Origin: an uncultured Pseudomonadales bacterium
Lineage (GTDB): Bacteria; Patescibacteriota; Microgenomatia; UBA1400; PJMF01
Direction of reading: 5' to 3'
Assembly (NCBI GenBank): GCA_964433225.1
Contig: CAYSQA010000003.1
Span: forward strand, 1 to 56,445
DNA: 56,445 bases
Under the pieces are notes generated by a model, which was not told where the DNA came from, searched no databases, and saw only the letters and a list, made by a program, of their open reading frames with translations. Position 1 is the stretch's first letter. The number at the start of each line of letters is the position of its first letter. The position numbers and the translations under genes were made by a program. Of this stretch, positions 1 through 56,445 are shown piece after piece.

Positions 1-6
1 TCCGCC

Positions 7-42
7 AGATAAAAAAATTGGCTTTTGCCAATTTTTTTATCT
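7..42. terminator. Bidirectional intrinsic terminator-like hairpin (AGATAAAAAAATTGGC tttt GCCAATTTTTTTATCT)
   Basis: Perfect 16-nt inverted repeat with a 4-nt loop. The GC core TTGGC/GCCAA is flanked by A7 on one side and T7 on the other. Confidence 0.6.
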
Positions 43-203
43 GAATGGGATAGGTGATGGTTTTTCTCAATCCTGCCGGCAAGCGAACATAATACTCTTG
101 TTTTAGTTGAGTTTGCGAAGCGCCTGCCTAATGCACGCGAAGCGGGCCACCCCTTCCGCTCATACAAGAAAATTTTCAATCTATCACTTATAATATCCTT
201 TAG

Positions 204-596
204 ATGATTACCCCAAAATTCTCAGATAACTCTCTTGTTGTATATCAGGATGGTATTTATAGAATTTTGGGTTTGGCTAGTGATGGTCCTGGTTACCACT
301 ACAAATTGCTTTTGCTTGCCTATCAGAGAGATATGGAGCCAGCTGAATTTCATCAGGAAACCATCACCCCTCAACAGATCAATGTTGAAGAATCTTTGTT
401 GAGTGAATTTAAAGATAAAGCTCCCAGATTCAAGTTTGGTGAAGGGGTAAGACTAAATGGAGAAATAAACTGTCTTGTTAAGTTTGTAGAATATAAAAAT
501 TATAAATATTATTATGTAGTTAGAGAGAAGGTTCATTGGAGTAGTGAACTTCAGGGTGGTTGGGAAGTTGAAGAAAGTTATTTACAAAAATGGTGA
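204..596 (+). CDS. Hypothetical protein (130 aa)
   Basis: Intact ORF in a compact same-strand series. No motif recognised. Confidence 0.55.
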   Translation: MITPKFSDNSLVVYQDGIYRILGLASDGPGYHYKLLLLAYQRDMEPAEFHQETITPQQINVEESLLSEFKDKAPRFKFGEGVRLNGEINCLVKFVEYKNYKYYYVVREKVHWSSELQGGWEVEESYLQKW

Positions 597-614
597 AGAT
601 ATTTTTTAGAATTA

Positions 615-1268
615 ATGAAAATGAGAGAAACTTGGTCAAATAGTAGCGCAGATAGTTTGAGTCATACAGAAATGTATATTGCTCAATTTGGGCATGTTTA
701 TGAAAACATTGGTTTAAAAACAACTGATTTTAGAGGAACAGTTTTGACAGCTGGAGTGGGTGGAATGTTTCCAGAAAGATTTTTTATTTGTTCTCCAGAA
801 TCTAAATATAGGCACCTTTATCCAGGTGTAGATAAATTAGTGTTATGTGATGAGAACTATTATCCAAGATTTAAGGTTTTTGATGAAGAAATTAACCATC
901 AAATCTTATATGAAGAGGGAGAACAAGAAATAGCTCTTGGTAGAGTTGTTTCGCTCCAGGATTCTATTTGGAGAATTTTACAGTTTACTGATTTGAATTA
1001 TGATGCTCTTACTTTTTGTCGAATTCCAGACTTACCAGACCAGTTGGGTTATGAAAACTTACTATTACTAGTCAGTAAATTGAACGCTGGTGGATTGGCT
1101 TTGCTTTCTGGTTCATTTAAATATCAGGGGATTGATTTAAACCAAATAGTCAAAACTTTAAATTCAATCAAAGGAATTAATGCTACTTTAAAGCAACTAA
1201 CAGATGGTGGTGACTTGTGTAATGTTGGTTATGGTGGCCACTATGGAGTGGTTATTAGAAAAGGTTAA
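615..1268 (+). CDS. Hypothetical protein with weak class I SAM-methyltransferase-like pattern
   Basis: VLTAGVGGM resembles methyltransferase motif I (VLDLGCGxG) in degenerate form. LLLVSKLNAGGLALLSG resembles the post-motif LKPGG strand. Starts 19 nt after the previous ORF. Confidence 0.5.
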   Translation: MKMRETWSNSSADSLSHTEMYIAQFGHVYENIGLKTTDFRGTVLTAGVGGMFPERFFICSPESKYRHLYPGVDKLVLCDENYYPRFKVFDEEINHQILYEEGEQEIALGRVVSLQDSIWRILQFTDLNYDALTFCRIPDLPDQLGYENLLLLVSKLNAGGLALLSGSFKYQGIDLNQIVKTLNSIKGINATLKQLTDGGDLCNVGYGGHYGVVIRKG

Positions 1269-1289
1269 TTTTTAGTAGATTTAAGATTT

Positions 1290-2390
1290 ATGGCTCCAAT
1301 TCAACCAGTTGGTTGGTGGTATTACCTAACTAACCAAACCACTTTTCCACCAGTTAATTTGGCTCATTTTTTTTATCTTTCATGGGAAGATGCTCTTTGG
1401 GATTTACTTAAATATTTTGGTTATCAAGCTGGTTCAATAATTTTAGTGCCTGATTTTTATTGTGATGATGTAGTAAAAAACATGAGCGCTCATGGTTTAA
1501 TTGTTAAAACTTATCCTGTTGATCGAGGTTTTCAAACTTCGGTAAAAATTTTTAAACAATATCTAAAAAAATACCAACCAGATTTAGTGGTAATTTTTCA
1601 CGCAGTTGGCATTACAAATAAACTTTTGAATAAGGCAGAAAAATGGCTTGATGTTTTACCTAAAAATAGTTTGTTAATTGAAGACTCAGTTCATCGTGTT
1701 ATTGATTCAAAGAAAATTTCTTTAATTACTGAGCGTCATGTAATAATTGATAGTTTGAGGAAAGTAGTTCCCCTTCAAGGTAGCAATCTCTATGGTCCAA
1801 AGAGTTTATTATCAGCATTAAAACCAACTCCTATTAATCAGACATTAATTTATCGGTTAAAAGTCCTATGGTGGTGGATTTTATTTCAATGTTGTTTATT
1901 AATGGTTTTAGTTTTACCTTTTCAAAAATGGCAGCAGTGGTGGAACAAATTAGCTGAACTGACAATGCTGGTTGGCTACGACCATATCGGAGATAGTCAG
2001 CTGGCTGGTAGCGGTTTTAGTTTTTTTAAAAATCTAAGTTTTAAAATTAACCATCAACATATTTTTATTACCAAGGTCAACCAAGTTGAACTTTACCAAA
2101 AGCTATTAGAACCACTTTGGCAGTCTAAACAATTTTTTAGAATTAATTTTGCTCAAAGAGATTATGGAAAACTTAGAGCTTTTCCTGTTGGTCTATTTCT
2201 TGATGATGCTGTAGAAATTTTAAACAAGTTAAGATCAAATGGTTTGATGGTTCGATTTGAGTTAGATAATTTTGGTTGGACTAAAAGACAAAAAGTTATT
2301 TATTTGCCACTAGGTCCTCATCTAAAAGAAAAAGATATTTTTAAAATTTCACAAATATTTTTAACAGTTGTTTTTAATAAAAAATTTTAG
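1290..2390 (+). CDS. Divergent DegT/DnrJ/EryC1-like (PLP aminotransferase fold) protein
   Basis: ILVPDFYCDDVV, LIEDSVHRV and SLRKVVP (candidate PLP lysine) occur in the order and spacing seen in sugar aminotransferases. The C-terminal half is divergent. Confidence 0.45.
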   Translation: MAPIQPVGWWYYLTNQTTFPPVNLAHFFYLSWEDALWDLLKYFGYQAGSIILVPDFYCDDVVKNMSAHGLIVKTYPVDRGFQTSVKIFKQYLKKYQPDLVVIFHAVGITNKLLNKAEKWLDVLPKNSLLIEDSVHRVIDSKKISLITERHVIIDSLRKVVPLQGSNLYGPKSLLSALKPTPINQTLIYRLKVLWWWILFQCCLLMVLVLPFQKWQQWWNKLAELTMLVGYDHIGDSQLAGSGFSFFKNLSFKINHQHIFITKVNQVELYQKLLEPLWQSKQFFRINFAQRDYGKLRAFPVGLFLDDAVEILNKLRSNGLMVRFELDNFGWTKRQKVIYLPLGPHLKEKDIFKISQIFLTVVFNKKF

Positions 2391-2502
2391 CTTGATAATT
2401 TAAGTTTTTTAGCTGCTTGCAAAAAGTACATTAGTATCTATATACTCAAACCCTGGTTATGTTTTTATTTATTTTGACCAGAAAAATTTTTTAAGTGTTA
2501 CT

Positions 2503-2527
2503 TCCGCCTAATAGGCGGATTTTTTTT
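2503..2527 (+). terminator. Intrinsic terminator after the 204-2390 gene series
   Basis: TCCGCCTA-A-TAGGCGGA hairpin followed by T8. Confidence 0.7.
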
Positions 2528-2558
2528 GGCAAAAAATTAATTTAGAAAGGATTCGCTG

Positions 2559-4589
2559 ATGGTATTGGCAGCAGAAAAAGAACAAAAGAGAAAAACTCAT
2601 TATGAAAAAAGAAGAGAATTAATTGAGCTCCAACAACAACTAATTATGGATATTCAGCCCACGATGGATCTGGAGTATCGGGTTGAAGGAGATGAACCAT
2701 TGTTAGTACTTTTAATTGGAGATTTACATATTGGTCATGCTGCAACTGATTACGAGGAGCTAAAAAAACTTCGTGATTTTTTGTTGGAAGATGATGAGAT
2801 TGTTGTTGGCTATGATGAGGCTGGAAAGCCAATTGTTTTTGATACTAGCAATGTCAAAATTGTTTTTTTGGGAGATGAAATTGAAGGTGTTAAAAGCAAA
2901 TATTTAACCACTAATATGACTGGTTTGAATATGCATCTTCAGGAGCAACTTAATTATTTTCGTGATGAAATCTTAAGGCCACTAGCTGATGCAGGCAAAG
3001 TGATTGGTATGGTTAGTCATTATTGGGGCCATCCTGGTTGGGCTCATGAGTCTACTACGATTGATCCTTGGGCTATATTGGCTGAAGCTTGTAATGTTGA
3101 CACTATTTTGAACGGTGGTCAAGTGACTTTTGTATTTGCTGATGGACAGCAGTCAGTTTTAGAAACAAGACATAATCCTACCAGTAAAAGCAAATATGAT
3201 GCTTTGCATGGTAATAGAGAAGAACTACTTAAAAAGTCTGAAGCTAATAGGCCAGCAGGAGCGGCTTCTGCCCACATTCACCAGTTGGCTGTAGGCAAAG
3301 AACATCATGCTGGTTCATCTTTTCCAATTTACATGGTGTCGTCTGGAACAATTAAGTCGGTTAATAAAAGTTTGCCAGTTGATCAATTTGGGGTGAGATT
3401 GGGTAGGCCTTATACAACTGGTAAAGGAATGACTAGTGTATTAATGACCAGACCAGTAGGTAAATATAAAAATCGTTCAAAAGAAGTAGTTCATACTCCA
3501 TTGCCAACTTTGGGGCATGCAGATTTAGCTCAAAGAGGTTTGGGTCTGTTAAATAGTACTGAAAAACAAGGCATGACTGCCGAGCTAAGAGAGTTGGTTC
3601 TGGCTGAATTTGGAACTGAGCCAAATATTGAGTGGGATATTTTTGCGTCTGCCGAAACACCTGAAGAGATGGAAAGTCTGCCAAATAAAAAAGCTTTGAA
3701 AATACTTGAAGAAAAAGGTCATAACGGTGATGATTTGAAAAGAGAGCCTGTTTATTCTCATCTCAAATTTAACATTGAAACAGAATTACCGATTTTATTA
3801 CAACTTATTTCTAATGTGAGGATTGGTAGCAATGAACAGACAGATGGTTTTAATAGAGCGAATAAATTTCAACGTGATTTTGTGATTAACAACCCTCATG
3901 CTGTGGTTATTTATTTAAGAAACTTGATTGATAGTACGGTTGGGAAACTAGCCAACCGCAGAGAGGTTTTAGATAAGACGGCAAGATTTATTTCAAGATC
4001 AGAAGAGAAGGGTTTGGCCTTATTATTAGATTCAAATTTAAGGGATGAAAACTGGAAAAATGGAGAGGATCCAATCGCTCCAGGAAGTTACTTGGCTCGT
4101 CATGCCGATATTCCACTTATTCATCACTTATCTACAATCGAGCTAGCAGTTGGGCCAGAGGCTGCTTTGCCTTATACTCTGGCGGTTTTGGATAAACTTG
4201 GCAATCATGGTTCATTTTCCAAGCCAACCTTTGGTTTAAAAAGAAATTATGATCTTTATATGCATGATAAACCAGGTATTGTGGTTGGTGGGCATATGCA
4301 GAATGCTGGTACGCAGATGTTTCATGATCCATTTAACGATGAAACTGAATACCCAGTTTTAGTAGCTCCTGGTTGGTGGGCAGGTAATGTTGATACCATG
4401 GGTAAAGGGAATGTTAGCTCTGGAGCAGATCCTGGCCAAGGAGTGATTTTATTTCCTCAAGAAAGTAAAAGTGACTATTTAGCATATCCGACAGCCAATA
4501 AAGAAGAAAGCAATCTTTTGTTTGATGCTTTTTTGTTACTGGTTGGTTTGGAAAAACTAGGTATGCTTGAAAAAGTAAAAGGAGAATAA
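2559..4589 (+). CDS. Metallophosphoesterase-like protein with an apparent degenerate second copy (676 aa)
   Basis: LLIGDLHIGH (DxH), VFLGDEIEG (GD) and SAHIHQL follow calcineurin-like phosphoesterase motif order. The C-terminal half (LLQLISNVRIGSN ... VGGHMQNAG) resembles a degenerate repeat. Confidence 0.55.
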   Translation: MVLAAEKEQKRKTHYEKRRELIELQQQLIMDIQPTMDLEYRVEGDEPLLVLLIGDLHIGHAATDYEELKKLRDFLLEDDEIVVGYDEAGKPIVFDTSNVKIVFLGDEIEGVKSKYLTTNMTGLNMHLQEQLNYFRDEILRPLADAGKVIGMVSHYWGHPGWAHESTTIDPWAILAEACNVDTILNGGQVTFVFADGQQSVLETRHNPTSKSKYDALHGNREELLKKSEANRPAGAASAHIHQLAVGKEHHAGSSFPIYMVSSGTIKSVNKSLPVDQFGVRLGRPYTTGKGMTSVLMTRPVGKYKNRSKEVVHTPLPTLGHADLAQRGLGLLNSTEKQGMTAELRELVLAEFGTEPNIEWDIFASAETPEEMESLPNKKALKILEEKGHNGDDLKREPVYSHLKFNIETELPILLQLISNVRIGSNEQTDGFNRANKFQRDFVINNPHAVVIYLRNLIDSTVGKLANRREVLDKTARFISRSEEKGLALLLDSNLRDENWKNGEDPIAPGSYLARHADIPLIHHLSTIELAVGPEAALPYTLAVLDKLGNHGSFSKPTFGLKRNYDLYMHDKPGIVVGGHMQNAGTQMFHDPFNDETEYPVLVAPGWWAGNVDTMGKGNVSSGADPGQGVILFPQESKSDYLAYPTANKEESNLLFDAFLLLVGLEKLGMLEKVKGE

Positions 4590-4592
4590 TTA

Positions 4593-5222
4593 ATGAAAAA
4601 ACTTCACTTGGTAGAACATCCGTTTGTAGTTGACTCACTTAGCCATTTAAGGGATCAACGAACTTCTTTAGAAAAATTCAGAGAATATTCTGATCGTATT
4701 TGTAGTTTTTTATTTGCTGAAGCTGTAGCTGGTTTGACTTTTAGAAAAGAACAAATTTCTACACCATTAGCAAAAATTAATGTCGCCAAAATCAATGATG
4801 AAATTATTATTATTCCGGTGCTTAGGTCTGGAATAGCAATGTTATTTGGTGCCATGAAACTTTTGCCCAGGATTAAGGTTGGTTTTGTTGGAATGGAAAG
4901 AAATGAAGAAACAGCTGTTGCTAGAGAATATTATTGGAAGTTGCCCAAAATAACTTCTAATTCAGTCGTGATTATTACCGATCCGATGTTAGCCACAGGT
5001 GGCTCAATTGCTCATTTGATTAATAAGGTTATTAAAGAGAAACCAAAAGCGATTAGAATCGTGAGTGTAGTGGCTGCTCCAGAAGGAATTGATCGTTTGA
5101 AAAAAGAATTTCCCAAACTGGATTTAGAGATTTTTGTGGCTGCAGTTGATGAGCAGTTGAATAATAAAAAATACATTGTTCCAGGTCTAGGTGACTATGG
5201 AGATCGTTATTTTGGTACCTAA
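4593..5222 (+). CDS. upp: Uracil phosphoribosyltransferase
   Basis: N-terminal HPFVVDSLSHLRD, PRPP loop VIITDPMLATGGS and C-terminal YIVPGLGDYGDRYFGT. Confidence 0.93.
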   Translation: MKKLHLVEHPFVVDSLSHLRDQRTSLEKFREYSDRICSFLFAEAVAGLTFRKEQISTPLAKINVAKINDEIIIIPVLRSGIAMLFGAMKLLPRIKVGFVGMERNEETAVAREYYWKLPKITSNSVVIITDPMLATGGSIAHLINKVIKEKPKAIRIVSVVAAPEGIDRLKKEFPKLDLEIFVAAVDEQLNNKKYIVPGLGDYGDRYFGT

Positions 5223-5228
5223 TTGTTT

Positions 5229-6416
5229 TTAAGTCTGATTTAGTACTGCTGTTGCCACTTTTTCTGCCAGTTTTTCGGTGAAGACACTTGGAATAATTTG
5301 GTCTACACTCGGATTTTTTACCAGTTTGGCAATTTCATCAGAAGCGGCTTGTTTCATTTCGTAGGTAATCTTGGTAAGTTTACCTTGAACAACAGCTTTA
5401 AATATTCCAGGGAAAGCTAAGACATTATTAATTTGATTAGCAAAATCACTTCTGCCGGTTGCGATAATAAAAGCGCCAGCCTTTAGCGCTTCTGCTGGCA
5501 TTATCTCCGGAGTTGGATTAGCCAAAGCAAAAACTATTGGTTTATCATTCATATTTTTAATAGTTGTGGTTGAAATTGATCCGGGACCAGAAACACCAAT
5601 CACTACATCAAAACCTTTGAGAGCTTGTTCTGGTGAACCAGCCCTTTTTTCTTTATTAGACAAACCAGCGACAGCTTGTTTATAGATGTTTTGTTTGTTT
5701 CTTCCTACAACTAGAGCTCCTTGACGGTCAAAAACGATTACATCTGCAACTGGTTTGGCAGCTTTAACTTGTGAACAAGAGTCAGAGTTACAGTTTAGTC
5801 CCAAGATCATTCTGGCAATGGCCAAACCAGCCGAGCCAGCCCCGATAATACCCACTTTCAATGATTCATATGGTTTGTTAACTACTTTAGCAGCATTGAG
5901 TAGGGCTGCTCTTACCACAATGGCTGTTCCATGCTGGTCGTCATGAAAAACTGGAATCCCGAGATCTTGGAGTGATTCTTCAACCTGGAAACAAGCTGGA
6001 GCTGCAATATCTTCAAGATTGATACCAGCGAAAGTAGGAGCGACTTGTTTAACAAACCTAATGATTTCTCTTGGGTCTTGGGTGTTAATTACCAATGGAA
6101 AAGCATCAACTTCACCAAATTGTTTGATTAGTAAAGCCTTGCCTTCCATTACTGGTAAGGCAGCTTCTGCGCCAATGTTTCCTAAGCCCAAAACAGCAGA
6201 GCCATCTGAGATGACAGCAACGGTTCTACCTTTGAGGGTATAGTCATAGGCTAGTTTTTTGTCTTTGGCAATAACTCGGCAGGGCTCTGCTACTCCAGGA
6301 GTATAAGCTAAAGATAAGTTTTGTTTGTCGGTTAATTTACCGACGATACTGTCAGTTTTTAGTTTACCAATGTGTTGTTTGTGGTAAGTAAGTGATTCCT
6401 GGTAGATGTTTTTCAT
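5229..6416 (-). CDS. NAD(P)-dependent malic enzyme (short form, no PTA domain)
   Basis: LSLAYTPGVAEPC, VAVISDGSAVLGLGNIG, FAGINLEDIAAP and GAGSAG Rossmann motif. Confidence 0.9.
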   Translation of the reverse strand: MKNIYQESLTYHKQHIGKLKTDSIVGKLTDKQNLSLAYTPGVAEPCRVIAKDKKLAYDYTLKGRTVAVISDGSAVLGLGNIGAEAALPVMEGKALLIKQFGEVDAFPLVINTQDPREIIRFVKQVAPTFAGINLEDIAAPACFQVEESLQDLGIPVFHDDQHGTAIVVRAALLNAAKVVNKPYESLKVGIIGAGSAGLAIARMILGLNCNSDSCSQVKAAKPVADVIVFDRQGALVVGRNKQNIYKQAVAGLSNKEKRAGSPEQALKGFDVVIGVSGPGSISTTTIKNMNDKPIVFALANPTPEIMPAEALKAGAFIIATGRSDFANQINNVLAFPGIFKAVVQGKLTKITYEMKQAASDEIAKLVKNPSVDQIIPSVFTEKLAEKVATAVLNQT

Positions 6417-6447
6417 ATTTTAAAGAGATATATTTATATTAAGAATC

Positions 6448-6933
6448 ATGATTATAAACTCAATAAAAAATAATTTGTCAATTGTTTTGGCCAAAGAAAA
6501 TGATTGGTCAAAAATTCAAGAGTTAAATAACTTTGTATTTTTAAATGATGCACCCCATGACAGTGATATTGATTTAAATTGGCCTTTTTCCAAAAAAGGA
6601 GTTACTTATTATAAAAAATTGGCAGCTGGTAGCTATGGCGTATGTTACTTAGCAAAGATTAAAGAATTAGTAGTTGGCTATATCGCTTTAGCTGAAAAAG
6701 ATTTCGGTTATCGTCATAGTCTTTATTTAGAAATAGAGAATATTGGAGTTCATCCAGAATATCGATCCAAAGGAATTGGTCAGTTATTAATTAATCAAGC
6801 AACCAAGTGTGCCAAAGTCAAAAAAATCAAAAAACTTTACGTAGCTGCCTATTGGAAAAATAAAAAAGCAATCAGTTTTTATAAAAGAAATGGTTTTTCA
6901 GAAATTGGTTTAGAGTTGGAAAGAATTCTCTAA
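6448..6933 (+). CDS. GNAT family N-acetyltransferase
   Basis: IGVHPEYRSKGIGQLLI acetyl-CoA loop (R-x-x-G-x-G) and C-terminal FYKRNGF. Confidence 0.85.
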   Translation: MIINSIKNNLSIVLAKENDWSKIQELNNFVFLNDAPHDSDIDLNWPFSKKGVTYYKKLAAGSYGVCYLAKIKELVVGYIALAEKDFGYRHSLYLEIENIGVHPEYRSKGIGQLLINQATKCAKVKKIKKLYVAAYWKNKKAISFYKRNGFSEIGLELERIL

Positions 6934-7093
6934 ATGTTTTTCTAGTAGCTAATTTATAATTATAGGTTATAATGGTGTTTCTGACTGAACGGCAGTTCTT
7001 AGATTTTTAAAAGACACTAAGCATTTTGTCCGGTTTTATTTGAAAGAGTCTGTAGGATTAAGTCAGCTACAGTGACTCAAAAAAGAGGACAAT

Positions 7094-7483
7094 ATGTTTA
7101 CCTCTCAAGATAGTACTAATCAAGCACAGGATCCAAGCAAACTTTACGTTGGCAATCTTGTATATTCTTTGACAGAAGAAGAGCTTAGCGATATGTTTGG
7201 TCAATATGGCCAAGTTGAGGAATGTAAATTAATTACAGACTTCAGAACAGGTCGTTCCAAAGGTTTCGCCTTTGTTAAGTTCGCTTCCGCAGAAGATGCA
7301 GCCAAAGCTATGGAACAGCTTAATGACCAGGATGTTCAAGGTCGTAAGTTGTTTATTAAGATCGCTCAACCTCCAAAGCCTAGAGAAGATCGTGGCGACA
7401 GAGGTGGTTTCCGTGGTGGAGACCGTCGTGGTGGTTTCGGTGGCAGATCCGGTGGTTTTGATAGATCTAGAAGAGATCGCTAA
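7094..7483 (+). CDS. RRM-type RNA-binding protein with C-terminal RGG tail
   Basis: RNP2 LYVGNL, RNP1 KGFAFVKF, then GDRGGFRGGDRRGGFGGRSGGF. Confidence 0.92.
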   Translation: MFTSQDSTNQAQDPSKLYVGNLVYSLTEEELSDMFGQYGQVEECKLITDFRTGRSKGFAFVKFASAEDAAKAMEQLNDQDVQGRKLFIKIAQPPKPREDRGDRGGFRGGDRRGGFGGRSGGFDRSRRDR

Positions 7484-7513
7484 TTAAATTAGCTAATCAT
7501 TGAAACTAAAAAA

Positions 7514-7539
7514 CCCCTGGCTTTTTGCCAGGGGTTTTT
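7514..7539 (+). terminator. Intrinsic terminator after the RRM gene
   Basis: CCCCTGGC ttttt GCCAGGGG followed by T5. Confidence 0.85.
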
Positions 7540-7617
7540 GTCTATTTATTTTCTAAAAACTTTAAATACAATAATAACTCATTAGTAACTGTGTGGGCAT
7601 TGAGGTAAAGCCCATCG

Positions 7618-10035
7618 ATGCAAGAAAAATCAACATTAAAAAATCAAAAAACTCTCCTTATTATCAATACTGGTTCACTTAAAAAACGTTTTATTCTCCA
7701 AAGAATCGCCAAGATTCCCAATCTAAAAAAAGTCGTAGTTAATGCTCAAAAAAACTGGGCAGAGAACTATGTTGATGACTGGATTTTGGTTGATACCACC
7801 AATCATGATGCTACGATTAGAGCTATTACTGAGTACGCCAAGAAAAACCAAGTTGATGGAGTAGTCACTTTTTGGGAAGATGATGTTTTGTTGACCGCCA
7901 AATTAAGTGAAATCTTAAAAAAACCAGGAATTTCTTGGAAGGTTGCCTCTAAAGCCAGAAATAAATTTGCTTTCCGTGAGTTTTGTAGAAAACACAATTT
8001 GCCTGCTCCAAATTATTCATTGGTTAAATCAGATGAAGAGTTAAAAGAGATCTTAAAAACTTTAAAATTACCCGTTGTTTTTAAACCAACTTTTGGTTCC
8101 AGTAGTGCGTTTGTGATTAAGGCAGAAGATCAAGAAGAGGCTTTTGAAGTTTATGAGTTTTTGAAAAGAAATATTAACACTCAAGTTGAATCAGCTTTAA
8201 CTGATGGCTTGGAAGTGATGATCGAAGAATATATTGACGGAGATGAAGTTGACATCGATATCTTACTGCAGAATGGAAAAATTAAATATTGGTCAATTAC
8301 TGATAACTATAAAACTGAAGAACCATATTTTATGGAAAGTGGAATGGCTATTCCTTCGGCTTTACCAGAAGAAGATCAAAAAGAGTTGGTCGATATGGCA
8401 GAATCAGTTTTGGAACATTTAGGGATTACCAATGGTTGTATTCATTTTGAAGCCAAGCAGACTTCGACTGGTCCAGTTCCTATTGAAGTTAATCTAAGAA
8501 TGGGTGGTGATGAAGTTTACTCTTTTTCCAAACAAGCTTGGAAAGTTGACTTAATTGAGTATGCAGTCAAGATTGCGTTGGGAGAGTATTTTCCAAGAAT
8601 TGATAAGCCAGAAGAACCAGCGGTTTATTTAACTGGAACCTCTTTTATTCCAGAAAATTCTGGAGTAATTTCAAGTCTCGATATTCCTGAAAAATTTTCG
8701 GCTAAAGACCAAGTAGATGAGTTTGAGTTCTATAAAGAAGTTGGAGATACTGTTTTTGTTCCTCCGGCTGCTTATGAATTTTTGGGTTGGATTACTACTA
8801 AAGGAGAAAATCCTAATGATTCTAGGGAAAATCTGGAAAAAGTTTTAGAAAAAATTAATTATGAAATTATTCCTTTCTCTGAGGTTTCTGCTGTAGGGAA
8901 AACCAAGAGAGCTAATCGTTTTTCTGTGGCTAAGTTTGATCAAAGAATTATGGCTGGTCAAGCTAGAATCGAAAAAATTAGACGAGTTAAACTTTCAGAG
9001 CAAAGAAAACTTCATCTGGCAATTGCTTGCAATACTTTTTCTGGCGCTGATGGTGCAATAGAAGCAGAGTTGACTTCAGTAGGCAATAAAATTCGAAATA
9101 CCTTGGAAACAAGAGGTTATAAAACTTCTTTTATTGACTTTAACGATTTAAAAACGGCCTCTAATATGATGCAGTCACAAAAGATTGACTTGATATTTAA
9201 TGTGGCTGAGAGAATTAATGGTTCAAGCTTGTTAGAGCCTCATGTGGCTTCATTTTTTGATGCTTATCAAATTCCATATACCGGTTCTAATCCATTTACT
9301 TTGAGTTTGGCGATTGACAAAATTAAAGTAAAAAAACTACTCACTTATCACCAAATTCCGACGGCTAAGTGGGATTATGCTTTTACTTTGCAAGACGAAA
9401 TTAGAGATGATTTAGTTTTTCCTTTAATCGTGAAACCAGCTACTACTGATAACTCAATTGGGATTAACCAAGATTCAGTCGTAAGAAATCAACAAGAATT
9501 GAAACGTCAAATTAAATATGTTCTAGAAGAATTAAGATCTCCAGCTTTGATAGAAGAATATTTACCAGGGGATGAGTATGATGTTTCTATTATTGGCAAT
9601 GGTGATGAATTGAGAGTCCTGCCTCTATCTAGAACCCAATTTAATAAAATGCCAAAAGGAATGTGGAATATTTATTCTTTCGATTCTAAGTTTGGTAACC
9701 ATAGTGATTTTAAAAACTTTATTACAGAGGAGAGACCACCTAAAGGAGTAAGTAAAAAATTGATTTCTTTAATTACAGAAATGGCCATGGATACTTACTC
9801 TATCCTTGACTGTCATGATTATGGCAGAGTGGAAATAAAACTAGATGAACAGGGCAATCCTCACGTGTTGGAGCTCAATCCTAATCCTTCAATCAACGAA
9901 CCAGATTGTCTGCCTTCAGTGGCCAAACTAACAGGGATGAATTATGGTGATTTCTTAGAAGAAATTATTTCTTTAGCAATTAAGCGTTACCAAAACTCTC
10001 CACCTTACTATCATTTACAACCTCAACTAAGGTAA
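7618..10035 (+). CDS. Fusion of two ATP-grasp ligase modules (N-terminal L-amino-acid-ligase-like, C-terminal D-Ala-D-Ala-ligase-like), 805 aa
   Basis: Module 1: LPVVFKPTFGSSSAFVIKA, MIEEYIDGDEVDIDIL, IEVNLRMGG. Module 2: FPLIVKPATTDNSIGI, LIEEYLPGDEYDVSII, GRVEIKLDEQGNPHVLELNPNPS. Confidence 0.8.
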   Translation: MQEKSTLKNQKTLLIINTGSLKKRFILQRIAKIPNLKKVVVNAQKNWAENYVDDWILVDTTNHDATIRAITEYAKKNQVDGVVTFWEDDVLLTAKLSEILKKPGISWKVASKARNKFAFREFCRKHNLPAPNYSLVKSDEELKEILKTLKLPVVFKPTFGSSSAFVIKAEDQEEAFEVYEFLKRNINTQVESALTDGLEVMIEEYIDGDEVDIDILLQNGKIKYWSITDNYKTEEPYFMESGMAIPSALPEEDQKELVDMAESVLEHLGITNGCIHFEAKQTSTGPVPIEVNLRMGGDEVYSFSKQAWKVDLIEYAVKIALGEYFPRIDKPEEPAVYLTGTSFIPENSGVISSLDIPEKFSAKDQVDEFEFYKEVGDTVFVPPAAYEFLGWITTKGENPNDSRENLEKVLEKINYEIIPFSEVSAVGKTKRANRFSVAKFDQRIMAGQARIEKIRRVKLSEQRKLHLAIACNTFSGADGAIEAELTSVGNKIRNTLETRGYKTSFIDFNDLKTASNMMQSQKIDLIFNVAERINGSSLLEPHVASFFDAYQIPYTGSNPFTLSLAIDKIKVKKLLTYHQIPTAKWDYAFTLQDEIRDDLVFPLIVKPATTDNSIGINQDSVVRNQQELKRQIKYVLEELRSPALIEEYLPGDEYDVSIIGNGDELRVLPLSRTQFNKMPKGMWNIYSFDSKFGNHSDFKNFITEERPPKGVSKKLISLITEMAMDTYSILDCHDYGRVEIKLDEQGNPHVLELNPNPSINEPDCLPSVAKLTGMNYGDFLEEIISLAIKRYQNSPPYYHLQPQLR

Positions 10036-10081
10036 AAAAATAGTGAGTTGGAGATTTGCTAGCTTGGTTTACAATAGGGTT

Positions 10082-10513
10082 ATGAAGATTAATAGCTTGC
10101 ACAATTTTATTATTACTTATTTGTTACTATTGGCCGTTTTTGGCTTAATAGATGGAATTTGGCTGGGTGTGGTAGCCAAAAATTTTTATTTTGCAGAACT
10201 GGGGGATTTATTGAGAGATGACTTTTTATTGTTTCCTGGGTTGATATTTTATGCTCTTCATCCTCTAATGTTATGGTTTTGGGGTTTTGCTAAAGCTAAA
10301 TCTTTGAGAGAGTTACTACTAAATACTGCTTTATATGGTTTTGGGGCTTATGCCACTTATGATTTAAGTAATTGGGCAACTTTGAAAAATTGGTCACAAC
10401 AAGTAGTAATTGTTGATATTATTTGGGGTACTGTTGCCAGTATGTTAGTAGCTGGGATAGTGTGGTTTTTAGTTAATAAAAAAATGGTGGTTACTAGTGA
10501 AACTCACACCTAA
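10082..10513 (+). CDS. Small polytopic membrane protein (DUF2177-like)
   Basis: Four hydrophobic segments and an N-terminal LLAVFGLIDGIWLGVVAKNFY pattern. ATG at 10082 is preferred over the GTG at 10043 in the ORF track. Confidence 0.6.
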   Translation: MKINSLHNFIITYLLLLAVFGLIDGIWLGVVAKNFYFAELGDLLRDDFLLFPGLIFYALHPLMLWFWGFAKAKSLRELLLNTALYGFGAYATYDLSNWATLKNWSQQVVIVDIIWGTVASMLVAGIVWFLVNKKMVVTSETHT

Positions 10514-11711
10514 AGTTTATTCTGTTAATGATTATTTGGATTTACTCAACGAGCAGTTGGCTAACATTGAGATGGTTATTCAAGGAGAAATAACCTCGGT
10601 GAGTTTGAGAAAACATGCTTATTTTTCTTTGAGTGATGGAAAAAATAAGGAACAGGCTGTTTTATCGTGTGCTTTATGGCAGTTTAGGTTACAACAGTTG
10701 CCATTTGTTTTGGAAGAAGGGCTTGAAGTCCAAGTTTTTGGTAAGACTAATATTTACAAGCCATCTGGTAGATTAACTTTTGTCGTTGAACATATTGTGC
10801 CAGTGGGAGAAGGAGCTCTACAAAAAGCATTTGAGGTTTTGAAGCAAAAATTGGCTGACAAGGGCTATTTTGCTGAAGATAGAAAAAGAACTTTACCAGA
10901 ATTTCCAATTAAAATTGGTTTACTAACTTCTGCAACTGGTGATGCACTTCGTGATTTTAAAAAACACTTGGGTAATTTTGGTTTTCAAGTTTTTCATCGG
11001 GATATTAAGGTTGAGGGAATTTATGCAATTGATTCAATTGTAGCTGGTATTCGCTGGTTTAATGAACATCCAAACATTGTTGAAGGTGGGTTAGATGTTT
11101 TGGTATTAACTAGAGGTGGTGGTAGCTTGGAAAGCTTGCAGGCTTTTAATTCTGAGGAAGTTGCTCAAGCAGTTTTTGCTTCAAAAATTCCAGTTTTGTC
11201 AGCAGTAGGTCATGAGAGAGATGTCTCGATCACTGATTTAGTAGCAGATGTTAGAGCTTCTACTCCTACTGATGCTGGTAGAATTCTTTCTGAGCATTGG
11301 CGTCAAGCTGAACAAAAAATTGACTATTTTTCTCAACATCTGATTCAGGCAATGGAAAAATTAATTAAACAAGCAGATCAGTATTTAAATTATAACTGGG
11401 GTCAAATTACGAATAGATTTTTTTCAAAACTTGAATATTTTTTTACTAGGGTTGATTATTTTTCTCAGGCAATTTTTAGTAGTGGTAAAAAAAACATTTT
11501 TTATTTTAAGGATAAATTAACCCTTTTAGAGAAACAATTAATGGCTAATGATCCTCGATTAAAATTAAAGCAAGGTTATAGTTTGGTAAAAAATAACCAA
11601 GGGAAAATTATTAAATCAGTTGAACAAATATTAGTAGATAAAGATTTAACCATTACAGTGGCTGATGGTCATTTTGGAGCCACTGTTGTGAAAGGAAAAC
11701 ATGGCAACTAA
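10497..11711 (+). CDS. xseA: Exodeoxyribonuclease VII large subunit
   Basis: N-terminal OB region and LTRGGGSLESLQAFNSEEVA...SAVGHERDVSITDLVADVRASTPT. GTG start overlaps the upstream gene. Confidence 0.9.
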   Translation: MKLTPKVYSVNDYLDLLNEQLANIEMVIQGEITSVSLRKHAYFSLSDGKNKEQAVLSCALWQFRLQQLPFVLEEGLEVQVFGKTNIYKPSGRLTFVVEHIVPVGEGALQKAFEVLKQKLADKGYFAEDRKRTLPEFPIKIGLLTSATGDALRDFKKHLGNFGFQVFHRDIKVEGIYAIDSIVAGIRWFNEHPNIVEGGLDVLVLTRGGGSLESLQAFNSEEVAQAVFASKIPVLSAVGHERDVSITDLVADVRASTPTDAGRILSEHWRQAEQKIDYFSQHLIQAMEKLIKQADQYLNYNWGQITNRFFSKLEYFFTRVDYFSQAIFSSGKKNIFYFKDKLTLLEKQLMANDPRLKLKQGYSLVKNNQGKIIKSVEQILVDKDLTITVADGHFGATVVKGKHGN

Positions 11712-11910
11712 AAAACTTTCGATGAATGAAACTATGAAGGAGTTAGAAAAAATCAATGATTGGTTTCAAAATGAAGATATTGATTTGGATGAAGGCTTAG
11801 AAAAACTTCAACAAGCTCAACAACTAACTCAACAAATCAAAACAAGACTAAATGAGGTCGAGAATAAATTTATTGCTCTTAAAGAAGAGTTTTCACCTGA
11901 CTCAGAATAA
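11701..11910 (+). CDS. xseB: Exodeoxyribonuclease VII small subunit
   Basis: 69-aa helical protein overlapping the xseA stop by 11 nt, in the canonical position, with an LEKINDWFQNEDIDLDEGL pattern. Confidence 0.85.
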   Translation: MATKKLSMNETMKELEKINDWFQNEDIDLDEGLEKLQQAQQLTQQIKTRLNEVENKFIALKEEFSPDSE

Positions 11911-11913
11911 CTT

Positions 11914-12609
11914 TTATTTATAATCAAAGAGAGTGTTGGTCTCCACTGGTCCGACGCTATTGATGAAGTTTTGTTCAAAGTCATCTACCAGCCTATCACC
12001 ATTATCATAGACAAAGATAATTAGAATTGTATCGTCGACTTTTCTGAAATATTCTCTACCAATTTCTTCTCGGTGAATATAAAACATCTCATCATTAACT
12101 TTGATATAGTTTGTTTCTAGTTGATCTGGATCACTAGAGACAGGATTGTTCTTGAGGAAAGTTTCGAGATTAGTTTTAATCCCTCTAGCCTCGATTCCAA
12201 CAATAAAGGCATATTCATTGGAAAAAGGAATATCAAAACCATTACCAAAAGAAGCAATATAATGTTTCCTAACACCGTTGGTAGTAAGATAATCAGTAAT
12301 AATATTAGTCCATTCTTTTGGAATGTTAACGTATAAATCTCCAATCTGTCTTGTTTCTAATTCATCTCTAGAATAAATTTTGAGACCAGTCTTCTTTTGT
12401 AACATATCGGCAATTTGTTTGGTGGCATTAAATTCTTTTTTTAGTTGAAGGTGTTCCCAGAACAAAAAGCTGAATGCTCCAATCATGATGATGAGTAGAA
12501 ACTCCCAGTTTTCAAAGTTTAGAGTTTTATAAAAACTATAGAGGTGATTTCTGAAATATTTTGGGACTTGTTTCAATTTTTCCCAAGTTTGATTTTTTTC
12601 TTCAGACAT
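11914..12609 (-). CDS. Hypothetical membrane-anchored protein (231 aa)
   Basis: Single N-terminal hydrophobic segment (LLIIMIGAFSFLFW). No recognised motif. Confidence 0.6.
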   Translation of the reverse strand: MSEEKNQTWEKLKQVPKYFRNHLYSFYKTLNFENWEFLLIIMIGAFSFLFWEHLQLKKEFNATKQIADMLQKKTGLKIYSRDELETRQIGDLYVNIPKEWTNIITDYLTTNGVRKHYIASFGNGFDIPFSNEYAFIVGIEARGIKTNLETFLKNNPVSSDPDQLETNYIKVNDEMFYIHREEIGREYFRKVDDTILIIFVYDNGDRLVDDFEQNFINSVGPVETNTLFDYK

Positions 12610-12674
12610 GTGTTTTTTCCTTATCGATTAGTTTGTATGCAGTTTGTTCAGTAAAATACGGTATACTACAAAAG

Positions 12675-14471
12675 ATGTCCCAAGTTCAACAGGTGAAAGA
12701 TGCTACCGATATTATTCAGGTAATTGGGGAACGAATCAAGTTGCAGAGATCCGGCTCCAGTTATAAAGCACCTTGTCCTTTTCATAGTGAAAAAACTCCA
12801 TCTTTTTTTGTAAGTGAACAGTTACAACGTTATCGTTGTTTTGGCTGTGGAGAGACTGGTGATGCTCTGGATTTTTTACAAAAATATGAGGCGATGAGTT
12901 TTGCTGAAGCTCTTAAATATTTAGCAGACCAGGCCGGAATTCAGTTAGCAGAGTTTCAAAAAACTAATGATGATGAGTTGAGAGAACGCTTATTAGCTAT
13001 CTTGAATTTAGCTAAAGAGTACTATCATTACCTCTTAACTGTTCATTCTATTGGTGAGCAAGCTAGAAAATACCTTAAAGAGAGAGCTATTTCACAAGAA
13101 TCAATTCAGTTATTTAATTTGGGTTATTCTATGACTAGTTGGGATGGATTAGTTAAGTATTTACACCACAAGAAAAAATTTCCTTTAGAAGAAATAGAAC
13201 AAACAGGTTTAATTATTAAAGGACGCGGTGGTCGTTACTACGATCGTTTTAGAGGGAGAGTAATGTTTCCCCTTAAAGATCATCGGGGCAGAGTGGTTGG
13301 TTTCTCTGGTAGATTATTAGATAAAGAAGCCAAAGAGGCTAAGTACATTAACACTCCAGAAACCAAACTTTACCATAAATCTAAAATGTTATTTGGCTAC
13401 AAAGAGTTGTTAAGCGAGATTAAGAAAAAAGAGGCAGTAATTGTTGTTGAAGGTGAGTTTGATGTAATTTCTTCTTCACAAAACCATGTTAATAATATCG
13501 TGGCAATTAAGGGCTCTGCTTTGACTCAAGAGCAAGTTAAACTTATCTCTAGAGTAGCCAAAAAAATCTTATTATGTTTGGATGCAGATGAAGCTGGCAT
13601 TAAAGCTACCAAGAGAGCCATTGAGGTAGTGGGCGATACAGATATTGAGTTAAGAGTGATTGACTTGTCTTCACTAGAGGGTGGGGCAAAAGATGTTGAC
13701 GAGTTGGCTAGATCTACACCTAAAGTCTGGCGAGAATTAGAGAACCAAAGTATCTCTGTCTATGAATTTTTATTAAGATTTAGTTTGAGAAAAAATGATC
13801 CAGAAAAGCCAGAAGGTAAGCGAGAAATTGTTAAAGAGGTTGGTCCGGTTTTTGCAGAGATAACTCATGCGGTTGAAAAGGATTTCTATATTAAAAAATT
13901 GGCAGAAACTTTGAAAGTTAAACCAGAACTTATTAAACAAGATTTACAAAAAATTAAGCAAAATTTACCACTAGAGTCAGCAAGAGAACCAATTTCTACT
14001 CAGCAAAACCTTCCATCAAGAAGAGAATCATTAGAGAGATATTTGATTTTTTTACTTTTTGAAAGTAATAAGTTTTCAGAAAAGATTCAGTTGATCAGTG
14101 ATTTTGCTTGGCAAACTCCAGGTTTGTTTGAATTAATTAAGCATTTTTCCTCAGCAGAGTTTAAAAACAAGCTTGATCTTAAAAAGGCTACTCAAGGGTT
14201 GGCTGAAGATTTAAAACAATTAGTTTTTGATGTTGTTTATGATCCCAAATTTATTTCTTTAAAAGAACAAATTGATTTTGAGGTAGAGTGGTTAAATACT
14301 TGGCTGATTTTAAGAAATGAAAGTGCCAGAGCATCAATTAAGTTACTCCAAGCAGAAATTAAAGAACTTGATCGAAAAGCAGAAAAAACTGAACAAGAGG
14401 AACTTGAGTTTAATAACTTATTAAAAAAAATAGCTCACTATCAACAAATTTTACGCTCAGTTAATACTTGA
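12675..14471 (+). CDS. dnaG: DNA primase
   Basis: Zinc ribbon CPFHSEKTPSFFV...CFGCGETGD and TOPRIM VVEGEFDVIS ... LCLDADEAG. ATG at 12675 is preferred to the 12561 ORF start. Confidence 0.92.
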   Translation: MSQVQQVKDATDIIQVIGERIKLQRSGSSYKAPCPFHSEKTPSFFVSEQLQRYRCFGCGETGDALDFLQKYEAMSFAEALKYLADQAGIQLAEFQKTNDDELRERLLAILNLAKEYYHYLLTVHSIGEQARKYLKERAISQESIQLFNLGYSMTSWDGLVKYLHHKKKFPLEEIEQTGLIIKGRGGRYYDRFRGRVMFPLKDHRGRVVGFSGRLLDKEAKEAKYINTPETKLYHKSKMLFGYKELLSEIKKKEAVIVVEGEFDVISSSQNHVNNIVAIKGSALTQEQVKLISRVAKKILLCLDADEAGIKATKRAIEVVGDTDIELRVIDLSSLEGGAKDVDELARSTPKVWRELENQSISVYEFLLRFSLRKNDPEKPEGKREIVKEVGPVFAEITHAVEKDFYIKKLAETLKVKPELIKQDLQKIKQNLPLESAREPISTQQNLPSRRESLERYLIFLLFESNKFSEKIQLISDFAWQTPGLFELIKHFSSAEFKNKLDLKKATQGLAEDLKQLVFDVVYDPKFISLKEQIDFEVEWLNTWLILRNESARASIKLLQAEIKELDRKAEKTEQEELEFNNLLKKIAHYQQILRSVNT

Positions 14472-14475
14472 CACA

Positions 14476-14496
14476 ATATACCCCCTAGGGGTATAT
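14476..14496. promoter_or_regulatory. CsoR-type operator-like palindrome ATATACCCC-cta-GGGGTATAT
   Basis: 9-nt perfect inverted arms with a G/C tract core, located 9 nt upstream of the CsoR-family gene start. Confidence 0.6.
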
Positions 14497-14504
14497 TTGG
14501 AAAT

Positions 14505-14747
14505 ATGACAAGTCAAAAAGATCCCATTGTCGCTCAACTAAATCGGATAAACGGCCAAATTGAGGGTATTGCTAGAATGTACCAAGACGAACGTGCTTGT
14601 GTAGATATTGTTCGTCAAGTTATAGCGGTTAGAAGTTCGTTGGGTAGAGTCGCTAGAGACTTACTGACTTCCGAAGCTAAGAAATGTTCTCGTGGAGAAC
14701 AGTGGGATACACTTGACGATGTTTTAAAAGAAGTATTTCGTTATTAA
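14505..14747 (+). CDS. CsoR/RcnR/CstR-family metal- or thiol-sensing transcriptional repressor
   Basis: 80-aa all-helical protein, RINGQIEGIARMYQDERACVDIVRQVIAVRSSL. Cys32 and Cys61 are 29 residues apart, and Glu57 sits where CsoR has His. Confidence 0.85.
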   Translation: MTSQKDPIVAQLNRINGQIEGIARMYQDERACVDIVRQVIAVRSSLGRVARDLLTSEAKKCSRGEQWDTLDDVLKEVFRY

Positions 14748-14837
14748 CAACGAAACTTAAATAGGTAATAAGTAGTTTTACCAATTTTTAGGTAAACTTA
14801 CAGAAAGGATTTCTCTTGAATAGAGAAAATAATAACT

Positions 14838-15182
14838 ATGAGTAATAAAGGTGCAACTTACTTGGATGATCAAAGTTTCAAAACTGCTCTTCAACAAGAT
14901 AAACCAGTCTTTGTTGATTTTTTTGCTGAGTGGTGTGGTCCATGTCAAATGGCTGCTCCAGTGATTGATAAATTGGCTGATGAGTATGGAGATAAAATCA
15001 TGATTACTAAACTCAATGTAGATGAAAATCCAGCTACGGCTCAAGAATATGGTGTAATGAGTATTCCAACAGTTCTAGTTTTTAAGAAAGATGGAGAAGA
15101 AGTTAAAATTGTTGCCAAACAGATTGGTTTTCCTGGAGAAGCTGGTTACAAGGCTATGATTGATGAAGTTTTAGCAAAATAA
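14838..15182 (+). CDS. trxA: Thioredoxin
   Basis: WCGPC active site and thioredoxin-length protein with YGVMSIPTVLVFK. Confidence 0.95.
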   Translation: MSNKGATYLDDQSFKTALQQDKPVFVDFFAEWCGPCQMAAPVIDKLADEYGDKIMITKLNVDENPATAQEYGVMSIPTVLVFKKDGEEVKIVAKQIGFPGEAGYKAMIDEVLAK

Positions 15183-15211
15183 CAGCGAGTTTATCTTTAA
15201 GGAAGGTGGGT

Positions 15212-16276
15212 ATGAAAAAAGAAAAGTTAGTCATTGTTGGCTCTGGTCCAGCGGGTTATACCGCAGCAATTTATGCTGCTAGAGCTCAACTCAAGCCAGT
15301 TGTTTATACAGGTGTTGAAAGTGGTGGCCAGTTAATGTATACCACTGAACTAGAAAATTTTCCTGGCTTTCCAGATGGGGTCATGGGTCCCAAGTTTATG
15401 ATGGGACTTAGAGCTCAAGCTTTAAGGTTTGGAGCAGAGATTATTGATGCTCATGTAACTGCTTTTGATTTTTCTCAGAGACCTTTTAAACTTTGGACTC
15501 ACCTTCCTGATGGTAAAAATATTGATGTTTTTAAAAATGGTTCTCAGGAAGAAATAGTTGCCGTAATTGAAGCAGTAAAACAAACACCTCATGATCTTGA
15601 AGCTGAAACAGTCATTCTTAGTACTGGGGCTGCCTCTATTAAGTTGGGTGTTCCTGGGGAAAAAGAATTATTTGGTCGAGGAGTGAGTACCTGTGCAGTT
15701 TGTGATGCGGCTTTTTATCGTGATAAAAACGTTTTTGTAATTGGTGGTGGCGATAGTGCGATGGAAGATACTTTGGCTTTGACTAAATTTGCTAACAAAG
15801 TGACAGTTGTTCATCGCCGAGATTCTTTTCGAGCCAGTAAAATCATGGCTGATAGAGTGCTAAATAACGAAAAAGTTACGGTATTGTGGAATTCAAACTT
15901 AAAGCAAATTAAAGGTGACAACAAAGTTGAAAAAGTTGTCATTGAAACTAAAGGTAAAGAACAAGATTATTCTGCTGATGGTGTATTTTTAGCGATTGGT
16001 CATAAACCAGTTACTCAAGCTTTCCAAGGACAATTAAATTTGGATAAGGCTGGTTATTTAGTTACCAGACAAAGTTTGTCTGCTGCCGGTTTAGAGCAAG
16101 CTAGTGAGGCTTTAGATGAAAAACAATTGATTAAATTTCCCACCATGACTTCGGTTGAAGGAGTCTTTGCGGCTGGTGATGTGGTTGATGTGAGATATAA
16201 GCAAGCAATTACTGCTGCAGGGATGGGTTGTGAAGCAGCGTTGGATGCCGAGAGGTGGCTAGAAAGTAGAAACTAA
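15212..16276 (+). CDS. trxB: Thioredoxin-disulfide reductase (with two insertions)
   Basis: GSGPAGYTAA, CAVCDAAF redox centre, GGGDSAMEDT and GVFAAGD. ATG at 15212 follows GGAAGG; the ORF track begins at the GTG at 15206. Confidence 0.92.
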   Translation: MKKEKLVIVGSGPAGYTAAIYAARAQLKPVVYTGVESGGQLMYTTELENFPGFPDGVMGPKFMMGLRAQALRFGAEIIDAHVTAFDFSQRPFKLWTHLPDGKNIDVFKNGSQEEIVAVIEAVKQTPHDLEAETVILSTGAASIKLGVPGEKELFGRGVSTCAVCDAAFYRDKNVFVIGGGDSAMEDTLALTKFANKVTVVHRRDSFRASKIMADRVLNNEKVTVLWNSNLKQIKGDNKVEKVVIETKGKEQDYSADGVFLAIGHKPVTQAFQGQLNLDKAGYLVTRQSLSAAGLEQASEALDEKQLIKFPTMTSVEGVFAAGDVVDVRYKQAITAAGMGCEAALDAERWLESRN

Positions 16277-16304
16277 TAGTATTAGTTTAAAAAAAGGAAT
16301 TTTT

Positions 16305-17594
16305 ATGAATGATCCTCATCAAAATGCTGTGGCTCAGCTAGAAAAAGTAGCGGCATTATTGGCAAAAGATTATCAAGATAATCAAGAGGTTTTTTCTAAA
16401 GTTGTAAGTAGGCTAAAAGAGCCCACTAATCTTTATCAAACCGAGTTAGAAATAACCATGGATGATGGTGCTAAAAAAAACTTTACTGCTTTCAGAGCTC
16501 AGCATAATAATGCCCGTGGTCCCTATAAAGGTGGTATTCGTTACCATCAAGATGTTTCTGAAGCAGAAGTCAAGGCTTTATCTACTTGGATGACTTGGAA
16601 ATGTGCCGTGACGGGAATTCCTTATGGTGGTGGTAAAGGTGGGATTATTGTTGATCCAAAGAAACTTTCTATTAGCGAGTTAGAAAAATTAAGTAGAGCT
16701 TATGCTCGATTTTTAAGTGACAAAATTGGTCCTTGGGTTGATGTGCCAGCCCCAGATGTAAACACTACTGGTCAAATTATGGCTTGGATGGTTGATGAAT
16801 ACCAACAAAGTTTGGCTGAGAAGGGTTTGGTTCAAGAAAACCCATTGGGAACTTTCACTGGTAAGCCTTTAGCTTTAGGAGGATCAGAAGGCAGAGATGA
16901 AGCGACTGGTCTTGGTGGAGTAATGGTAATGGATAAATTAGTTGAAAAAATGGGTTATAAAAATAAAAAGGATATAAAAGTTGCAGTTCAAGGTTTTGGT
17001 AATGTTGGTTATTGGTTTGCCAAGCATGCTTATGATCGAGGCTACACGGTAGTGGCTGTTTCTGATTCGAAAGGCGGTTTATATCTCAAGGCCGGTTTGA
17101 ATCCAGAAAAAGTGATGGCTTGTAAAAGAGATAAAGGTTCAGTGCAGTTATGTGGTGGTGAACAAGGACAAATCTTGTCTAATGAACAGATTTTAGAGCT
17201 TGAAGTTGATATTTTGGTGCCAGCTGCTCTTGAGAACGTGATTCATAGGGATAATGCTGATAAGGTAAAAGCCAAAGCTATTATTGAGATGGCTAATGGT
17301 CCAGTTACTCCAGAGGCGGATGAGATCTTAAAAGACAAAGAGGTTGTTTTAGTGCCTGATGTTTTAGCCAATTCTGGTGGAGTGACAGTTTCTTATTTTG
17401 AGTGGGTCCAAAACCTTCAAGGTTATTATTGGTCTCATCAGGAAGTGATTAGCAAATTACAACCACTAATGGAAACAGCTTTTGCTCAAATGTGGCAAAT
17501 GAAAGAAACTCATCAAGTTGATGGCAGAATGGCTACTTACATGACGGCAGTCAAGAGAGTGATTGATGCAATGATTTTAAGAGGTGGTTTTTAA
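16305..17594 (+). CDS. gdhA: Glutamate dehydrogenase
   Basis: GPYKGGIRYH, KCAVTGIPYGGGKGGI and GFGNVG Rossmann motif. Confidence 0.93.
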   Translation: MNDPHQNAVAQLEKVAALLAKDYQDNQEVFSKVVSRLKEPTNLYQTELEITMDDGAKKNFTAFRAQHNNARGPYKGGIRYHQDVSEAEVKALSTWMTWKCAVTGIPYGGGKGGIIVDPKKLSISELEKLSRAYARFLSDKIGPWVDVPAPDVNTTGQIMAWMVDEYQQSLAEKGLVQENPLGTFTGKPLALGGSEGRDEATGLGGVMVMDKLVEKMGYKNKKDIKVAVQGFGNVGYWFAKHAYDRGYTVVAVSDSKGGLYLKAGLNPEKVMACKRDKGSVQLCGGEQGQILSNEQILELEVDILVPAALENVIHRDNADKVKAKAIIEMANGPVTPEADEILKDKEVVLVPDVLANSGGVTVSYFEWVQNLQGYYWSHQEVISKLQPLMETAFAQMWQMKETHQVDGRMATYMTAVKRVIDAMILRGGF

Positions 17595-17630
17595 TTTTTA
17601 GCAAAATAAACTAAAAATAGTGTAGTAATT

Positions 17631-17661
17631 AAAAAGGCTTCTATCTAAAGAAGCCTTTTTT
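17631..17661. terminator. Bidirectional terminator between convergent gdhA and galU
   Basis: A5-GGCTTCT atctaa AGAAGCC-T8. Confidence 0.8.
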
Positions 17662-18543
17662 TTAAAAATCAATTTCTTTGATAAATTTTCTCAATTCTTG
17701 TCTAAGCTCAGGGTTATTTTTGGCCATGGTCAAGTTAGCTTTTAGCCAGCCCAAAGGATAACCACAATCTAGATAGGTTCCTTTGGGAGTATAAATAGCG
17801 ACTGCTTCTTCTTGGGCTAGCATGGTAACGGTATCGGTAATATATAATTCACCGGATTTTTTATCTATTTCTTGTTTTTCGATTAATTCGAATACTCTTG
17901 GAGTTAGAATATATTTACTAATATTGGCTAAATTAGTCGGAGCTGTTCCAGGAGTAGGTTTTTCAATTAAGTTTTTTAAATATTGATAACCATTTTTCTC
18001 AAAAGTTTCAGCAATCCCATAGCGGTAGAGTTCAGTCTCTGGTTGCTCAACAAAGGTTGCTAGGGCTTTAGCTTTAGTTTTTTCTAAATGGTTAATCATC
18101 AGTGAGACTTCAGAGATACCATCGGCATTATAAGGGATATCATCGCCCATTAAGACCACAAACGAGTCTTCATCTTTGAAGTGATCTTGAGCTATTTTTA
18201 TTGGTGTTGCAGACCCATATGGGTCACTATCTGCTTGCTTAACGAAGTGAAAAGTTGCTTTTTCATGAAGTGTTTTGACTTCATCATAAAGATGAAGTTT
18301 ATTCATTTTTTCTAAATAAGCTTTCAAACGATTATTTTCTCTGAAGTAGTGCAAAATTTGTTTATTATGTTCATTAATTACAAATACAATTTCGGTAATT
18401 CCTGCTTTGACTAAATCATCAACCAAGTAATCGACAACTGGTTTATTTAGGACGGGAATCATCTCTTTTTGAATTGTTTTGGTAAAAGGTAAAAATCTTG
18501 TGCCAAAACCAGCAGCAGCAATAAGGGCTTTTTTTATTTTCAT
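17662..18543 (-). CDS. galU: UTP--glucose-1-phosphate uridylyltransferase
   Basis: KALIAAAGFGTRFLPFTKTIQKEMIPV signature and VLMGDD. Confidence 0.9.
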   Translation of the reverse strand: MKIKKALIAAAGFGTRFLPFTKTIQKEMIPVLNKPVVDYLVDDLVKAGITEIVFVINEHNKQILHYFRENNRLKAYLEKMNKLHLYDEVKTLHEKATFHFVKQADSDPYGSATPIKIAQDHFKDEDSFVVLMGDDIPYNADGISEVSLMINHLEKTKAKALATFVEQPETELYRYGIAETFEKNGYQYLKNLIEKPTPGTAPTNLANISKYILTPRVFELIEKQEIDKKSGELYITDTVTMLAQEEAVAIYTPKGTYLDCGYPLGWLKANLTMAKNNPELRQELRKFIKEIDF

Positions 18544-18605
18544 AACATTCTTTCTAATAGAGAAATTGTAGGCAAATAGTTACCTATTGTCCAGATAAAT
18601 TTTTT

Positions 18606-19562
18606 TTATAAGTAAATTACCAAAAAGGAAACTAAACCAAATGAAAAGACTGTAGCCAATAAAGGCAGATCATTTAGTAACACTCTTTCTGGAGATTCTC
18701 CTTTGTTTTCTTCATAAACTAGTTGTAAATAGCGCATCACTCCAAAAATCACAAAAGGAAGAGTAAGCATTAAGAGTTTTTGTGACTGAAATGTTTTTGG
18801 TAAAAAAGTATAAATATCAGAGAATCTTTGTTGAGCTGGATCTACATAAACAGCTTCATGTTGAAAAGAAAATAAAGCATAAGTTAGCCAAGTCGCATTG
18901 GCAAACATTGCTGTATATTGATTGAGTAATTGTTGACTATAGTGTTTCAAGGTTTTTCTGCTGGGTGAAAGTTGGTGGCTAGTTAGCAAGGTTCTTTCGC
19001 TTTGTCTTTTGCCGACAGCTAGGAATAAAGAAGCAGATACCACGGTTAAAAGAAACCAAACGTTCATGTGTAATTCAACAATAATTGCTCCAGCATAAAC
19101 CCTGATTAAAAATCCAGAAGCAATTGAAATAACGTCAAAAATTGCTACATGTTTAAGTCTAGTGGCATAGAGTATTTGCAAAGCTAGATATAGTAAAACC
19201 AAAACTCTAAAAAAGAATGGTAATGATAAAGAGAGAAAGAAAACAATCGCTATGCCCAGCATTGCCACAAAAGCAGCGATTGGGATTGGTAGTTCTCCTG
19301 AAGCAATCGGGCGCTTCTTTTTATAAGGATGTTGACTATCTTCTTCTGCATCAACGATGTCATTAATTAGGTAAATGCTGGAAGTCAGAATACAAAAAAT
19401 GAAGAAAGCATAGGTAACGGTCCAAAAATAAGCAGGACCTTGTTGAGGCACATAAAACAGAAAACCAGATAGAAAAAGAGCAGCATAGAGAGCAAAATTT
19501 TTAAGCCATTGTCTAGGCCGGGCAGACTTCAAAAGTAGATATAGAATTTTGAGTCTCATCAC
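18606..19562 (-). CDS. UbiA-family prenyl-phosphate phosphoribosyltransferase-like membrane protein (DPPR synthase-like)
   Basis: ARPRQWLKN and NDIVDAEEDSQHPYKKKRPIASGE closely follow the decaprenyl-phosphate phosphoribosyltransferase pattern (NDxxDxxxDxxHPxKxxRPIAxG). About 8 TM segments. Confidence 0.75.
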   Translation of the reverse strand: MMRLKILYLLLKSARPRQWLKNFALYAALFLSGFLFYVPQQGPAYFWTVTYAFFIFCILTSSIYLINDIVDAEEDSQHPYKKKRPIASGELPIPIAAFVAMLGIAIVFFLSLSLPFFFRVLVLLYLALQILYATRLKHVAIFDVISIASGFLIRVYAGAIIVELHMNVWFLLTVVSASLFLAVGKRQSERTLLTSHQLSPSRKTLKHYSQQLLNQYTAMFANATWLTYALFSFQHEAVYVDPAQQRFSDIYTFLPKTFQSQKLLMLTLPFVIFGVMRYLQLVYEENKGESPERVLLNDLPLLATVFSFGLVSFLVIYL

Positions 19563-19599
19563 ATTGATTTGTAAAGCAAATTTTTACTTTTCACAAGGG

Positions 19600-20658
19600 T
19601 TAGTTTTCTTTCTTTTGTGAATACCATTTAGCCCAAATTAGGAAACTGAACACAAACCCAACTGTTAAAGAAAAAGTTATTATTTTTCCAGTAGTATTCA
19701 TTAATAAGGATAAGCTTCCAAGTAATAAACTAGCTAACCAGTAAAAAATAGCAATTCTTCTTTTTCCCCAACCAAAAAGGTCCATTAATTTATGGTGGAA
19801 ATGACCTCTGTCACCCCAGAATGGTGATTTTCCAGCCAAAATTCTTCTAGTGATAGTAAAAATTCCATCAGCAGTGGGTAAAGCAATTACCATTAAAGTA
19901 GTTGCTAGTTTGGCCCCAGAAAGAATAGCCAAAATACTCAAAAAATAACCAGCCAAAGAACCAGCTCCATAGCCAGGCATCATTTTTTGTGGATACCAGT
20001 TCCAAATTAGTAGACCAAAGTAAGCTCCGGCAACGATGAAACTTAGATAAAGAGTATTAAAAGTAGTAGGATCATCAATAAATCTTAGGGATAGGATGCC
20101 AATAAAAACTGCAGAGATGCTAACAAATCCTGGTAGTTGGCCATCAACACCTTTAGACCAGTTAAGAATATTCATATTCCACATCATGAAGAAAATAGTC
20201 ATCAAACCAGGTAGTGAAAAAACGTTATTTAACCAGCTATTTGAAAAAAAACTGAGTTGGGGAACATTCAAAATTCCTTCACCAAATGGGTTGCTAACAT
20301 AACCGATACTAATACCTGCATTGACAATAATCATGCTCGCTAATAAGCCCGTTCCAAGTCTAATAAACGGGTGAATATCCCAAATATCATCGATTAAACC
20401 AATAATAGTTAGAATGGTCGCTCCCAGCAAAATAGCTAGCAAATATGAGTCTAGGTTAAGGAAAAAAAGACTGCCAAGTAGAATTCCACTGAAAACAACC
20501 AAACCCCCGCCTCTTGGGACTGGCTGGGAATGGGTTTTTTTGGCGTGGGGAGTTTTACTTGGATCGTCTAACCAATTATTTTTTTTGTATAAATTAATCA
20601 CTAAGGGAGCTACTATTGCAGCAATCAAAGTGATTAGTAAAAAAATAATTAGTGTCAT
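19600..20658 (-). CDS. Polyprenyl-phosphate sugar-1-phosphate transferase (MraY/WecA family)
   Basis: Polytopic membrane protein with IIGLIDDIWDI and NMNILNWSKGVDGL-type motifs. Confidence 0.8.
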   Translation of the reverse strand: MTLIIFLLITLIAAIVAPLVINLYKKNNWLDDPSKTPHAKKTHSQPVPRGGGLVVFSGILLGSLFFLNLDSYLLAILLGATILTIIGLIDDIWDIHPFIRLGTGLLASMIIVNAGISIGYVSNPFGEGILNVPQLSFFSNSWLNNVFSLPGLMTIFFMMWNMNILNWSKGVDGQLPGFVSISAVFIGILSLRFIDDPTTFNTLYLSFIVAGAYFGLLIWNWYPQKMMPGYGAGSLAGYFLSILAILSGAKLATTLMVIALPTADGIFTITRRILAGKSPFWGDRGHFHHKLMDLFGWGKRRIAIFYWLASLLLGSLSLLMNTTGKIITFSLTVGFVFSFLIWAKWYSQKKEN

Positions 20659-20993
20659 GTAATGAGTGTAATAGTTCTAATGATAAGGATACCAGCAATT
20701 GCTATTAGACCAGTTGTCACCCAAGCAAATGTTTTATGCATATTTACTTCCACTTGGATAAAAAATTTAATTAATAAAAAGTTAAATAATAAAACTAACC
20801 AAGAAAAAATTGGGTAAAAGAAAAGCCAAGCTTTAGGCATCAACTGTCGTTCTGGTTGTGCTAGTGAGTAAAAAATTGGGATAACTGGTTGCAAAAAAGG
20901 GAATGAAATGGCTGCTGTTAAAGTAATTAACAGACACAACACTAGGGCAACTTTGAGTTGTGGAAAAACATACTTTGGCACCAGTCGAGACAT
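20655..20993 (-). CDS. Small membrane protein (112 aa)
   Basis: Four hydrophobic segments. Its stop overlaps the downstream gene start (ATGA). Confidence 0.6.
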   Translation of the reverse strand: MSRLVPKYVFPQLKVALVLCLLITLTAAISFPFLQPVIPIFYSLAQPERQLMPKAWLFFYPIFSWLVLLFNFLLIKFFIQVEVNMHKTFAWVTTGLIAIAGILIIRTITLIT

Positions 20994-21008
20994 GAGTTTA
21001 TTATACCG

Positions 21009-22625
21009 TTAATTTTTGTTTTGTCTGAGATAGACACTCATGGTTTCAAACTGAGTGTCATTGGCATAATAATTAGTTTCTAGGTATTTTTCTAAACCAG
21101 TGAATTCTTGTTTTTCGTCTTTCATCACCACGATAATTTTTGGTTCTTCTTGTTTCACTTGGGCTAAAGTTCGTTCATAGTCATTGAAATCTTTGATGTG
21201 GAAAGAGACAGTAAATCTAGATGTTGGGGTAGTTTGTGATAAAGCATAAAGCATGGGGTTAGTTCCCCAAATAAAGATTCTGTCACTACCGGTTTCAGCA
21301 ATAATTTTGGCAACAGCATAATTATCTTTAACTAAGCTATTGAAAGAATTATCGTATTCTTCTATAGAAATTTCGTTAGAGATTAATTTGAAAAATTGAG
21401 AGTAATATTTACCTGTTTCATAAGGGGCAACATTCAACACAATCATCGTGTAACCAGTCATAACAATCAGTAACAAGCTCAAAATTATTTCTCTAAATTT
21501 GTTTTTAATTTTTGTTAAATCTGTTAATAAAATCACAGCTAATAAAGAGAAGGCAGGAACAACTTGGAGTAAATAATGTGGATAAGGTCTGTTTGATAAT
21601 AGAGCAGCAAATAACGTTAGCATGAACCAAGCAGCAATAAACTTAAAGGTTGGTGATAGTTTTTTTCTAGCAAAACTCAAGATTAACACAAAGACAACCA
21701 TAATTAGGGTTTTACCAGGTAAAGTAAATAAAGTTTGGATAAAGGCTGAAGGAAATTGGGGCTGCCATGAACTGCTATAGCGAATGTTATATAGCAGACC
21801 ATAATCTAAATAATCTTGCCCAGAACCAATTGCCACGAAGTAGAAGATTGAGGCGATAATAGGAATCAATAAACCAAGCAGTAAGACTAAAGACTTATTC
21901 AGGAATTGCCAAAAAGCAGCTATCTTATCTTTCAGTTTTCTAGTTCTTTGGGCAAGAAGGTCACTGAAAGCAAACCACCCAATTAGAGCAGCCGCACCAA
22001 AATCTAGTAGTCCTGGTACCTTAGTTAGAACACCTAGACCAAGAAAAGCTCCGCTTGTTAGCAGTAAACCCAATTCTTTTTTGGAGGTTTTTTGTAGAGC
22101 TTCCTCTGAATTTTTGGCAAAAAAGTTTTGAAAAAGGTTGGTCTTGGATAGGAATGTTAAGCCTGCCATCACAAAACCCATGACAAACAATTCACCATTA
22201 GGGATATGGCCTTCAAACCAAGGCAACGTGGTCAGTAAAACAAAGATTAATGAACTAAAGAATGCTTGTTTTGTGTTTTTAAGGAGTTTTTTAGCTAAAA
22301 AGTAAAATAATGTAGTTGTAGCAATCATCCAAAAGAAGGTTAAAAGTCTGAAGTAAAATTGGTTAGGCACCATAGCCAAGTAGTAAATAAGTGGCGTTTT
22401 ATGGTCAATAATCTCAGTATAGAGTTTTAAACCTTGTTTAAGACCAACTCCTAAGGTCAGATAGATGGCTTCATCTCCATACCAATAAGGTTCAAAAAAA
22501 TTGGGAATCCGTAAAATCAATGCCACAAACCAGAGAATCAATACTTCAAGATTTGTTTCGCATTTTTGGTCAAGTTTTAGGAAAAGTTTTTTCACACTAT
22601 CCAGTGTACACGAAAAAACAATCAT
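21009..22625 (-). CDS. GT-C fold glycosyltransferase (GT39/ArnT/PMT-like)
   Basis: N-terminal first-loop YWYGDEAIY (DE motif), more than 10 TM segments and a soluble C-terminal domain. Confidence 0.7.
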   Translation of the reverse strand: MIVFSCTLDSVKKLFLKLDQKCETNLEVLILWFVALILRIPNFFEPYWYGDEAIYLTLGVGLKQGLKLYTEIIDHKTPLIYYLAMVPNQFYFRLLTFFWMIATTTLFYFLAKKLLKNTKQAFFSSLIFVLLTTLPWFEGHIPNGELFVMGFVMAGLTFLSKTNLFQNFFAKNSEEALQKTSKKELGLLLTSGAFLGLGVLTKVPGLLDFGAAALIGWFAFSDLLAQRTRKLKDKIAAFWQFLNKSLVLLLGLLIPIIASIFYFVAIGSGQDYLDYGLLYNIRYSSSWQPQFPSAFIQTLFTLPGKTLIMVVFVLILSFARKKLSPTFKFIAAWFMLTLFAALLSNRPYPHYLLQVVPAFSLLAVILLTDLTKIKNKFREIILSLLLIVMTGYTMIVLNVAPYETGKYYSQFFKLISNEISIEEYDNSFNSLVKDNYAVAKIIAETGSDRIFIWGTNPMLYALSQTTPTSRFTVSFHIKDFNDYERTLAQVKQEEPKIIVVMKDEKQEFTGLEKYLETNYYANDTQFETMSVYLRQNKN

Positions 22626-22647
22626 TACTCAATAACTAGATTTAAGA

Positions 22648-24144
22648 CTAAACCTTTTCAGTGACTCGATACTCAATATATTTGCCGAGCATCAACCTGG
22701 TATGAGCATCTATGCCTGGCAGAGCAGAGAAGAAAAACCCAACTACGGGCAATAAAATAAATTCTAGTGGTTGAAGCAAATATGAGAGTAGAGATCTTTT
22801 TTTATCTGGATGTGGTGGCCTGTTAATCGCATCAAGAACAAAAATTACTACCATCGAAATTAAAGACAAAGTTAGTAAAGTTGAAGTGACTTGGGGGAGC
22901 GTTTTGCCAATAATGGTTCGGCTAAATTGTTCATTTAAAAGGGGAGGTAATATAGCAGATACTGTAATGGCAAACCAATTAACTGGCCAGAGAAAGTGAT
23001 CTTCAACTACTTTTAAGACTCTAATAAATTTACCCCAAAAAGGAGCATCACTAAGAACAAATTGTCTAATGATGTAGGCATCATCTGAGACTCCCCAGGC
23101 CCAACGTTTAAGTTGTTCATATTGGTTGACCATTGTGTTCCAAAAGCCATTTGATTGAGCAGCATCAGCATAAATTGGTAGAAAAATGGGGTTAACTTGA
23201 AAATCACCTTTTTTGGCAAAGTATGATTTAAAGAATAGCCGGTAGTCTTCTGGAATCACATCAGTATCCCAGTAGCCAATGTCATGAACATGTTTGAGTG
23301 AAGTTGAGTAAGTTGAAAAATTAATTAAGCGATCTTTTCTCATTAAAATATACATTTGAGTAATTGAAAAAATAGAAGCCATAACTCTAACTGGAGAAGG
23401 TACTTCCCAAATATTGTTGTAAAAAGCAATGCCGCCTTGCCAAATGGTGTTGAAGGGCTTTTCGACTGTCAAGAATTCATAAGTTAAGTTAGAAAAGTAG
23501 TGATGATGGAATCTTGCGTCAGCATCTTCACTAGTGATAGTGACTTGTTCAATTGGAATGCCAACCCCATCAACCAAGAACTTCTTGGCTTCTTTAGCTC
23601 CCCAGCAAGTATTGGATGATTTTCCTTTAATTTCACCCTCAATATCTGGATGAAAAGTAGTCCACAAGTGGCCGAATTTTTTAGCAAATTTTTTGATTAA
23701 AACGTCAGCTTTTTCTTTGGCTTCTTTACCTTCTCTTTCCTCAAACGACAGCATAATATGAAGGTTTTTAGTTGGGTAAGATTGTTGTAAGAGTGAGTTT
23801 AGGGTTTTATCTAGAGTTTCGATGGGTTCTTTATAAGTAGGGATAACGATGATGTGATGAATAGAGTCCCACTGCTTGGGAAACGATTTTTTAAGATCAG
23901 TGATCCAGTTGAAAGTCGATGAAGCCTTGATCTTAAAATGAGCCAAAATAGACAAAGTAGCCATAGTTAATGATCGGTAAAGCCAATAAACAGCAAAAGT
24001 GATCACATAATAAGCTACTAAGTTCGGGACTAAGAAAGAGCCCCAAACTGGAAATAAAATTAAAGACCAAGAAACAAAACCAGGCAAAATCTCTAAAGCT
24101 CTTTGTGTTCTCACTGGGTGTCTTCTGAAGTAACGACGAATCAT
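22648..24144 (-). CDS. Membrane-embedded processive family 2 glycosyltransferase
   Basis: IIVIPTYKEPIETLDKTLNSLLQQSYP, SEDADARF (DxD) and QLKRWAWG (QxxRW), flanked by TM segments. Confidence 0.8.
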   Translation of the reverse strand: MIRRYFRRHPVRTQRALEILPGFVSWSLILFPVWGSFLVPNLVAYYVITFAVYWLYRSLTMATLSILAHFKIKASSTFNWITDLKKSFPKQWDSIHHIIVIPTYKEPIETLDKTLNSLLQQSYPTKNLHIMLSFEEREGKEAKEKADVLIKKFAKKFGHLWTTFHPDIEGEIKGKSSNTCWGAKEAKKFLVDGVGIPIEQVTITSEDADARFHHHYFSNLTYEFLTVEKPFNTIWQGGIAFYNNIWEVPSPVRVMASIFSITQMYILMRKDRLINFSTYSTSLKHVHDIGYWDTDVIPEDYRLFFKSYFAKKGDFQVNPIFLPIYADAAQSNGFWNTMVNQYEQLKRWAWGVSDDAYIIRQFVLSDAPFWGKFIRVLKVVEDHFLWPVNWFAITVSAILPPLLNEQFSRTIIGKTLPQVTSTLLTLSLISMVVIFVLDAINRPPHPDKKRSLLSYLLQPLEFILLPVVGFFFSALPGIDAHTRLMLGKYIEYRVTEKV

Positions 24145-24162
24145 AAGTGGTTGTATTGTAAC

Positions 24163-25008
24163 TTAAAAATGGTAAGAAAAGAATTTTTCACTATTAGCGA
24201 AAACTTGGTCTAAGTCAGTAGCAAAGCTTTCTGCTAAATATTTGGCGGTTAAAGTAATCATCCATGGTTCACAAACTTGGCCACGATAATTTTGAGGAGG
24301 GAGATAAGGAGCATCTGTCTCTAGTAATAATTTGTCATTTGGAACGATTTGAAAAAGTGTTCTAAGATCATTAGCATTTTTATAAGTAATATTGCCATCA
24401 AAACCAATATAACCACCCATTTCTAAAGCGGTTTGAACATAGTTATTTGGTCCAGACACACAATGAAGTACAAATCTCAAATCTTTGTCTAATTGTTGTT
24501 GGAGAATAGTTAATGTTTCCCAATAAGCCTCTTCTTGGTCATCTCTAACATGAACAATAATTGGTAGCTGATATTTTTTGGCTAAGCTAATTTGTAGCTC
24601 AAATAGTTGCTGCTGAGCTTTTTTAGTTTGTTCAAATTTATCATTTCTGGGTAATTTAAAATAATCTAAGCCTGTCTCTCCGATAGCTTTAACTTTTGGG
24701 TTGGGTAAGAGATGAGTTAAAAACTCTTCGTATTCAGCTAATGAATGTTGTTCTGCTTCATGAGGATGGATACCAATGGCAGCAATTAATTGAGGTTGAT
24801 CTTCAACTATTTCCAGAGCAGATAAAGAAGATGTTTTACTGGCTCCAACAACTACTCCGCCTACCACAGACTGTTGCTGAGCTTTTTGCCAATGATCTTG
24901 CCAAACCATTGCTAATAGTTGGCTATCATCTGTTAGTTTGAAATGTGATTTTTTACCAGAAAACAAAGGCTCAAGATTGTAGTGGCAGTGAGTATCAATG
25001 ATTTTCAC
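24163..25008 (-). CDS. tatD: TatD family metal-dependent hydrolase
   Basis: IDTHCHY, IGETGLDY, VHVRD and LLETDAPYL. Canonical position downstream of metG. Confidence 0.88.
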   Translation of the reverse strand: MKIIDTHCHYNLEPLFSGKKSHFKLTDDSQLLAMVWQDHWQKAQQQSVVGGVVVGASKTSSLSALEIVEDQPQLIAAIGIHPHEAEQHSLAEYEEFLTHLLPNPKVKAIGETGLDYFKLPRNDKFEQTKKAQQQLFELQISLAKKYQLPIIVHVRDDQEEAYWETLTILQQQLDKDLRFVLHCVSGPNNYVQTALEMGGYIGFDGNITYKNANDLRTLFQIVPNDKLLLETDAPYLPPQNYRGQVCEPWMITLTAKYLAESFATDLDQVFANSEKFFSYHF

Positions 25009-25011
25009 GAT

Positions 25012-26475
25012 TTATTTCTCCAATCTAGGGAAAAGAGGTTTCAGTGCAGTGATTTTTTCTTGAGAGAAGTGGGTAATAATTTTCTCTGACACAGTTGGCA
25101 TGAATGGTTGCAAAGATTTTGCAAGTTCAATAATGCTGCTGATAGCAGTTTGTAAAATTTCTTTTTGTTTTTCGCCTTCCAGTTTCCAGGGTTCTTCTTT
25201 ACTTAGTTTTTCTTCAATAAAATTTGTATAAAGAGAAATATCAGTTAAAGCACTTCTCAATTGAAAATTTATCATTTCTTTTTTAGCACTATCTAAAGCA
25301 AAGATAGCTTCTTCTCCATCTTTTCTTGTTTTAAACTTCCATGGTTTGTAAGAATCTTGATAGCCAATGCCTGAATTCTCACACATTTTAGCTACCCTCG
25401 ATATTGTATTTCCAATATTGTTTGCTAACTTAGATTGATAAACCATGTCCAATTTTTCCCAGCTGACATCCATATCAGTTCCAAACGGTCCAAGATTCAT
25501 TAATAAATATCTTGTTGCATCAACACCATAGCGTTTTACCATTTCAGTTGGAGCAATTACATTGCCTAAAGATTTACTCATTTTTTGACCGTCAACACTG
25601 ATAAAGCCATTAATCAAAATTTGTTCTGAAGGCTGAATCTTTGCAGCCAGCAACATTGCTTGCCACATAGCTGCTTGCTGACGGAGATTGTCTTTACCGG
25701 CTACTTGGATTCCAGGCCAGAATTGATTAAAAACTGAGTTTTCACTCGGCCAGCCCAAAGTAGAAATATAGTTAACTAAAGCATCAAACCAGACATACAT
25801 GACGTGATTTGGATCATTGGGGACTTGAATACCCCAGGGCATTTTTTCTTTTAGTCTAGAAATACTAAAGTCTTGGAGGCCGTTAGCGACAAAAGCTTTA
25901 ATTTCTTTCATCTTTCCAGCTGGTTTAACAAATTCTGGATTTTTTTCGTAAAGAGCTAATAATGGTTGTTGGAAAGCCGAAAACTTAAAAAAGTAGTTTT
26001 CCTCTTCTCTAATTTCAAGTTCTTTATTTGGATGTAAAGGACATTTACCATCATCTAATTCAGAATCAGTTTTTTCTAGCTCACAGCCAATACAGTATTT
26101 GGTTTTGTATTCTTTTTTATAAATATAACCATTGTTATTACAGATTTCCCAGAATTTTTGAGCAGCAACAACATGGTTTTTGTCAGTAGTTCTAATAAAG
26201 TGGGTATAACTCAAGTTTAAAAGTTTTTTTAGTTCTTCGAACTTAGCAGCATAGTGGTCAACATAAGCTTGTGGATCTTGATTATTATCAATCGCATTTT
26301 GGTAAATTTTTTGACCATGTTCATCTGTACCGGTATTAAAGATAACCTTATTGTTGAGAATATCTCGTTGATATCTAGCAATGACATCAGCAGCTACAAT
26401 TTCTAACGCAAAACCAATGTGTGGTTCTGCATTGACATAGGGTAGGGTGGTTGTTAAATAAAAAGTATCTTTCAC
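25012..26475 (-). CDS. metG: Methionine--tRNA ligase (short form without C-terminal tRNA-binding domain)
   Basis: PHIGFA (HIGH-class motif), zinc knuckle CIGCE...CPLH and KMSKSLGN. Confidence 0.93.
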   Translation of the reverse strand: MKDTFYLTTTLPYVNAEPHIGFALEIVAADVIARYQRDILNNKVIFNTGTDEHGQKIYQNAIDNNQDPQAYVDHYAAKFEELKKLLNLSYTHFIRTTDKNHVVAAQKFWEICNNNGYIYKKEYKTKYCIGCELEKTDSELDDGKCPLHPNKELEIREEENYFFKFSAFQQPLLALYEKNPEFVKPAGKMKEIKAFVANGLQDFSISRLKEKMPWGIQVPNDPNHVMYVWFDALVNYISTLGWPSENSVFNQFWPGIQVAGKDNLRQQAAMWQAMLLAAKIQPSEQILINGFISVDGQKMSKSLGNVIAPTEMVKRYGVDATRYLLMNLGPFGTDMDVSWEKLDMVYQSKLANNIGNTISRVAKMCENSGIGYQDSYKPWKFKTRKDGEEAIFALDSAKKEMINFQLRSALTDISLYTNFIEEKLSKEEPWKLEGEKQKEILQTAISSIIELAKSLQPFMPTVSEKIITHFSQEKITALKPLFPRLEK

Positions 26476-26502
26476 AGGCTTATTATAGCGTAGATTTATT
26501 GA

Positions 26503-26955
26503 TTAATTACCCTTATTAAAAATTTTTATTACTAACCACCAAAAGCTAGCAGTAATCGCTAAAACTAATGAACTACCAATCGCCCAAAAATCCAGTTCTA
26601 TTTGTTGTAGTTTTAGAAAAGCTAGCCATCCAAATAAAACACTGCTCAAAAAACCCCAGATTTTTCTTCTACCAAGAAAACTAAATAAAAAGAAGTTGCC
26701 CAGACCCAATAGAAAATGAAATGGCAAATAGCTATTGGGGAAAATCCAATTTTGTATAACAGTGGGATGAACAAAATTGATCAATAACCATAAACCGAAA
26801 TAACAAAGCATAGCCATAGTTAAGGTTGGTATTAATTGAAGGTAGTTTTGGAGTGGCTGGAGAGTTTTTTTTTGTTGTTTATTAAGAGGTTCTCTGTTTT
26901 TGATAGCAGGCTGGACAAGTGAGGTGTTTTTTAATCTTGATTTTGCGAGTTGCAT
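26503..26955 (-). CDS. Hypothetical membrane protein (150 aa)
   Basis: Four hydrophobic segments. No motif recognised. Confidence 0.55.
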   Translation of the reverse strand: MQLAKSRLKNTSLVQPAIKNREPLNKQQKKTLQPLQNYLQLIPTLTMAMLCYFGLWLLINFVHPTVIQNWIFPNSYLPFHFLLGLGNFFLFSFLGRRKIWGFLSSVLFGWLAFLKLQQIELDFWAIGSSLVLAITASFWWLVIKIFNKGN

Positions 26956-27004
26956 ATTTTACTTCTAGAGCCAAGCCTAATATTTGAGTATACTCCAGTC
27001 AACT

Positions 27005-28123
27005 ATGACACTATGGATTGTTCTTCTTTTTATTATTGTAATTGGTGGTTTTGTAATTTTGTATTTGACTTTGCAAAAATCTTTAACCAGTAAAATCTCA
27101 GCAGACCAGGAAATTGAAGACGTAGTTAATAAGGTTTTTGGGATGAGTGTTGGTAAAATTGCTGCTCAGAGCAAACAAATTTTACAAAGTGAAAAAGAAA
27201 ACATTAAAGTTGATTTGGATAATAAACAACGAGTAATTGAAAAACTAGTTGTAGATTTACAAAAAGACTTGGCTGATAGGCAAAAGGAAATTAGAGTTTT
27301 GGAGCAAGATCGAGTCAAAAAATTTGCAGAAATTACCAGTGCTTTGTCTGAGCATCGAGAGTTAACCAAAGATCTCAAGACCTCTACTGAGCAATTAGCC
27401 AAAGTATTATCTAATAACCAATCTAGAGGTGAGTGGGGAGAGCGAATTATTGAAGATTTGATGCAAGCTAATGGGTTGGTAGAAGGTGTTCACTATTTAC
27501 GCCAAACTAAGTTGGGGGCAACTACACTCAAACCAGATATTACTTTGTTATTACCTAATAAAAGATTGGTAGCAGTTGATGTTAAATTTCCTTATCAAGA
27601 AATTCAAAAAATGAGTGTGGCAGAAACCAAGAAAGCTAAAGAAGATCACCTCAAACAGTTTGGTCTTGATTTAAAAACAAAAATTAATAAAGTGGCTGAG
27701 TATATTAAGCCAGAAGAAGATACTTTGGATTATGCCATTCTTTTTGTACCAAATGAGATGGTTTTCTCTTTTATTAATCAACAGTTTTCTAACTTGGTTG
27801 ATTATGCTTTGGCCAAGAGAATTATTTTAGTTTCTCCTTTTACTTTCTTGATTGTGGCTAGAACCGTGATGGAAAGTTATCGCAACTTTATGATTGGGGA
27901 TAAACTCAAAGAAGTAGTTAAATATGTTGATGATTTTGTTCAAGAGTGGGGCAAGTTTAGAGAAGAATTTGATAAATTTGGTCGATCAATCGATACCTTG
28001 AAGGGTGGTTATGAAAAAATCACTGAAACTCGGGCTAAACAAATGGAAAGAAAAATCGAAAAGATTGAAGCTTATAGACAAGGCTCAACTAATTTACTAG
28101 CTGATAAAAAACAGGTTTCATAA
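27005..28123 (+). CDS. rmuC: DNA recombination protein RmuC
   Basis: N-terminal TM, long coiled-coil, NNQSRGEWGERIIEDLMQANGL and LPNKRLVAVDVKFP. ATG at 27005 is preferred to the TTG at 26984. Confidence 0.85.
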   Translation: MTLWIVLLFIIVIGGFVILYLTLQKSLTSKISADQEIEDVVNKVFGMSVGKIAAQSKQILQSEKENIKVDLDNKQRVIEKLVVDLQKDLADRQKEIRVLEQDRVKKFAEITSALSEHRELTKDLKTSTEQLAKVLSNNQSRGEWGERIIEDLMQANGLVEGVHYLRQTKLGATTLKPDITLLLPNKRLVAVDVKFPYQEIQKMSVAETKKAKEDHLKQFGLDLKTKINKVAEYIKPEEDTLDYAILFVPNEMVFSFINQQFSNLVDYALAKRIILVSPFTFLIVARTVMESYRNFMIGDKLKEVVKYVDDFVQEWGKFREEFDKFGRSIDTLKGGYEKITETRAKQMERKIEKIEAYRQGSTNLLADKKQVS

Positions 28124-29236
28124 TTTTGATTTATTAAATTCTTGGTCAAAGAACTTTAAATCTCTTTGAATCACCGTGTTCCAGACAGGTAGCATATTGT
28201 GATCTGCGCCAGGATAGGTGTAGTAATCTAATTCAATAGTTGGTTGGTTGCTCTCTTCTCTTTTAGTATTGATGGCGGCTATTTTTTGGACAAACTCATC
28301 AGACCAAGTTTTAAGGGCAGCCTCATCGGCGGTCCCATGATGAAGTTGAATTGGCCCAATTAGTGATTCTAAATATTGTGTCAGACTAAACTCTCTTGGG
28401 TCATAGTTTTTTTCAAATTCACTCAGCCACATTCTAGTAGCCCGACCCTCATCTGCCATTTCATCGGTATAGAACAAGACAGAATAAGGGAACGGCACAG
28501 TAACTGGCGCCCACAAGGTAGTTGGAATGGCTTGTTCTAGGATTTCTAGACTGGTTAAAGCAATTTGACCACCATTGCTGTGGGCCCAAATGCCTAGTTT
28601 TTCTGGGTCTAAACTAGCTTTTTGAGTAGTTTCAACTGAATAAAACTCCAAGAAGGCCTGAGTTCTAAGAGTGGAGATTAGCTCAACAATTTGAATCGGC
28701 TTGATAAATCTTGCCTCCCAGCTGTCTGTTGGTTCTGGATCACTTTCTCCATAACCAAGAAAGTCAGGGGCAATAGTGATGTAGCCTGTCTCAGCAAAAA
28801 CCTTAGCAGCATTCTGAGTACCAGTCCCTGTTTGATAGGTTTCCAAAGGAACATAACCTCTAATCAATAAGATAACTGGAGTAGGTACCGTTGGATTTTG
28901 AATAGCTTCTTTAGGAATATTAAGTTGTCCAGTAATTTTTTGTTGGTTGCTCAAATATGAAAATAAGTAGGTATTATGAGTAGGATTTTCAGTAATGATT
29001 TTTTCTAAAGTAATTTGACTAGGAGCATAGCGACGAGTTTTCAGGTTTGGAATAGTGTATTGCAGTAGGGTTAGCTCTTTTTTTACTAGGTTTTTATCGA
29101 CAAAGGGAGAAAGCAATGGTGTTTCTTGGGTAATGGGAAAAAAATTGCCCAACATAAAACCACTAAAAGTAGTGAGTAGGACTAATAATGTCAAGAAAAT
29201 TTTTTGTTGATGGAGTTGCCAAAAACTAGCTTGCAC
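28118..29236 (-). CDS. Secreted or membrane-anchored alpha/beta hydrolase (S9/dienelactone hydrolase-like)
   Basis: N-terminal hydrophobic anchor, nucleophile elbow WAHSNGG and C-terminal GADH. GTG start. Confidence 0.7.
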   Translation of the reverse strand: MQASFWQLHQQKIFLTLLVLLTTFSGFMLGNFFPITQETPLLSPFVDKNLVKKELTLLQYTIPNLKTRRYAPSQITLEKIITENPTHNTYLFSYLSNQQKITGQLNIPKEAIQNPTVPTPVILLIRGYVPLETYQTGTGTQNAAKVFAETGYITIAPDFLGYGESDPEPTDSWEARFIKPIQIVELISTLRTQAFLEFYSVETTQKASLDPEKLGIWAHSNGGQIALTSLEILEQAIPTTLWAPVTVPFPYSVLFYTDEMADEGRATRMWLSEFEKNYDPREFSLTQYLESLIGPIQLHHGTADEAALKTWSDEFVQKIAAINTKREESNQPTIELDYYTYPGADHNMLPVWNTVIQRDLKFFDQEFNKSKL

Positions 29237-29260
29237 AAAAATAGTATAGCTGAATACTAG

Positions 29261-29437
29261 CTAATTTAAATCGTCTATCATCTCTTCGGCAAATTCCTGA
29301 TCTTCAGGGTCTTCTGAGCTAGAGATAGTAAGATATGTTTGCCAAATAGCTGAGATAGCATCTGACTGTTCATGATTTTCAGTGGTGTGCTCTGTGCTTC
29401 CACAGTGTTTACATGATATTTGGGAGAGTGTTTCCAT
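29261..29437 (-). CDS. Possible 58-aa mini-protein with CX2CX4HX4H knuckle and acidic tail
   Basis: My own translation: METLSQISCKHCGSTEHTTENHEQSDAISAIWQTYLTISSSEDPEDQEFAEEMIDDLN. No Shine-Dalgarno upstream. Below the ORF-track length cutoff. Confidence 0.3.
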   Translation of the reverse strand: METLSQISCKHCGSTEHTTENHEQSDAISAIWQTYLTISSSEDPEDQEFAEEMIDDLN

Positions 29438-29479
29438 AGTTTTTTTAATTGTTAATTTACTAGATAAATATATATTTTG

Positions 29480-29800
29480 TGGCAGAAGCTTGAAGGTGTC
29501 TCCCCGCCAGTTAAACTGGCGAGGAGATTTGTGGAGTTAGACCTGCCGAGATTGGCTAGGTCGGACCGGTTGTGTTGGCCGGCTGACTTTTTTGGGTTTT
29601 TTGCTTTTCTTGCGAGGAACGAGTTTTTTGAACAGGTCCCGAACAATTGTTAAGCGAATAGCCATAAAAGTGTCTCCTTCCTTTAGGGACCTTCAGTCCG
29701 CTTGTCATCGCAGTGACGACTGAGACCGAAGGGAGGTCTTTTGGAAAAGCCCTCTGGTTTTAGCTTGTTTTAAGCCAGTACCAGAGAGCTCTTTTTTTAG
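29480..29800. other. G+C-rich, hairpin-dense noncoding element (unclassified structured RNA or long 5' leader)
   Basis: Hand-folded hairpins at 29499-29527, 29540-29562, 29566-29582, 29693-29723, 29724-29738 and 29752-29786, with a T7 run at 29792-29798. The composition contrasts sharply with the AT-rich flanks. Confidence 0.5.
29537..29665 (-). CDS. Possible 42-aa highly basic mini-ORF embedded in the structured element
   Basis: My own translation: MAIRLTIVRDLFKKLVPRKKSKKPKKVSRPTQPVRPSQSRQV. It is preceded by GGAAGGAG (29674-29681) 8 nt from the ATG. The G+C-rich codons (CGG, CCG, CGA) coincide with hairpins, so coding is doubtful. Confidence 0.25.
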   Translation of the reverse strand: MAIRLTIVRDLFKKLVPRKKSKKPKKVSRPTQPVRPSQSRQV

Positions 29801-29867
29801 TTATTTTTTCAAAGAGCGGTAGTTATAACTGCAAACAAATCTTGATTGGAAAGTTTTAACTCGAGTA

Positions 29868-29876
29868 ATTATATCA
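29868..29876 (-). promoter_or_regulatory. Extended -10 promoter element TGaTATAAT on the minus strand
   Basis: The reverse complement of attatatca is TGATATAAT. It would start a transcript near 29861 reading into the structured element. Confidence 0.4.
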
Positions 29877-29937
29877 CAGCATATCAAATACGCCTCTTTA
29901 TCAGAGAAGAGTCCTACTAAGATCTGAAAAGTCTGGT

Positions 29938-29943
29938 TATAAT
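29938..29943 (+). promoter_or_regulatory. TATAAT -10 box placed for a leaderless aspS mRNA
   Basis: The TATAAT ends 7 nt before the aspS ATG (29951). No purine-rich Shine-Dalgarno lies between them. Confidence 0.3.
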
Positions 29944-29950
29944 ACCAACT

Positions 29951-31360
29951 ATGACAGAACGAACTTATATTGCTCAAACTCCAGAGTTAGTTGGTGAAAC
30001 GGTGGTTTTACAAGGTTGGGTGGATACCAAGAGAGATCACGGCAAATTAACCTTTATTGATTTACGAGACAAGAGTGGCATTGTGCAGTGTGTTGGTTGG
30101 CAGATGATGGGTGAGCTAACTTCTGAATCGGTGCTTGCTATTACTGGTTTGGTTAAACAACGACCAGAAAAATTAGTTAACAAAGATTTAGTTACCGGTA
30201 GTATTGAAATTGAAGTTAAAGAATATGAAGTTTTAAATAAAGCCAAAGAGTTGCCAATTTCTGTTGATACTGATGGTAAAGAGATTAATGAAGAAGCTAG
30301 GCTCAAGTTCAGGTATTTAGATTTGCGTCGTAAAAGAATGCAAAAAATTATCAGAATGCGTTCTGAATTTATCAGAGCCATTCGTGATGGTTTGTATGCT
30401 GAAGAATTCGTCGAAATCGAGACCCCAATGTTGACCAAATCCACCAAAGAAGGAGCTCGCGATTTTTTGGTACCTTCGAGGTTTAATCCAGGTAGGTTTT
30501 ATGCTTTGCCCCAAAGTCCACAACAGTATAAACAATTACTAATGACGGCTGGTTTTGAACGTTATTTTCAAGTAGCTCGTTGTATTCGTGATGAAGATTT
30601 GCGAGCAGATCGTGGCTTTGAGTTTACTCAGTTAGATCTAGAAATGAGTTTTGTTAATCAGCAACAAGTAATGGATTTGGTGGAAAAAACAGTCAAACAA
30701 GCCGTTAAAAAAGTTGGTGGTCAACTGCAAAGTGAAAAGTTCCCTGTAGTAACTTATCAAGAGGCAATGGAAAAATATGGTGAGGATCGTTTTGATTTGC
30801 GAACCGAAGAAGAAAAAGAACAAGGGGTGTTGGCTTTTGCTTGGGTGATTAATTTTCCTTTTTTCAAAAAAGTTGATAAGAAAGATATCGCTGAAGTTAG
30901 AGATGGCAAGAGTGGTTGGACATTTACGCACAATCCTTTTAGTACTCCTTTGCCAGAAAATGAACAAGATCACCTGGCTAAGACAAACATTGAAAAGATC
31001 ATGACAGCTCAATATGATTTGGTTTGTAATGGTTATGAAGTAGGTGGTGGAAGTATCAGAGCTCATAAACCAGAATTGTTAAAAGCTACTTTTGAGATTA
31101 TGGGTTATACGGCAGATCAGATTGAGGCTGGTGTGGGTCATATGTTAAAAGCCTTTGAGTTGGGGACTCCTCCTCATGGCGGAATTGCTTTGGGCTTGGA
31201 TAGATTGGTGATGTTATTGGCTGGAGAAGAATCTTTGAAAGAAACAATTGCTTTTCCAATGACTTCTTCAGGTAAAACCGCGGTGATGGATGGTCCTAGT
31301 GAAGTAGATCCAGAACAGTTAAAAGAACTATCGTTAACAGTTAATCCGGATAAAAAATAA
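29951..31360 (+). CDS. aspS: Aspartate--tRNA ligase, bacterial-type core lacking the large insertion domain (469 aa)
   Basis: OB anticodon domain, FRYLDLRR, FVEIETPMLTKSTKEGARDFLVPSR, ALPQSPQQYKQLLM, class II motif 2 RCIRDEDLRADRGFEFTQLD and motif 3 GGIALGLDR. Confidence 0.93.
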   Translation: MTERTYIAQTPELVGETVVLQGWVDTKRDHGKLTFIDLRDKSGIVQCVGWQMMGELTSESVLAITGLVKQRPEKLVNKDLVTGSIEIEVKEYEVLNKAKELPISVDTDGKEINEEARLKFRYLDLRRKRMQKIIRMRSEFIRAIRDGLYAEEFVEIETPMLTKSTKEGARDFLVPSRFNPGRFYALPQSPQQYKQLLMTAGFERYFQVARCIRDEDLRADRGFEFTQLDLEMSFVNQQQVMDLVEKTVKQAVKKVGGQLQSEKFPVVTYQEAMEKYGEDRFDLRTEEEKEQGVLAFAWVINFPFFKKVDKKDIAEVRDGKSGWTFTHNPFSTPLPENEQDHLAKTNIEKIMTAQYDLVCNGYEVGGGSIRAHKPELLKATFEIMGYTADQIEAGVGHMLKAFELGTPPHGGIALGLDRLVMLLAGEESLKETIAFPMTSSGKTAVMDGPSEVDPEQLKELSLTVNPDKK

Positions 31361-31409
31361 TTTTATCTGGCTCTAGAGCATTAGTAAAAAAATCCTTACA
31401 ATTGGTTTT

Positions 31410-32390
31410 GTGCAGAAAAAATCTCGGTATTTATTTAGTTGGTTTTATTTGTCGTTGCTAGTCACGATTTTAAGTGTTGAAGGACTATTACTCCTGAGAA
31501 AAAAAGGTTTTTTCTATCAAGCTCCACAATACGAAGTAAATTTATTTACTGAGTTTGAACAGCCCATCTTTGTAGCTAGCGAATCGGCCCAATTGGTCAT
31601 GACTGCTGAACAACTAGCTAGTCATGTGACAGCAGAAGCATATTTTGTGATTGATAATACTACGCAAACGATTTTATTGGAAAAAAATCCTCAATTACCT
31701 CTTTCTCCGGCTTCAACTACTAAGTTAATGACTGTTTATACCGCTCTGAAAAATTACGATTTAGACCAAGTGATTGCTGTCTCTACCGCTTCAGTGAAAG
31801 CAAATAATGGCGTTGGGTTTTTTCCATTAGAACAAGTGAAAGTAAAAGATCTAGCAGCTGCATCATTAGTTAGTTCAGCCAATGATGCTGCTTATGCTTT
31901 AGCCGATGGTTTTGTTGATGGTTATGAGCAGTTTGTCGAAGAAATGAATAAATTTACTCAAGAATTGAATTTAACAAGTACTTATTTTACTAATGCTGTT
32001 GGTTATGATCATCCTGATAATTTAAGCACTGCTCATGATTTGGCAGTTTTAACCATGAAGGTTTTTCAAGAAAAACCAATTGCAGAATGGATGAGTCTAA
32101 AGAACTATGTAGTGGAGAGTATTGATGGCAAAACCCGGCATTTTCTTTTTTCAACCAATGAACTTTTGGGTAGTGAAGTAGGAGTGATTGCTGGTAAAAC
32201 TGGCACAACCCCTTTGGCCAAAGAAGTATTGGTGAGTGTTAGTGAAGTCAACCAACATCAATATATTACTGTGGTTATGGGAAGTGAAGATCGTTATCAG
32301 GATACAAGTTTGTTACTTAATTGGTTAAAAGATAATTTGCAATGGCAAAAAGTCGAGTTTCCTCTCCAAATTAGTAAAGAAAGTTTGTAG
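31410..32390 (+). CDS. Serine-type D-Ala-D-Ala carboxypeptidase (peptidase S11 / PBP5-like)
   Basis: N-terminal anchor, SPASTTKLMT (SxxK), SSAND (SxN) and KTGTT (KTG). GTG start. Confidence 0.85.
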   Translation: MQKKSRYLFSWFYLSLLVTILSVEGLLLLRKKGFFYQAPQYEVNLFTEFEQPIFVASESAQLVMTAEQLASHVTAEAYFVIDNTTQTILLEKNPQLPLSPASTTKLMTVYTALKNYDLDQVIAVSTASVKANNGVGFFPLEQVKVKDLAAASLVSSANDAAYALADGFVDGYEQFVEEMNKFTQELNLTSTYFTNAVGYDHPDNLSTAHDLAVLTMKVFQEKPIAEWMSLKNYVVESIDGKTRHFLFSTNELLGSEVGVIAGKTGTTPLAKEVLVSVSEVNQHQYITVVMGSEDRYQDTSLLLNWLKDNLQWQKVEFPLQISKESL

Positions 32391-32399
32391 AATAAGGAC

Positions 32400-33503
32400 A
32401 TGGCTTCTAGTTCTAGTATTCAACCACCAACAACTAACTTGACTGCCGCAACCAAGGCTGGTCGATTATTTGTTAAATACGGTACCATTACTTTGGTCGT
32501 TTTGATGGTGGGAAGAATGCTGTTATCTGCTTTTATTGCTTATTGGAAGGCTACTCATCCTGCACCACCACCACCACCCACGGTTGGTTTCGGAGTTTTG
32601 ACTGATATTAAGTTTCCTTTACAGACAGAAGCTGACCGTCCAAAGAGTTATCGTTTAGAAACTGGTTTGGGAAATCGTTTGCCAGAATTTGATATTGATC
32701 GAGCAAAAGTTTTCTTGATGCCCAGGGCTTCGGCTAATCTTTTGGCTGATCAAGAAATCAAGAAAATTGCTGCTACCTATGGTTTTATTTTTGAACCTCA
32801 ACTGTTGGATAGCCGAACTTATCGCTGGACCAAAACAGGAGTTTTAGATGCTAGTTTGGAAATAGATATCAGAAACAAGACGTTTTCTTACAAAACTAAT
32901 TATTTGTCAAAACCAGAGCTAATTGTCAGTACTGGCAAGACTCCTGAAGAATATGACGCTGTTAGAAGAGTCAAAGCTTTCTTGGATAGAACCGATTTAT
33001 TGCCAGAAGATATCGCTACTGCTCCAGGTGAAGCTGTATTTTTGAAGTCTTTAGGAGGTGAACTTGAAGAGGCTTTTTCTTTATCTGATGCAGATTTCAT
33101 TCAAATTAACTTAGATAGAACAGTTGTCGATGAACAATATGAAATGTACAATCCAGATCCTAAGAAAGGAGTGATCACAGCAGTTATTTCTGGGGTTTTA
33201 TCTGGTCAAGAAAGTATCGTTGATTTGGAGTATCATTACCGGCCAATAGACTATACTCAAGTTGAAACCTATCCAGTTAGATCAGCTCGATCTGCTTGGC
33301 AGGTTCTACAATCTGGCGGTGGTTATGTAGCAGCCAAGGGGAAAAGTGAGGAAGCCGTCATTAGAGAAGTTAAGCTTGGTTATTACGAAGATTGGGAAAA
33401 CGAACAAGAATATTTGCAACCAATTTATGTCTTTACTGGAGACAATGGGTTTGTCGGTTATGCTCCGGCAATTGATCCTCAGTATTTGATTGAAGGAAAT
33501 TAA
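32400..33503 (+). CDS. Hypothetical membrane-anchored extracytoplasmic protein (367 aa)
   Basis: One TM segment followed by a PAPPPPPT linker. No motif recognised. Confidence 0.6.
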   Translation: MASSSSIQPPTTNLTAATKAGRLFVKYGTITLVVLMVGRMLLSAFIAYWKATHPAPPPPPTVGFGVLTDIKFPLQTEADRPKSYRLETGLGNRLPEFDIDRAKVFLMPRASANLLADQEIKKIAATYGFIFEPQLLDSRTYRWTKTGVLDASLEIDIRNKTFSYKTNYLSKPELIVSTGKTPEEYDAVRRVKAFLDRTDLLPEDIATAPGEAVFLKSLGGELEEAFSLSDADFIQINLDRTVVDEQYEMYNPDPKKGVITAVISGVLSGQESIVDLEYHYRPIDYTQVETYPVRSARSAWQVLQSGGGYVAAKGKSEEAVIREVKLGYYEDWENEQEYLQPIYVFTGDNGFVGYAPAIDPQYLIEGN

Positions 33504-33505
33504 TT

Positions 33506-34942
33506 ATGAAAACAGTAGTTAGAACTAGAATGGCTCCTAGTCCCACCGGAGAATTACATGTGGGAGGGATGTCAACTTTATTAAAAAATTACGCTTGGGC
33601 AAAAAAAAATGGAGGTCAGTTTATCTTACGAATTGAAGATACTGATAAAGAAAGAGAAGTTCCCGGTGCAGTGGCTGAAATTCAACAAGTAATTAGAGAT
33701 TATGGTCTTGATTGGGATGAAGGACCTGGTAAGGGCGGGGAGTTTGGTCCCTATATTCAATCTCAAAGAATGGAAATTTATCAACAAAAAGCTGAAGAAT
33801 TAGTTGCTAATGGTCAGGCTTATTATTGTTTTTGTACTAAGGAAAGATTAGAAAAAGTTCGTGAAGAACTAAAAGCTAACAAACAGCCACCTAAATATGA
33901 TAAGCACTGCCGAAGTTTAACTTCAGCTGAGGCCCAAGCTAAAAAAGAAGCTGGTGAGTCATGTGTCATTAGACTTAAAGTCCCAGAAGATAAACCTGTA
34001 GTGGTAGATGATTTATTAAGAGGAGAAATCATTATTAATTCTAATCAAGTTGATGATCAAGTTTTACTTAAGTCAGATGGTTATCCAACTTACCACTTGG
34101 CTGTAGTGGTAGATGATCATTTGATGAATATTTCTCATATTATGCGTGGTGAGGAATGGATTAGTTCTGCTCCCAAGCATGTTTTACTTTATGAAGCTTT
34201 TGGTTGGGAAAAACCGACTTTTGTGCATATTCCAGTTTTTCTAAATCCCGATGGTAAAGGTAAAATGAGTAAGAGAAAAGGGACTGTCTCTGCCAGATCA
34301 TTTTTGGATCGAGGTTATTTACCAGAAGCAATGTTGAATTTCTTTATGATTTTGGGTTGGGCCAAAGAAGATCAAGAAGAAGTAATGACTTTAGCAGAAT
34401 ATATCGAGGCTTTTGATCCAAAAGATCTTAGCCCAAAATCAGTGGCTTTTGATTTACAAAAACTAAATTGGTTAAATGGTGTCTATATTAGAAAGCTACC
34501 AATGAAGCTTCTAGCAGAGAAACTCCAACCTTTTTTACCGGCGAATTTTCCTAAAGATAAATTAACTGCTATTTTACCGTTGGTTTTTGAGCGGCTAGTG
34601 ACTCTGGCTGATATTGATGAGCTAACTCAGTTCTTTTATCAAGATGAACAACCAGATCAACAACTATTGCTTAAAAAGGCAACACCAAGTTTGGTGGCCG
34701 AGCAGTTGACAATGACCATCAAGGAATTAACGAAGATTGATGATTGGCGAGCAGAAAACCTCGAATCAGCAATTAGAGTTTTGCAAGAAAAAAATGATTG
34801 GCATAGAGGCCAATACTTTATGTTGCTTAGATTGGCCGTGACCGGTAGAAAAGCAACACCGCCATTATTTGAAACAATGGCGGTTATTGAAAAACCAACA
34901 GTTCTAGCTAGACTAGATAAAGCAATTAAGTTAGTGAATTAA
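33506..34942 (+). CDS. gltX: Glutamate--tRNA ligase
   Basis: RMAPSPTGELHVGG (HIGH) and KMSKRKG (KMSKS). Confidence 0.94.
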   Translation: MKTVVRTRMAPSPTGELHVGGMSTLLKNYAWAKKNGGQFILRIEDTDKEREVPGAVAEIQQVIRDYGLDWDEGPGKGGEFGPYIQSQRMEIYQQKAEELVANGQAYYCFCTKERLEKVREELKANKQPPKYDKHCRSLTSAEAQAKKEAGESCVIRLKVPEDKPVVVDDLLRGEIIINSNQVDDQVLLKSDGYPTYHLAVVVDDHLMNISHIMRGEEWISSAPKHVLLYEAFGWEKPTFVHIPVFLNPDGKGKMSKRKGTVSARSFLDRGYLPEAMLNFFMILGWAKEDQEEVMTLAEYIEAFDPKDLSPKSVAFDLQKLNWLNGVYIRKLPMKLLAEKLQPFLPANFPKDKLTAILPLVFERLVTLADIDELTQFFYQDEQPDQQLLLKKATPSLVAEQLTMTIKELTKIDDWRAENLESAIRVLQEKNDWHRGQYFMLLRLAVTGRKATPPLFETMAVIEKPTVLARLDKAIKLVN

Positions 34943-34949
34943 GCTTTTT

Positions 34950-35825
34950 ATGAATACTCCCCAAACTGCTCCACTGTCTAAAGAAGAATTTTTGGCTAAA
35001 GTTAAAAAGCTAAATATTAAAACTACTTCTCAACAGTTGTTGGCAGCTATTTCTTTAGCTGGTCAAATTGCTCTTAACCAACCTCATCTTCAGGGTCAGG
35101 TTCCTCAAGTTTATGCTAAGGAACCAGCTCAACAAGATGAATTAAAAGCAGAAGTTTCTAAAGAAGAACACAATGAGATTTTTGCCAAAATGGTGGGAAT
35201 GGTGAACCGACCGCCAGGACATTTGGCTAAAGATGAAGAGCTATACTTGGAACAACAATTAGCTGATATTTTGGGTTTTGAAGTAACTGCCGAGTTAGAT
35301 GAACATCGTTTAAATCATAGTATTGGTATTATGGGTGGAGAGCAACACCTCAAGCGTTTTGCTGGGGATGATTTGTCACAACATGATGCTTACTTAGAAG
35401 CAGGGATGGCTCCTGGTAGAGGGGCTTTTGGTTGGTTTACTGAAAATGGACAATTAACAGCAGAAGCTATTCAACGAGAAAAATATTATTTTGCTGTTCA
35501 AACTTTATATTTGCCAGACTGGAATAGTAACTATCAGGAACTAAAACCTTGGTATAAATATCGAAAAATGGTAATGATTAATCCGGCAGAAGAAATTGCC
35601 GTAGTTGGCGTGGTTGGTGATGCTGGTCCAGCCCAATGGGTCAAGAAACAATTTGGTGGTTCGCCCGAAGTAATTAGAGAAGGTAAAGTCTGGAGTCCCA
35701 AAAGCAAAGGGAGAGTGATTTTATGGTTTGTTGATGATCCAGAAAATAAGATTCCTTTAGGGCCGGTTAACTTGAGTTGGGATAATTTACAACAAATAGC
35801 AGCTAGTCAAACAAATAATTCTTAA
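34950..35825 (+). CDS. Hypothetical protein (291 aa)
   Basis: Intact ORF 8 nt after gltX. The C-terminal MVMINPAEEIAVVGVVGDAGP segment faintly resembles RlpA/DPBB-type barrels, which is too weak for a functional call. Confidence 0.55.
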   Translation: MNTPQTAPLSKEEFLAKVKKLNIKTTSQQLLAAISLAGQIALNQPHLQGQVPQVYAKEPAQQDELKAEVSKEEHNEIFAKMVGMVNRPPGHLAKDEELYLEQQLADILGFEVTAELDEHRLNHSIGIMGGEQHLKRFAGDDLSQHDAYLEAGMAPGRGAFGWFTENGQLTAEAIQREKYYFAVQTLYLPDWNSNYQELKPWYKYRKMVMINPAEEIAVVGVVGDAGPAQWVKKQFGGSPEVIREGKVWSPKSKGRVILWFVDDPENKIPLGPVNLSWDNLQQIAASQTNNS

Positions 35826-35846
35826 GTGTTAAGATAGTTAAAGCGT

Positions 35847-36236
35847 ATGATTATAGTTAATTTTTATATTGGTTCTCGTTACCCTGTGTCAAGAAAAAAA
35901 TTAAGACAAGCAGTTGATCAGGTACTGGCCAAACATGGAGTTGATCATGCCCAAGTTGATGTGTCAGTCGTTGGAGCGAGGAAAATTCAAACTTTAAACG
36001 AGACAATGTTGCAACATGATGGGCCAACGGATGTATTATCTTTTCCTCATCACGATAAAAAACAATTAACAGAAATTCCTTTACCAGCAGAGGTACCTCC
36101 TCATTTGGGAGATGTGGTGATTAGTTTTCCAGAGTCGATCAGGATGGCTAAAAAATTTGGGAAAAGAGTTGATGACCAGATTTGTTTTTATCTTGAACAT
36201 GGACTTATGCATCTGTTAGGGTATCATCACGATTAA
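35847..36236 (+). CDS. ybeY: rRNA maturation endoribonuclease YbeY
   Basis: HGLMHLLGYHHD zinc motif (HxxxHxxGxxH) and TDVLSFP. Confidence 0.9.
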   Translation: MIIVNFYIGSRYPVSRKKLRQAVDQVLAKHGVDHAQVDVSVVGARKIQTLNETMLQHDGPTDVLSFPHHDKKQLTEIPLPAEVPPHLGDVVISFPESIRMAKKFGKRVDDQICFYLEHGLMHLLGYHHD

Positions 36237-36242
36237 TTAATT

Positions 36243-37850
36243 ATGGCTTGGCACAGAAAACACAGACCGAAACTAATCAGTGAACTTCACTTAACCAATG
36301 TTAGGGAAGCTTTAACTAGTTTAATGCAAACAACTAGTTTTCCTCAGGTTTTTTTGTTTGCTGGTCCCAAAGGGACGGGTAAAACTTCTGCTTCAAGAAT
36401 TTTAGGAGCAATGCTTAACGATCCTAAAAATGATCAAGCTGTTGAAAGTTTATTTTTTAAAAAAGATTTACCAAAAAAAGTAACCCTCAAAGATCCTGAT
36501 GTAGATTCCAAATTTGCTCAGTTAGTTTATGCCGGTTCATCCTTTGTTGTTCAAGAGATGGATGCCGCTTCACATCGAGGAATTGATGATATTAGAGCAC
36601 TTAAGGAACGAGCGATGTTACCGCCTCAGGAGGGTAAAATTACTGTCTATATTCTTGATGAAGCTCACATGCTTACTACAGAGGCTTTTAATGCTTTGTT
36701 AAAGTTATTAGAGGAGCCCCCAGTTCATGCTTTGTTTATTTTAGCTACCACGGAGTTTCATAAAATTCCTGAAACAATTACTTCCAGAAGTTTTCACTTA
36801 GCTTTTCGTCAAGCTACCGATGATGAGTTATTGGCTGCTTTACAGTCGGTATTAGCTAAGGAAAAGATTAAGGCAGATGATGAAATTCTCAAACTTATAG
36901 TGCAACGAGCCGATGGTAGTTTTCGTGATGGAGTGAAGTTGCTGGAATCAGTCGTGGAAGATGAGCAAATAACCTTGGCTTCAGTGGAAAAAATCTTGGG
37001 GAAGAATGTTGAACCACTCCTAATTGAGTTGGTTCAGGCTGTTTTAGATAAAGATGAAACTCAAGTTAGTCAGTTAATTGCAGATTTGCGTCAACAGAAG
37101 TTTGCTGAAAAATATGTTTATCAAGTGTTGTTTTCTCTATTACATCATTCATTGCTTCAGGATTTGGGTGTTAAGCCTGGTCAGGCTTTATTTAAGCAAA
37201 AAATTGCTCGCTTTTTCTTAGATGAACTTTTGAAAGCTAACTTGGATGCTTTTTCGCCTATTAATTTTTTAAGTTTGGAAATAAAACTACTATCTTTGGT
37301 CGAACGAGCCAAACAAAAAAATGGTGCAACTCCTCCTAGCAAAAAAAAAATAAAAAACCCGATAGTTACCAAAGTTGATAATCATCAAGTTAAATCAGAA
37401 ACGTCAGAAATAATGACGACTGAAGTAGTAGTCAGTAGTCAAAAGCAAGGAAACTTTAATGAAGTTGACCAAGAAAATGCTAGTGAAGAAGAGAAGTTTT
37501 ATTTAACAGAAGAAGTTCATGATTTAGGGAAAAATTTACTAGAGCAGTGGGACCAATTTTTAAAAATTGTTCAGCATAAAAATGCTACGGTGGCAGCCTT
37601 ACTAAGATCTAGTAAACCTTCGATTGGCGATACTGGTATCCCCGAAGTGGCTGTTTTTTATAAATTTCATCAAGAACAACTACAACAACAAAAGTACATG
37701 AACATTCTTCAGGAGTGTACTAAAGATTTGGTTGGAAGTATTTTACCATTGCACGTATCATTACATGAAATTCCTCAAGAGGCCACTCTGGTTGAGGTTG
37801 ATAACCCTCCTCCCCAGTTAGCCCAATTGGCAGAAGAAGCTTTGATGTAG
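36243..37850 (+). CDS. dnaX: DNA polymerase III subunit gamma/tau
   Basis: GPKGTGKTS Walker A, ILDEAHML and SRS sensor motif (TSRSF). Confidence 0.92.
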   Translation: MAWHRKHRPKLISELHLTNVREALTSLMQTTSFPQVFLFAGPKGTGKTSASRILGAMLNDPKNDQAVESLFFKKDLPKKVTLKDPDVDSKFAQLVYAGSSFVVQEMDAASHRGIDDIRALKERAMLPPQEGKITVYILDEAHMLTTEAFNALLKLLEEPPVHALFILATTEFHKIPETITSRSFHLAFRQATDDELLAALQSVLAKEKIKADDEILKLIVQRADGSFRDGVKLLESVVEDEQITLASVEKILGKNVEPLLIELVQAVLDKDETQVSQLIADLRQQKFAEKYVYQVLFSLLHHSLLQDLGVKPGQALFKQKIARFFLDELLKANLDAFSPINFLSLEIKLLSLVERAKQKNGATPPSKKKIKNPIVTKVDNHQVKSETSEIMTTEVVVSSQKQGNFNEVDQENASEEEKFYLTEEVHDLGKNLLEQWDQFLKIVQHKNATVAALLRSSKPSIGDTGIPEVAVFYKFHQEQLQQQKYMNILQECTKDLVGSILPLHVSLHEIPQEATLVEVDNPPPQLAQLAEEALM

Positions 37851-37899
37851 TGGAGAGTTATAGTACAATCAGTTTATTATCAGGAAGGGAAATAATTTT

Positions 37900-38181
37900 A
37901 TGGCAAATCCATTTAAAGCTTTAGGAGACTTAAACAAGCTTCGTCAACAAGCCAAAAAAATGCAACAAGAACTCTCAGCTGAAGAAATTCGTGTTGAGGA
38001 GGGTGATATTGTGGTAGTAATTTCTGGTGATCAAAAAATTAAGCAATTTTCAGTTCAAGGTATCAGTAGTGATGAGGCCGTGGAAGTATTGAATAAAGCA
38101 ATCAAAAAATCTCAGGAAGTCGCTGCTAAAAAACTTCAGGCCATGACTGGCGGTCTTGGTGGCATGATGGGTGGTAACTAG
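37900..38181 (+). CDS. ybaB: YbaB/EbfC family nucleoid-associated protein
   Basis: 93 aa with a MQQEL...V.G...G.V.V..G pattern and a Gly/Met-rich tail. Canonical position after dnaX. Confidence 0.85.
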   Translation: MANPFKALGDLNKLRQQAKKMQQELSAEEIRVEEGDIVVVISGDQKIKQFSVQGISSDEAVEVLNKAIKKSQEVAAKKLQAMTGGLGGMMGGN

Positions 38182-38205
38182 AATTTATATTTGTTAATTT
38201 AAAAA

Positions 38206-38229
38206 GGCTCCTTGATGGGAGCCTTTTTT
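38206..38229 (+). terminator. Intrinsic terminator after ybaB
   Basis: GGCTCC ttgat GGGAGCC followed by T6. Confidence 0.8.
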
Positions 38230-38239
38230 CGAGGTATTT

Positions 38240-38818
38240 ATGGAACAATTTTTTTTGGCTACCGGTAACCAACACAAAATTAAAGAAGTTTTGGAGATAG
38301 CACCCCAAATAGCTTGGTTGACGGTGAATGATTTTTCAGCTCTAAAAAATTTTGAACCGGCAGAGATTGGTAAAAGTTTTAGCGAAAATGCTGAAATTAA
38401 GGCTAAAGCTTTTGCTGAAAAAACCGGTTTGATCACGGTGGCTGAAGACTCAGGTTTAGAAGTCGAGAGCTTAAATCAAGAACCTGGTATTTATTCTGCT
38501 CGTTGGGTAATCGGGACAGATACAGATCGTAATTTAGCTTTATTGAAAAAATTGGAAGGAGAAACCAATCGAGCGGCTCGTTATGTAGCTACTCTTTGTG
38601 TCTTTAATCCTAAAACTGGTCAAACAGGTTTTTTTAGAGGTGAAGTTAAAGGAGCAATTGCTCATGAGATTAGAGGCAGTCATGGTTTTGGTTATGACCC
38701 AGTTTTTATTCCGGTAGGTTATACAGCAACCTTTGGAGAACTTGACGAGACGATCAAACAACAATTTAGCCATCGCAAAGAAGCTTTTAAAAAATTCTTA
38801 GCTTGGTTAAAGCCTTAG
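38240..38818 (+). CDS. rdgB: Non-canonical purine NTP pyrophosphatase (RdgB/HAM1)
   Basis: LATGNQHKIKE, EDSGLEV, FGYDPVF and SHR. Confidence 0.9.
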   Translation: MEQFFLATGNQHKIKEVLEIAPQIAWLTVNDFSALKNFEPAEIGKSFSENAEIKAKAFAEKTGLITVAEDSGLEVESLNQEPGIYSARWVIGTDTDRNLALLKKLEGETNRAARYVATLCVFNPKTGQTGFFRGEVKGAIAHEIRGSHGFGYDPVFIPVGYTATFGELDETIKQQFSHRKEAFKKFLAWLKP

Positions 38819-38866
38819 AGTCTATTCAAGATTTATCATTATCAAAGAGAGATTTCGTATAGGTTC

Positions 38867-40186
38867 TTAGTCGCTTAAGCCTTTGACATCTTGATGTTTT
38901 TTACCAATGACAAAATCGGTAAGAGTTTTTTCTACTATTACTGGTTTGATGAACTGTTCAACCATCTTCTTGGAATTAATGACATTAAGTTCTTTGAAGA
39001 AAAACTCAAATTTTTTTTCTAGAGTAGCTCTAATTTTTTGTTTGTTTTCTTCAGGAATATCCCAAGTTTGTTGTTTAAATGGTCCCCAGGCTTTTTTGCG
39101 TAATTGGTAGTGAAATTGTTCAGCTGTCTGATCATTTTTTCGTTCGTCACTTAAGTTTTCATCGGCATATTGGTACATAGCCAGTAATAAATCTTGAGGG
39201 AAAGCCGGGTGATCCATAATCATATTTTGAAAACCAGTGGCCAAATGAACCTCTAAAGCTTTATTCAAAGTGAATTGGTTAAAATATTTATCTGGTAGAG
39301 TAGAAGCTCCATGTTGAACTGAACCGCCAATTTGGTATTTTTCCTGACCAACTTCAGTAATGTTTTTTAAAATTGAAAAGTCCACATCTAAATCTGCCAA
39401 TGAACCATCAGCTAAGACCACTCCACCATGGCTAGTGCCAGTTTGCACACTAATTTTACTGATACCAACCATATCTTTAGTTAAACCCTGATTAAAACCA
39501 TTCATATAGGCTTCAAAATCAGCTACGGTGCTGTTCTTTCCTCCAATATGACCAATTTCTCCTCCAAGGGAAATAGTGATGCCCTGTGGTTCTAGTGATC
39601 TGATGTATTCAGCTAATTCTAGTGAAAATTGATAATTGGGGATTTGTTCCTCTGCTTCGGTTGGTTTGGCTAAATCAACCAGGGTCGACATATCAATATC
39701 AATATTGTAAAAACCAGCAGCGATCGCTTCATTAATCAGGTCTTTAATTTTTTCAATTTCTCCAGTTTTGGGTTTACCTGGTTCAGCAGCTTTAGCTTGG
39801 AAGTGATCACCCTGAATAAATAATGGTCCAGACCAACCCTCCCTCAGTGCAGCAGCAGTAATGACTGTGACATATTCTTGAGGTGATTGATCAGTGTAGC
39901 CAATTTCAGATCTGGCAATTTCAAAAATCATTGCTCCAACTTGGTTTTTAAGTGCAGCTGAAAAAGTAGCCCTAGCTGTATCATAAGTCATCCCACGCAA
40001 GTTCATGGCTGGGACAGTAAAGTTATTAGGTAGTTCTTTATGACCTCTGGCTAAATAAAGATCATTAATCGAGCTAGGAATGACTCCAGCTTTAATGCCT
40101 GCTTTCCAGATTTCAAATCTGGCAGTTTGTTGCTCTTTATCTTTCCCAAAAACTGCTTGGTAAACTAGTTGGTCAATGTTTTGCAT
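38867..40186 (-). CDS. fba: Class II fructose/ketose-bisphosphate aldolase family protein (long form, 439 aa)
   Basis: IQGDHF, ISVQTGTSHGG and GGSVQHGAST metal and phosphate motifs. Confidence 0.75.
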   Translation of the reverse strand: MQNIDQLVYQAVFGKDKEQQTARFEIWKAGIKAGVIPSSINDLYLARGHKELPNNFTVPAMNLRGMTYDTARATFSAALKNQVGAMIFEIARSEIGYTDQSPQEYVTVITAAALREGWSGPLFIQGDHFQAKAAEPGKPKTGEIEKIKDLINEAIAAGFYNIDIDMSTLVDLAKPTEAEEQIPNYQFSLELAEYIRSLEPQGITISLGGEIGHIGGKNSTVADFEAYMNGFNQGLTKDMVGISKISVQTGTSHGGVVLADGSLADLDVDFSILKNITEVGQEKYQIGGSVQHGASTLPDKYFNQFTLNKALEVHLATGFQNMIMDHPAFPQDLLLAMYQYADENLSDERKNDQTAEQFHYQLRKKAWGPFKQQTWDIPEENKQKIRATLEKKFEFFFKELNVINSKKMVEQFIKPVIVEKTLTDFVIGKKHQDVKGLSD

Positions 40187-40201
40187 AAAGCTCCTTTTAT
40201 T

Positions 40202-41164
40202 TTAAATACGATATTCAATTGTTTCTTTGTCAAAGACATGAGTGGTATCAATGAAGCGAATTTTATTACTTTGATTGGTCATGACTAAGCTATGAGTTCT
40301 AGCTCCATCACCAAAGAACCTTACTCCTTTCAGGATATCACCATTAGTTACTCCTGTAGCACAAAAAACAATGTTTTTGCCGCTAGCCAGGTCTTCGTGA
40401 GTATAAATTCTGTTAAGTTGGCCGCCCATCTTTTTTAATCTAGTTTCTTCCTCTTTATTTTTGGGCCAGAAACGAGCTTGCATTTCACCTTTAATACAAC
40501 GTAGAGCAGCAGCAGTCATTACCCCTTCTGGAGCTGCTCCAATCCCCATGACCGCATGAATGCCGGTGCCTCTCATACAAGCAGCAATACCTGGGAACAA
40601 ATCTCCATCAGGAATTAGTTTGACTCTAGCTCCTGCTTCTCTAATATCAGCAATTAGTTCTTCATGTCGATCTCGATCTAAAACAGTAATGGTGAGATCG
40701 TCAATATCTCGGTCCAAAACTCTGGCAAGGGTTTTTAAGGTTTTTTTGACTGGATCATCAAGGCTCACTTTACCAACAGCTTCTGGTGGAACCACTAGCT
40801 TTTCCATGTACATATCTGGAGCGTGGAATAAGCCACCTTTTTCACTAGCAGCCAAAACAGAGATAGCTCTTGGTCCTAAGTTAGCAGTAGCATTGGTGTT
40901 TTCTAGAGGATCAACGGCGATATCCACCTCTTTGCCGTTTCCAGATCCAAGTTTTTCACCAATGAAAAGCATTGGGGCTTCGTCACGCTCCCCTTCACCG
41001 ATTACCACTCGGCCAGAAAACTCAACTTCATTTAAAAAACTACGGATAGCTTTGACTGCCGCATCATCGGCTCCATTTTTGTCACCATAACCAGCAGCTC
41101 TAGCTGCGGCAATAGCTCCTACTTCGGTGGCATGAGAAAGAGACAAAGCGAGGGTTTGTTCCAT
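40202..41164 (-). CDS. glpX: Class II fructose-1,6-bisphosphatase (GlpX)
   Basis: GEGERDEAPMLFIGEKLG, VDPLENT and MGIGAAPEGV. Confidence 0.92.
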   Translation of the reverse strand: MEQTLALSLSHATEVGAIAAARAAGYGDKNGADDAAVKAIRSFLNEVEFSGRVVIGEGERDEAPMLFIGEKLGSGNGKEVDIAVDPLENTNATANLGPRAISVLAASEKGGLFHAPDMYMEKLVVPPEAVGKVSLDDPVKKTLKTLARVLDRDIDDLTITVLDRDRHEELIADIREAGARVKLIPDGDLFPGIAACMRGTGIHAVMGIGAAPEGVMTAAALRCIKGEMQARFWPKNKEEETRLKKMGGQLNRIYTHEDLASGKNIVFCATGVTNGDILKGVRFFGDGARTHSLVMTNQSNKIRFIDTTHVFDKETIEYRI

Positions 41165-41177
41165 AAGGAAAGTTCCT

Positions 41178-42005
41178 TTAGTTAGTTTGTATTTCTGACC
41201 ATTTTTCTTTAGCTAATTTGAGATTGTCCTTATCGGTAATATCAAACCACAAACCCTGAAAGATTGAGGCAGTGAGTTGATTGTGTTGAGCTAGTTTGGG
41301 GAAAACATCTTTCTCCAGAGTAAAGACTTCTTTAACTGGGAAAAACTCAAAAATCTTGGGATCAAAAACATAAAAACCAGTATTAATAATACTAATCCCA
41401 GTATTGTCACTGGTGGTTAAAAATTTAGTGATTTTATTGCCTTGGATAAAAACTTGACCATATTTTGGTTCACCGAGCCTTGGTTTAACGGCAATTGTTG
41501 CCAATGATTTTTCAGCAAAATGAAAGGCAAATAAACTGGAGAGATCAATATTAGACAAAGTATCACCATGAACAACCAAGAATGGTGAGTTTTTAATTAA
41601 CTCCTTGGCCTTCTTAACTGCACCGCCAGTTCCTAGTGGATATTCTTCGACTAGATATTCAATCTTAACTCCATAATTTTCTCCTTTACCAAAGATTCTC
41701 ATGATCTCAGTATCGGTTTTATGAATGCAAATAATGATATTGCTGATCTGGTTATTTTTAAGATTATTAATAATATGAGTTAGTAAATAGCCCTTACCGA
41801 TTTTGGTTAGAGTCGGGTGGTTATCATGATGATTGTTACCTCCAGCTAGAACAATTGCTGTTTGCACCGTAGGAGAGAGTGATTTTTTGACCAAAGTTTC
41901 AATAGCATGTGACCTGTTTCTAATATTAATACCATTAATAGTGGCATCAATTGCTTCAAGAATGTTTTCCGACAGAGTGATGGTCAGTCTGGTTTTAGTT
42001 CTCAT
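41178..42005 (-). CDS. Ribbon-helix-helix domain fused to a sugar-phosphate nucleotidyltransferase-like domain with a degenerate catalytic loop
   Basis: N-terminal RLTITLSENILEAIDATING...RSHAIETLVKKSL (CopG/NikR-like). This is followed by AIVLAGGNNHHDNHPTL in place of GxGTRLxPLT, then EEYPLGTGGAV and FLVVHGDTLSNIDL. Confidence 0.7.
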   Translation of the reverse strand: MRTKTRLTITLSENILEAIDATINGINIRNRSHAIETLVKKSLSPTVQTAIVLAGGNNHHDNHPTLTKIGKGYLLTHIINNLKNNQISNIIICIHKTDTEIMRIFGKGENYGVKIEYLVEEYPLGTGGAVKKAKELIKNSPFLVVHGDTLSNIDLSSLFAFHFAEKSLATIAVKPRLGEPKYGQVFIQGNKITKFLTTSDNTGISIINTGFYVFDPKIFEFFPVKEVFTLEKDVFPKLAQHNQLTASIFQGLWFDITDKDNLKLAKEKWSEIQTN

Positions 42006-42008
42006 AAG

Positions 42009-43268
42009 TTAGTTAGTCAGCGGTTCCAGTCCGGGCAAAGTTTTTTTACCCAAAAATTCTAATGAAGCCCCACCAGCTGCAGATAAGTAGTCATAGCGAT
42101 CTTCTAAACCAAGGTGATGGATAGCATTAATAGTGTCACCACCACCCAGAATTGTTTCAGCACTGCTTTTAGCAATGGCGGTGGCTATGGCTTTGGTGCC
42201 TTCTTCAAAGTCTGGTTGCTCGAATACGCCCATCGGTCCGTTCCAGAAGATGGTTTGAGCCTCGAGAATAATATCTCGGAATAAGCGTTGGGTTTTGGGG
42301 CCGATATCTAAATACATCCAACTCTTTTTTCTTTCATCTTCGAAGTTAGTGAGATCAATTACTTTTTTACTTTTAGGATTGTCAATGTCATCAGCCGCAA
42401 TAACATCAGCTGGATAAATAATTTTTGGTAAGGGAATGTAGCCATGAAGCATCATCTTTTGAGTTTTGGTGCTTTCCATTAGTTCTTCGGCTACAGCAAC
42501 AAAAGAGATATTTTCTTTTTTAGTATCGGCTGGTTTATCTTCTAGATAAGAGTGAAAAACTTCAATCCCCTCAGCCTTGATAAAGTTATTAGCCACCCCT
42601 CCTCCAACCAAAACCACATCTGCAATTTGACTGAGATTTTTTATGGCTTCGACCTTATCTGAGATTTTGGCCCCACCAACAATAGCGACAAAAGGTCGTT
42701 TTGGTTTTTTACTCAAACTGGATAACATCTCAACTTCTTCGTAAAGAGCAAAGCCTGCATAGGCGGGTAGATATTTAGTTACTCCCACCACTGAAGCGTG
42801 AGCTCTGTGAGAAGCAGAGAAAGCATCATTAACAAACACATCTGCCAAAGAGGCTAGTTCTTTAGCAAAACCTGGATCATTCTTTTTTTCTCCAGGGTTG
42901 AATCTGCTATTTTCTAACATTAAAATGTCCCCTGGTTGCATTTCAGCTACGGCTTGTTCAGCCTCTTTACCAACAGAGACAGCGATTTTATTAACTTTTT
43001 TACCAATTAATTTTTCTAGATGTTGAGCAATTGGATCCATTTTAAGAGCTTCAACAACTTTTCCTCCGGGTCTACCAAAATGAGAAGTAAGAATAATTTT
43101 GGCTTTTTGTTCAATCAAAAACTTTAAAGTAGGTAGAGTAATTTTAATCCGAGTGTCGTCCATCACCACTTGTTTATCACGGTTGGTTTTGGTGGGAGTA
43201 TTATAATCAACTTTGAGGAGAACTTTTTTATTTTTAACTGCGGCGGCATTAACTTTTCTAAGATTCAT
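42009..43268 (-). CDS. pgk: Phosphoglycerate kinase
   Basis: VDYNTP, SHFGRPGG, NSRFNPGEKKND and GGGDT. Confidence 0.94.
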   Translation of the reverse strand: MNLRKVNAAAVKNKKVLLKVDYNTPTKTNRDKQVVMDDTRIKITLPTLKFLIEQKAKIILTSHFGRPGGKVVEALKMDPIAQHLEKLIGKKVNKIAVSVGKEAEQAVAEMQPGDILMLENSRFNPGEKKNDPGFAKELASLADVFVNDAFSASHRAHASVVGVTKYLPAYAGFALYEEVEMLSSLSKKPKRPFVAIVGGAKISDKVEAIKNLSQIADVVLVGGGVANNFIKAEGIEVFHSYLEDKPADTKKENISFVAVAEELMESTKTQKMMLHGYIPLPKIIYPADVIAADDIDNPKSKKVIDLTNFEDERKKSWMYLDIGPKTQRLFRDIILEAQTIFWNGPMGVFEQPDFEEGTKAIATAIAKSSAETILGGGDTINAIHHLGLEDRYDYLSAAGGASLEFLGKKTLPGLEPLTN

Positions 43269-43337
43269 ATAAAAATTACTCCTCGATTTTAGATCATACC
43301 TTTGTCATACATTTATACCGCTATAGGAAGTAACTTG

Positions 43338-43853
43338 TCAATCTTTAGGCTTCGAAGTGTTTTTTTTGGTTTTTGGTGGTGTATAAAGTTTTTTGAATTC
43401 AAAAATGAAAAACCAGCCAATAAAAGTTACAACTAAAGTTAAAAAGATGGAGTCATGGTTAAAAATAACCAAGTAAAGCCGACTGATAGTAGAAAGAATA
43501 GTAGCTAGTAACCAGTTTTGCCAACCTAATAGTTGAGTTTTTTTATGAGCTAGCTGAGTAAAAGCAGTAAAATAGAGAAAACCAATGATGAGCATGGTTA
43601 TTCCATTCCAAAAGAGAAAAGCAGGCTTGAATTCTATAAATTCGGCAAAAACTTTGGGTAAAGCATCAAGCTGAAAACTAGTTGAGAGTGATTTTAGGCC
43701 ACCAATAATTTCAATTAACCCTCGCAAAAACAAATACCAAGGAATAATTGGTAACAAGGTTTTTAAAAAATTGGTTGGGAAGTGAGGAAAAGGAGCAAAG
43801 AATTTTTCTAAATTTGTTATAAATTTTTGAAAAAATTCCGCCATATTTTTCAT
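43338..43853 (-). CDS. Hypothetical membrane protein (171 aa)
   Basis: Four hydrophobic segments and a basic C-terminal tail. Confidence 0.55.
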   Translation of the reverse strand: MKNMAEFFQKFITNLEKFFAPFPHFPTNFLKTLLPIIPWYLFLRGLIEIIGGLKSLSTSFQLDALPKVFAEFIEFKPAFLFWNGITMLIIGFLYFTAFTQLAHKKTQLLGWQNWLLATILSTISRLYLVIFNHDSIFLTLVVTFIGWFFIFEFKKLYTPPKTKKNTSKPKD

Positions 43854-43940
43854 TATAAAAAATTTTTAGATTGGTCGTAAAGAGGAAACTTTGATCAAAA
43901 GTGATTTTTTCTAGCTTTCCAAGTAGAATAAGGGAAACTT

Positions 43941-44393
43941 ATGTCTAATTACCGTGTAAAAACGCTTCAGCCTCATTCAGGAGCTATTATTATGGCTCTG
44001 TATCATTATCTGAAATATCCAGATAAACTCAATTTTGATATTAGAATGACTAGTCCTTTCAATAAGGTTTATCGAGTAATTTTGGAGGGTAAAACTCGAG
44101 ATGAGTTGGTGTTTAGAACGGGTAAAGACTGGCCCTGTTATTCCAGAATTTATGTTCATAGTAATCAAACTGAGTTTAGAATTTCTCACGATCACTCTGT
44201 TGTAAAAGAAGAATTTAGAATAGAAGGTAGAAAACTTTATTTGGGAGATTTGCGAACAGAAGCTGGTTTGGGGATTAGTTTTGAAGGAGAGTTTTTACAT
44301 CCCAAAATGTTAGAGCTTAACGAAGAGTATCGTTTACTAGAAGGTGGCTTGATCTCTGCTCGTAGATATTATGAAGTAGACAATGCTTGGTAA
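43941..44393 (+). CDS. Hypothetical protein (150 aa)
   Basis: Intact ORF preceded by AAGGGAAA. No motif recognised. Confidence 0.55.
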   Translation: MSNYRVKTLQPHSGAIIMALYHYLKYPDKLNFDIRMTSPFNKVYRVILEGKTRDELVFRTGKDWPCYSRIYVHSNQTEFRISHDHSVVKEEFRIEGRKLYLGDLRTEAGLGISFEGEFLHPKMLELNEEYRLLEGGLISARRYYEVDNAW

Positions 44394-44399
44394 GGATTT

Positions 44400-45032
44400 A
44401 TGAAACTTTTTTTAGCTTCTGAAGCCAAAAATCCGCTTAATTTTAAAAAACTAACTGATTTTGTTGGTGGCTTTGTTGGAAAGACTATGGTTTATATTCC
44501 TACAGCTGCTAATGGTGAAAGTTTGTATGGGAGTTGGAAAAAGGAAAGTAGTACTTGGTTATTAGTCCAAACATTAGGGGCCAAAGTGATCCCGGTGGTT
44601 TTGGAAGAACAAACGACAGAAGAAATAATGGAAAAACTAGCAAAGGCTGATGTAATTTGGGTGGCTGGTGGCGCAACTGGTTATTTAATGTACTGGCTCA
44701 GGAGACATGGCTTAGATAAAACTTTGCCAAATCTTTTAGCAAAAAATAAAGTTTATATTGGTTCTAGTGCTGGCAGTATGGTGGCTAGTCAATCATTATC
44801 AGTTTGTGAGTGGTATCTGGGTGAAGTTGAAACAGGAGCAGGTTTTATTCCTGGACTTAGTTTGGTTGATTTCGAGATTTATCCTCATTTTCATGACGAA
44901 CAATTAACTGAAATTAAAGAGTTAAGAGCAAAGAATCAAACTGGTTTATCTTTGTATCTTTTAAAAGATGGGGAGGCAGTTTTAGTTGATGGCCACAAAA
45001 CTGAAGTTTTTGGTGAAGAGAGAAAGATTTAG
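44400..45032 (+). CDS. Peptidase E-like (S51) / class I glutamine amidotransferase-like protein
   Basis: VYIPTA, WVAGG, nucleophile elbow GSSAGSMV and PHF. Confidence 0.65.
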   Translation: MKLFLASEAKNPLNFKKLTDFVGGFVGKTMVYIPTAANGESLYGSWKKESSTWLLVQTLGAKVIPVVLEEQTTEEIMEKLAKADVIWVAGGATGYLMYWLRRHGLDKTLPNLLAKNKVYIGSSAGSMVASQSLSVCEWYLGEVETGAGFIPGLSLVDFEIYPHFHDEQLTEIKELRAKNQTGLSLYLLKDGEAVLVDGHKTEVFGEERKI

Positions 45033-45033
45033 T

Positions 45034-45828
45034 TTAATTTTTTTTATTGGGCAGAGGAACTAATAAGCTAGTGTTTTGTTTATAGAGTTGGTACTCTTTA
45101 TTTTCTTTATAACGTTCGTTGTATTTTTTTTCTAAAGTTGGGATGCCACTGACAAACAAAATCAGAAAAGTAATAAACACTGGTCCAGCAATAGTTAGCC
45201 AAGATAGTTCAGTCTGAAAACTAAGTGAATAAATAAAGATACCCCACCAACAAGAAATTTCACCAAAGTAATTAGGGTGTCTAGAATACCGCCAGATTCC
45301 AGACATAATTAGTTTATTTTTATTTGCTGGTTTATTTTTAAATTGAAATTTTTGCCAATCAGCCGTGGTTTCGATAACGATGCCCATCAACCAAATTAGT
45401 AAGCCAGTTAACATGGATAGATTGAAGCTGGAGGTTGTTTTTAAACTGAGCAAATAGGTACTGGGTAAACTAATCACCCAAACGGCGATGGCTTGTAACA
45501 ACCAAAATTGAGCAAACTTTCCAAAGTTTTCTCTGATGCCATCAAAACGTTTGTCTTTTTTTGTTTTCAGAATTCTAATAAATAAGTAACCAGCTAGTCT
45601 AATTCCCCAAAGAGTGATTAGAGTAACGACCAAGATTTGGTAAGGATAAAAGGTTTGATTTTTTAATAAAGTAAAAACAGCTAAAGCAATAAAAGTTAAG
45701 CCATAAGATAAGTCAGTCACTTTATCTGTTTTGAAAAAAGCAGCATAACTAAAAAATAAAACTTGAATTATAAAGCTTAAAATTAAAGTTGAGATAAATA
45801 AATTTTCCATCATTAGTTTAATCTCCAA
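45034..45828 (-). CDS. DUF1295 / steroid 5-alpha-reductase-like membrane protein
   Basis: SGIWRYSRHPNYFGE signature. About 7 TM segments. Confidence 0.75.
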   Translation of the reverse strand: MEIKLMMENLFISTLILSFIIQVLFFSYAAFFKTDKVTDLSYGLTFIALAVFTLLKNQTFYPYQILVVTLITLWGIRLAGYLFIRILKTKKDKRFDGIRENFGKFAQFWLLQAIAVWVISLPSTYLLSLKTTSSFNLSMLTGLLIWLMGIVIETTADWQKFQFKNKPANKNKLIMSGIWRYSRHPNYFGEISCWWGIFIYSLSFQTELSWLTIAGPVFITFLILFVSGIPTLEKKYNERYKENKEYQLYKQNTSLLVPLPNKKN

Positions 45829-46286
45829 ATAGCATAATTAAGTAAACTGGCAAAAGTGACCCAGAGTAAGTAGGGTAACAGTAACCAGGAAGCACGTTTG
45901 TCTATTGGGCAAAATAGTTTGATTAACCAGGCTATCATTAGCCATAAAGCAGTGATTACTACTAATGCTAAACCCAAGTTTTTTAGACCAAAGAAAACCA
46001 ATGACCACAAGGTATTCACTACTAAATGGCTAAGAAATAAGTTTTTAGCAAAGTTAGTTTTTTGGGTTGGTTTCTTTCTCCAGATTAAATAAAGAGCAAT
46101 TCCCATCATGGTATATAAAGTTAGCCAAACAGGTCCAAATAACCAGTTGGGTGGGTTGAAAAATGGTTTATTGAGGGTGGTGTACCAATTAGGAATAGCT
46201 GAAGCAGTGGCTATTGAACCAATTCCTCCTGCAGCTTGAGAAAGTAAAATAGAAATAATCAGCAGGTTTAGTTTTTTAATTTTCAT
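45813..46286 (-). CDS. tspO: TspO/MBR tryptophan-rich sensory protein
   Basis: WYTTLNKPFFNPPNWLFGPVWLTLYTMMGIALY, five TM segments, Trp-rich. ATG at 46286 is preferred to the TTG at 46307. Confidence 0.88.
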   Translation of the reverse strand: MKIKKLNLLIISILLSQAAGGIGSIATASAIPNWYTTLNKPFFNPPNWLFGPVWLTLYTMMGIALYLIWRKKPTQKTNFAKNLFLSHLVVNTLWSLVFFGLKNLGLALVVITALWLMIAWLIKLFCPIDKRASWLLLPYLLWVTFASLLNYAIWRLN

Positions 46287-46336
46287 TAATCCCAGTATAG
46301 CAAGCAAAAATAATCTTATACAATAAGCTTAAAGTT

Positions 46337-46840
46337 ATGAAAAAGAAGATAATTGTTAATGACAAAATGCAGTCAGATTATGAATATTTCTTGCTTGAGC
46401 CTGTTGGTAAAAATTTTTCTCCAGATTTCAAGCCAGAGTTAACCCCACAACAAATGTTGGAGTTAGGAGTTTTTGGTGGTAAATATTTGACTGATTGTCA
46501 AATTGAGTTTCCCCGAAGTTGGTTTGTTAATGCCAAGCTTTCTCCTGATAGAAAGGATATTTCATTAAATTTTTTTGGTGTTGATGCAAGTCAAAAACTC
46601 AGTGATTGGCAGAAAAAAGGCTGGCTTCATCCCAATGATCCACGAGGCTGGTTTCAGTGGTATTGTCGTTATTACTTGGGGAGAAGGTCAATTGATGATG
46701 ATCGTCAAATCAAACGTTGGCAAGCGATGACTAGGCACATAGCTCAGATAAAAAAGCATTGTAAAAAGGGTGATTTGAATTGTCGCAGAAAACAACGTCA
46801 AGCTTTATTGCATTGGGCGTATGATTCCAGGAAATTTTAA
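46337..46840 (+). CDS. Conserved-looking hypothetical protein (167 aa, Trp/Arg-rich)
   Basis: Intact ORF with a WLHPNDPRGWFQWYCRYYLGRR segment. Family not recognised. Confidence 0.55.
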   Translation: MKKKIIVNDKMQSDYEYFLLEPVGKNFSPDFKPELTPQQMLELGVFGGKYLTDCQIEFPRSWFVNAKLSPDRKDISLNFFGVDASQKLSDWQKKGWLHPNDPRGWFQWYCRYYLGRRSIDDDRQIKRWQAMTRHIAQIKKHCKKGDLNCRRKQRQALLHWAYDSRKF

Positions 46841-46967
46841 TTTATTTTTTTTAAAATGGGTGTATGATGTATTCTGTAGCACTTTAGAGTGCCGTGATTT
46901 TTGTACTTAAAAATGTTCTTTAAATAGTTCATAAGAACTAACTGCCTTATTTAGAAGAGAGGAAAAA

Positions 46968-49900
46968 GTGAAGAGAATTTTTAAACAATTTAGGAAGAAA
47001 ATTATTCCTAATTTATTTTTGTTGTTACTAACTATTCAAAATCTTTTTCCCCTTTCAATTCTTTTTTCATCTTCAGCTCAAGCCCAGCTCCATCTAGACC
47101 CACAAGTTGTTAGTGTTGATTTTGATACATCAACTTATGAGCTTTCTCTAAGGGTTGCTGAACCATTAGTGCTTGATTATTTAGTTGAATATCAAGATGG
47201 TGAAGGAGTTATTCAAGCTGTTCAAGGTAAAACTGAGCTTGAGACTGGTGGCACTATTGCTGAAGTTTATTTAGGGGTTTGTTCTGCTACTGATTGTATC
47301 CCTGCTGATTTTGAAACTGGAAAATTAATTTTTCCTAATACTGATTATCAGGCAGACTTTGTTTATCAAAACGGCAATTTTTGGTTAGTGGAAAACAGTT
47401 TGGCTACTATTGAAAAAGTAGAGCTCGACAAAGTTTATACTGCTCCCCAAAATGGTCAAGTTCAGGTGACTTTCACAGAGTTACCAGCTAATCCAGGAAC
47501 ACTTAGTATCCAAGAAGTTTATTTAACTGAAGAACAAATGGCAGTTTCTGGTGCGGTTAGTAAAGTGGCTTATGACATTACTTCTGATATGGAGAATGGC
47601 ACTTTTAAATATGAGCTTAAATTACCAGTTCCAGATTCGAATACTGGTGAGGTGCAGATCAAATATGCTGAAAGTGTAGAAGAGCTGGCTCAGGCTGTTG
47701 AGGTTGTTGTGGAAAAAAACGGAAATGAAGTGGTGGCCAAAGAGTTGAATCACTTTACGGTGTTTGTGGTGACTTCATTTGAGGAAGTACAAACAACTCC
47801 AACAACTGATGGCTATAACGATATTTGGTATGTTTGGGGTGATCCTGGAGCTGAAATGATCAGAGTTCCCTCTGGAACAGACGGTATTGTTTCTAGTGAA
47901 GGAAATTATCACGCCATAATAAATGATGGAGCTTTTACAAGATGGGATGGTTACAGATCGACTTTTCCAGCAGATGGTTACAATACAAGTGTTGATGTTT
48001 ATCTTGATATGTCTTTAGCTGATGGATCAGTTGATAAAAGATTTGATTTTTCATCAGCTATTAATAAACCAGATGGAAACCATCGAAGAGACTTTATTTT
48101 AAGCTTGGGAACCAATCCAAGCATACATAATCAATGGTTAGCTAGTGCTAGTAATAATTCTCCAGGATGGCCTGGCAACCCAGGAAGAAATCCCGTAGAT
48201 ATTGTTGAAACTGGTTGGTACACCATTAAACATGAATTTAGAGCTAATAGCTCAAATGTATTGGAAGTAACTATTTCTTTATATAAAAAAGGAGAATCAA
48301 CTCCAGTTGGTATTTGGGTTTTAAGTGATTCTTCTGATGTTATTGGTAATACGGTTGGTGGAAATAGATATGGATGGTTTATTTGGAGTGACAAATCCCC
48401 TGACTCATTATTAGTTGATAATACTAAAATTGAAATTATAGATCCTATTATCAAAGATATTCACTTTAATACTGGGACTCCAGTTATTGGAGGATCTACT
48501 TCTAATATTAATTTGGAGGTTCAAGCAACCTATCCAACATATGGCGTTGATCGAGTTCGTTTTAGATATGCACCGCCAGGAGAAACTTGTAAAGCACAAT
48601 ATACTTCTCCATATTTTAACAATATTGGTGATGGGACAAAAAATGGTGATTTATACTCAATAGACTGGGATGTAACAGGTCTTCCTTCTGGAGAATATAC
48701 AGCATGTGCTTTGATGCATAGAGGGTCTGGTGCTAGTTCTGAAGGTTATAAGGATGAAAATCATGCAGAATTTAAAGTTGTGATAGATAATACAAAACCA
48801 TCAGCTCCAACTATTATTTTTCCTGCAGAAAGTCAAAACTTTGTTTCAACCCCAATTTTGAATGATTGGACAGATGTAAATGATGATTCAGGAATTGATT
48901 ATTACAGAGTTGAATATAAATATGATGACGGTCACACCTTTTCAGGTTTCCCTTATAGAGAAACAACTGTTTCTCAAAGAAATCACATTCCTAATAATAG
49001 TGAACAAGGTGGAGTAAGTTTCAGAGTTCAAGCTTTTGATGGATTGGGTAATGAAGGAGATTGGTCAGAATGGAGACATTATTATTTTGATAAAGAAGCT
49101 CCAACTACGCCAACAAATTTAAGAAGATATATTAAAGGTACTACTACTGAGCTAGCCTGTGGTAATGTTACTCAAAGACAGACATTAATTCCAATTTGGG
49201 ATGCAAATACAGAAAGTGATTTTGATCACTATGAATATAGTTCATTTAACCCAGGAGGATCTCAAGGAATAAATGAAGAGATTCTCTATACCAATGAAAA
49301 GATGCATTCTTGGACACCTCCAACCGATGGCACCTATGGTTTTGCTGTTAGGGCTGTTGATAAGGCTGGTAACAAATCAGCTTGGTCATTGTCAGGTGAA
49401 AGTTTAGTTGGTAGTTGTCAAATTACCTATGATTCGATTGCCCCAGATGTAGAAATTACTTCACCAGCCGCTGGTTTAGTTACTGGTATTGTAGATATTA
49501 GAGGGTCAGTTGAGGATACAAATCCACATCATTACTGGTTTGTTATTCAAAACTCTAGTGGCACTACAATCGCTGGTCCAGGAGTTGTAAATGATACTTC
49601 TTCTTTTACTGATGAATTGCTTTTATCTTGGGATGTTAGTTCATTACCAGATGGTGAATATACTATCAAGTTAGAGGCAAGAGATGCCGCTAATAATAAA
49701 GATGGTGGTTCAGTGCATTGGGTAAAAGTATTAGTTGATAATACCAAACCTTCTAGCACCATCACTTCTTATGGTTTAGGCAATGGCGGTGAAGTTGAAA
49801 CAAATACTTTTGATGGTTTGATTGAGGGGATAGCGACTGATATTGGCTCTGGTGTAGACCATGTTTTACTCTCTGTAGGTTACTATTCATTCGGAGATGG

Positions 49901-51110
49901 TCCTGCTGGTCAGAAATATTGGGATAAAGATGCTGCCACTTGGGTAGTTGGTGAAGTATTATTCCAAGCTAATGGAGCAGATACCTGGAGTTACCAATTA
50001 CCAGATGTGCCGGAGGGTGTTTACACTATTACTTCTCACGCAGTAGATGTGGCTGGTAACCAAGAAGCCACTTTTGTGATTACGATTGTGTATGACAAAA
50101 CAATTCCAGAAGTAACTCTAACAATAGACCCAACATCTCCTGATGGAGACAATGGTTGGTACAAAACTTTACCAACCATAACTTTGACTGCCACTGATAA
50201 TTATCAAACGGAGAAAATTGAGTACCACTGGAACAGTGATGGCTGGTCTACCTATACCAACTCATTAACTCCTCCAAGTGAAGGTCAAAACATTATTTAC
50301 TATCGAGGAGTGGATAAAGTAGGTAATACCACTGCTGTTGGAGTCAAAGAAGTCAAATATGATGCGACTGCTCCAGTTGATGGTCCGCTCAACGTCAAAG
50401 TAGAGAATATTACTTTGGATTCTGCAATCGGTAAATGGGAAGCTCCAACTACTAACTCAGACATCACTCGCTATGTACTTTCATGGAAACATGAATCAGG
50501 TGATAGTAATGGTATAGAAGTAGGCTCTGATATTTTTGAGCATGAAATGAAGAGTCTTTATAACGGTGAATGGACATTTATTGTTAAAGCCATGGATGAT
50601 GCTGGTAACTTCAAAGAATCAGCAGTTAAATTCAGAATTGGCCCACCAGTTGGTGGTACTAGCTCAATTTCTGAAGGAACTGTTTTAGGAGTAATTGACG
50701 AAACTGGTGAAACTACTAGGCCAACTAGTCAGGTAGCTGGTGTGGTTACAACAGTAGATGAAGCTTCTGAAAAGACTGAAGAACAAACTACTGATAATAA
50801 TGAAGAAGGTCAAGTTCTCGGTGAAACAAAAGAACAATGCACTGGCGTTACTAGTAATTTGCCATGGTTATTATTGGTTATTCAGTTCGCCCTAATGGGA
50901 TTAGCAGAATTGTTATTTAAGAATGCAGATAAAAAGATCAAAAAAACAATTTTCTGGGGATTGGCGTTATTAATGCCAGTAGTCTTTTATCTATCCAGAA
51001 ATGAAGCTTGTTATAGTACTTTTGTTTATAATTGGTTTGTTTTGCCATCATTAGGAACAACGGTTTTGGCTAGATTGGTTAGTTACTTCTTCATTGAAGA
51101 AATCGCTTAG
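46968..51110 (+). CDS. Giant surface protein with signal peptide, multiple Ig/FN3-like modules and a polytopic C-terminal anchor (1380 aa)
   Basis: Signal-like N-terminus ending SSAQAQ. Recurring module junctions: VIDNTKPSAPTI, FDKEAPTTPTNL, YDSIAPDVEITSP, VLVDNTKPSSTI, YDKTIPEVTLTI and YDATAPVDGPLNV. A Thr/Glu-rich linker precedes three C-terminal hydrophobic segments. GTG start. Confidence 0.8.
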   Translation: MKRIFKQFRKKIIPNLFLLLLTIQNLFPLSILFSSSAQAQLHLDPQVVSVDFDTSTYELSLRVAEPLVLDYLVEYQDGEGVIQAVQGKTELETGGTIAEVYLGVCSATDCIPADFETGKLIFPNTDYQADFVYQNGNFWLVENSLATIEKVELDKVYTAPQNGQVQVTFTELPANPGTLSIQEVYLTEEQMAVSGAVSKVAYDITSDMENGTFKYELKLPVPDSNTGEVQIKYAESVEELAQAVEVVVEKNGNEVVAKELNHFTVFVVTSFEEVQTTPTTDGYNDIWYVWGDPGAEMIRVPSGTDGIVSSEGNYHAIINDGAFTRWDGYRSTFPADGYNTSVDVYLDMSLADGSVDKRFDFSSAINKPDGNHRRDFILSLGTNPSIHNQWLASASNNSPGWPGNPGRNPVDIVETGWYTIKHEFRANSSNVLEVTISLYKKGESTPVGIWVLSDSSDVIGNTVGGNRYGWFIWSDKSPDSLLVDNTKIEIIDPIIKDIHFNTGTPVIGGSTSNINLEVQATYPTYGVDRVRFRYAPPGETCKAQYTSPYFNNIGDGTKNGDLYSIDWDVTGLPSGEYTACALMHRGSGASSEGYKDENHAEFKVVIDNTKPSAPTIIFPAESQNFVSTPILNDWTDVNDDSGIDYYRVEYKYDDGHTFSGFPYRETTVSQRNHIPNNSEQGGVSFRVQAFDGLGNEGDWSEWRHYYFDKEAPTTPTNLRRYIKGTTTELACGNVTQRQTLIPIWDANTESDFDHYEYSSFNPGGSQGINEEILYTNEKMHSWTPPTDGTYGFAVRAVDKAGNKSAWSLSGESLVGSCQITYDSIAPDVEITSPAAGLVTGIVDIRGSVEDTNPHHYWFVIQNSSGTTIAGPGVVNDTSSFTDELLLSWDVSSLPDGEYTIKLEARDAANNKDGGSVHWVKVLVDNTKPSSTITSYGLGNGGEVETNTFDGLIEGIATDIGSGVDHVLLSVGYYSFGDGPAGQKYWDKDAATWVVGEVLFQANGADTWSYQLPDVPEGVYTITSHAVDVAGNQEATFVITIVYDKTIPEVTLTIDPTSPDGDNGWYKTLPTITLTATDNYQTEKIEYHWNSDGWSTYTNSLTPPSEGQNIIYYRGVDKVGNTTAVGVKEVKYDATAPVDGPLNVKVENITLDSAIGKWEAPTTNSDITRYVLSWKHESGDSNGIEVGSDIFEHEMKSLYNGEWTFIVKAMDDAGNFKESAVKFRIGPPVGGTSSISEGTVLGVIDETGETTRPTSQVAGVVTTVDEASEKTEEQTTDNNEEGQVLGETKEQCTGVTSNLPWLLLVIQFALMGLAELLFKNADKKIKKTIFWGLALLMPVVFYLSRNEACYSTFVYNWFVLPSLGTTVLARLVSYFFIEEIA

Positions 51111-51135
51111 CGTAGTAATTAGTAAAAACATAAGA

Positions 51136-51163
51136 ACTCCCCTACTTCAAATAGGGGAGTTTT
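51136..51163 (+). terminator. Intrinsic terminator after the surface-protein gene
   Basis: ACTCCCCTA cttcaaa TAGGGGAGT followed by a short T run. Confidence 0.7.
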
Positions 51164-51194
51164 GTTATATAATCTCTTTTTATGTTACTAGCTA

Positions 51195-51245
51195 ACACAC
51201 ACCATCATGCTTGGTATTACACCCTGAAAGGAGGTGTGTGTTTTT
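51195..51245 (+). promoter_or_regulatory. Terminator-like hairpin ACACACACC...GGTGTGTGT plus T5 (possible attenuator)
   Basis: 9-bp perfect arms at 51195-51203 and 51233-51241 followed by TTTTT. An alternative 5' arm ACACC lies at 51219-51223. The hairpin sits inside a 21-codon mini-ORF (51182-51247). Confidence 0.45.
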
Positions 51246-51285
51246 AGTGGTTTAATTTCATCAAAATAAATTTAAAAATACATTT

Positions 51286-51310
51286 AACCTCCTTTTTAGG
51301 AGGTTTTTTT
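51286..51310 (+). promoter_or_regulatory. Second terminator-like hairpin AACCTCC ttttt AGGAGGTT plus T run, 18 nt before the hisC-like start
   Basis: Perfect 7-bp stem whose 3' arm is an AGGAGG Shine-Dalgarno-like sequence, followed by T7. Confidence 0.45.
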
Positions 51311-51327
51311 GTATTTGGAAAGGAAAA

Positions 51328-52395
51328 ATGAAAGTAAATAATGAAAAACAATTCATTAGTATGAAGCAACTTTATGCTTTTGGTAAAAAAAGGAAAATAG
51401 ATTTGTCATTAAGTGAAAATCCATTGGGGTGTTCACCTGTGGTGGCTATGGCTTTAGGAAAAACCAATTTTCAGATTAATGATTACCCACAGCCAAATGG
51501 TAGTTTTCTCAAGAAAAAACTAGCCAGTTTCAATGGTTTAAAAACGGCTAATTTTTTTGTGGCTAATGGTTCAGAAGCAATAATTTGTTCTTTGCCAAGG
51601 TTATTTAGTAATAGTGATGGTGAGGTGCTTATTCCAAATCTAACTTTTCCGATGTTCAAAACGAGCTCATTACTAGCGGGATTAAAAGTGATAGAAATAC
51701 CAATGACTAAATCTTTGAAAATTAATTTAAATAAATTTGAACAACTAATTACTGAAAATACTAAAATAATTTTTTTATGTAATCCCAATAATCCTACTGG
51801 TTCTATTTTGTCTAAGAAAAAAATATTAGCTTTTTTGAAAAAAATATCCAAAAATATTTTATTAATTATCGATGAAGCAAATATTGAATTTGGTGGAGAA
51901 AGCATGATTGGTGAAGTTAAAAACAATCGTAATTTGGTCGTGTTAAGAACCTTTTCCAAAGGTTTTGGCTTGGCTAACTTACGGGTTGGTTTTGCTGTAG
52001 CTAATGAAAAAATTGTTAATCAGTTAGAAAGAATTAGTCAGCCTTTTGCTACTAGTGGTTTGAGTGAACTACTCACGAGTGTTGCTTTAACAGATCAAAA
52101 CTTTATTCAGCAAACCAAAAAATTTATTAGTCAACAAAGAAGGCTAATAAAAAAACAATTAGTTAGTTTTGGTTTTAAGGTTTTTCCTTCACAAGCTAAT
52201 AATTTATTTGTTAAATTACCCGGTAACATTTCAGTTCAAAAATTTGAACAAGCTTTAGATAGAAATAATATTTCTTTGGTGATGGGCAAAAGTTTTTCCG
52301 GCTTTGATAATCAATTTTTTAGGGTGAGCATTAGAGATGAAAAAACTAATCAAAAATTTTTAAAATTTATTGAAAAAATTAGCGATACTGATTAA
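51328..52395 (+). CDS. hisC: Histidinol-phosphate aminotransferase-like class I/II aminotransferase
   Basis: LSENPLGCSP, NPNNPTG, IDEANIEF and RTFSKGFGLANLRVGF (PLP lysine). Confidence 0.75.
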   Translation: MKVNNEKQFISMKQLYAFGKKRKIDLSLSENPLGCSPVVAMALGKTNFQINDYPQPNGSFLKKKLASFNGLKTANFFVANGSEAIICSLPRLFSNSDGEVLIPNLTFPMFKTSSLLAGLKVIEIPMTKSLKINLNKFEQLITENTKIIFLCNPNNPTGSILSKKKILAFLKKISKNILLIIDEANIEFGGESMIGEVKNNRNLVVLRTFSKGFGLANLRVGFAVANEKIVNQLERISQPFATSGLSELLTSVALTDQNFIQQTKKFISQQRRLIKKQLVSFGFKVFPSQANNLFVKLPGNISVQKFEQALDRNNISLVMGKSFSGFDNQFFRVSIRDEKTNQKFLKFIEKISDTD

Positions 52396-53179
52396 TTGTT
52401 TCTTTTAATTCTTTAGCCGCTTGTTGAGGTTGGTCATTAAAAATAATCTCTCGTGATGAATTAATAATTAAACCAGCTTTATTGTTATTTAAACCAGCTT
52501 TGAGTACTGATGGAAGATCACCACCTTGAGCCCCGATCCCAGGAACTAGCATGGTCATCTCACCAATGATTTTTCTAGCCTCAGCTAACTCTTCTGGATA
52601 AGTAGCACCTAGAACCAACATACAGTTATTGTTTTTATTCCAGTCAGTGGTTACTTTTTTTGCTACTATTTTCCAGAGTGGTTGGTCATCTAGTTTTAGG
52701 TTCTGAAGTTCATTGGCTCCTGGATTAGAAGTGTGACAAAGAATAATCGAGATTTTATCTTTTCTAGCTAAAAAGGGCTTTAGAGCCTCTTTACCAAGAT
52801 ATGGATGTAAAGTAACAGCATCAAAGCCTAACTGATCAAAGATAGAGGCGACATATCCATCATTGGTGGAGCCAATGTCGGCTCTTTTGGCATCGGCGAT
52901 GGTAAAAATATCTGGGTATCTCGTTTTTAGATAGTCCATCGTGAGTTGAAGTTCTGTCCAGCCTTGAGACCCTCTGGCTTCATAAAAGGCTAAATTGGGT
53001 TTGTAGGCAGCGATATCTTGATGGGTTTGATCAATGATCCACTTATTGAAATTAAATTGGGGGGTGGGACTTTGGAGAAATTCTTTGGGTAGTTTATTAA
53101 TATTTGAGTCAAGACCAACACAGACTAATGAATTAACTTGGTTAACTCTAGTTGAATATTTTTTTATGGCGCTATTCAT
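52379..53179 (-). CDS. pyrF: Orotidine 5'-phosphate decarboxylase (type 2)
   Basis: LVCVGLD, DAKRADIGST and PGIGAQGG. ATG at 53179 is preferred to 53218. The 3' end overlaps the convergent hisC-like gene by 17 nt. Confidence 0.88.
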   Translation of the reverse strand: MNSAIKKYSTRVNQVNSLVCVGLDSNINKLPKEFLQSPTPQFNFNKWIIDQTHQDIAAYKPNLAFYEARGSQGWTELQLTMDYLKTRYPDIFTIADAKRADIGSTNDGYVASIFDQLGFDAVTLHPYLGKEALKPFLARKDKISIILCHTSNPGANELQNLKLDDQPLWKIVAKKVTTDWNKNNNCMLVLGATYPEELAEARKIIGEMTMLVPGIGAQGGDLPSVLKAGLNNNKAGLIINSSREIIFNDQPQQAAKELKETINQYR

Positions 53180-53813
53180 GTTGTTTGGTCCAAGCATGAG
53201 GGTCTGCCAACCAATCATTAACGATCGCTACTTGACTAAAGGTAAGTAATTTTCTTTTTAAAGCTTCAGCTAAAATATAATCAAAAGTAGTGAGGGTATG
53301 AAGTTTAACATTTACTTGTTTAAAAGAGATTTCTGCTTCTTTAAATTCGTAACTGGTAATGGCCAAACAGTCACTAATTTGGCCTAGTTCTTGTTTAATA
53401 GCAGTGACTCCACGGAGGCTGGAGTAACCAGTAGTGATATGGTCTTCAATTAATAACACTTTTTTATTTTTAACAGTTCCTCCTTCAATACTTTTTTTAG
53501 TGCCATGATCTTTGACAGCTTTTCTAATAAACATAGATGGTTTTTGTAAATGAAAGCCAAGGGCTGCGCTGTGAGGAATCCCAGCGGATTCAATACCAGC
53601 AATGACATCAAAAGTTAATTTCTTTTCTTCAATTAATTTTCTAAAACCATTTATTACTATTCGCCACTGTTTAACATTGGCGGGGAAAACCCTGTTGTCT
53701 AGGTAAACAGGTGACAAAATACCTGATTTAAACTTAATAGGATTGGAGGTGCTGAAGCCGACCGCTTTGATGTCCAATAAAGCTTGGGCTATTTTTTTTG
53801 CATAGTTCATCAA
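53172..53813 (-). CDS. pyrE: Orotate phosphoribosyltransferase
   Basis: PRPP-binding VLLIEDHITTGYS and GIESAGIP. Confidence 0.9.
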   Translation of the reverse strand: MMNYAKKIAQALLDIKAVGFSTSNPIKFKSGILSPVYLDNRVFPANVKQWRIVINGFRKLIEEKKLTFDVIAGIESAGIPHSAALGFHLQKPSMFIRKAVKDHGTKKSIEGGTVKNKKVLLIEDHITTGYSSLRGVTAIKQELGQISDCLAITSYEFKEAEISFKQVNVKLHTLTTFDYILAEALKRKLLTFSQVAIVNDWLADPHAWTKQHE

Positions 53814-53864
53814 AAACTAAGGATAGCACTGATAAAAGTATTTTTTAAGTTATAATTTTAAATT

Positions 53865-54329
53865 ATGTCAGATTTAATTTTTGAAGGTAAATATTTTACG
53901 GTTGAAAGGCACCCACAACCATTTGTTGATCGAGCAGAAGGTGGCCATATTAGAATTTTCCCTAAAGATCATAGTATTTCTGAAAGAAGAGAACTTAATT
54001 TAGAAGAAGCAATAGAATTTATGAAGTTGAGCAGTGCCACTGGAGAAGCACTAGAATTGGCTATGAATGAATTGGGTATTCCAGTGGTAAAAATCAATTA
54101 TGAAGACTTGGGTAATTGGGCTTTTAAACGGGGAGAACGACCAGTGTTACATTTACATATTTTTGGTCGAGCAGAAAACTCAGTTAAACAAAAATTTCCT
54201 GAAGCAGTTTATCTGCCAGATAGAAGTTCTGGATTTTATGATAGTTTTGAGCCTTTAACAACCGAAGACATGAAATTAATTAATAAACATTTGATAGAGA
54301 TTTTAGAAACCAAGTATAAAAATTGGTAG
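53865..54329 (+). CDS. HIT-like protein with degenerate histidine triad
   Basis: GGHIRIFPKDH and VLHLHIFGR match the HIT-family layout, but the triad reads H-L-H-I-F. Confidence 0.5.
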   Translation: MSDLIFEGKYFTVERHPQPFVDRAEGGHIRIFPKDHSISERRELNLEEAIEFMKLSSATGEALELAMNELGIPVVKINYEDLGNWAFKRGERPVLHLHIFGRAENSVKQKFPEAVYLPDRSSGFYDSFEPLTTEDMKLINKHLIEILETKYKNW

Positions 54330-54330
54330 T

Positions 54331-56097
54331 TTAATAATTACTCTGATCACACCAGCTAACTAAAATCTGGTCGTTTTTGTAATTTAAATAGATAAAATCC
54401 TTTGGACAGTTTTTGGGGTCGGCTTGTTCTAGTCTGTTTTTTTCATTCAAGTTTAGAATAGTCATTACCGTGCCATCTGCTGCATAAAGTTTGAGATTGC
54501 TAACAGCTGGGATTAAAGCTGAAGTGTTTAGTTTTTGGTCTGTTAATACATAGATTTTATTTTCCACTGGAATTTTCTTAATGCTGGCAATTAGTTTAGC
54601 TGAATAGTTTACATATAATTTTTGGTCATTAACTGATTGATAAGTTAACCAAATTGAAGGCAAACTTAAAATAATTAAACTAACTAGTAATTTAGTTGTT
54701 AGTTTTGGCTGAGTTTTTAACCATAATAATATGGAAATGATCAAAGGAATTCTGGCATAAGTAAGAACTTGGATAGTGTTCCAAACAACTCCTGACTGTA
54801 GAAAAATTACTGGAAAAGTAATACTAACCAAAATTATTGGCAAGAGTAATTGATTATGTTTTTTTGAGTTTTTAAAAATAGCAAATATAAAAGGTAGTAA
54901 GACTAAACCAAAGTTACCAATCAAAAAAATTATTAATCCATAGACCCAGTGTTTAATTAAATGAAGAATAGAGCCAAATTGGAGATAGTGTTGTCTTTGT
55001 AATTCCCAAGTATCAAAGTTAAGACGATCTGGGGCTGTGAACATTTGTTGAATAAACCAACCAGGACTAGTAAAAAAAGGAGTTTGTTTACTATTACTGC
55101 CAAGCATAAAAACAGTAAGTGATAGTAGTAAACCAGTAATTATTGGTAACACAAATTTTTTTGTTTGATTTTTATTCTGCCAAAGGCTTAATAAAAAACT
55201 TGGCAAAATAACTAAAATTGAATAAATCTTAATTCCCACTAGAGCAGCTAATAAATAAATTTCTTTTATAGAATAATCTTTCTTTTTTAGAAAAAAATAA
55301 ATTAGGACATTTAAAATCGCAACAGATAACACTAGTTGTGGATTGATTAAATAGGTAGCTGGTTGATCTAACCAAAACATACTAGGGTGAATCTTGGCAT
55401 TAGGAAATAACCAAGCTAACAACTGTGGCTGAGCTGAGTAAGTACTAAGTAAAATGGTAGCTAATGAGATATGGATTGAGTTACTAAAAATAATTTTTGC
55501 TAATAAATAATTAGATAAAACGAAGCTGGTACCAATAATTAGAGGAATATAAAAAATGGCTAATTGTAGAGTATTAATGGTAGTAAAACTGCTGAGTAAA
55601 GCAAAATATAAATCAGTAAAATAATGATAACCTTTTAACTGTGTACCTGAAAAAACAGGATTTTCTGGAGGAATATTTTCTTGCAAACTATTTTGTAGGG
55701 CTGCATGCCAAAGTGAATCATGGGCATTAGCTACATGGAAAAAGGTTAATCCAGTCTTAGTGTTATAACTTTGTTGGTAAGAATAAAAAGTGAGAGCCAG
55801 CAAACTAATTAATAGTGAACTTAATACTAACCAGTCTAGTTTTATTTTTTTTAGTTTTAAGTTATTAATTTTTTTTCGCCAATAAAATAATAAACCAGTA
55901 AAAATAATTAAAAATAAATAAAGAGGTTTAAATGGGAAAATAAAAGATAAAAGGAAAACACTAAAAGCAATAACTGGAGGACTAATAATAAAAGCAATAA
56001 TTAATTTATTGGTGGTTAATTTTTCTGTTTGAAAAAAAGCTAGGCCAGAAACTATGGTTAGAAGTAAAAAAACTATCAGCAGAATCAATTGAATCAT
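54331..56097 (-). CDS. Large polytopic membrane protein, GT-C glycosyltransferase-like architecture (588 aa)
   Basis: At least 12 hydrophobic segments followed by a C-terminal soluble domain. No catalytic motif confidently read. Confidence 0.6.
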   Translation of the reverse strand: MIQLILLIVFLLLTIVSGLAFFQTEKLTTNKLIIAFIISPPVIAFSVFLLSFIFPFKPLYLFLIIFTGLLFYWRKKINNLKLKKIKLDWLVLSSLLISLLALTFYSYQQSYNTKTGLTFFHVANAHDSLWHAALQNSLQENIPPENPVFSGTQLKGYHYFTDLYFALLSSFTTINTLQLAIFYIPLIIGTSFVLSNYLLAKIIFSNSIHISLATILLSTYSAQPQLLAWLFPNAKIHPSMFWLDQPATYLINPQLVLSVAILNVLIYFFLKKKDYSIKEIYLLAALVGIKIYSILVILPSFLLSLWQNKNQTKKFVLPIITGLLLSLTVFMLGSNSKQTPFFTSPGWFIQQMFTAPDRLNFDTWELQRQHYLQFGSILHLIKHWVYGLIIFLIGNFGLVLLPFIFAIFKNSKKHNQLLLPIILVSITFPVIFLQSGVVWNTIQVLTYARIPLIISILLWLKTQPKLTTKLLVSLIILSLPSIWLTYQSVNDQKLYVNYSAKLIASIKKIPVENKIYVLTDQKLNTSALIPAVSNLKLYAADGTVMTILNLNEKNRLEQADPKNCPKDFIYLNYKNDQILVSWCDQSNY

Positions 56098-56121
56098 TTA
56101 GAAAATATTGTAGCAGTTTTT

Positions 56122-56364
56122 TTAATCTTCTTCTGTTTCGGCTGCTTTTTCTGCAGCTACTGCCGTAGCGATTGCTAGAAGATCTAAACCATTTTTTTTA
56201 GCTTCTTTGATAAAAGCATCAACATTTTGATCAGTAATACTAGAAGATTTTTCAGTACTTGGCTTACTAGGTTTAGAGGTTTTGGTAGCATCATTTTGCC
56301 TGGCTCTAATATCAGCAGCTATAGAGTTATCTCTAGCTATTGCTTTTCTTAATCTTTCACTCAC
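56122..56364 (-). CDS. Hypothetical small protein (80 aa, low complexity)
   Basis: GTG-initiated ORF with a Ser/Lys-rich centre and an Ala-rich acidic C-terminus. Confidence 0.45.
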   Translation of the reverse strand: MSERLRKAIARDNSIAADIRARQNDATKTSKPSKPSTEKSSSITDQNVDAFIKEAKKNGLDLLAIATAVAAEKAAETEED

Positions 56365-56445
56365 GTGGTTATTATAACATTTTAACGAATGAGCCCCAGG
56401 TTAAAACCTGAGGCCCAGACACATTATTTTTTATTTGCCTCCCTA

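Follow-up and report, generated by a model that had tools for sequence, protein, structure and literature searches.

Positions 29438–29950 of the 56,445-nucleotide stretch of DNA analysed here (the window) lie within its largest ORF-poor stretch, as judged from the ORF lists. A sequence-only reading had noticed a rise in G+C content at this site, which is borne out (0.42–0.55 at about 29450–29800 against about 0.30 in the flanks), and had seen no convincing coding sequence. It proposed either a roughly 330-nt ncRNA of no known class, on one strand or the other, or a 5′ UTR of roughly 195 nt, riboswitch- or leader-like, that would control a mini-ORF and the downstream hydrolase. We found that this mini-ORF is a conserved coding sequence and that the element is a minus-strand transcription unit, not a free-standing ncRNA; the central 129 nt of the supposed ncRNA are a conserved small ORF, which the evidence below indicates is translated. 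Relative to shuffled sequences, the gap region folds more stably when read as minus strand (z = −8.5) than as plus strand (z = −3.4), and across five sequences the ranges are −6 to −11 and −3.5 to −6.5, respectively.

The unit, all on the minus strand, opens with an extended −10 promoter, TGATATAAT (29868–29876), from which the small-ORF transcript is predicted to start near 29861; the promoter, this start site, the transcript ends and translation are deduced from the sequence. The Shine–Dalgarno (SD) sequence GGAAGGAG (29674–29681) stands 8 nt 5′ of the ATG of ORF42 (29537–29665; MAIRLTIVRDLFKKLVPRKKSKKPKKVSRPTQPVRPSQSRQV), which runs for 42 codons to a stop codon at 29537–29539. The sequence-only reading had picked out all three of these signals, and each is present and conserved in relatives: TGATAYAAT occurs at the equivalent position in six of six sequences (window, L164, L169, L172, L173 and L181), and AAGGAGGU or GGAAGGAGG precedes the start codon by 7–9 nt in all lineages. 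The SD of ORF42 is the strongest in the window, where 36 of 53 genes show no SD and many look leaderless; the presence of good SDs at some other window genes makes an SD-blind ribosome improbable. A separate gene, ORF58, is inserted between ORF42 and the hydrolase gene in the window.

Relatives were found by ranking AspRS homologues by identity and then retrieving their contigs. The unit lies between the hydrolase and AspRS genes, upstream of the former and opposite in orientation to the latter, in five lineages of related Patescibacteria with AspRS 81–95% identical: L164 (a 95%-identical strain), L169/L171, L172, L173 and L181. The family is missing at the same site in L175, L177, L179, L180, L182 and L183 (AspRS 77–80% and 82%). 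In three relatives, gene callers either missed the ORF or annotated a spurious one on the opposite strand.

The open frame spans 35–45 codons in every lineage, with the remaining two frames interrupted by stops in the five sequences checked. An N-terminal block, V-R/T-x-L-F/V-x-K, is retained despite synonymous changes in its codons (Leu as CUG/UUG/CUU/UUA/UUG, Arg as CGG/AGA/CGC). Because the frame stays open and the block is kept through these Leu and Arg changes, ORF42 appears to be translated; start signals, open frame and residues preserved through synonymous changes together mark it, at the sequence level, as a small coding gene. Between the window and L164, ORF42 differs by just two substitutions, one synonymous and one not, which makes dN/dS uninformative for that pair. 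The window's product is rich in Lys, Arg and Pro (pI 12.0, 33% Lys+Arg, with Lys/Arg codons in runs); across lineages the peptides contain 33–45% Lys+Arg, have GRAVY values of −0.88 to −1.69 and in no case carry a transmembrane stretch or a hydrophobic stretch longer than about seven residues. Going by this composition, our guess at function is a product that probably binds nucleic acid.

The sequence-only reading had pointed to homologous regions of relatives as the place to look for covariation, and it was found there. An RNAalifold consensus contains 63 pairs, in which 89% of cells are paired and 21 pairs have changed on both sides; slid controls give 39–56% and 4–9, respectively, and none of 500 shuffles attained the observed values. 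These pair counts are inflated, as the consensus was derived from the same alignment used for counting and only five lineages are independent. MAFFT misaligns the divergent stems. Using G-U pairs as a test of strand, we found that 275 of 309 cells pair when read as minus strand against 251 of 309 as plus strand, with 38 G-U cells favouring the minus strand, which places the structure on the strand of ORF42.

Within this structure, the long leader hairpin P1 (29745–29793) comprises 14 bp plus a 6-bp distal stem and is flanked by an A-run on one side and a U-run on the other, the two runs being paired. It is found in all lineages as 16–22 bp with differing distal sequences, and has six pairs changed on both sides. 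Its base can instead enter the alternative hairpin P2 (29733–29754), GAGGGC-UUUUCCAAAA-GACCUC, whose 5′ arm is the base of the P1 3′ arm. The P2 motif AGAGGGCUUUUCCAAAAGNCCUCCCUU, of which the window has a single copy, is conserved across the window, L164 and L173 and can still be made out in L172; L169 has a shorter version, GAGGAC-UUUU-GUCCUC, and L181 has GAGGAGGCUU-CAU-AAGCUCCCUC. The window's P2 includes one G-A mismatch. P3 and P3a follow (29691–29731), with 9 bp of P3 (CCUUC.../...GAAGG) around 7 bp of P3a; 97.6% of P3 cells are paired, with four two-sided changes (for example, CCUUC/GAAGG versus CCUUG/CAAGG), and L181 has an equivalent stem. P5 (29535–29567), at the 3′ end of ORF42, crosses its stop codon and has eight pairs, two of them changed on both sides, and 90% of cells paired. 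The G+C-rich 3′ hairpin T (29499–29527; 13 bp) is present in all lineages with compensatory changes (among them CCCCGCCAGU/ACUGGCGGGG, GCCCGUCAGU/ACUGACGGGC and CCCCAUCAG/CUGAUGGGG; 89% of cells paired). It lies 10–20 nt past the stop codon (10 nt in the window), and in no lineage is it followed by a U-tract (ACACCUUCAA and similar sequences follow); it may serve as a terminator or a stabiliser.

Four of the hairpins drawn by hand in the sequence-only reading thus correspond to conserved structures: 29752–29786 is P1, 29693–29723 is P3/P3a, 29540–29562 is the inner part of P5 and 29499–29527 is T. A further one, 29724–29738, is disrupted by an A-to-C change in the 95%-identical strain, and other pairings substitute for it in relatives. 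The octamer GTGTCTCC, which had been singled out as a repeat, is one of six 8-mers that recur within the gap, and 87% of shuffles contain at least one; its copy at the SD is absent in L164. We dropped it as a functional element and regard the repeat as chance or a by-product.

The strand test also bears on an RNA of about 320 nt in the opposite orientation, a free-standing sRNA or AspRS leader running from TTGTTA/TATATT (near 29449–29476) to P1 and the adjoining T7. Our scan did detect the promoter-like pair, and P1 followed by T7 resembles an intrinsic terminator; such promoter-like sites are in no excess, however (4 against 3.0 ± 1.8 in shuffles), and the pair is not conserved, lying in a fast-evolving spacer absent from relatives. 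Read as plus strand, G-U pairs become C-A mismatches, and paired cells in P1 fall from 93 of 100 (15 of them G-U) to 79 of 100. The T-run is only T4 in relatives, and we dropped P1 as a plus-strand terminator; the plus-strand T-runs inside the element are complements of Lys codons. AspRS has its own conserved GGTTATAAT box immediately 5′ of its ATG, with neither a T-box nor any other Rfam match. A plus-strand RNA is, accordingly, very improbable.

The unit is conserved beyond its peptide. Relative to L164, pS is 0.03 in ORF42 compared with 0.21–0.32 in five nearby genes, and the leader from P1 to the start codon (about 136 nt) shows two substitutions and one 2-nt insertion, while the spacer immediately downstream differs by about 25%. 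This low synonymous divergence indicates constraint on the RNA itself, at least as read from the sequences. It could be taken to mean that a minus-strand RNA of about 310 nt acts mainly as such, perhaps by sponging a protein or regulating through base pairing, and that the ORF is of lesser importance or not translated: constraint is far above coding need, every lineage has hairpins within the ORF and the conserved C-terminal Val-Arg codons coincide with GGU paired to ACC in P5. The conserved strong SD, start codon, open frame and synonymous Leu/Arg switching nevertheless argue for translation, no Rfam family matches, and a regulatory mRNA structure explains the synonymous-site constraint equally well. 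We therefore consider a mainly noncoding or dual-function RNA unlikely.

Regulatory structure is suggested by the predicted partners of the SD. The 3′ arm of P2 bears an upstream anti-SD-like CCUCC (29732–29736), among the best SD partners within the transcript; it ranks first or second in five of six sequences and fourth in the window, whose SD (GGAGAC) pairs less well with it. It pairs with the SD in the leader-only minimum-free-energy folds of L164, L169, L172 and L173, and forms helix P4 in a five-sequence consensus. A downstream anti-SD, CUCC (29533–29536), lies after the stop codon within a conserved UAAC(C)UCC(A) motif (CUAACCUCCAC in L169, AUAACCUCCAA in L172, CUAACCUCUAC in L173 and CUAACUCCAC in the window). 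In L172 it lies 12 nt past the stop, which implies conservation as RNA. This segment is the main predicted SD partner in the window (0.55), L169 (0.86) and L172 (0.96), and its pairing with the SD forms a long-range helix in the six-sequence consensus. Predicted probabilities of the SD being unpaired are 0.01–0.17 in five sequences; in L181 they are 0.00–0.04 for four of the five SD bases, the fifth being predicted unpaired. In every lineage the best in-transcript SD partners are the same two or three anti-SD sites, although the pairing is a thermodynamic prediction of 4–6-bp helices and the anti-SD used varies between predictions.

These findings are best explained, with somewhat more confidence than doubt on our part, by a lineage-restricted basic-peptide gene on the minus strand whose mRNA is folded to hide its SD; in these folding models, the anti-SD segments before and after ORF42 point to translational control. 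A transcript of about 370 nt would start from the extended −10 and comprise a leader of about 195 nt (P1, P3/P3a and the alternative P2), the SD, ORF42, P5 and T. The CCUCC some 55–75 nt upstream could pair with the SD once the latter has been made. After the RNA is complete, its place could be taken by another CCUCC-like segment, located either just past the stop codon or within the T 5′ arm, and this late pairing would enclose the whole of ORF42 in a long-range helix. P2 could sequester the upstream anti-SD only if the base of the far stronger P1 were opened or removed, which makes P1/P2 a plausible switch; their mutual exclusivity is read from the sequence, and the switching itself is proposed. 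The basic peptide might act as the trigger by binding the RNA that encodes it; RNase processing of the lengthy P1 duplex and temperature are the other candidates.

The leader proposed by the sequence-only reading is thus essentially right as regards the mini-ORF, its promoter, hairpins, SD and ORF being conserved in five lineages with covariation. As for a riboswitch, the arrangement of P1, P2, anti-SD and SD resembles an expression platform, yet the leader gives no indication of a ligand-binding aptamer. P1 is a simple long duplex whose loops are not conserved, the sole conserved single-stranded motif is about 27 nt long, and neither a ligand nor a link to gene function is apparent. Whether the unit controls the hydrolase is doubtful: in all lineages a conserved TATACT box belonging to the hydrolase gene lies 6–9 nt 5′ of the start codon, and this points to a separate transcript with no leader.

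The same box speaks against a leader-peptide attenuator, in which translation of the mini-ORF up to its stop would determine the formation of T and, through it, whether RNA polymerase reads on into the downstream genes. Such an arrangement would agree with the small ORF preceding the hydrolase gene, and sharing its strand, in every lineage, with a stop codon close ahead of T and with runs of Lys/Arg codons. T, however, has no U-tract and no obvious antiterminator alternative, ORF58 intervenes in the window, and a conserved peptide motif is unexpected in a codon-counting leader. We doubt that attenuation accounts for the locus.

Typical type I toxins are hydrophobic, and the ORF42 peptides (GRAVY −0.9 to −1.7) are not, nor do they have a transmembrane stretch. 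This weighs against a type I toxin–antitoxin-like module, in which a harmful small peptide would be encoded by an SD-hiding mRNA and neutralised by a plus-strand antisense RNA of about 110 nt, running from TTGTTA/TATATT to a hairpin and T-run at 29566–29595. The mRNA is predicted to fold as such a module would require, with its SD paired at 0.83–0.99 to upstream and just-post-stop segments, and there are plus-strand terminator-like sites inside ORF42. These T-runs are merely Lys-codon complements, however, and the plus-strand promoter has no counterpart in L169, L172, L173 and L181, where the hydrolase start follows directly. The layout resembles the one described for Helicobacter aapA3/IsoA3, where hairpins of both the 5′ UTR and the ORF sequester the SD (PMC6733600). 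Both have a short ORF in a highly folded mRNA with anti-SD segments on both sides of the SD, and here, as there, such anti-SDs would block translation during and after transcription. Unlike the aapA3/IsoA3 peptide, that of ORF42 is hydrophilic, highly basic and devoid of a membrane helix; no conserved antisense promoter was found here, and the locus is single-copy, syntenic and not mobile. A toxin–antitoxin module is thus improbable.

Database searches placed neither the RNA nor the peptide in a known family. The Rfam comparison, which the sequence-only reading had named as a way to refute itself, yielded no confident match: Rfam 15 matched nothing in the whole window or in the L164, L169, L172, L173 and L181 loci, and at a permissive E-value 29200–30100 gave noise only (E 0.28–9.6, far under gathering scores). 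ARAGORN predicted no tRNA or tmRNA. RNase P, tmRNA, 6S, SRP and T-box identities were dropped, having no Rfam match; an impression of a T-box upstream of AspRS in three other loci (L001, L003 and L004) was likewise not confirmed by Rfam. With nhmmer and blastn, the element showed no DNA similarity in 160 AspRS-anchored loci from GTDB genomes and JGI metagenomes, collections in which the closest AspRS is only about 74% identical. Homologue searches with ORF42 and ORF58 returned only themselves and a 97% variant. ORF42 had no homologues among the 5.8 billion and 1.8 billion proteins searched, with phmmer giving low-complexity matches only against the 1.8 billion representatives, and a peptide HMM found nothing outside the family among all small ORFs of 180 loci. 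Profile searches of Pfam, NCBIfam and PDB gave nothing significant (best E 0.021 for OAD_gamma and 1.6 for a histone H2B tail) and placed the product in no known ribosomal-protein family.

If its SD is hidden as predicted, the locus is a new case, narrowly distributed among uncultured Patescibacteria, of a well-known type of gene control. These bacteria have small genomes rich in unknowns, in which small ORFs are routinely overlooked, and an unannotated small-protein family with its structured mRNA is hereby added to their gene inventory. For ncRNA screens it is a caution that a hairpin-rich, G+C-rich gap with no database match may be a tightly folded mRNA. If the SD is indeed hidden, this would be a compact system for gating one strong-SD gene among many leaderless-looking ones. 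Interest is moderate, given the narrow clade and the familiar kind of mechanism.

Several known systems share features with this one. In autogenous control, mRNAs of ribosomal proteins and other RNA-binding proteins have structured leaders bound by their own product. ORF42 resembles these in its small, very basic product, which probably binds nucleic acid, and in its conserved structured leader with the P2 motif; unlike ribosomal-protein genes, it has no family match and is restricted to a narrow clade. Dual-function sRNAs that encode peptides, such as SR1/SR1P, SgrS/SgrT and RNAIII/hld, are likewise compact structured RNAs, about 300 nt long, in which a short ORF is translated and synonymous sites are constrained, but here no complementarity to a target and no function in trans is known, and cis-regulation adequately explains the structure. 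In Flavobacterium johnsoniae, rpsU (bS21) is a rare strong-SD gene in an SD-poor genome and is regulated through anti-SD availability (PMC9976891, PMC7797042). The parallel lies in a small basic protein whose gene has the window's strongest SD, among neighbours of which most show no SD and many look leaderless, and in an mRNA carrying copies of the 16S-tail-like CCUCC; unlike rpsU, ORF42 has a product with no similarity to bS21, and its ribosome seems able to use SDs. A link to the 16S 3′ tail is speculation, and we think it quite unlikely that the peptide is a clade-specific factor that binds the CCUCC-containing 16S rRNA 3′ tail or the nearby ribosome and autoregulates through its own CCUCC mimics. 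Were that so, the circuit would be the Patescibacteria counterpart of bS21/anti-SD regulation in Flavobacteria, and the transcript would be both messenger and decoy, a double role that would account for synonymous sites evolving about ten times slower than in neighbouring genes.

The gap at 29438-29950 is real, bounded on one side by ORF58 (58 codons, 29261-29437, minus strand) and then an alpha/beta hydrolase gene, and on the other by the AspRS gene (29951-31360, plus strand). The window AspRS is 99% identical to a protein of a "Patescibacteria group bacterium" MAG and 82-88% identical to proteins labelled Candidatus Pacebacteria by NCBI. As the sequence-only reading had reported, G+C content rises from about 0.30 to 0.42-0.55 over about 29450-29800. 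The Rfam search it had suggested, run on the window and the region, recovered no known family, with zero matches at gathering thresholds across the whole window and noise only within the element region; ARAGORN found no tRNA or tmRNA.

No match to the element DNA was found in two large collections, where the closest AspRS has about 74% identity, and neither ORF58 nor ORF42 (the 42-codon ORF, 29537-29665, minus strand) had protein homologues except one 97% variant. Through this variant a strain, L164-L168, was identified whose nucleotide identity is 95%. AspRS homologues were ranked by identity from a 5.8-billion-protein set, and contigs of a graded series were then fetched. On these, the small-ORF unit (promoter, leader, Shine-Dalgarno (SD) sequence, ORF and 3' hairpin) was recovered in four further lineages, whose AspRS proteins are 87% (L169/L171), 88% (L172), 86% (L173) and 81% (L181) identical. 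In all four the unit lies in the gap on the strand opposite to AspRS. Where upstream flank sufficed (L169, L172 and L173), MetRS is followed by a small ORF of ~150 codons, then RmuC, the hydrolase, the gap and AspRS. The short L181 contig covers AspRS, the gap and just the beginning of a downstream ORF presumed to be the hydrolase. Six loci with AspRS identities of 77-80% and 82% (L175, L177, L179, L180, L182 and L183) carry different content at the site, not the unit. In L175, L176 and 15 similar contigs (AspRS P0009, 82% identical), every independent assembly breaks 140-225 nt upstream of AspRS, which hints at repeat or strain-variable sequence where the window has the unit. ORF58, which starts METLSQISCKHCGSTEH and has an acidic C terminus and a C-x2-C...H motif, is confined to the window's strain group, and in the four further lineages the hydrolase directly adjoins the unit; with synonymous (pS) and nonsynonymous (pN) divergences of 0.21 and 0.02 against L164, it evolves like a real gene.

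Each lineage has a minus-strand TGATAYAAT extended -10 followed by a leader, and an SD, AAGGAGGU or GGAAGGAGG, 7-9 nt upstream of ATG (TTG in L169). The frame is open for 35-45 codons per lineage, with stops in the other two frames in the five sequences checked. The peptides, MAIRLTIVRDLFKKLVPRKKSKKPKKVSRPTQPVRPSQSRQV in the window, METSESTAVRDLVKKTTTKTLPQKKKKKHKRSNKPRGQVRPRPEF in L169, MKIVSDAVRKLFHKPATRKKTKQHRFRRKERRMVRARPS in L172, MKTRRRPNLVTSLFKKSPKPKKAVPRKRRSVKKRWPVRIKRF in L173 and MAKSKPRLRPVTALVTKVNKEKKTGKKPAKTRTNK in L181, all contain a V-R/T-x-L-F/V-x-K block and end in a basic tail (pI 11.2-12.0, Lys+Arg 33-45%, GRAVY -0.9 to -1.7). The block is kept through differing codons (Leu as CUG, UUG, CUU, UUA and UUG; Arg as CGG, AGA and CGC), a hallmark of selection on the protein. 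The peptides have no relatives in Pfam, NCBIfam or PDB, and exhaustive phmmer against 1.8 billion representatives returned no homologue. Annotation systematically overlooks the ORF: L169 and L172 have no public gene call there, and the call over the L173 element (L173:3709-3960, plus) is a wrong-strand ORF of 83 codons.

RNA folding points to the same strand. The minus strand of 29478-29800 folds at -118.9 kcal/mol (z = -8.5 versus shuffled sequence; plus strand, z = -3.4), and a first sign that this is the relevant strand came from two of the hairpins first drawn by hand, where C-A mismatches of the plus strand are replaced by G-U pairs when the minus strand is read. RNAalifold on five sequences predicted six minus-strand helices: P1 (29745-29793); P4, between an upstream CCUCC and the SD (29732-29737 and 29676-29681); P3 and P3a (29691-29731); P5, across the stop codon (29535-29567); and T (29499-29527). 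In pair counts that use the alignment from which the structure came and that cover only four to five independent lineages, 89% of 309 cells are paired versus 39-56% in controls with partners slid 1-3 columns, 21 pairs versus 4-9 have changed on both sides, and 0 of 500 shuffles reached any observed pairing measure. The 38 G-U cells mean that a plus-strand reading cuts pairing from 275/309 to 251/309, mainly in P1 and P3. Comparison with the 95% strain gave a pS of 0.03 for ORF42 (1 of about 32 synonymous sites), versus 0.21-0.32 for ORF58, AspRS, the hydrolase and two other genes lying downstream of AspRS. In the same comparison the ~136-nt leader, measured from P1 up to the start codon, has two substitutions and one 2-nt insertion, and the spacer just beyond T differs by about 25%. 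Nucleotide constraint is therefore much above coding demand alone. We conclude with high confidence that the element is a small gene that is translated and whose RNA structure is conserved.

A plus-strand RNA had also been proposed, but its promoter-like pair sits in the non-conserved spacer, the scan's promoter-like sites do not outnumber those in shuffles, and the T7 run after P1 is T4 in relatives, with P1 pairs lost when read on the plus strand. Candidate plus-strand terminators inside the element were rejected, being hairpins followed by complements of Lys codons. The octamer GTGTCTCC, earlier listed as a repeat, shares the gap with five other repeated 8-mers; 87% of shuffles contain one or more such repeats, and the copy of the octamer at the SD is lost in L164. 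Nor is the element an AspRS leader, as a conserved GGTTATAAT box of its own lies just upstream of the AspRS ATG; a conserved TATACT box just upstream of the hydrolase start likewise makes co-regulation of hydrolase and small ORF doubtful.

Folding predictions pair the SD in every lineage, with unpaired probabilities of 0.01-0.17 in five sequences; in L181, four of five tested bases score 0.00-0.04 and the fifth is unpaired. Its best complements within the transcript recur at the same sites across lineages: upstream, a CCUCC directly 3' of P2, about 55-75 nt before the SD; downstream, either a conserved UAAC(C)UCC just past the stop codon or the 5' arm of T, which is CU-rich. The consensus fold including L181 contains a long-range helix between SD and post-stop segment. 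P2 (GAGGRC...GNCCUC) is an alternative fold able to lock the upstream CCUCC, and because its 5' arm is the base of the P1 3' arm, in no lineage can P2 coexist with full P1 (a near-perfect duplex of 16-22 bp). In the model these features suggest, P1 would fold first and the emerging SD would be captured by the upstream anti-SD, which the downstream one could then displace, closing the ORF into a loop. Opening or removal of the P1 base, for which a nuclease or bound protein could serve, would allow P2 to fold, releasing the SD. We consider SD sequestration a moderately probable control mechanism. For the trigger, the simplest guess is that the basic peptide regulates its own mRNA, and confidence in any specific trigger or peptide function is low.

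SD-sequestering hairpins recur in the variable hydrolase-AspRS intergenic region. A different small ORF (MSNPRLF...) occupies the equivalent site in L177 (about 1199-1560, minus), L180 and L182, its SD buried in a hairpin with 15 of 16 bp paired (CCUUCUCUUCUCAGAC / GUCUGAGAAAAGGAGG), and L183 has a similar hairpin, CCUCCUUUUU...AAAAAGGAGG. The hydrolase-AspRS gap of L002 (2462-2985, plus) contains, on the AspRS strand, a tandem pair of cassettes spaced about 280 nt apart. Each comprises a long hairpin, a GCUGGNGCAAAGCGC hairpin and a strong SD, followed by a mini-ORF rich in Lys (of 22 or 15 codons), a CCCCCCCCUCU run (the predicted SD partner) and a canonical terminator; the cassettes share a design idea with the window element and no sequence similarity. 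Upstream of AspRS in L001 (2800-2976), L003 (2660-2900) and L004 (2800-2990, plus), a common leader ending in a terminator contains GGGUAAGCCC...GGAAU...AGGUGGCACC and looks T-box-like by eye; Rfam gives neither a T-box nor any other match at a threshold as loose as E <= 1, and this may be an AspRS leader that is unclassified or has diverged strongly. Within the window's second-largest gap (37850-38240), a 56-codon ORF (38011-38181, plus) with an AGGAGG SD and a Gly/Met-rich tail may be a further unlisted small gene. Many window genes lack an SD and carry a TATAAT-like box 5-10 nt upstream of the start codon (for example, 29939-29944, plus, and 29243-29248, minus; also before genes starting at 204, 20993, 24144, 26475 and 53865). 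With 36 of 53 window genes lacking even a 4-mer SD core, this pattern points to frequent use of leaderless mRNAs in this genome.

The element is not a new class of RNA. Closest in mRNA design are type I toxin mRNAs such as aapA3, in which both the 5' UTR and the ORF contain SD-sequestering hairpins (PMC6733600). The element's peptide, however, is hydrophilic and no conserved antisense promoter was found, so we do not class it with type I toxins. By analogy, it also resembles autoregulated ribosomal-protein leaders and Flavobacterium rpsU, where a small basic protein is encoded by a rare strong-SD gene under control of anti-SD availability (PMC9976891, PMC7797042); ORF42 is a parallel in having the strongest SD of the window, where most genes have none. 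Next to these systems, the small basic-protein gene inside a conserved mRNA structure predicted to hide the SD is real, conserved and previously unclassified, and is restricted to a narrow Patescibacteria clade.

Follow-up and report, generated by a model that had tools for sequence, protein, structure and literature searches.

A predicted regulator with a NikR-type head and a degenerate nucleotidyltransferase body, encoded within a pgk-glpX-fba operon of a Patescibacteria bacterium

PutA combines a ribbon-helix-helix (RHH) domain with proline-catabolic enzyme domains in one chain and autoregulates the operon of its own pathway. It is an active enzyme whose DNA binding is set by redox or membrane state; BirA is another such trigger enzyme. 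The Bacillus repressor CggR, of the SorC/DeoR family, is encoded within the lower-glycolysis operon that it autoregulates, which includes pgk. Its sensor domain comes from a sugar-phosphate enzyme fold, its effector is FBP, and it binds tandem direct repeats. The RHH protein NikR contacts DNA through Arg3/Thr5/Thr7. Its operator in E. coli is GTATGA-N16-TCATAC (PMC7055735). GMPPA, a homologue of pyrophosphorylases without catalytic activity, is a feedback sensor that binds GDP-mannose (PMC11228364).

Here we describe a predicted regulator encoded between pgk and glpX in the window, by which we mean the whole stretch of 56,445 nucleotides analysed. It is likely to be a one-component autorepressor that senses a ligand and ties gluconeogenesis and the supply of nucleotide-sugars to a sugar-nucleotide-like signal. 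A full-text literature search (RHH with NTP_transferase, guanylyltransferase, Patescibacteria gluconeogenesis) returned no published description of an RHH-nucleotidyltransferase fusion. We could not find in print any account of the large regulator family to which the protein belongs, which occurs in at least 542 species-level genomes and is publicly annotated as an enzyme, 'sugar phosphate nucleotidyltransferase'.

The gene order is pgk, regulator, glpX, fba:

42009–43268, minus strand: pgk, phosphoglycerate kinase, first gene of the operon (Pfam PGK, E = 4.3e-131)
41178–42005, minus strand: regulator open reading frame, 275 aa
40202–41164, minus strand: glpX, class II fructose-1,6-bisphosphatase (Pfam FBPase_glpX, E = 4.1e-131)
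38867–40186, minus strand: fba, a long (439 aa), divergent class II fructose-bisphosphate aldolase, last gene of the operon (Pfam F_bP_aldolase, E = 1.3e-12; score 48 bits against a cut-off of 25.5)

Read again, the regulator frame has the length given in the original prediction and the same gaps, 3 nt from the pgk stop to its start and 13 nt from its end to the glpX ATG; all the peptide stretches quoted there are found in the translation. The gap between glpX and fba is 15 nt, and terminator-like matches within the pgk operon are not commoner than in shuffles.

The N-terminal part of the protein is a small, separate domain:

41865–42005, minus strand: regulator residues 1–47, NikR/CopG-type RHH domain (profile searches and AF2 model)

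It consists of a strand RLTITL (with R6, T8 and T10), two helices (13–22 and 31–43) and an NRSHAIE motif; across 73 loci, RLTITL and NRSHAIE are nearly invariant. Searched as a single sequence, the regulator stays below threshold with Pfam RHH_1 (E = 0.032) and matches the NCBIfam NikR models with E = 3.4e-4. A family profile made from the N-terminal 46 residues of 32 members finds E. coli NikR (E = 1.2e-8), P. horikoshii NikR (4.6e-5) and CopG (6.3e-4). In the AF2 model of the regulator (mean pLDDT 93.4, and 84–97 per block of the RHH head) residues 1–12 are extended and two helices follow. The RHH fold proposed for the N-terminus is therefore found by profile searches and its topology is seen in the model. 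By these criteria residues 1–47 are a ribbon-helix-helix domain, predicted to dimerise into a two-stranded antiparallel sheet that inserts into the major groove and to bind DNA sequence-specifically; indirect support for this comes from the conserved operator described below, which co-occurs with the gene. There is no second RHH domain of this type elsewhere in the regulator's own genome.

The remainder of the chain has a different origin:

41181–41864, minus strand: regulator residues 48–275, GMPP-like NTP_transferase fold without catalytic residues, putative sensor (Pfam, PDB profile, Foldseek)
41814–41837, minus strand: degenerate signature loop, residues 57–64 (NNHHDNHP), replacing the canonical xGTRLxPLTxxxPK (alignment columns)
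41409–41417, minus strand: T197-T198-S199, standing where the canonical E-K-P has its phosphate-binding Lys (alignment columns)

Pfam NTP_transferase (PF00483) matches the regulator with E = 3.4e-25, over profile positions 21–236 only; because the match starts at position 21, the N-terminal signature loop stays unaligned. PDB profile matches of the body to GMPPB, VTC1 and Leishmania GMPP range from 1e-48 to 5e-51, and Foldseek gives E = 7e-20 with TM-scores of 0.71–0.73 normalised to the query. All three agree with the earlier claim that the body resembles sugar-1-phosphate nucleotidyltransferases. The catalytic loop had also been called degenerate: in the HMM alignment it is indeed not intact, and the lysine of EKP is gone too.

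In all, the regulator lacks the catalytic Arg of GxGTRL, the Lys of PK and the Lys of EKP. So does a whole 'dead' clade of 40 representatives (FastTree support 98), the one well-supported part that we use of a tree that is poorly resolved at depth and whose outgroup is not monophyletic. EKP is lost in this entire clade, the regulator included, and retained by deeper relatives. The signature loop, directly after LAGG, is about 6 residues shorter than the canonical one and variable throughout the clade: its mean column identity there is 0.32, whereas LAGG just before it reaches 0.91 and the remaining protein 0.58, and the clade alignment contains no conserved Arg or Lys in it. The motifs of the base and sugar side are retained (LGTGGA, HGD, IINTG, LEKDVFP and WFD) and nearly invariant in the family. 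Three clade-specific basic residues, K174, R176 and K181, are conserved. The evidence goes part of the way to showing that residues 48–275 descend from a GDP-mannose-pyrophosphorylase-like enzyme without the residues that hold and activate the phosphates, and a loss of activity is predicted. Which motifs are retained and which are missing hints at a pseudoenzyme sensor of the GMPPA kind.

Not all relatives have decayed this far. Among 116 cluster representatives, 11 have GxGT(R/K)L, PK and EKP all present and 15 have the GxGxR/K motif. The RHH head is the same on relatives with intact, partly decayed and fully decayed motifs. Enzyme-plus-RHH forms probably exist, because the deeper RHH-fused relatives keep complete motifs. 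A pairing of an RHH antitoxin with a nucleotidyltransferase toxin was considered and rejected: the body has the sugar NTP_transferase fold, not that of Pol-beta/MNT, and the context is metabolic.

Loss of the phosphate-binding residues would also suit a ligand-independent autorepressor, in which the NTP_transferase body only joins two RHH dimers and the protein buffers expression of the operon. NTP_transferases are natural dimers and tetramers, and plain negative autoregulation is a common function of RHH proteins. We nevertheless find this explanation unlikely. The motifs of the base and sugar pocket (LGTxGA, GD, INxG, LExDVFP and WxD) are near-invariant across phyla and would be needless for oligomerisation, and the coherent regulon described below (gluconeogenesis, PGM/PMM, ManC and glycosyltransferases) fits a metabolite-responsive switch.

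We give a good deal less weight to a bifunctional trigger enzyme, that is, an active sugar-1-phosphate nucleotidyltransferase with unconventional catalytic residues that also binds DNA. The new basic residues of the clade and the 11 representatives with complete motifs would accord with such a protein, but the three canonical phosphate-binding and catalytic residues are absent here and in the whole clade, and nowhere is the protein less conserved than in this loop, which is not the behaviour of a catalytic loop. Moreover, three full-length NTP_transferases are present in the genome besides the regulator and could supply the catalysis.

The preferred reading, a ligand-sensing autorepressor, calls for a binding site, and a candidate is found at the promoter of the operon:

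43336–43341, minus strand: -35 hexamer TTGACA of the pgk operon promoter, overlapping the TGA stop of an upstream membrane-protein ORF (read directly)
43312–43317, minus strand: -10 hexamer TATAAA, 18 nt past the -35 (read directly; TATAAA or TATATT is conserved in orthologues)
43294–43310, minus strand: predicted operator, a GTATGA-N5-GTATGA direct repeat with an 11-bp period (boxes 43305–43310 and 43294–43299)
43279–43284, minus strand: pgk Shine-Dalgarno GAGGAG, 10 nt before the ATG (read directly)

TTGACA occurs at the equivalent position in the orthologous loci L003, L004, L005, L007 and L044. The promoter is absent from the output of a consensus scanner because position 6 of its -10, TATAAA, is not T. 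The predicted operator extends from just past the -10 over the likely transcription start, and its sequence, GTATGACAAAGGTATGA at 43294–43310 (minus strand), is the sole match in the window and has none in 100 shuffles. A direct repeat TCATAC-N5-TCATAC had been described upstream of pgk in the original prediction. The repeat is real; its coordinates were one base too high, the TCATAC boxes of the plus strand being 43294–43299 and 43305–43310. What had been taken for a third box, a TTATAC variant, lies at 43313–43318, overlaps TATAAA and is more simply the -10 element. There are two perfect operator sites in the 782-kb genome, one at the pgk promoter and the other upstream of a gene for a TagA-like (TagA/WecG-type) glycosyltransferase, at 6604–6619 of contig 8. 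Weaker sites (one mismatch per box, or an inverted arrangement) yielded only scattered, unconvincing matches in this genome, and the count stays at two.

That the repeat is a candidate operator, as first suggested, is borne out by a strong phylogenetic footprint and by its co-occurrence with the gene. The site is conserved before pgk in orthologues at 42–85% protein identity. Of 80 related loci, which come from several phyla, at least 43 have the consensus GTATGA-N-AAA-GTATGA ahead of the regulator gene or of the operon containing it; this count joins 38 loci whose site is no more than 250 nt upstream of the gene or operon head to L002, L003, L005, L006 and L027, where the site is upstream of pgk and was added to the scripted count. 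The roughly 35 loci of the 80 that have no strict direct repeat show mostly inverted or single boxes, or no recognisable box. A search of the 80 loci with TATGA-N5/6-TATGA gives 63 matches against 6.2 in shuffles. Bases left free by the search are conserved: G stands before each box in 46/52 and 51/52 sites, and the AAA spacer is present in 41–42/52. The boxes are separated by N5 at the pgk promoter here and by N4 in most relatives. Where an exact TTGAC[AT] is found within 60 nt upstream, the first box begins 10–34 nt after this -35 in 27 of 28 sites and is therefore on the core promoter.

We examined 31 relatives for co-occurrence; these genomes are related to each other and so are not independent. 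Boxes are found in all 10 that carry the regulator's RHH type. Among the 21 relatives without this RHH type, two have matches, all three of which fall inside ORFs and have non-consensus spacers; intergenic boxes are confined to the 10 genomes carrying the gene. Part of the box conservation could be promoter conservation, because GTATGA resembles a -10 (TATGAT) and some boxes are possibly -10 elements. Least probable of all the explanations, however, is that the regulator does not bind the repeat and its RHH has a different target or role, the repeat being part of the promoter or leader or a site for some other factor: the box is -10-like and occupies the -10 position in some loci, but a pair of boxes with a fixed 10–11-bp period, separated by a conserved AAA spacer, is not characteristic of sigma-70, the intergenic sites keep to gene-carrying genomes, the hexamer is the half-site of NikR, the closest characterised RHH protein, and the genome has neither another RHH of the regulator's type nor a NikR.

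The genes that follow the boxes in other loci form a putative regulon. Boxes precede glpX in L033 and L041, PGM/PMM (phosphoglucomutase/phosphomannomutase) in 8 loci and 3 genomes and, in other genomes, also a ManC-type GMPP, uridine kinase and a cytidylate-kinase-like gene; the box before the TagA-like gene is present in 4/4 same-genus genomes. The neighbours of the regulator across genomes are pgk, glpX or class I FBPase, fba, iPGM and epimerase/glycosyltransferase clusters. The putative regulon spans pgk, glpX, fba, iPGM, PGM/PMM, ManC and cell-envelope glycosyltransferases.

In another clade (cluster 5), we observed a recurrent upstream neighbour of 340–350 aa, with NEVN and ITETGW motifs and a signal-anchor-like start. 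It has no Pfam or NCBIfam match and, judged by its sequence, looks like a clan-A glycoside hydrolase.

We now propose how the ligand-sensing autorepressor could work. Its RHH heads would dimerise and each dimer would read one GTATGA box via R6, T8 and T10, so that the direct repeat at 43294–43310 would carry two dimers, spaced by one turn of the helix. Because the repeat and the -10/+1 region of the pgk promoter overlap, a bound regulator would obstruct RNA polymerase and turn off its own gene together with pgk, glpX and fba. Through the other perfect site, the TagA/WecG-type glycosyltransferase gene would come under the same control. The C-terminal body would most likely be the oligomerisation and ligand-sensing module. 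We infer the stoichiometry, the binding of a ligand, and repression rather than activation. The ligand might, speculatively, be a nucleotide-sugar or sugar-phosphate-like metabolite that reports hexose or NDP-sugar sufficiency. Because all three phosphate-binding residues are lost, canonical NDP-sugar binding is uncertain, and the ligand may differ or be absent.

A wider reading can be put forward only tentatively. The family might be the main transcriptional switch with which ultra-small bacteria (Patescibacteria) adjust gluconeogenic flux and the synthesis of nucleotide-sugars to what is needed: the sensor would have decayed from a copy of the last enzyme of the pathway and would still bind the NDP-sugar product of that enzyme, the NikR-type head would have kept an ancestral GTATGA code, and in this lineage the gene would have been inserted in the pgk-glpX-fba operon.

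To our knowledge, almost nothing is known of gene regulation in Patescibacteria (CPR), which cannot be grown alone. A regulator, a predicted operator and a coherent regulon that can be read from sequence thus offer a rare entry to it. The family appears as a graded series from enzyme to putative sensor with one RHH head throughout. Since this family of at least 542 genomes is annotated as an enzyme, pathway reconstructions may count a false nucleotidyltransferase.

Among known systems, none has a DNA-binding domain nearer in sequence than that of NikR (E = 1.2e-8; structures 1Q5V/2HZV from E. coli and 2BJ1 from P. horikoshii), and the strand follows one pattern in both proteins, R-V-T-I-T-L in NikR and R-x-T-I-T-L in the regulator. 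The analogy with NikR drawn at the outset holds and can be extended, as the hexamer of the predicted operator is the same as the E. coli NikR half-site, GTATGA. The layout is shared as well: an N-terminal RHH and, by prediction for the regulator, a C-terminal domain for ligand sensing and oligomerisation and repression of a promoter. The C-terminal domain of NikR is the ACT-like, nickel-binding NikR_C, which we did not detect anywhere in the regulator's own genome, whereas that of the regulator has an NTP_transferase fold. NikR boxes are inverted repeats 16 bp apart and those of the regulator direct repeats with a 10–11 bp period, so the quaternary geometry must differ. Finally, NikR controls nickel uptake, and the putative regulon here is carbon and NDP-sugar metabolism.

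For the body, GMPPA, the non-catalytic paralogue of GMPPB (7D72-7D74), has a fold of this family and ranks with the best matches in structure and in sequence. It regulates an enzyme by protein-protein contact, lacks any DNA-binding domain and retains a beta-helix domain at its C-terminus; the regulator, in contrast, carries an RHH head and its target would be transcription. PutA likewise joins an RHH to an enzyme body, but that body is active, and in the regulator the catalytic residues are gone; those deeper relatives whose catalytic motifs are intact may work like PutA. CggR is a functional analogue from a different lineage, with unrelated folds (a winged HTH and a SorC sugar-binding domain).

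The 275-aa predicted regulator, composed of a ribbon-helix-helix (RHH) head (residues 1-47) and a body of NTP_transferase fold, is encoded in a block of four closely packed genes (38867-43268, - strand):

42009-43268, - strand: pgk (Pfam PGK, 4e-131)
41178-42005, - strand: regulator ORF, 275 aa (Pfam NTP_transferase, 3.4e-25)
40202-41164, - strand: glpX (Pfam, 4e-131)
38867-40186, - strand: long class II aldolase (Pfam, 1.3e-12, exceeding the Pfam cut-off)

The regulator gene is indeed wedged between pgk and glpX, as originally predicted. Because the successive spacers measure 3, 13 and 15 nt, and internal terminator-like or promoter-like matches do not exceed their frequency in shuffled DNA, the four genes are likely to be transcribed together. 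At 439 aa, the aldolase is of unusual length, and it is a weak match to class II F_bP_aldolase (NCBIfam, 2.7e-4); in 15 related loci, the same kind of long form (438-475 aa) lies downstream of the regulator. Another MAG, recorded as a Patescibacteria group bacterium, carries an identical locus, and the closest relatives are recorded as Pacebacteria or Paceibacterota. The 782-kb assembly is 94% complete; searching it for the GAPDH C-terminal domain (PF02800) and for PGI (PF00342) gave no match, although it has pgk, fba and glpX. No enzyme is assigned to the 1,3-bisphosphoglycerate/glyceraldehyde-3-phosphate step or to the F6P-G6P step; the enzymes concerned may be divergent, or encoded in unassembled DNA.

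In the AF2 model, residues 1-47 form an extended stretch followed by two helices. A head profile built from 32 loci matches the RHH domains of E. coli NikR (1.2e-8), P. horikoshii NikR (4.6e-5) and CopG (6e-4), so that the RHH fold first read from the sequence is borne out. Across 73 loci from several phyla, hardly any variation is seen in the strand RLTITL or in the motif NRSHAIE. Strand residues Arg3, Thr5 and Thr7 reportedly contact DNA in the NikR-DNA structure 2HZV; in the profile alignment, they correspond to R6, T8 and T10 of the regulator.

Upstream of pgk, the following elements are found:

43341-43336, - strand: -35 TTGACA, 18 nt before the -10
43317-43312, - strand: -10 TATAAA, one base before the first box
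43310-43294, - strand: predicted operator GTATGA-CAAAG-GTATGA, followed by GAGGAG and the pgk ATG

The direct repeat announced in the original prediction is present, with its boxes displaced by one base from the positions then assigned. It occurs once in the window and in none of 100 shuffles; the whole genome holds two perfect sites of the operator type. Intergenic DNA of orthologous loci (42-85% protein identity) is unrelated, yet TTGACA, the -10 and both boxes are retained. A search for TATGA-N5/6-TATGA in 80 related loci gave 63 matches, compared with 6.2 in shuffles; the loci come from Patescibacteria, Chloroflexota, Acidobacteriota, Planctomycetota and Zixibacteria. In at least 43 of them, a match oriented like the gene precedes the regulator gene, or the gene heading its operon, by no more than 250 nt. 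The consensus, G-TATGA-N-AAA-G-TATGA-C/T, includes conserved bases that the search had left free; the box period is 10 bp in most relatives and 11 bp in the window's clade. More distant members have inverted boxes (GTATGA-N5-7-TCATAC), single boxes or none recognisable. As the first box begins 10-34 nt past the -35 in 27 of the 28 sites with an exact visible -35, it is predicted to sit on the core promoter, the geometry of a repressor.

In four related loci (L029:5942-5990, L039:5942-5990, L054:5934-5965 and L009:4815-4857), three or four GTATGA boxes form an array, direct and inverted mixed, which suggests higher-order binding by analogy with omega-type RHH repressors. In one Patescibacteria MAG (L025:3115-3170), a run of GGATTA hexamers separates the boxes from the regulator start. 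The 3' end of an ORF for a 171-aa multi-pass membrane protein of no assigned family (43338-43853, - strand) falls within the -35 of the pgk promoter; a 150-aa ORF (43941-44393, + strand) diverges from it, and the synteny of both with the operon extends to the closest relatives (neighbour-gene clusters 19 and 9).

The E. coli NikR binding site is GTATGA-N16-TCATAC (PMC7055735). NikR is also the closest characterised RHH protein to the regulator head, and the GTATGA hexamer is common to both sites; neither a NikR_C domain nor a second RHH of the regulator's type was detected in the genome. Among 31 relatives, the 10 with this RHH type all have boxes; of the 21 without it, 2 have matches, which in every case fall within ORFs and show non-consensus spacers. 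These genomes being kin-related, the co-occurrence equals a few independent events, not 31.

For the body, the AF2 model (mean pLDDT 93.4, pTM 0.88) superposes on GMPPB, Leishmania GMPP and VTC1 with query-normalised TM-scores of about 0.71-0.73. A profile of 116 family members matches human GMPPB, Leishmania GMPP and Arabidopsis VTC1 at 1e-48 to 5e-51; the best NCBIfam models, mannose-1-P guanylyltransferase and HddC, score far under their cut-offs. The suspected degeneration of the catalytic loop is confirmed: the Pfam match begins at profile position 21, and the conserved LAGG is followed by NNHHDNHP instead of the canonical xGTRLxPLTxxxPK, in a stretch about 6 residues shorter. This loop is the least conserved part of the protein in the clade (column identity 0.32, versus 0.91 in LAGG and 0.58 overall). 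T197-T198-S199 stand at the alignment position of the E-K-P motif, which is lost as well. In active RmlA/GMPP-type enzymes, the signature Arg, the PK Lys and the EKP Lys bind phosphates; with the loop replaced and EKP turned into TTS, the alignment indicates that all three residues are missing from the regulator. Base- and sugar-pocket motifs (LGTGGA, HGD, IINTG, LEKDVFP and WFD) are retained and near-invariant in the family.

By a column-based count, the three catalytic motifs are all intact in 11 of 116 RHH-fused cluster representatives and all lost in 47, many others being partly decayed. The clade of the regulator comprises 40 representatives (support 98), essentially all decayed, in a tree whose deep branches are without resolution. 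Three other NTP_transferases of the genome each match the full profile. One of these apparently canonical proteins is the full-length GalU-like product of 17662-18543 (- strand), a UTP-glucose-1-phosphate uridylyltransferase by TIGR01099 (1e-65, under the curated cut-off) with its N-terminal profile match intact.

We propose that two RHH dimers, joined through their NTP_transferase bodies, would occupy both boxes, spaced by one helical turn, and so keep out RNA polymerase, and that a metabolite fitting the remnant nucleotide-sugar cleft would alter DNA affinity; repression as the sign, the stoichiometry and the ligand are what we infer. The class of ligand is uncertain because the phosphate ligands are lost. 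K174, R176 and K181, conserved and specific to the regulator's clade, might substitute for them, or the ligand might be a different one. We favour an end-product NDP-sugar acting as co-repressor, by analogy with GMPPA, the inactive paralogue of GMPPB, on which it exerts feedback and, unlike an enzyme, binds GDP-mannose as a sensor (PMC11228364).

The second perfect site of the genome (contig 8, 6604-6619) precedes a WecG/TagA-family glycosyltransferase gene by ~100 nt. It is retained before the orthologue in all four same-genus genomes, even at 56% protein identity, and the strict pgk site in three of the four. Elsewhere, boxes precede glpX (L033 and L041), PGM/PMM (8 loci and 3 further genomes), a ManC-type GDP-mannose pyrophosphorylase gene, and uridine kinase and cytidylate-kinase-like genes. 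In independent gene orders the regulator adjoins pgk, glpX or class I FBPase, fba and iPGM; in others, an epimerase and glycosyltransferases, or mevalonate/UppS genes. These genes share one theme, the supply that runs from triose phosphates through hexose phosphates, sugar-1-phosphates and NDP-sugars to envelope glycans. In a different clade of Patescibacteria, the gene of a 340-350-aa protein (cluster 5; L037:4933-5979 and 11 other loci) stands before that of the regulator. The protein matches no Pfam or NCBIfam model; its NEVN and ITETGW motifs and hydrophobic N-terminus give it the appearance of a secreted clan-A glycoside hydrolase.

Altogether, the head profile, the loss of catalytic motifs and the conserved, co-occurring boxes support the original reading of a one-component regulator joining an RHH to a pseudo-enzyme, and more precisely, at the level of sequence, of a probable repressor with a novel, enzyme-derived putative sensor domain. 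No description of an RHH-nucleotidyltransferase fusion was found in the limited collection of literature searched. The regulator would resemble NikR in its mode of working, but it lacks a NikR_C domain and is paired with direct boxes, whereas those of NikR are inverted. With sugar nucleotidyltransferases it shares the fold, but fails three of their defining catalytic features. Its functional parallel is CggR of Bacillus; for the deeper relatives with intact motifs, the parallel is with trigger enzymes such as PutA.
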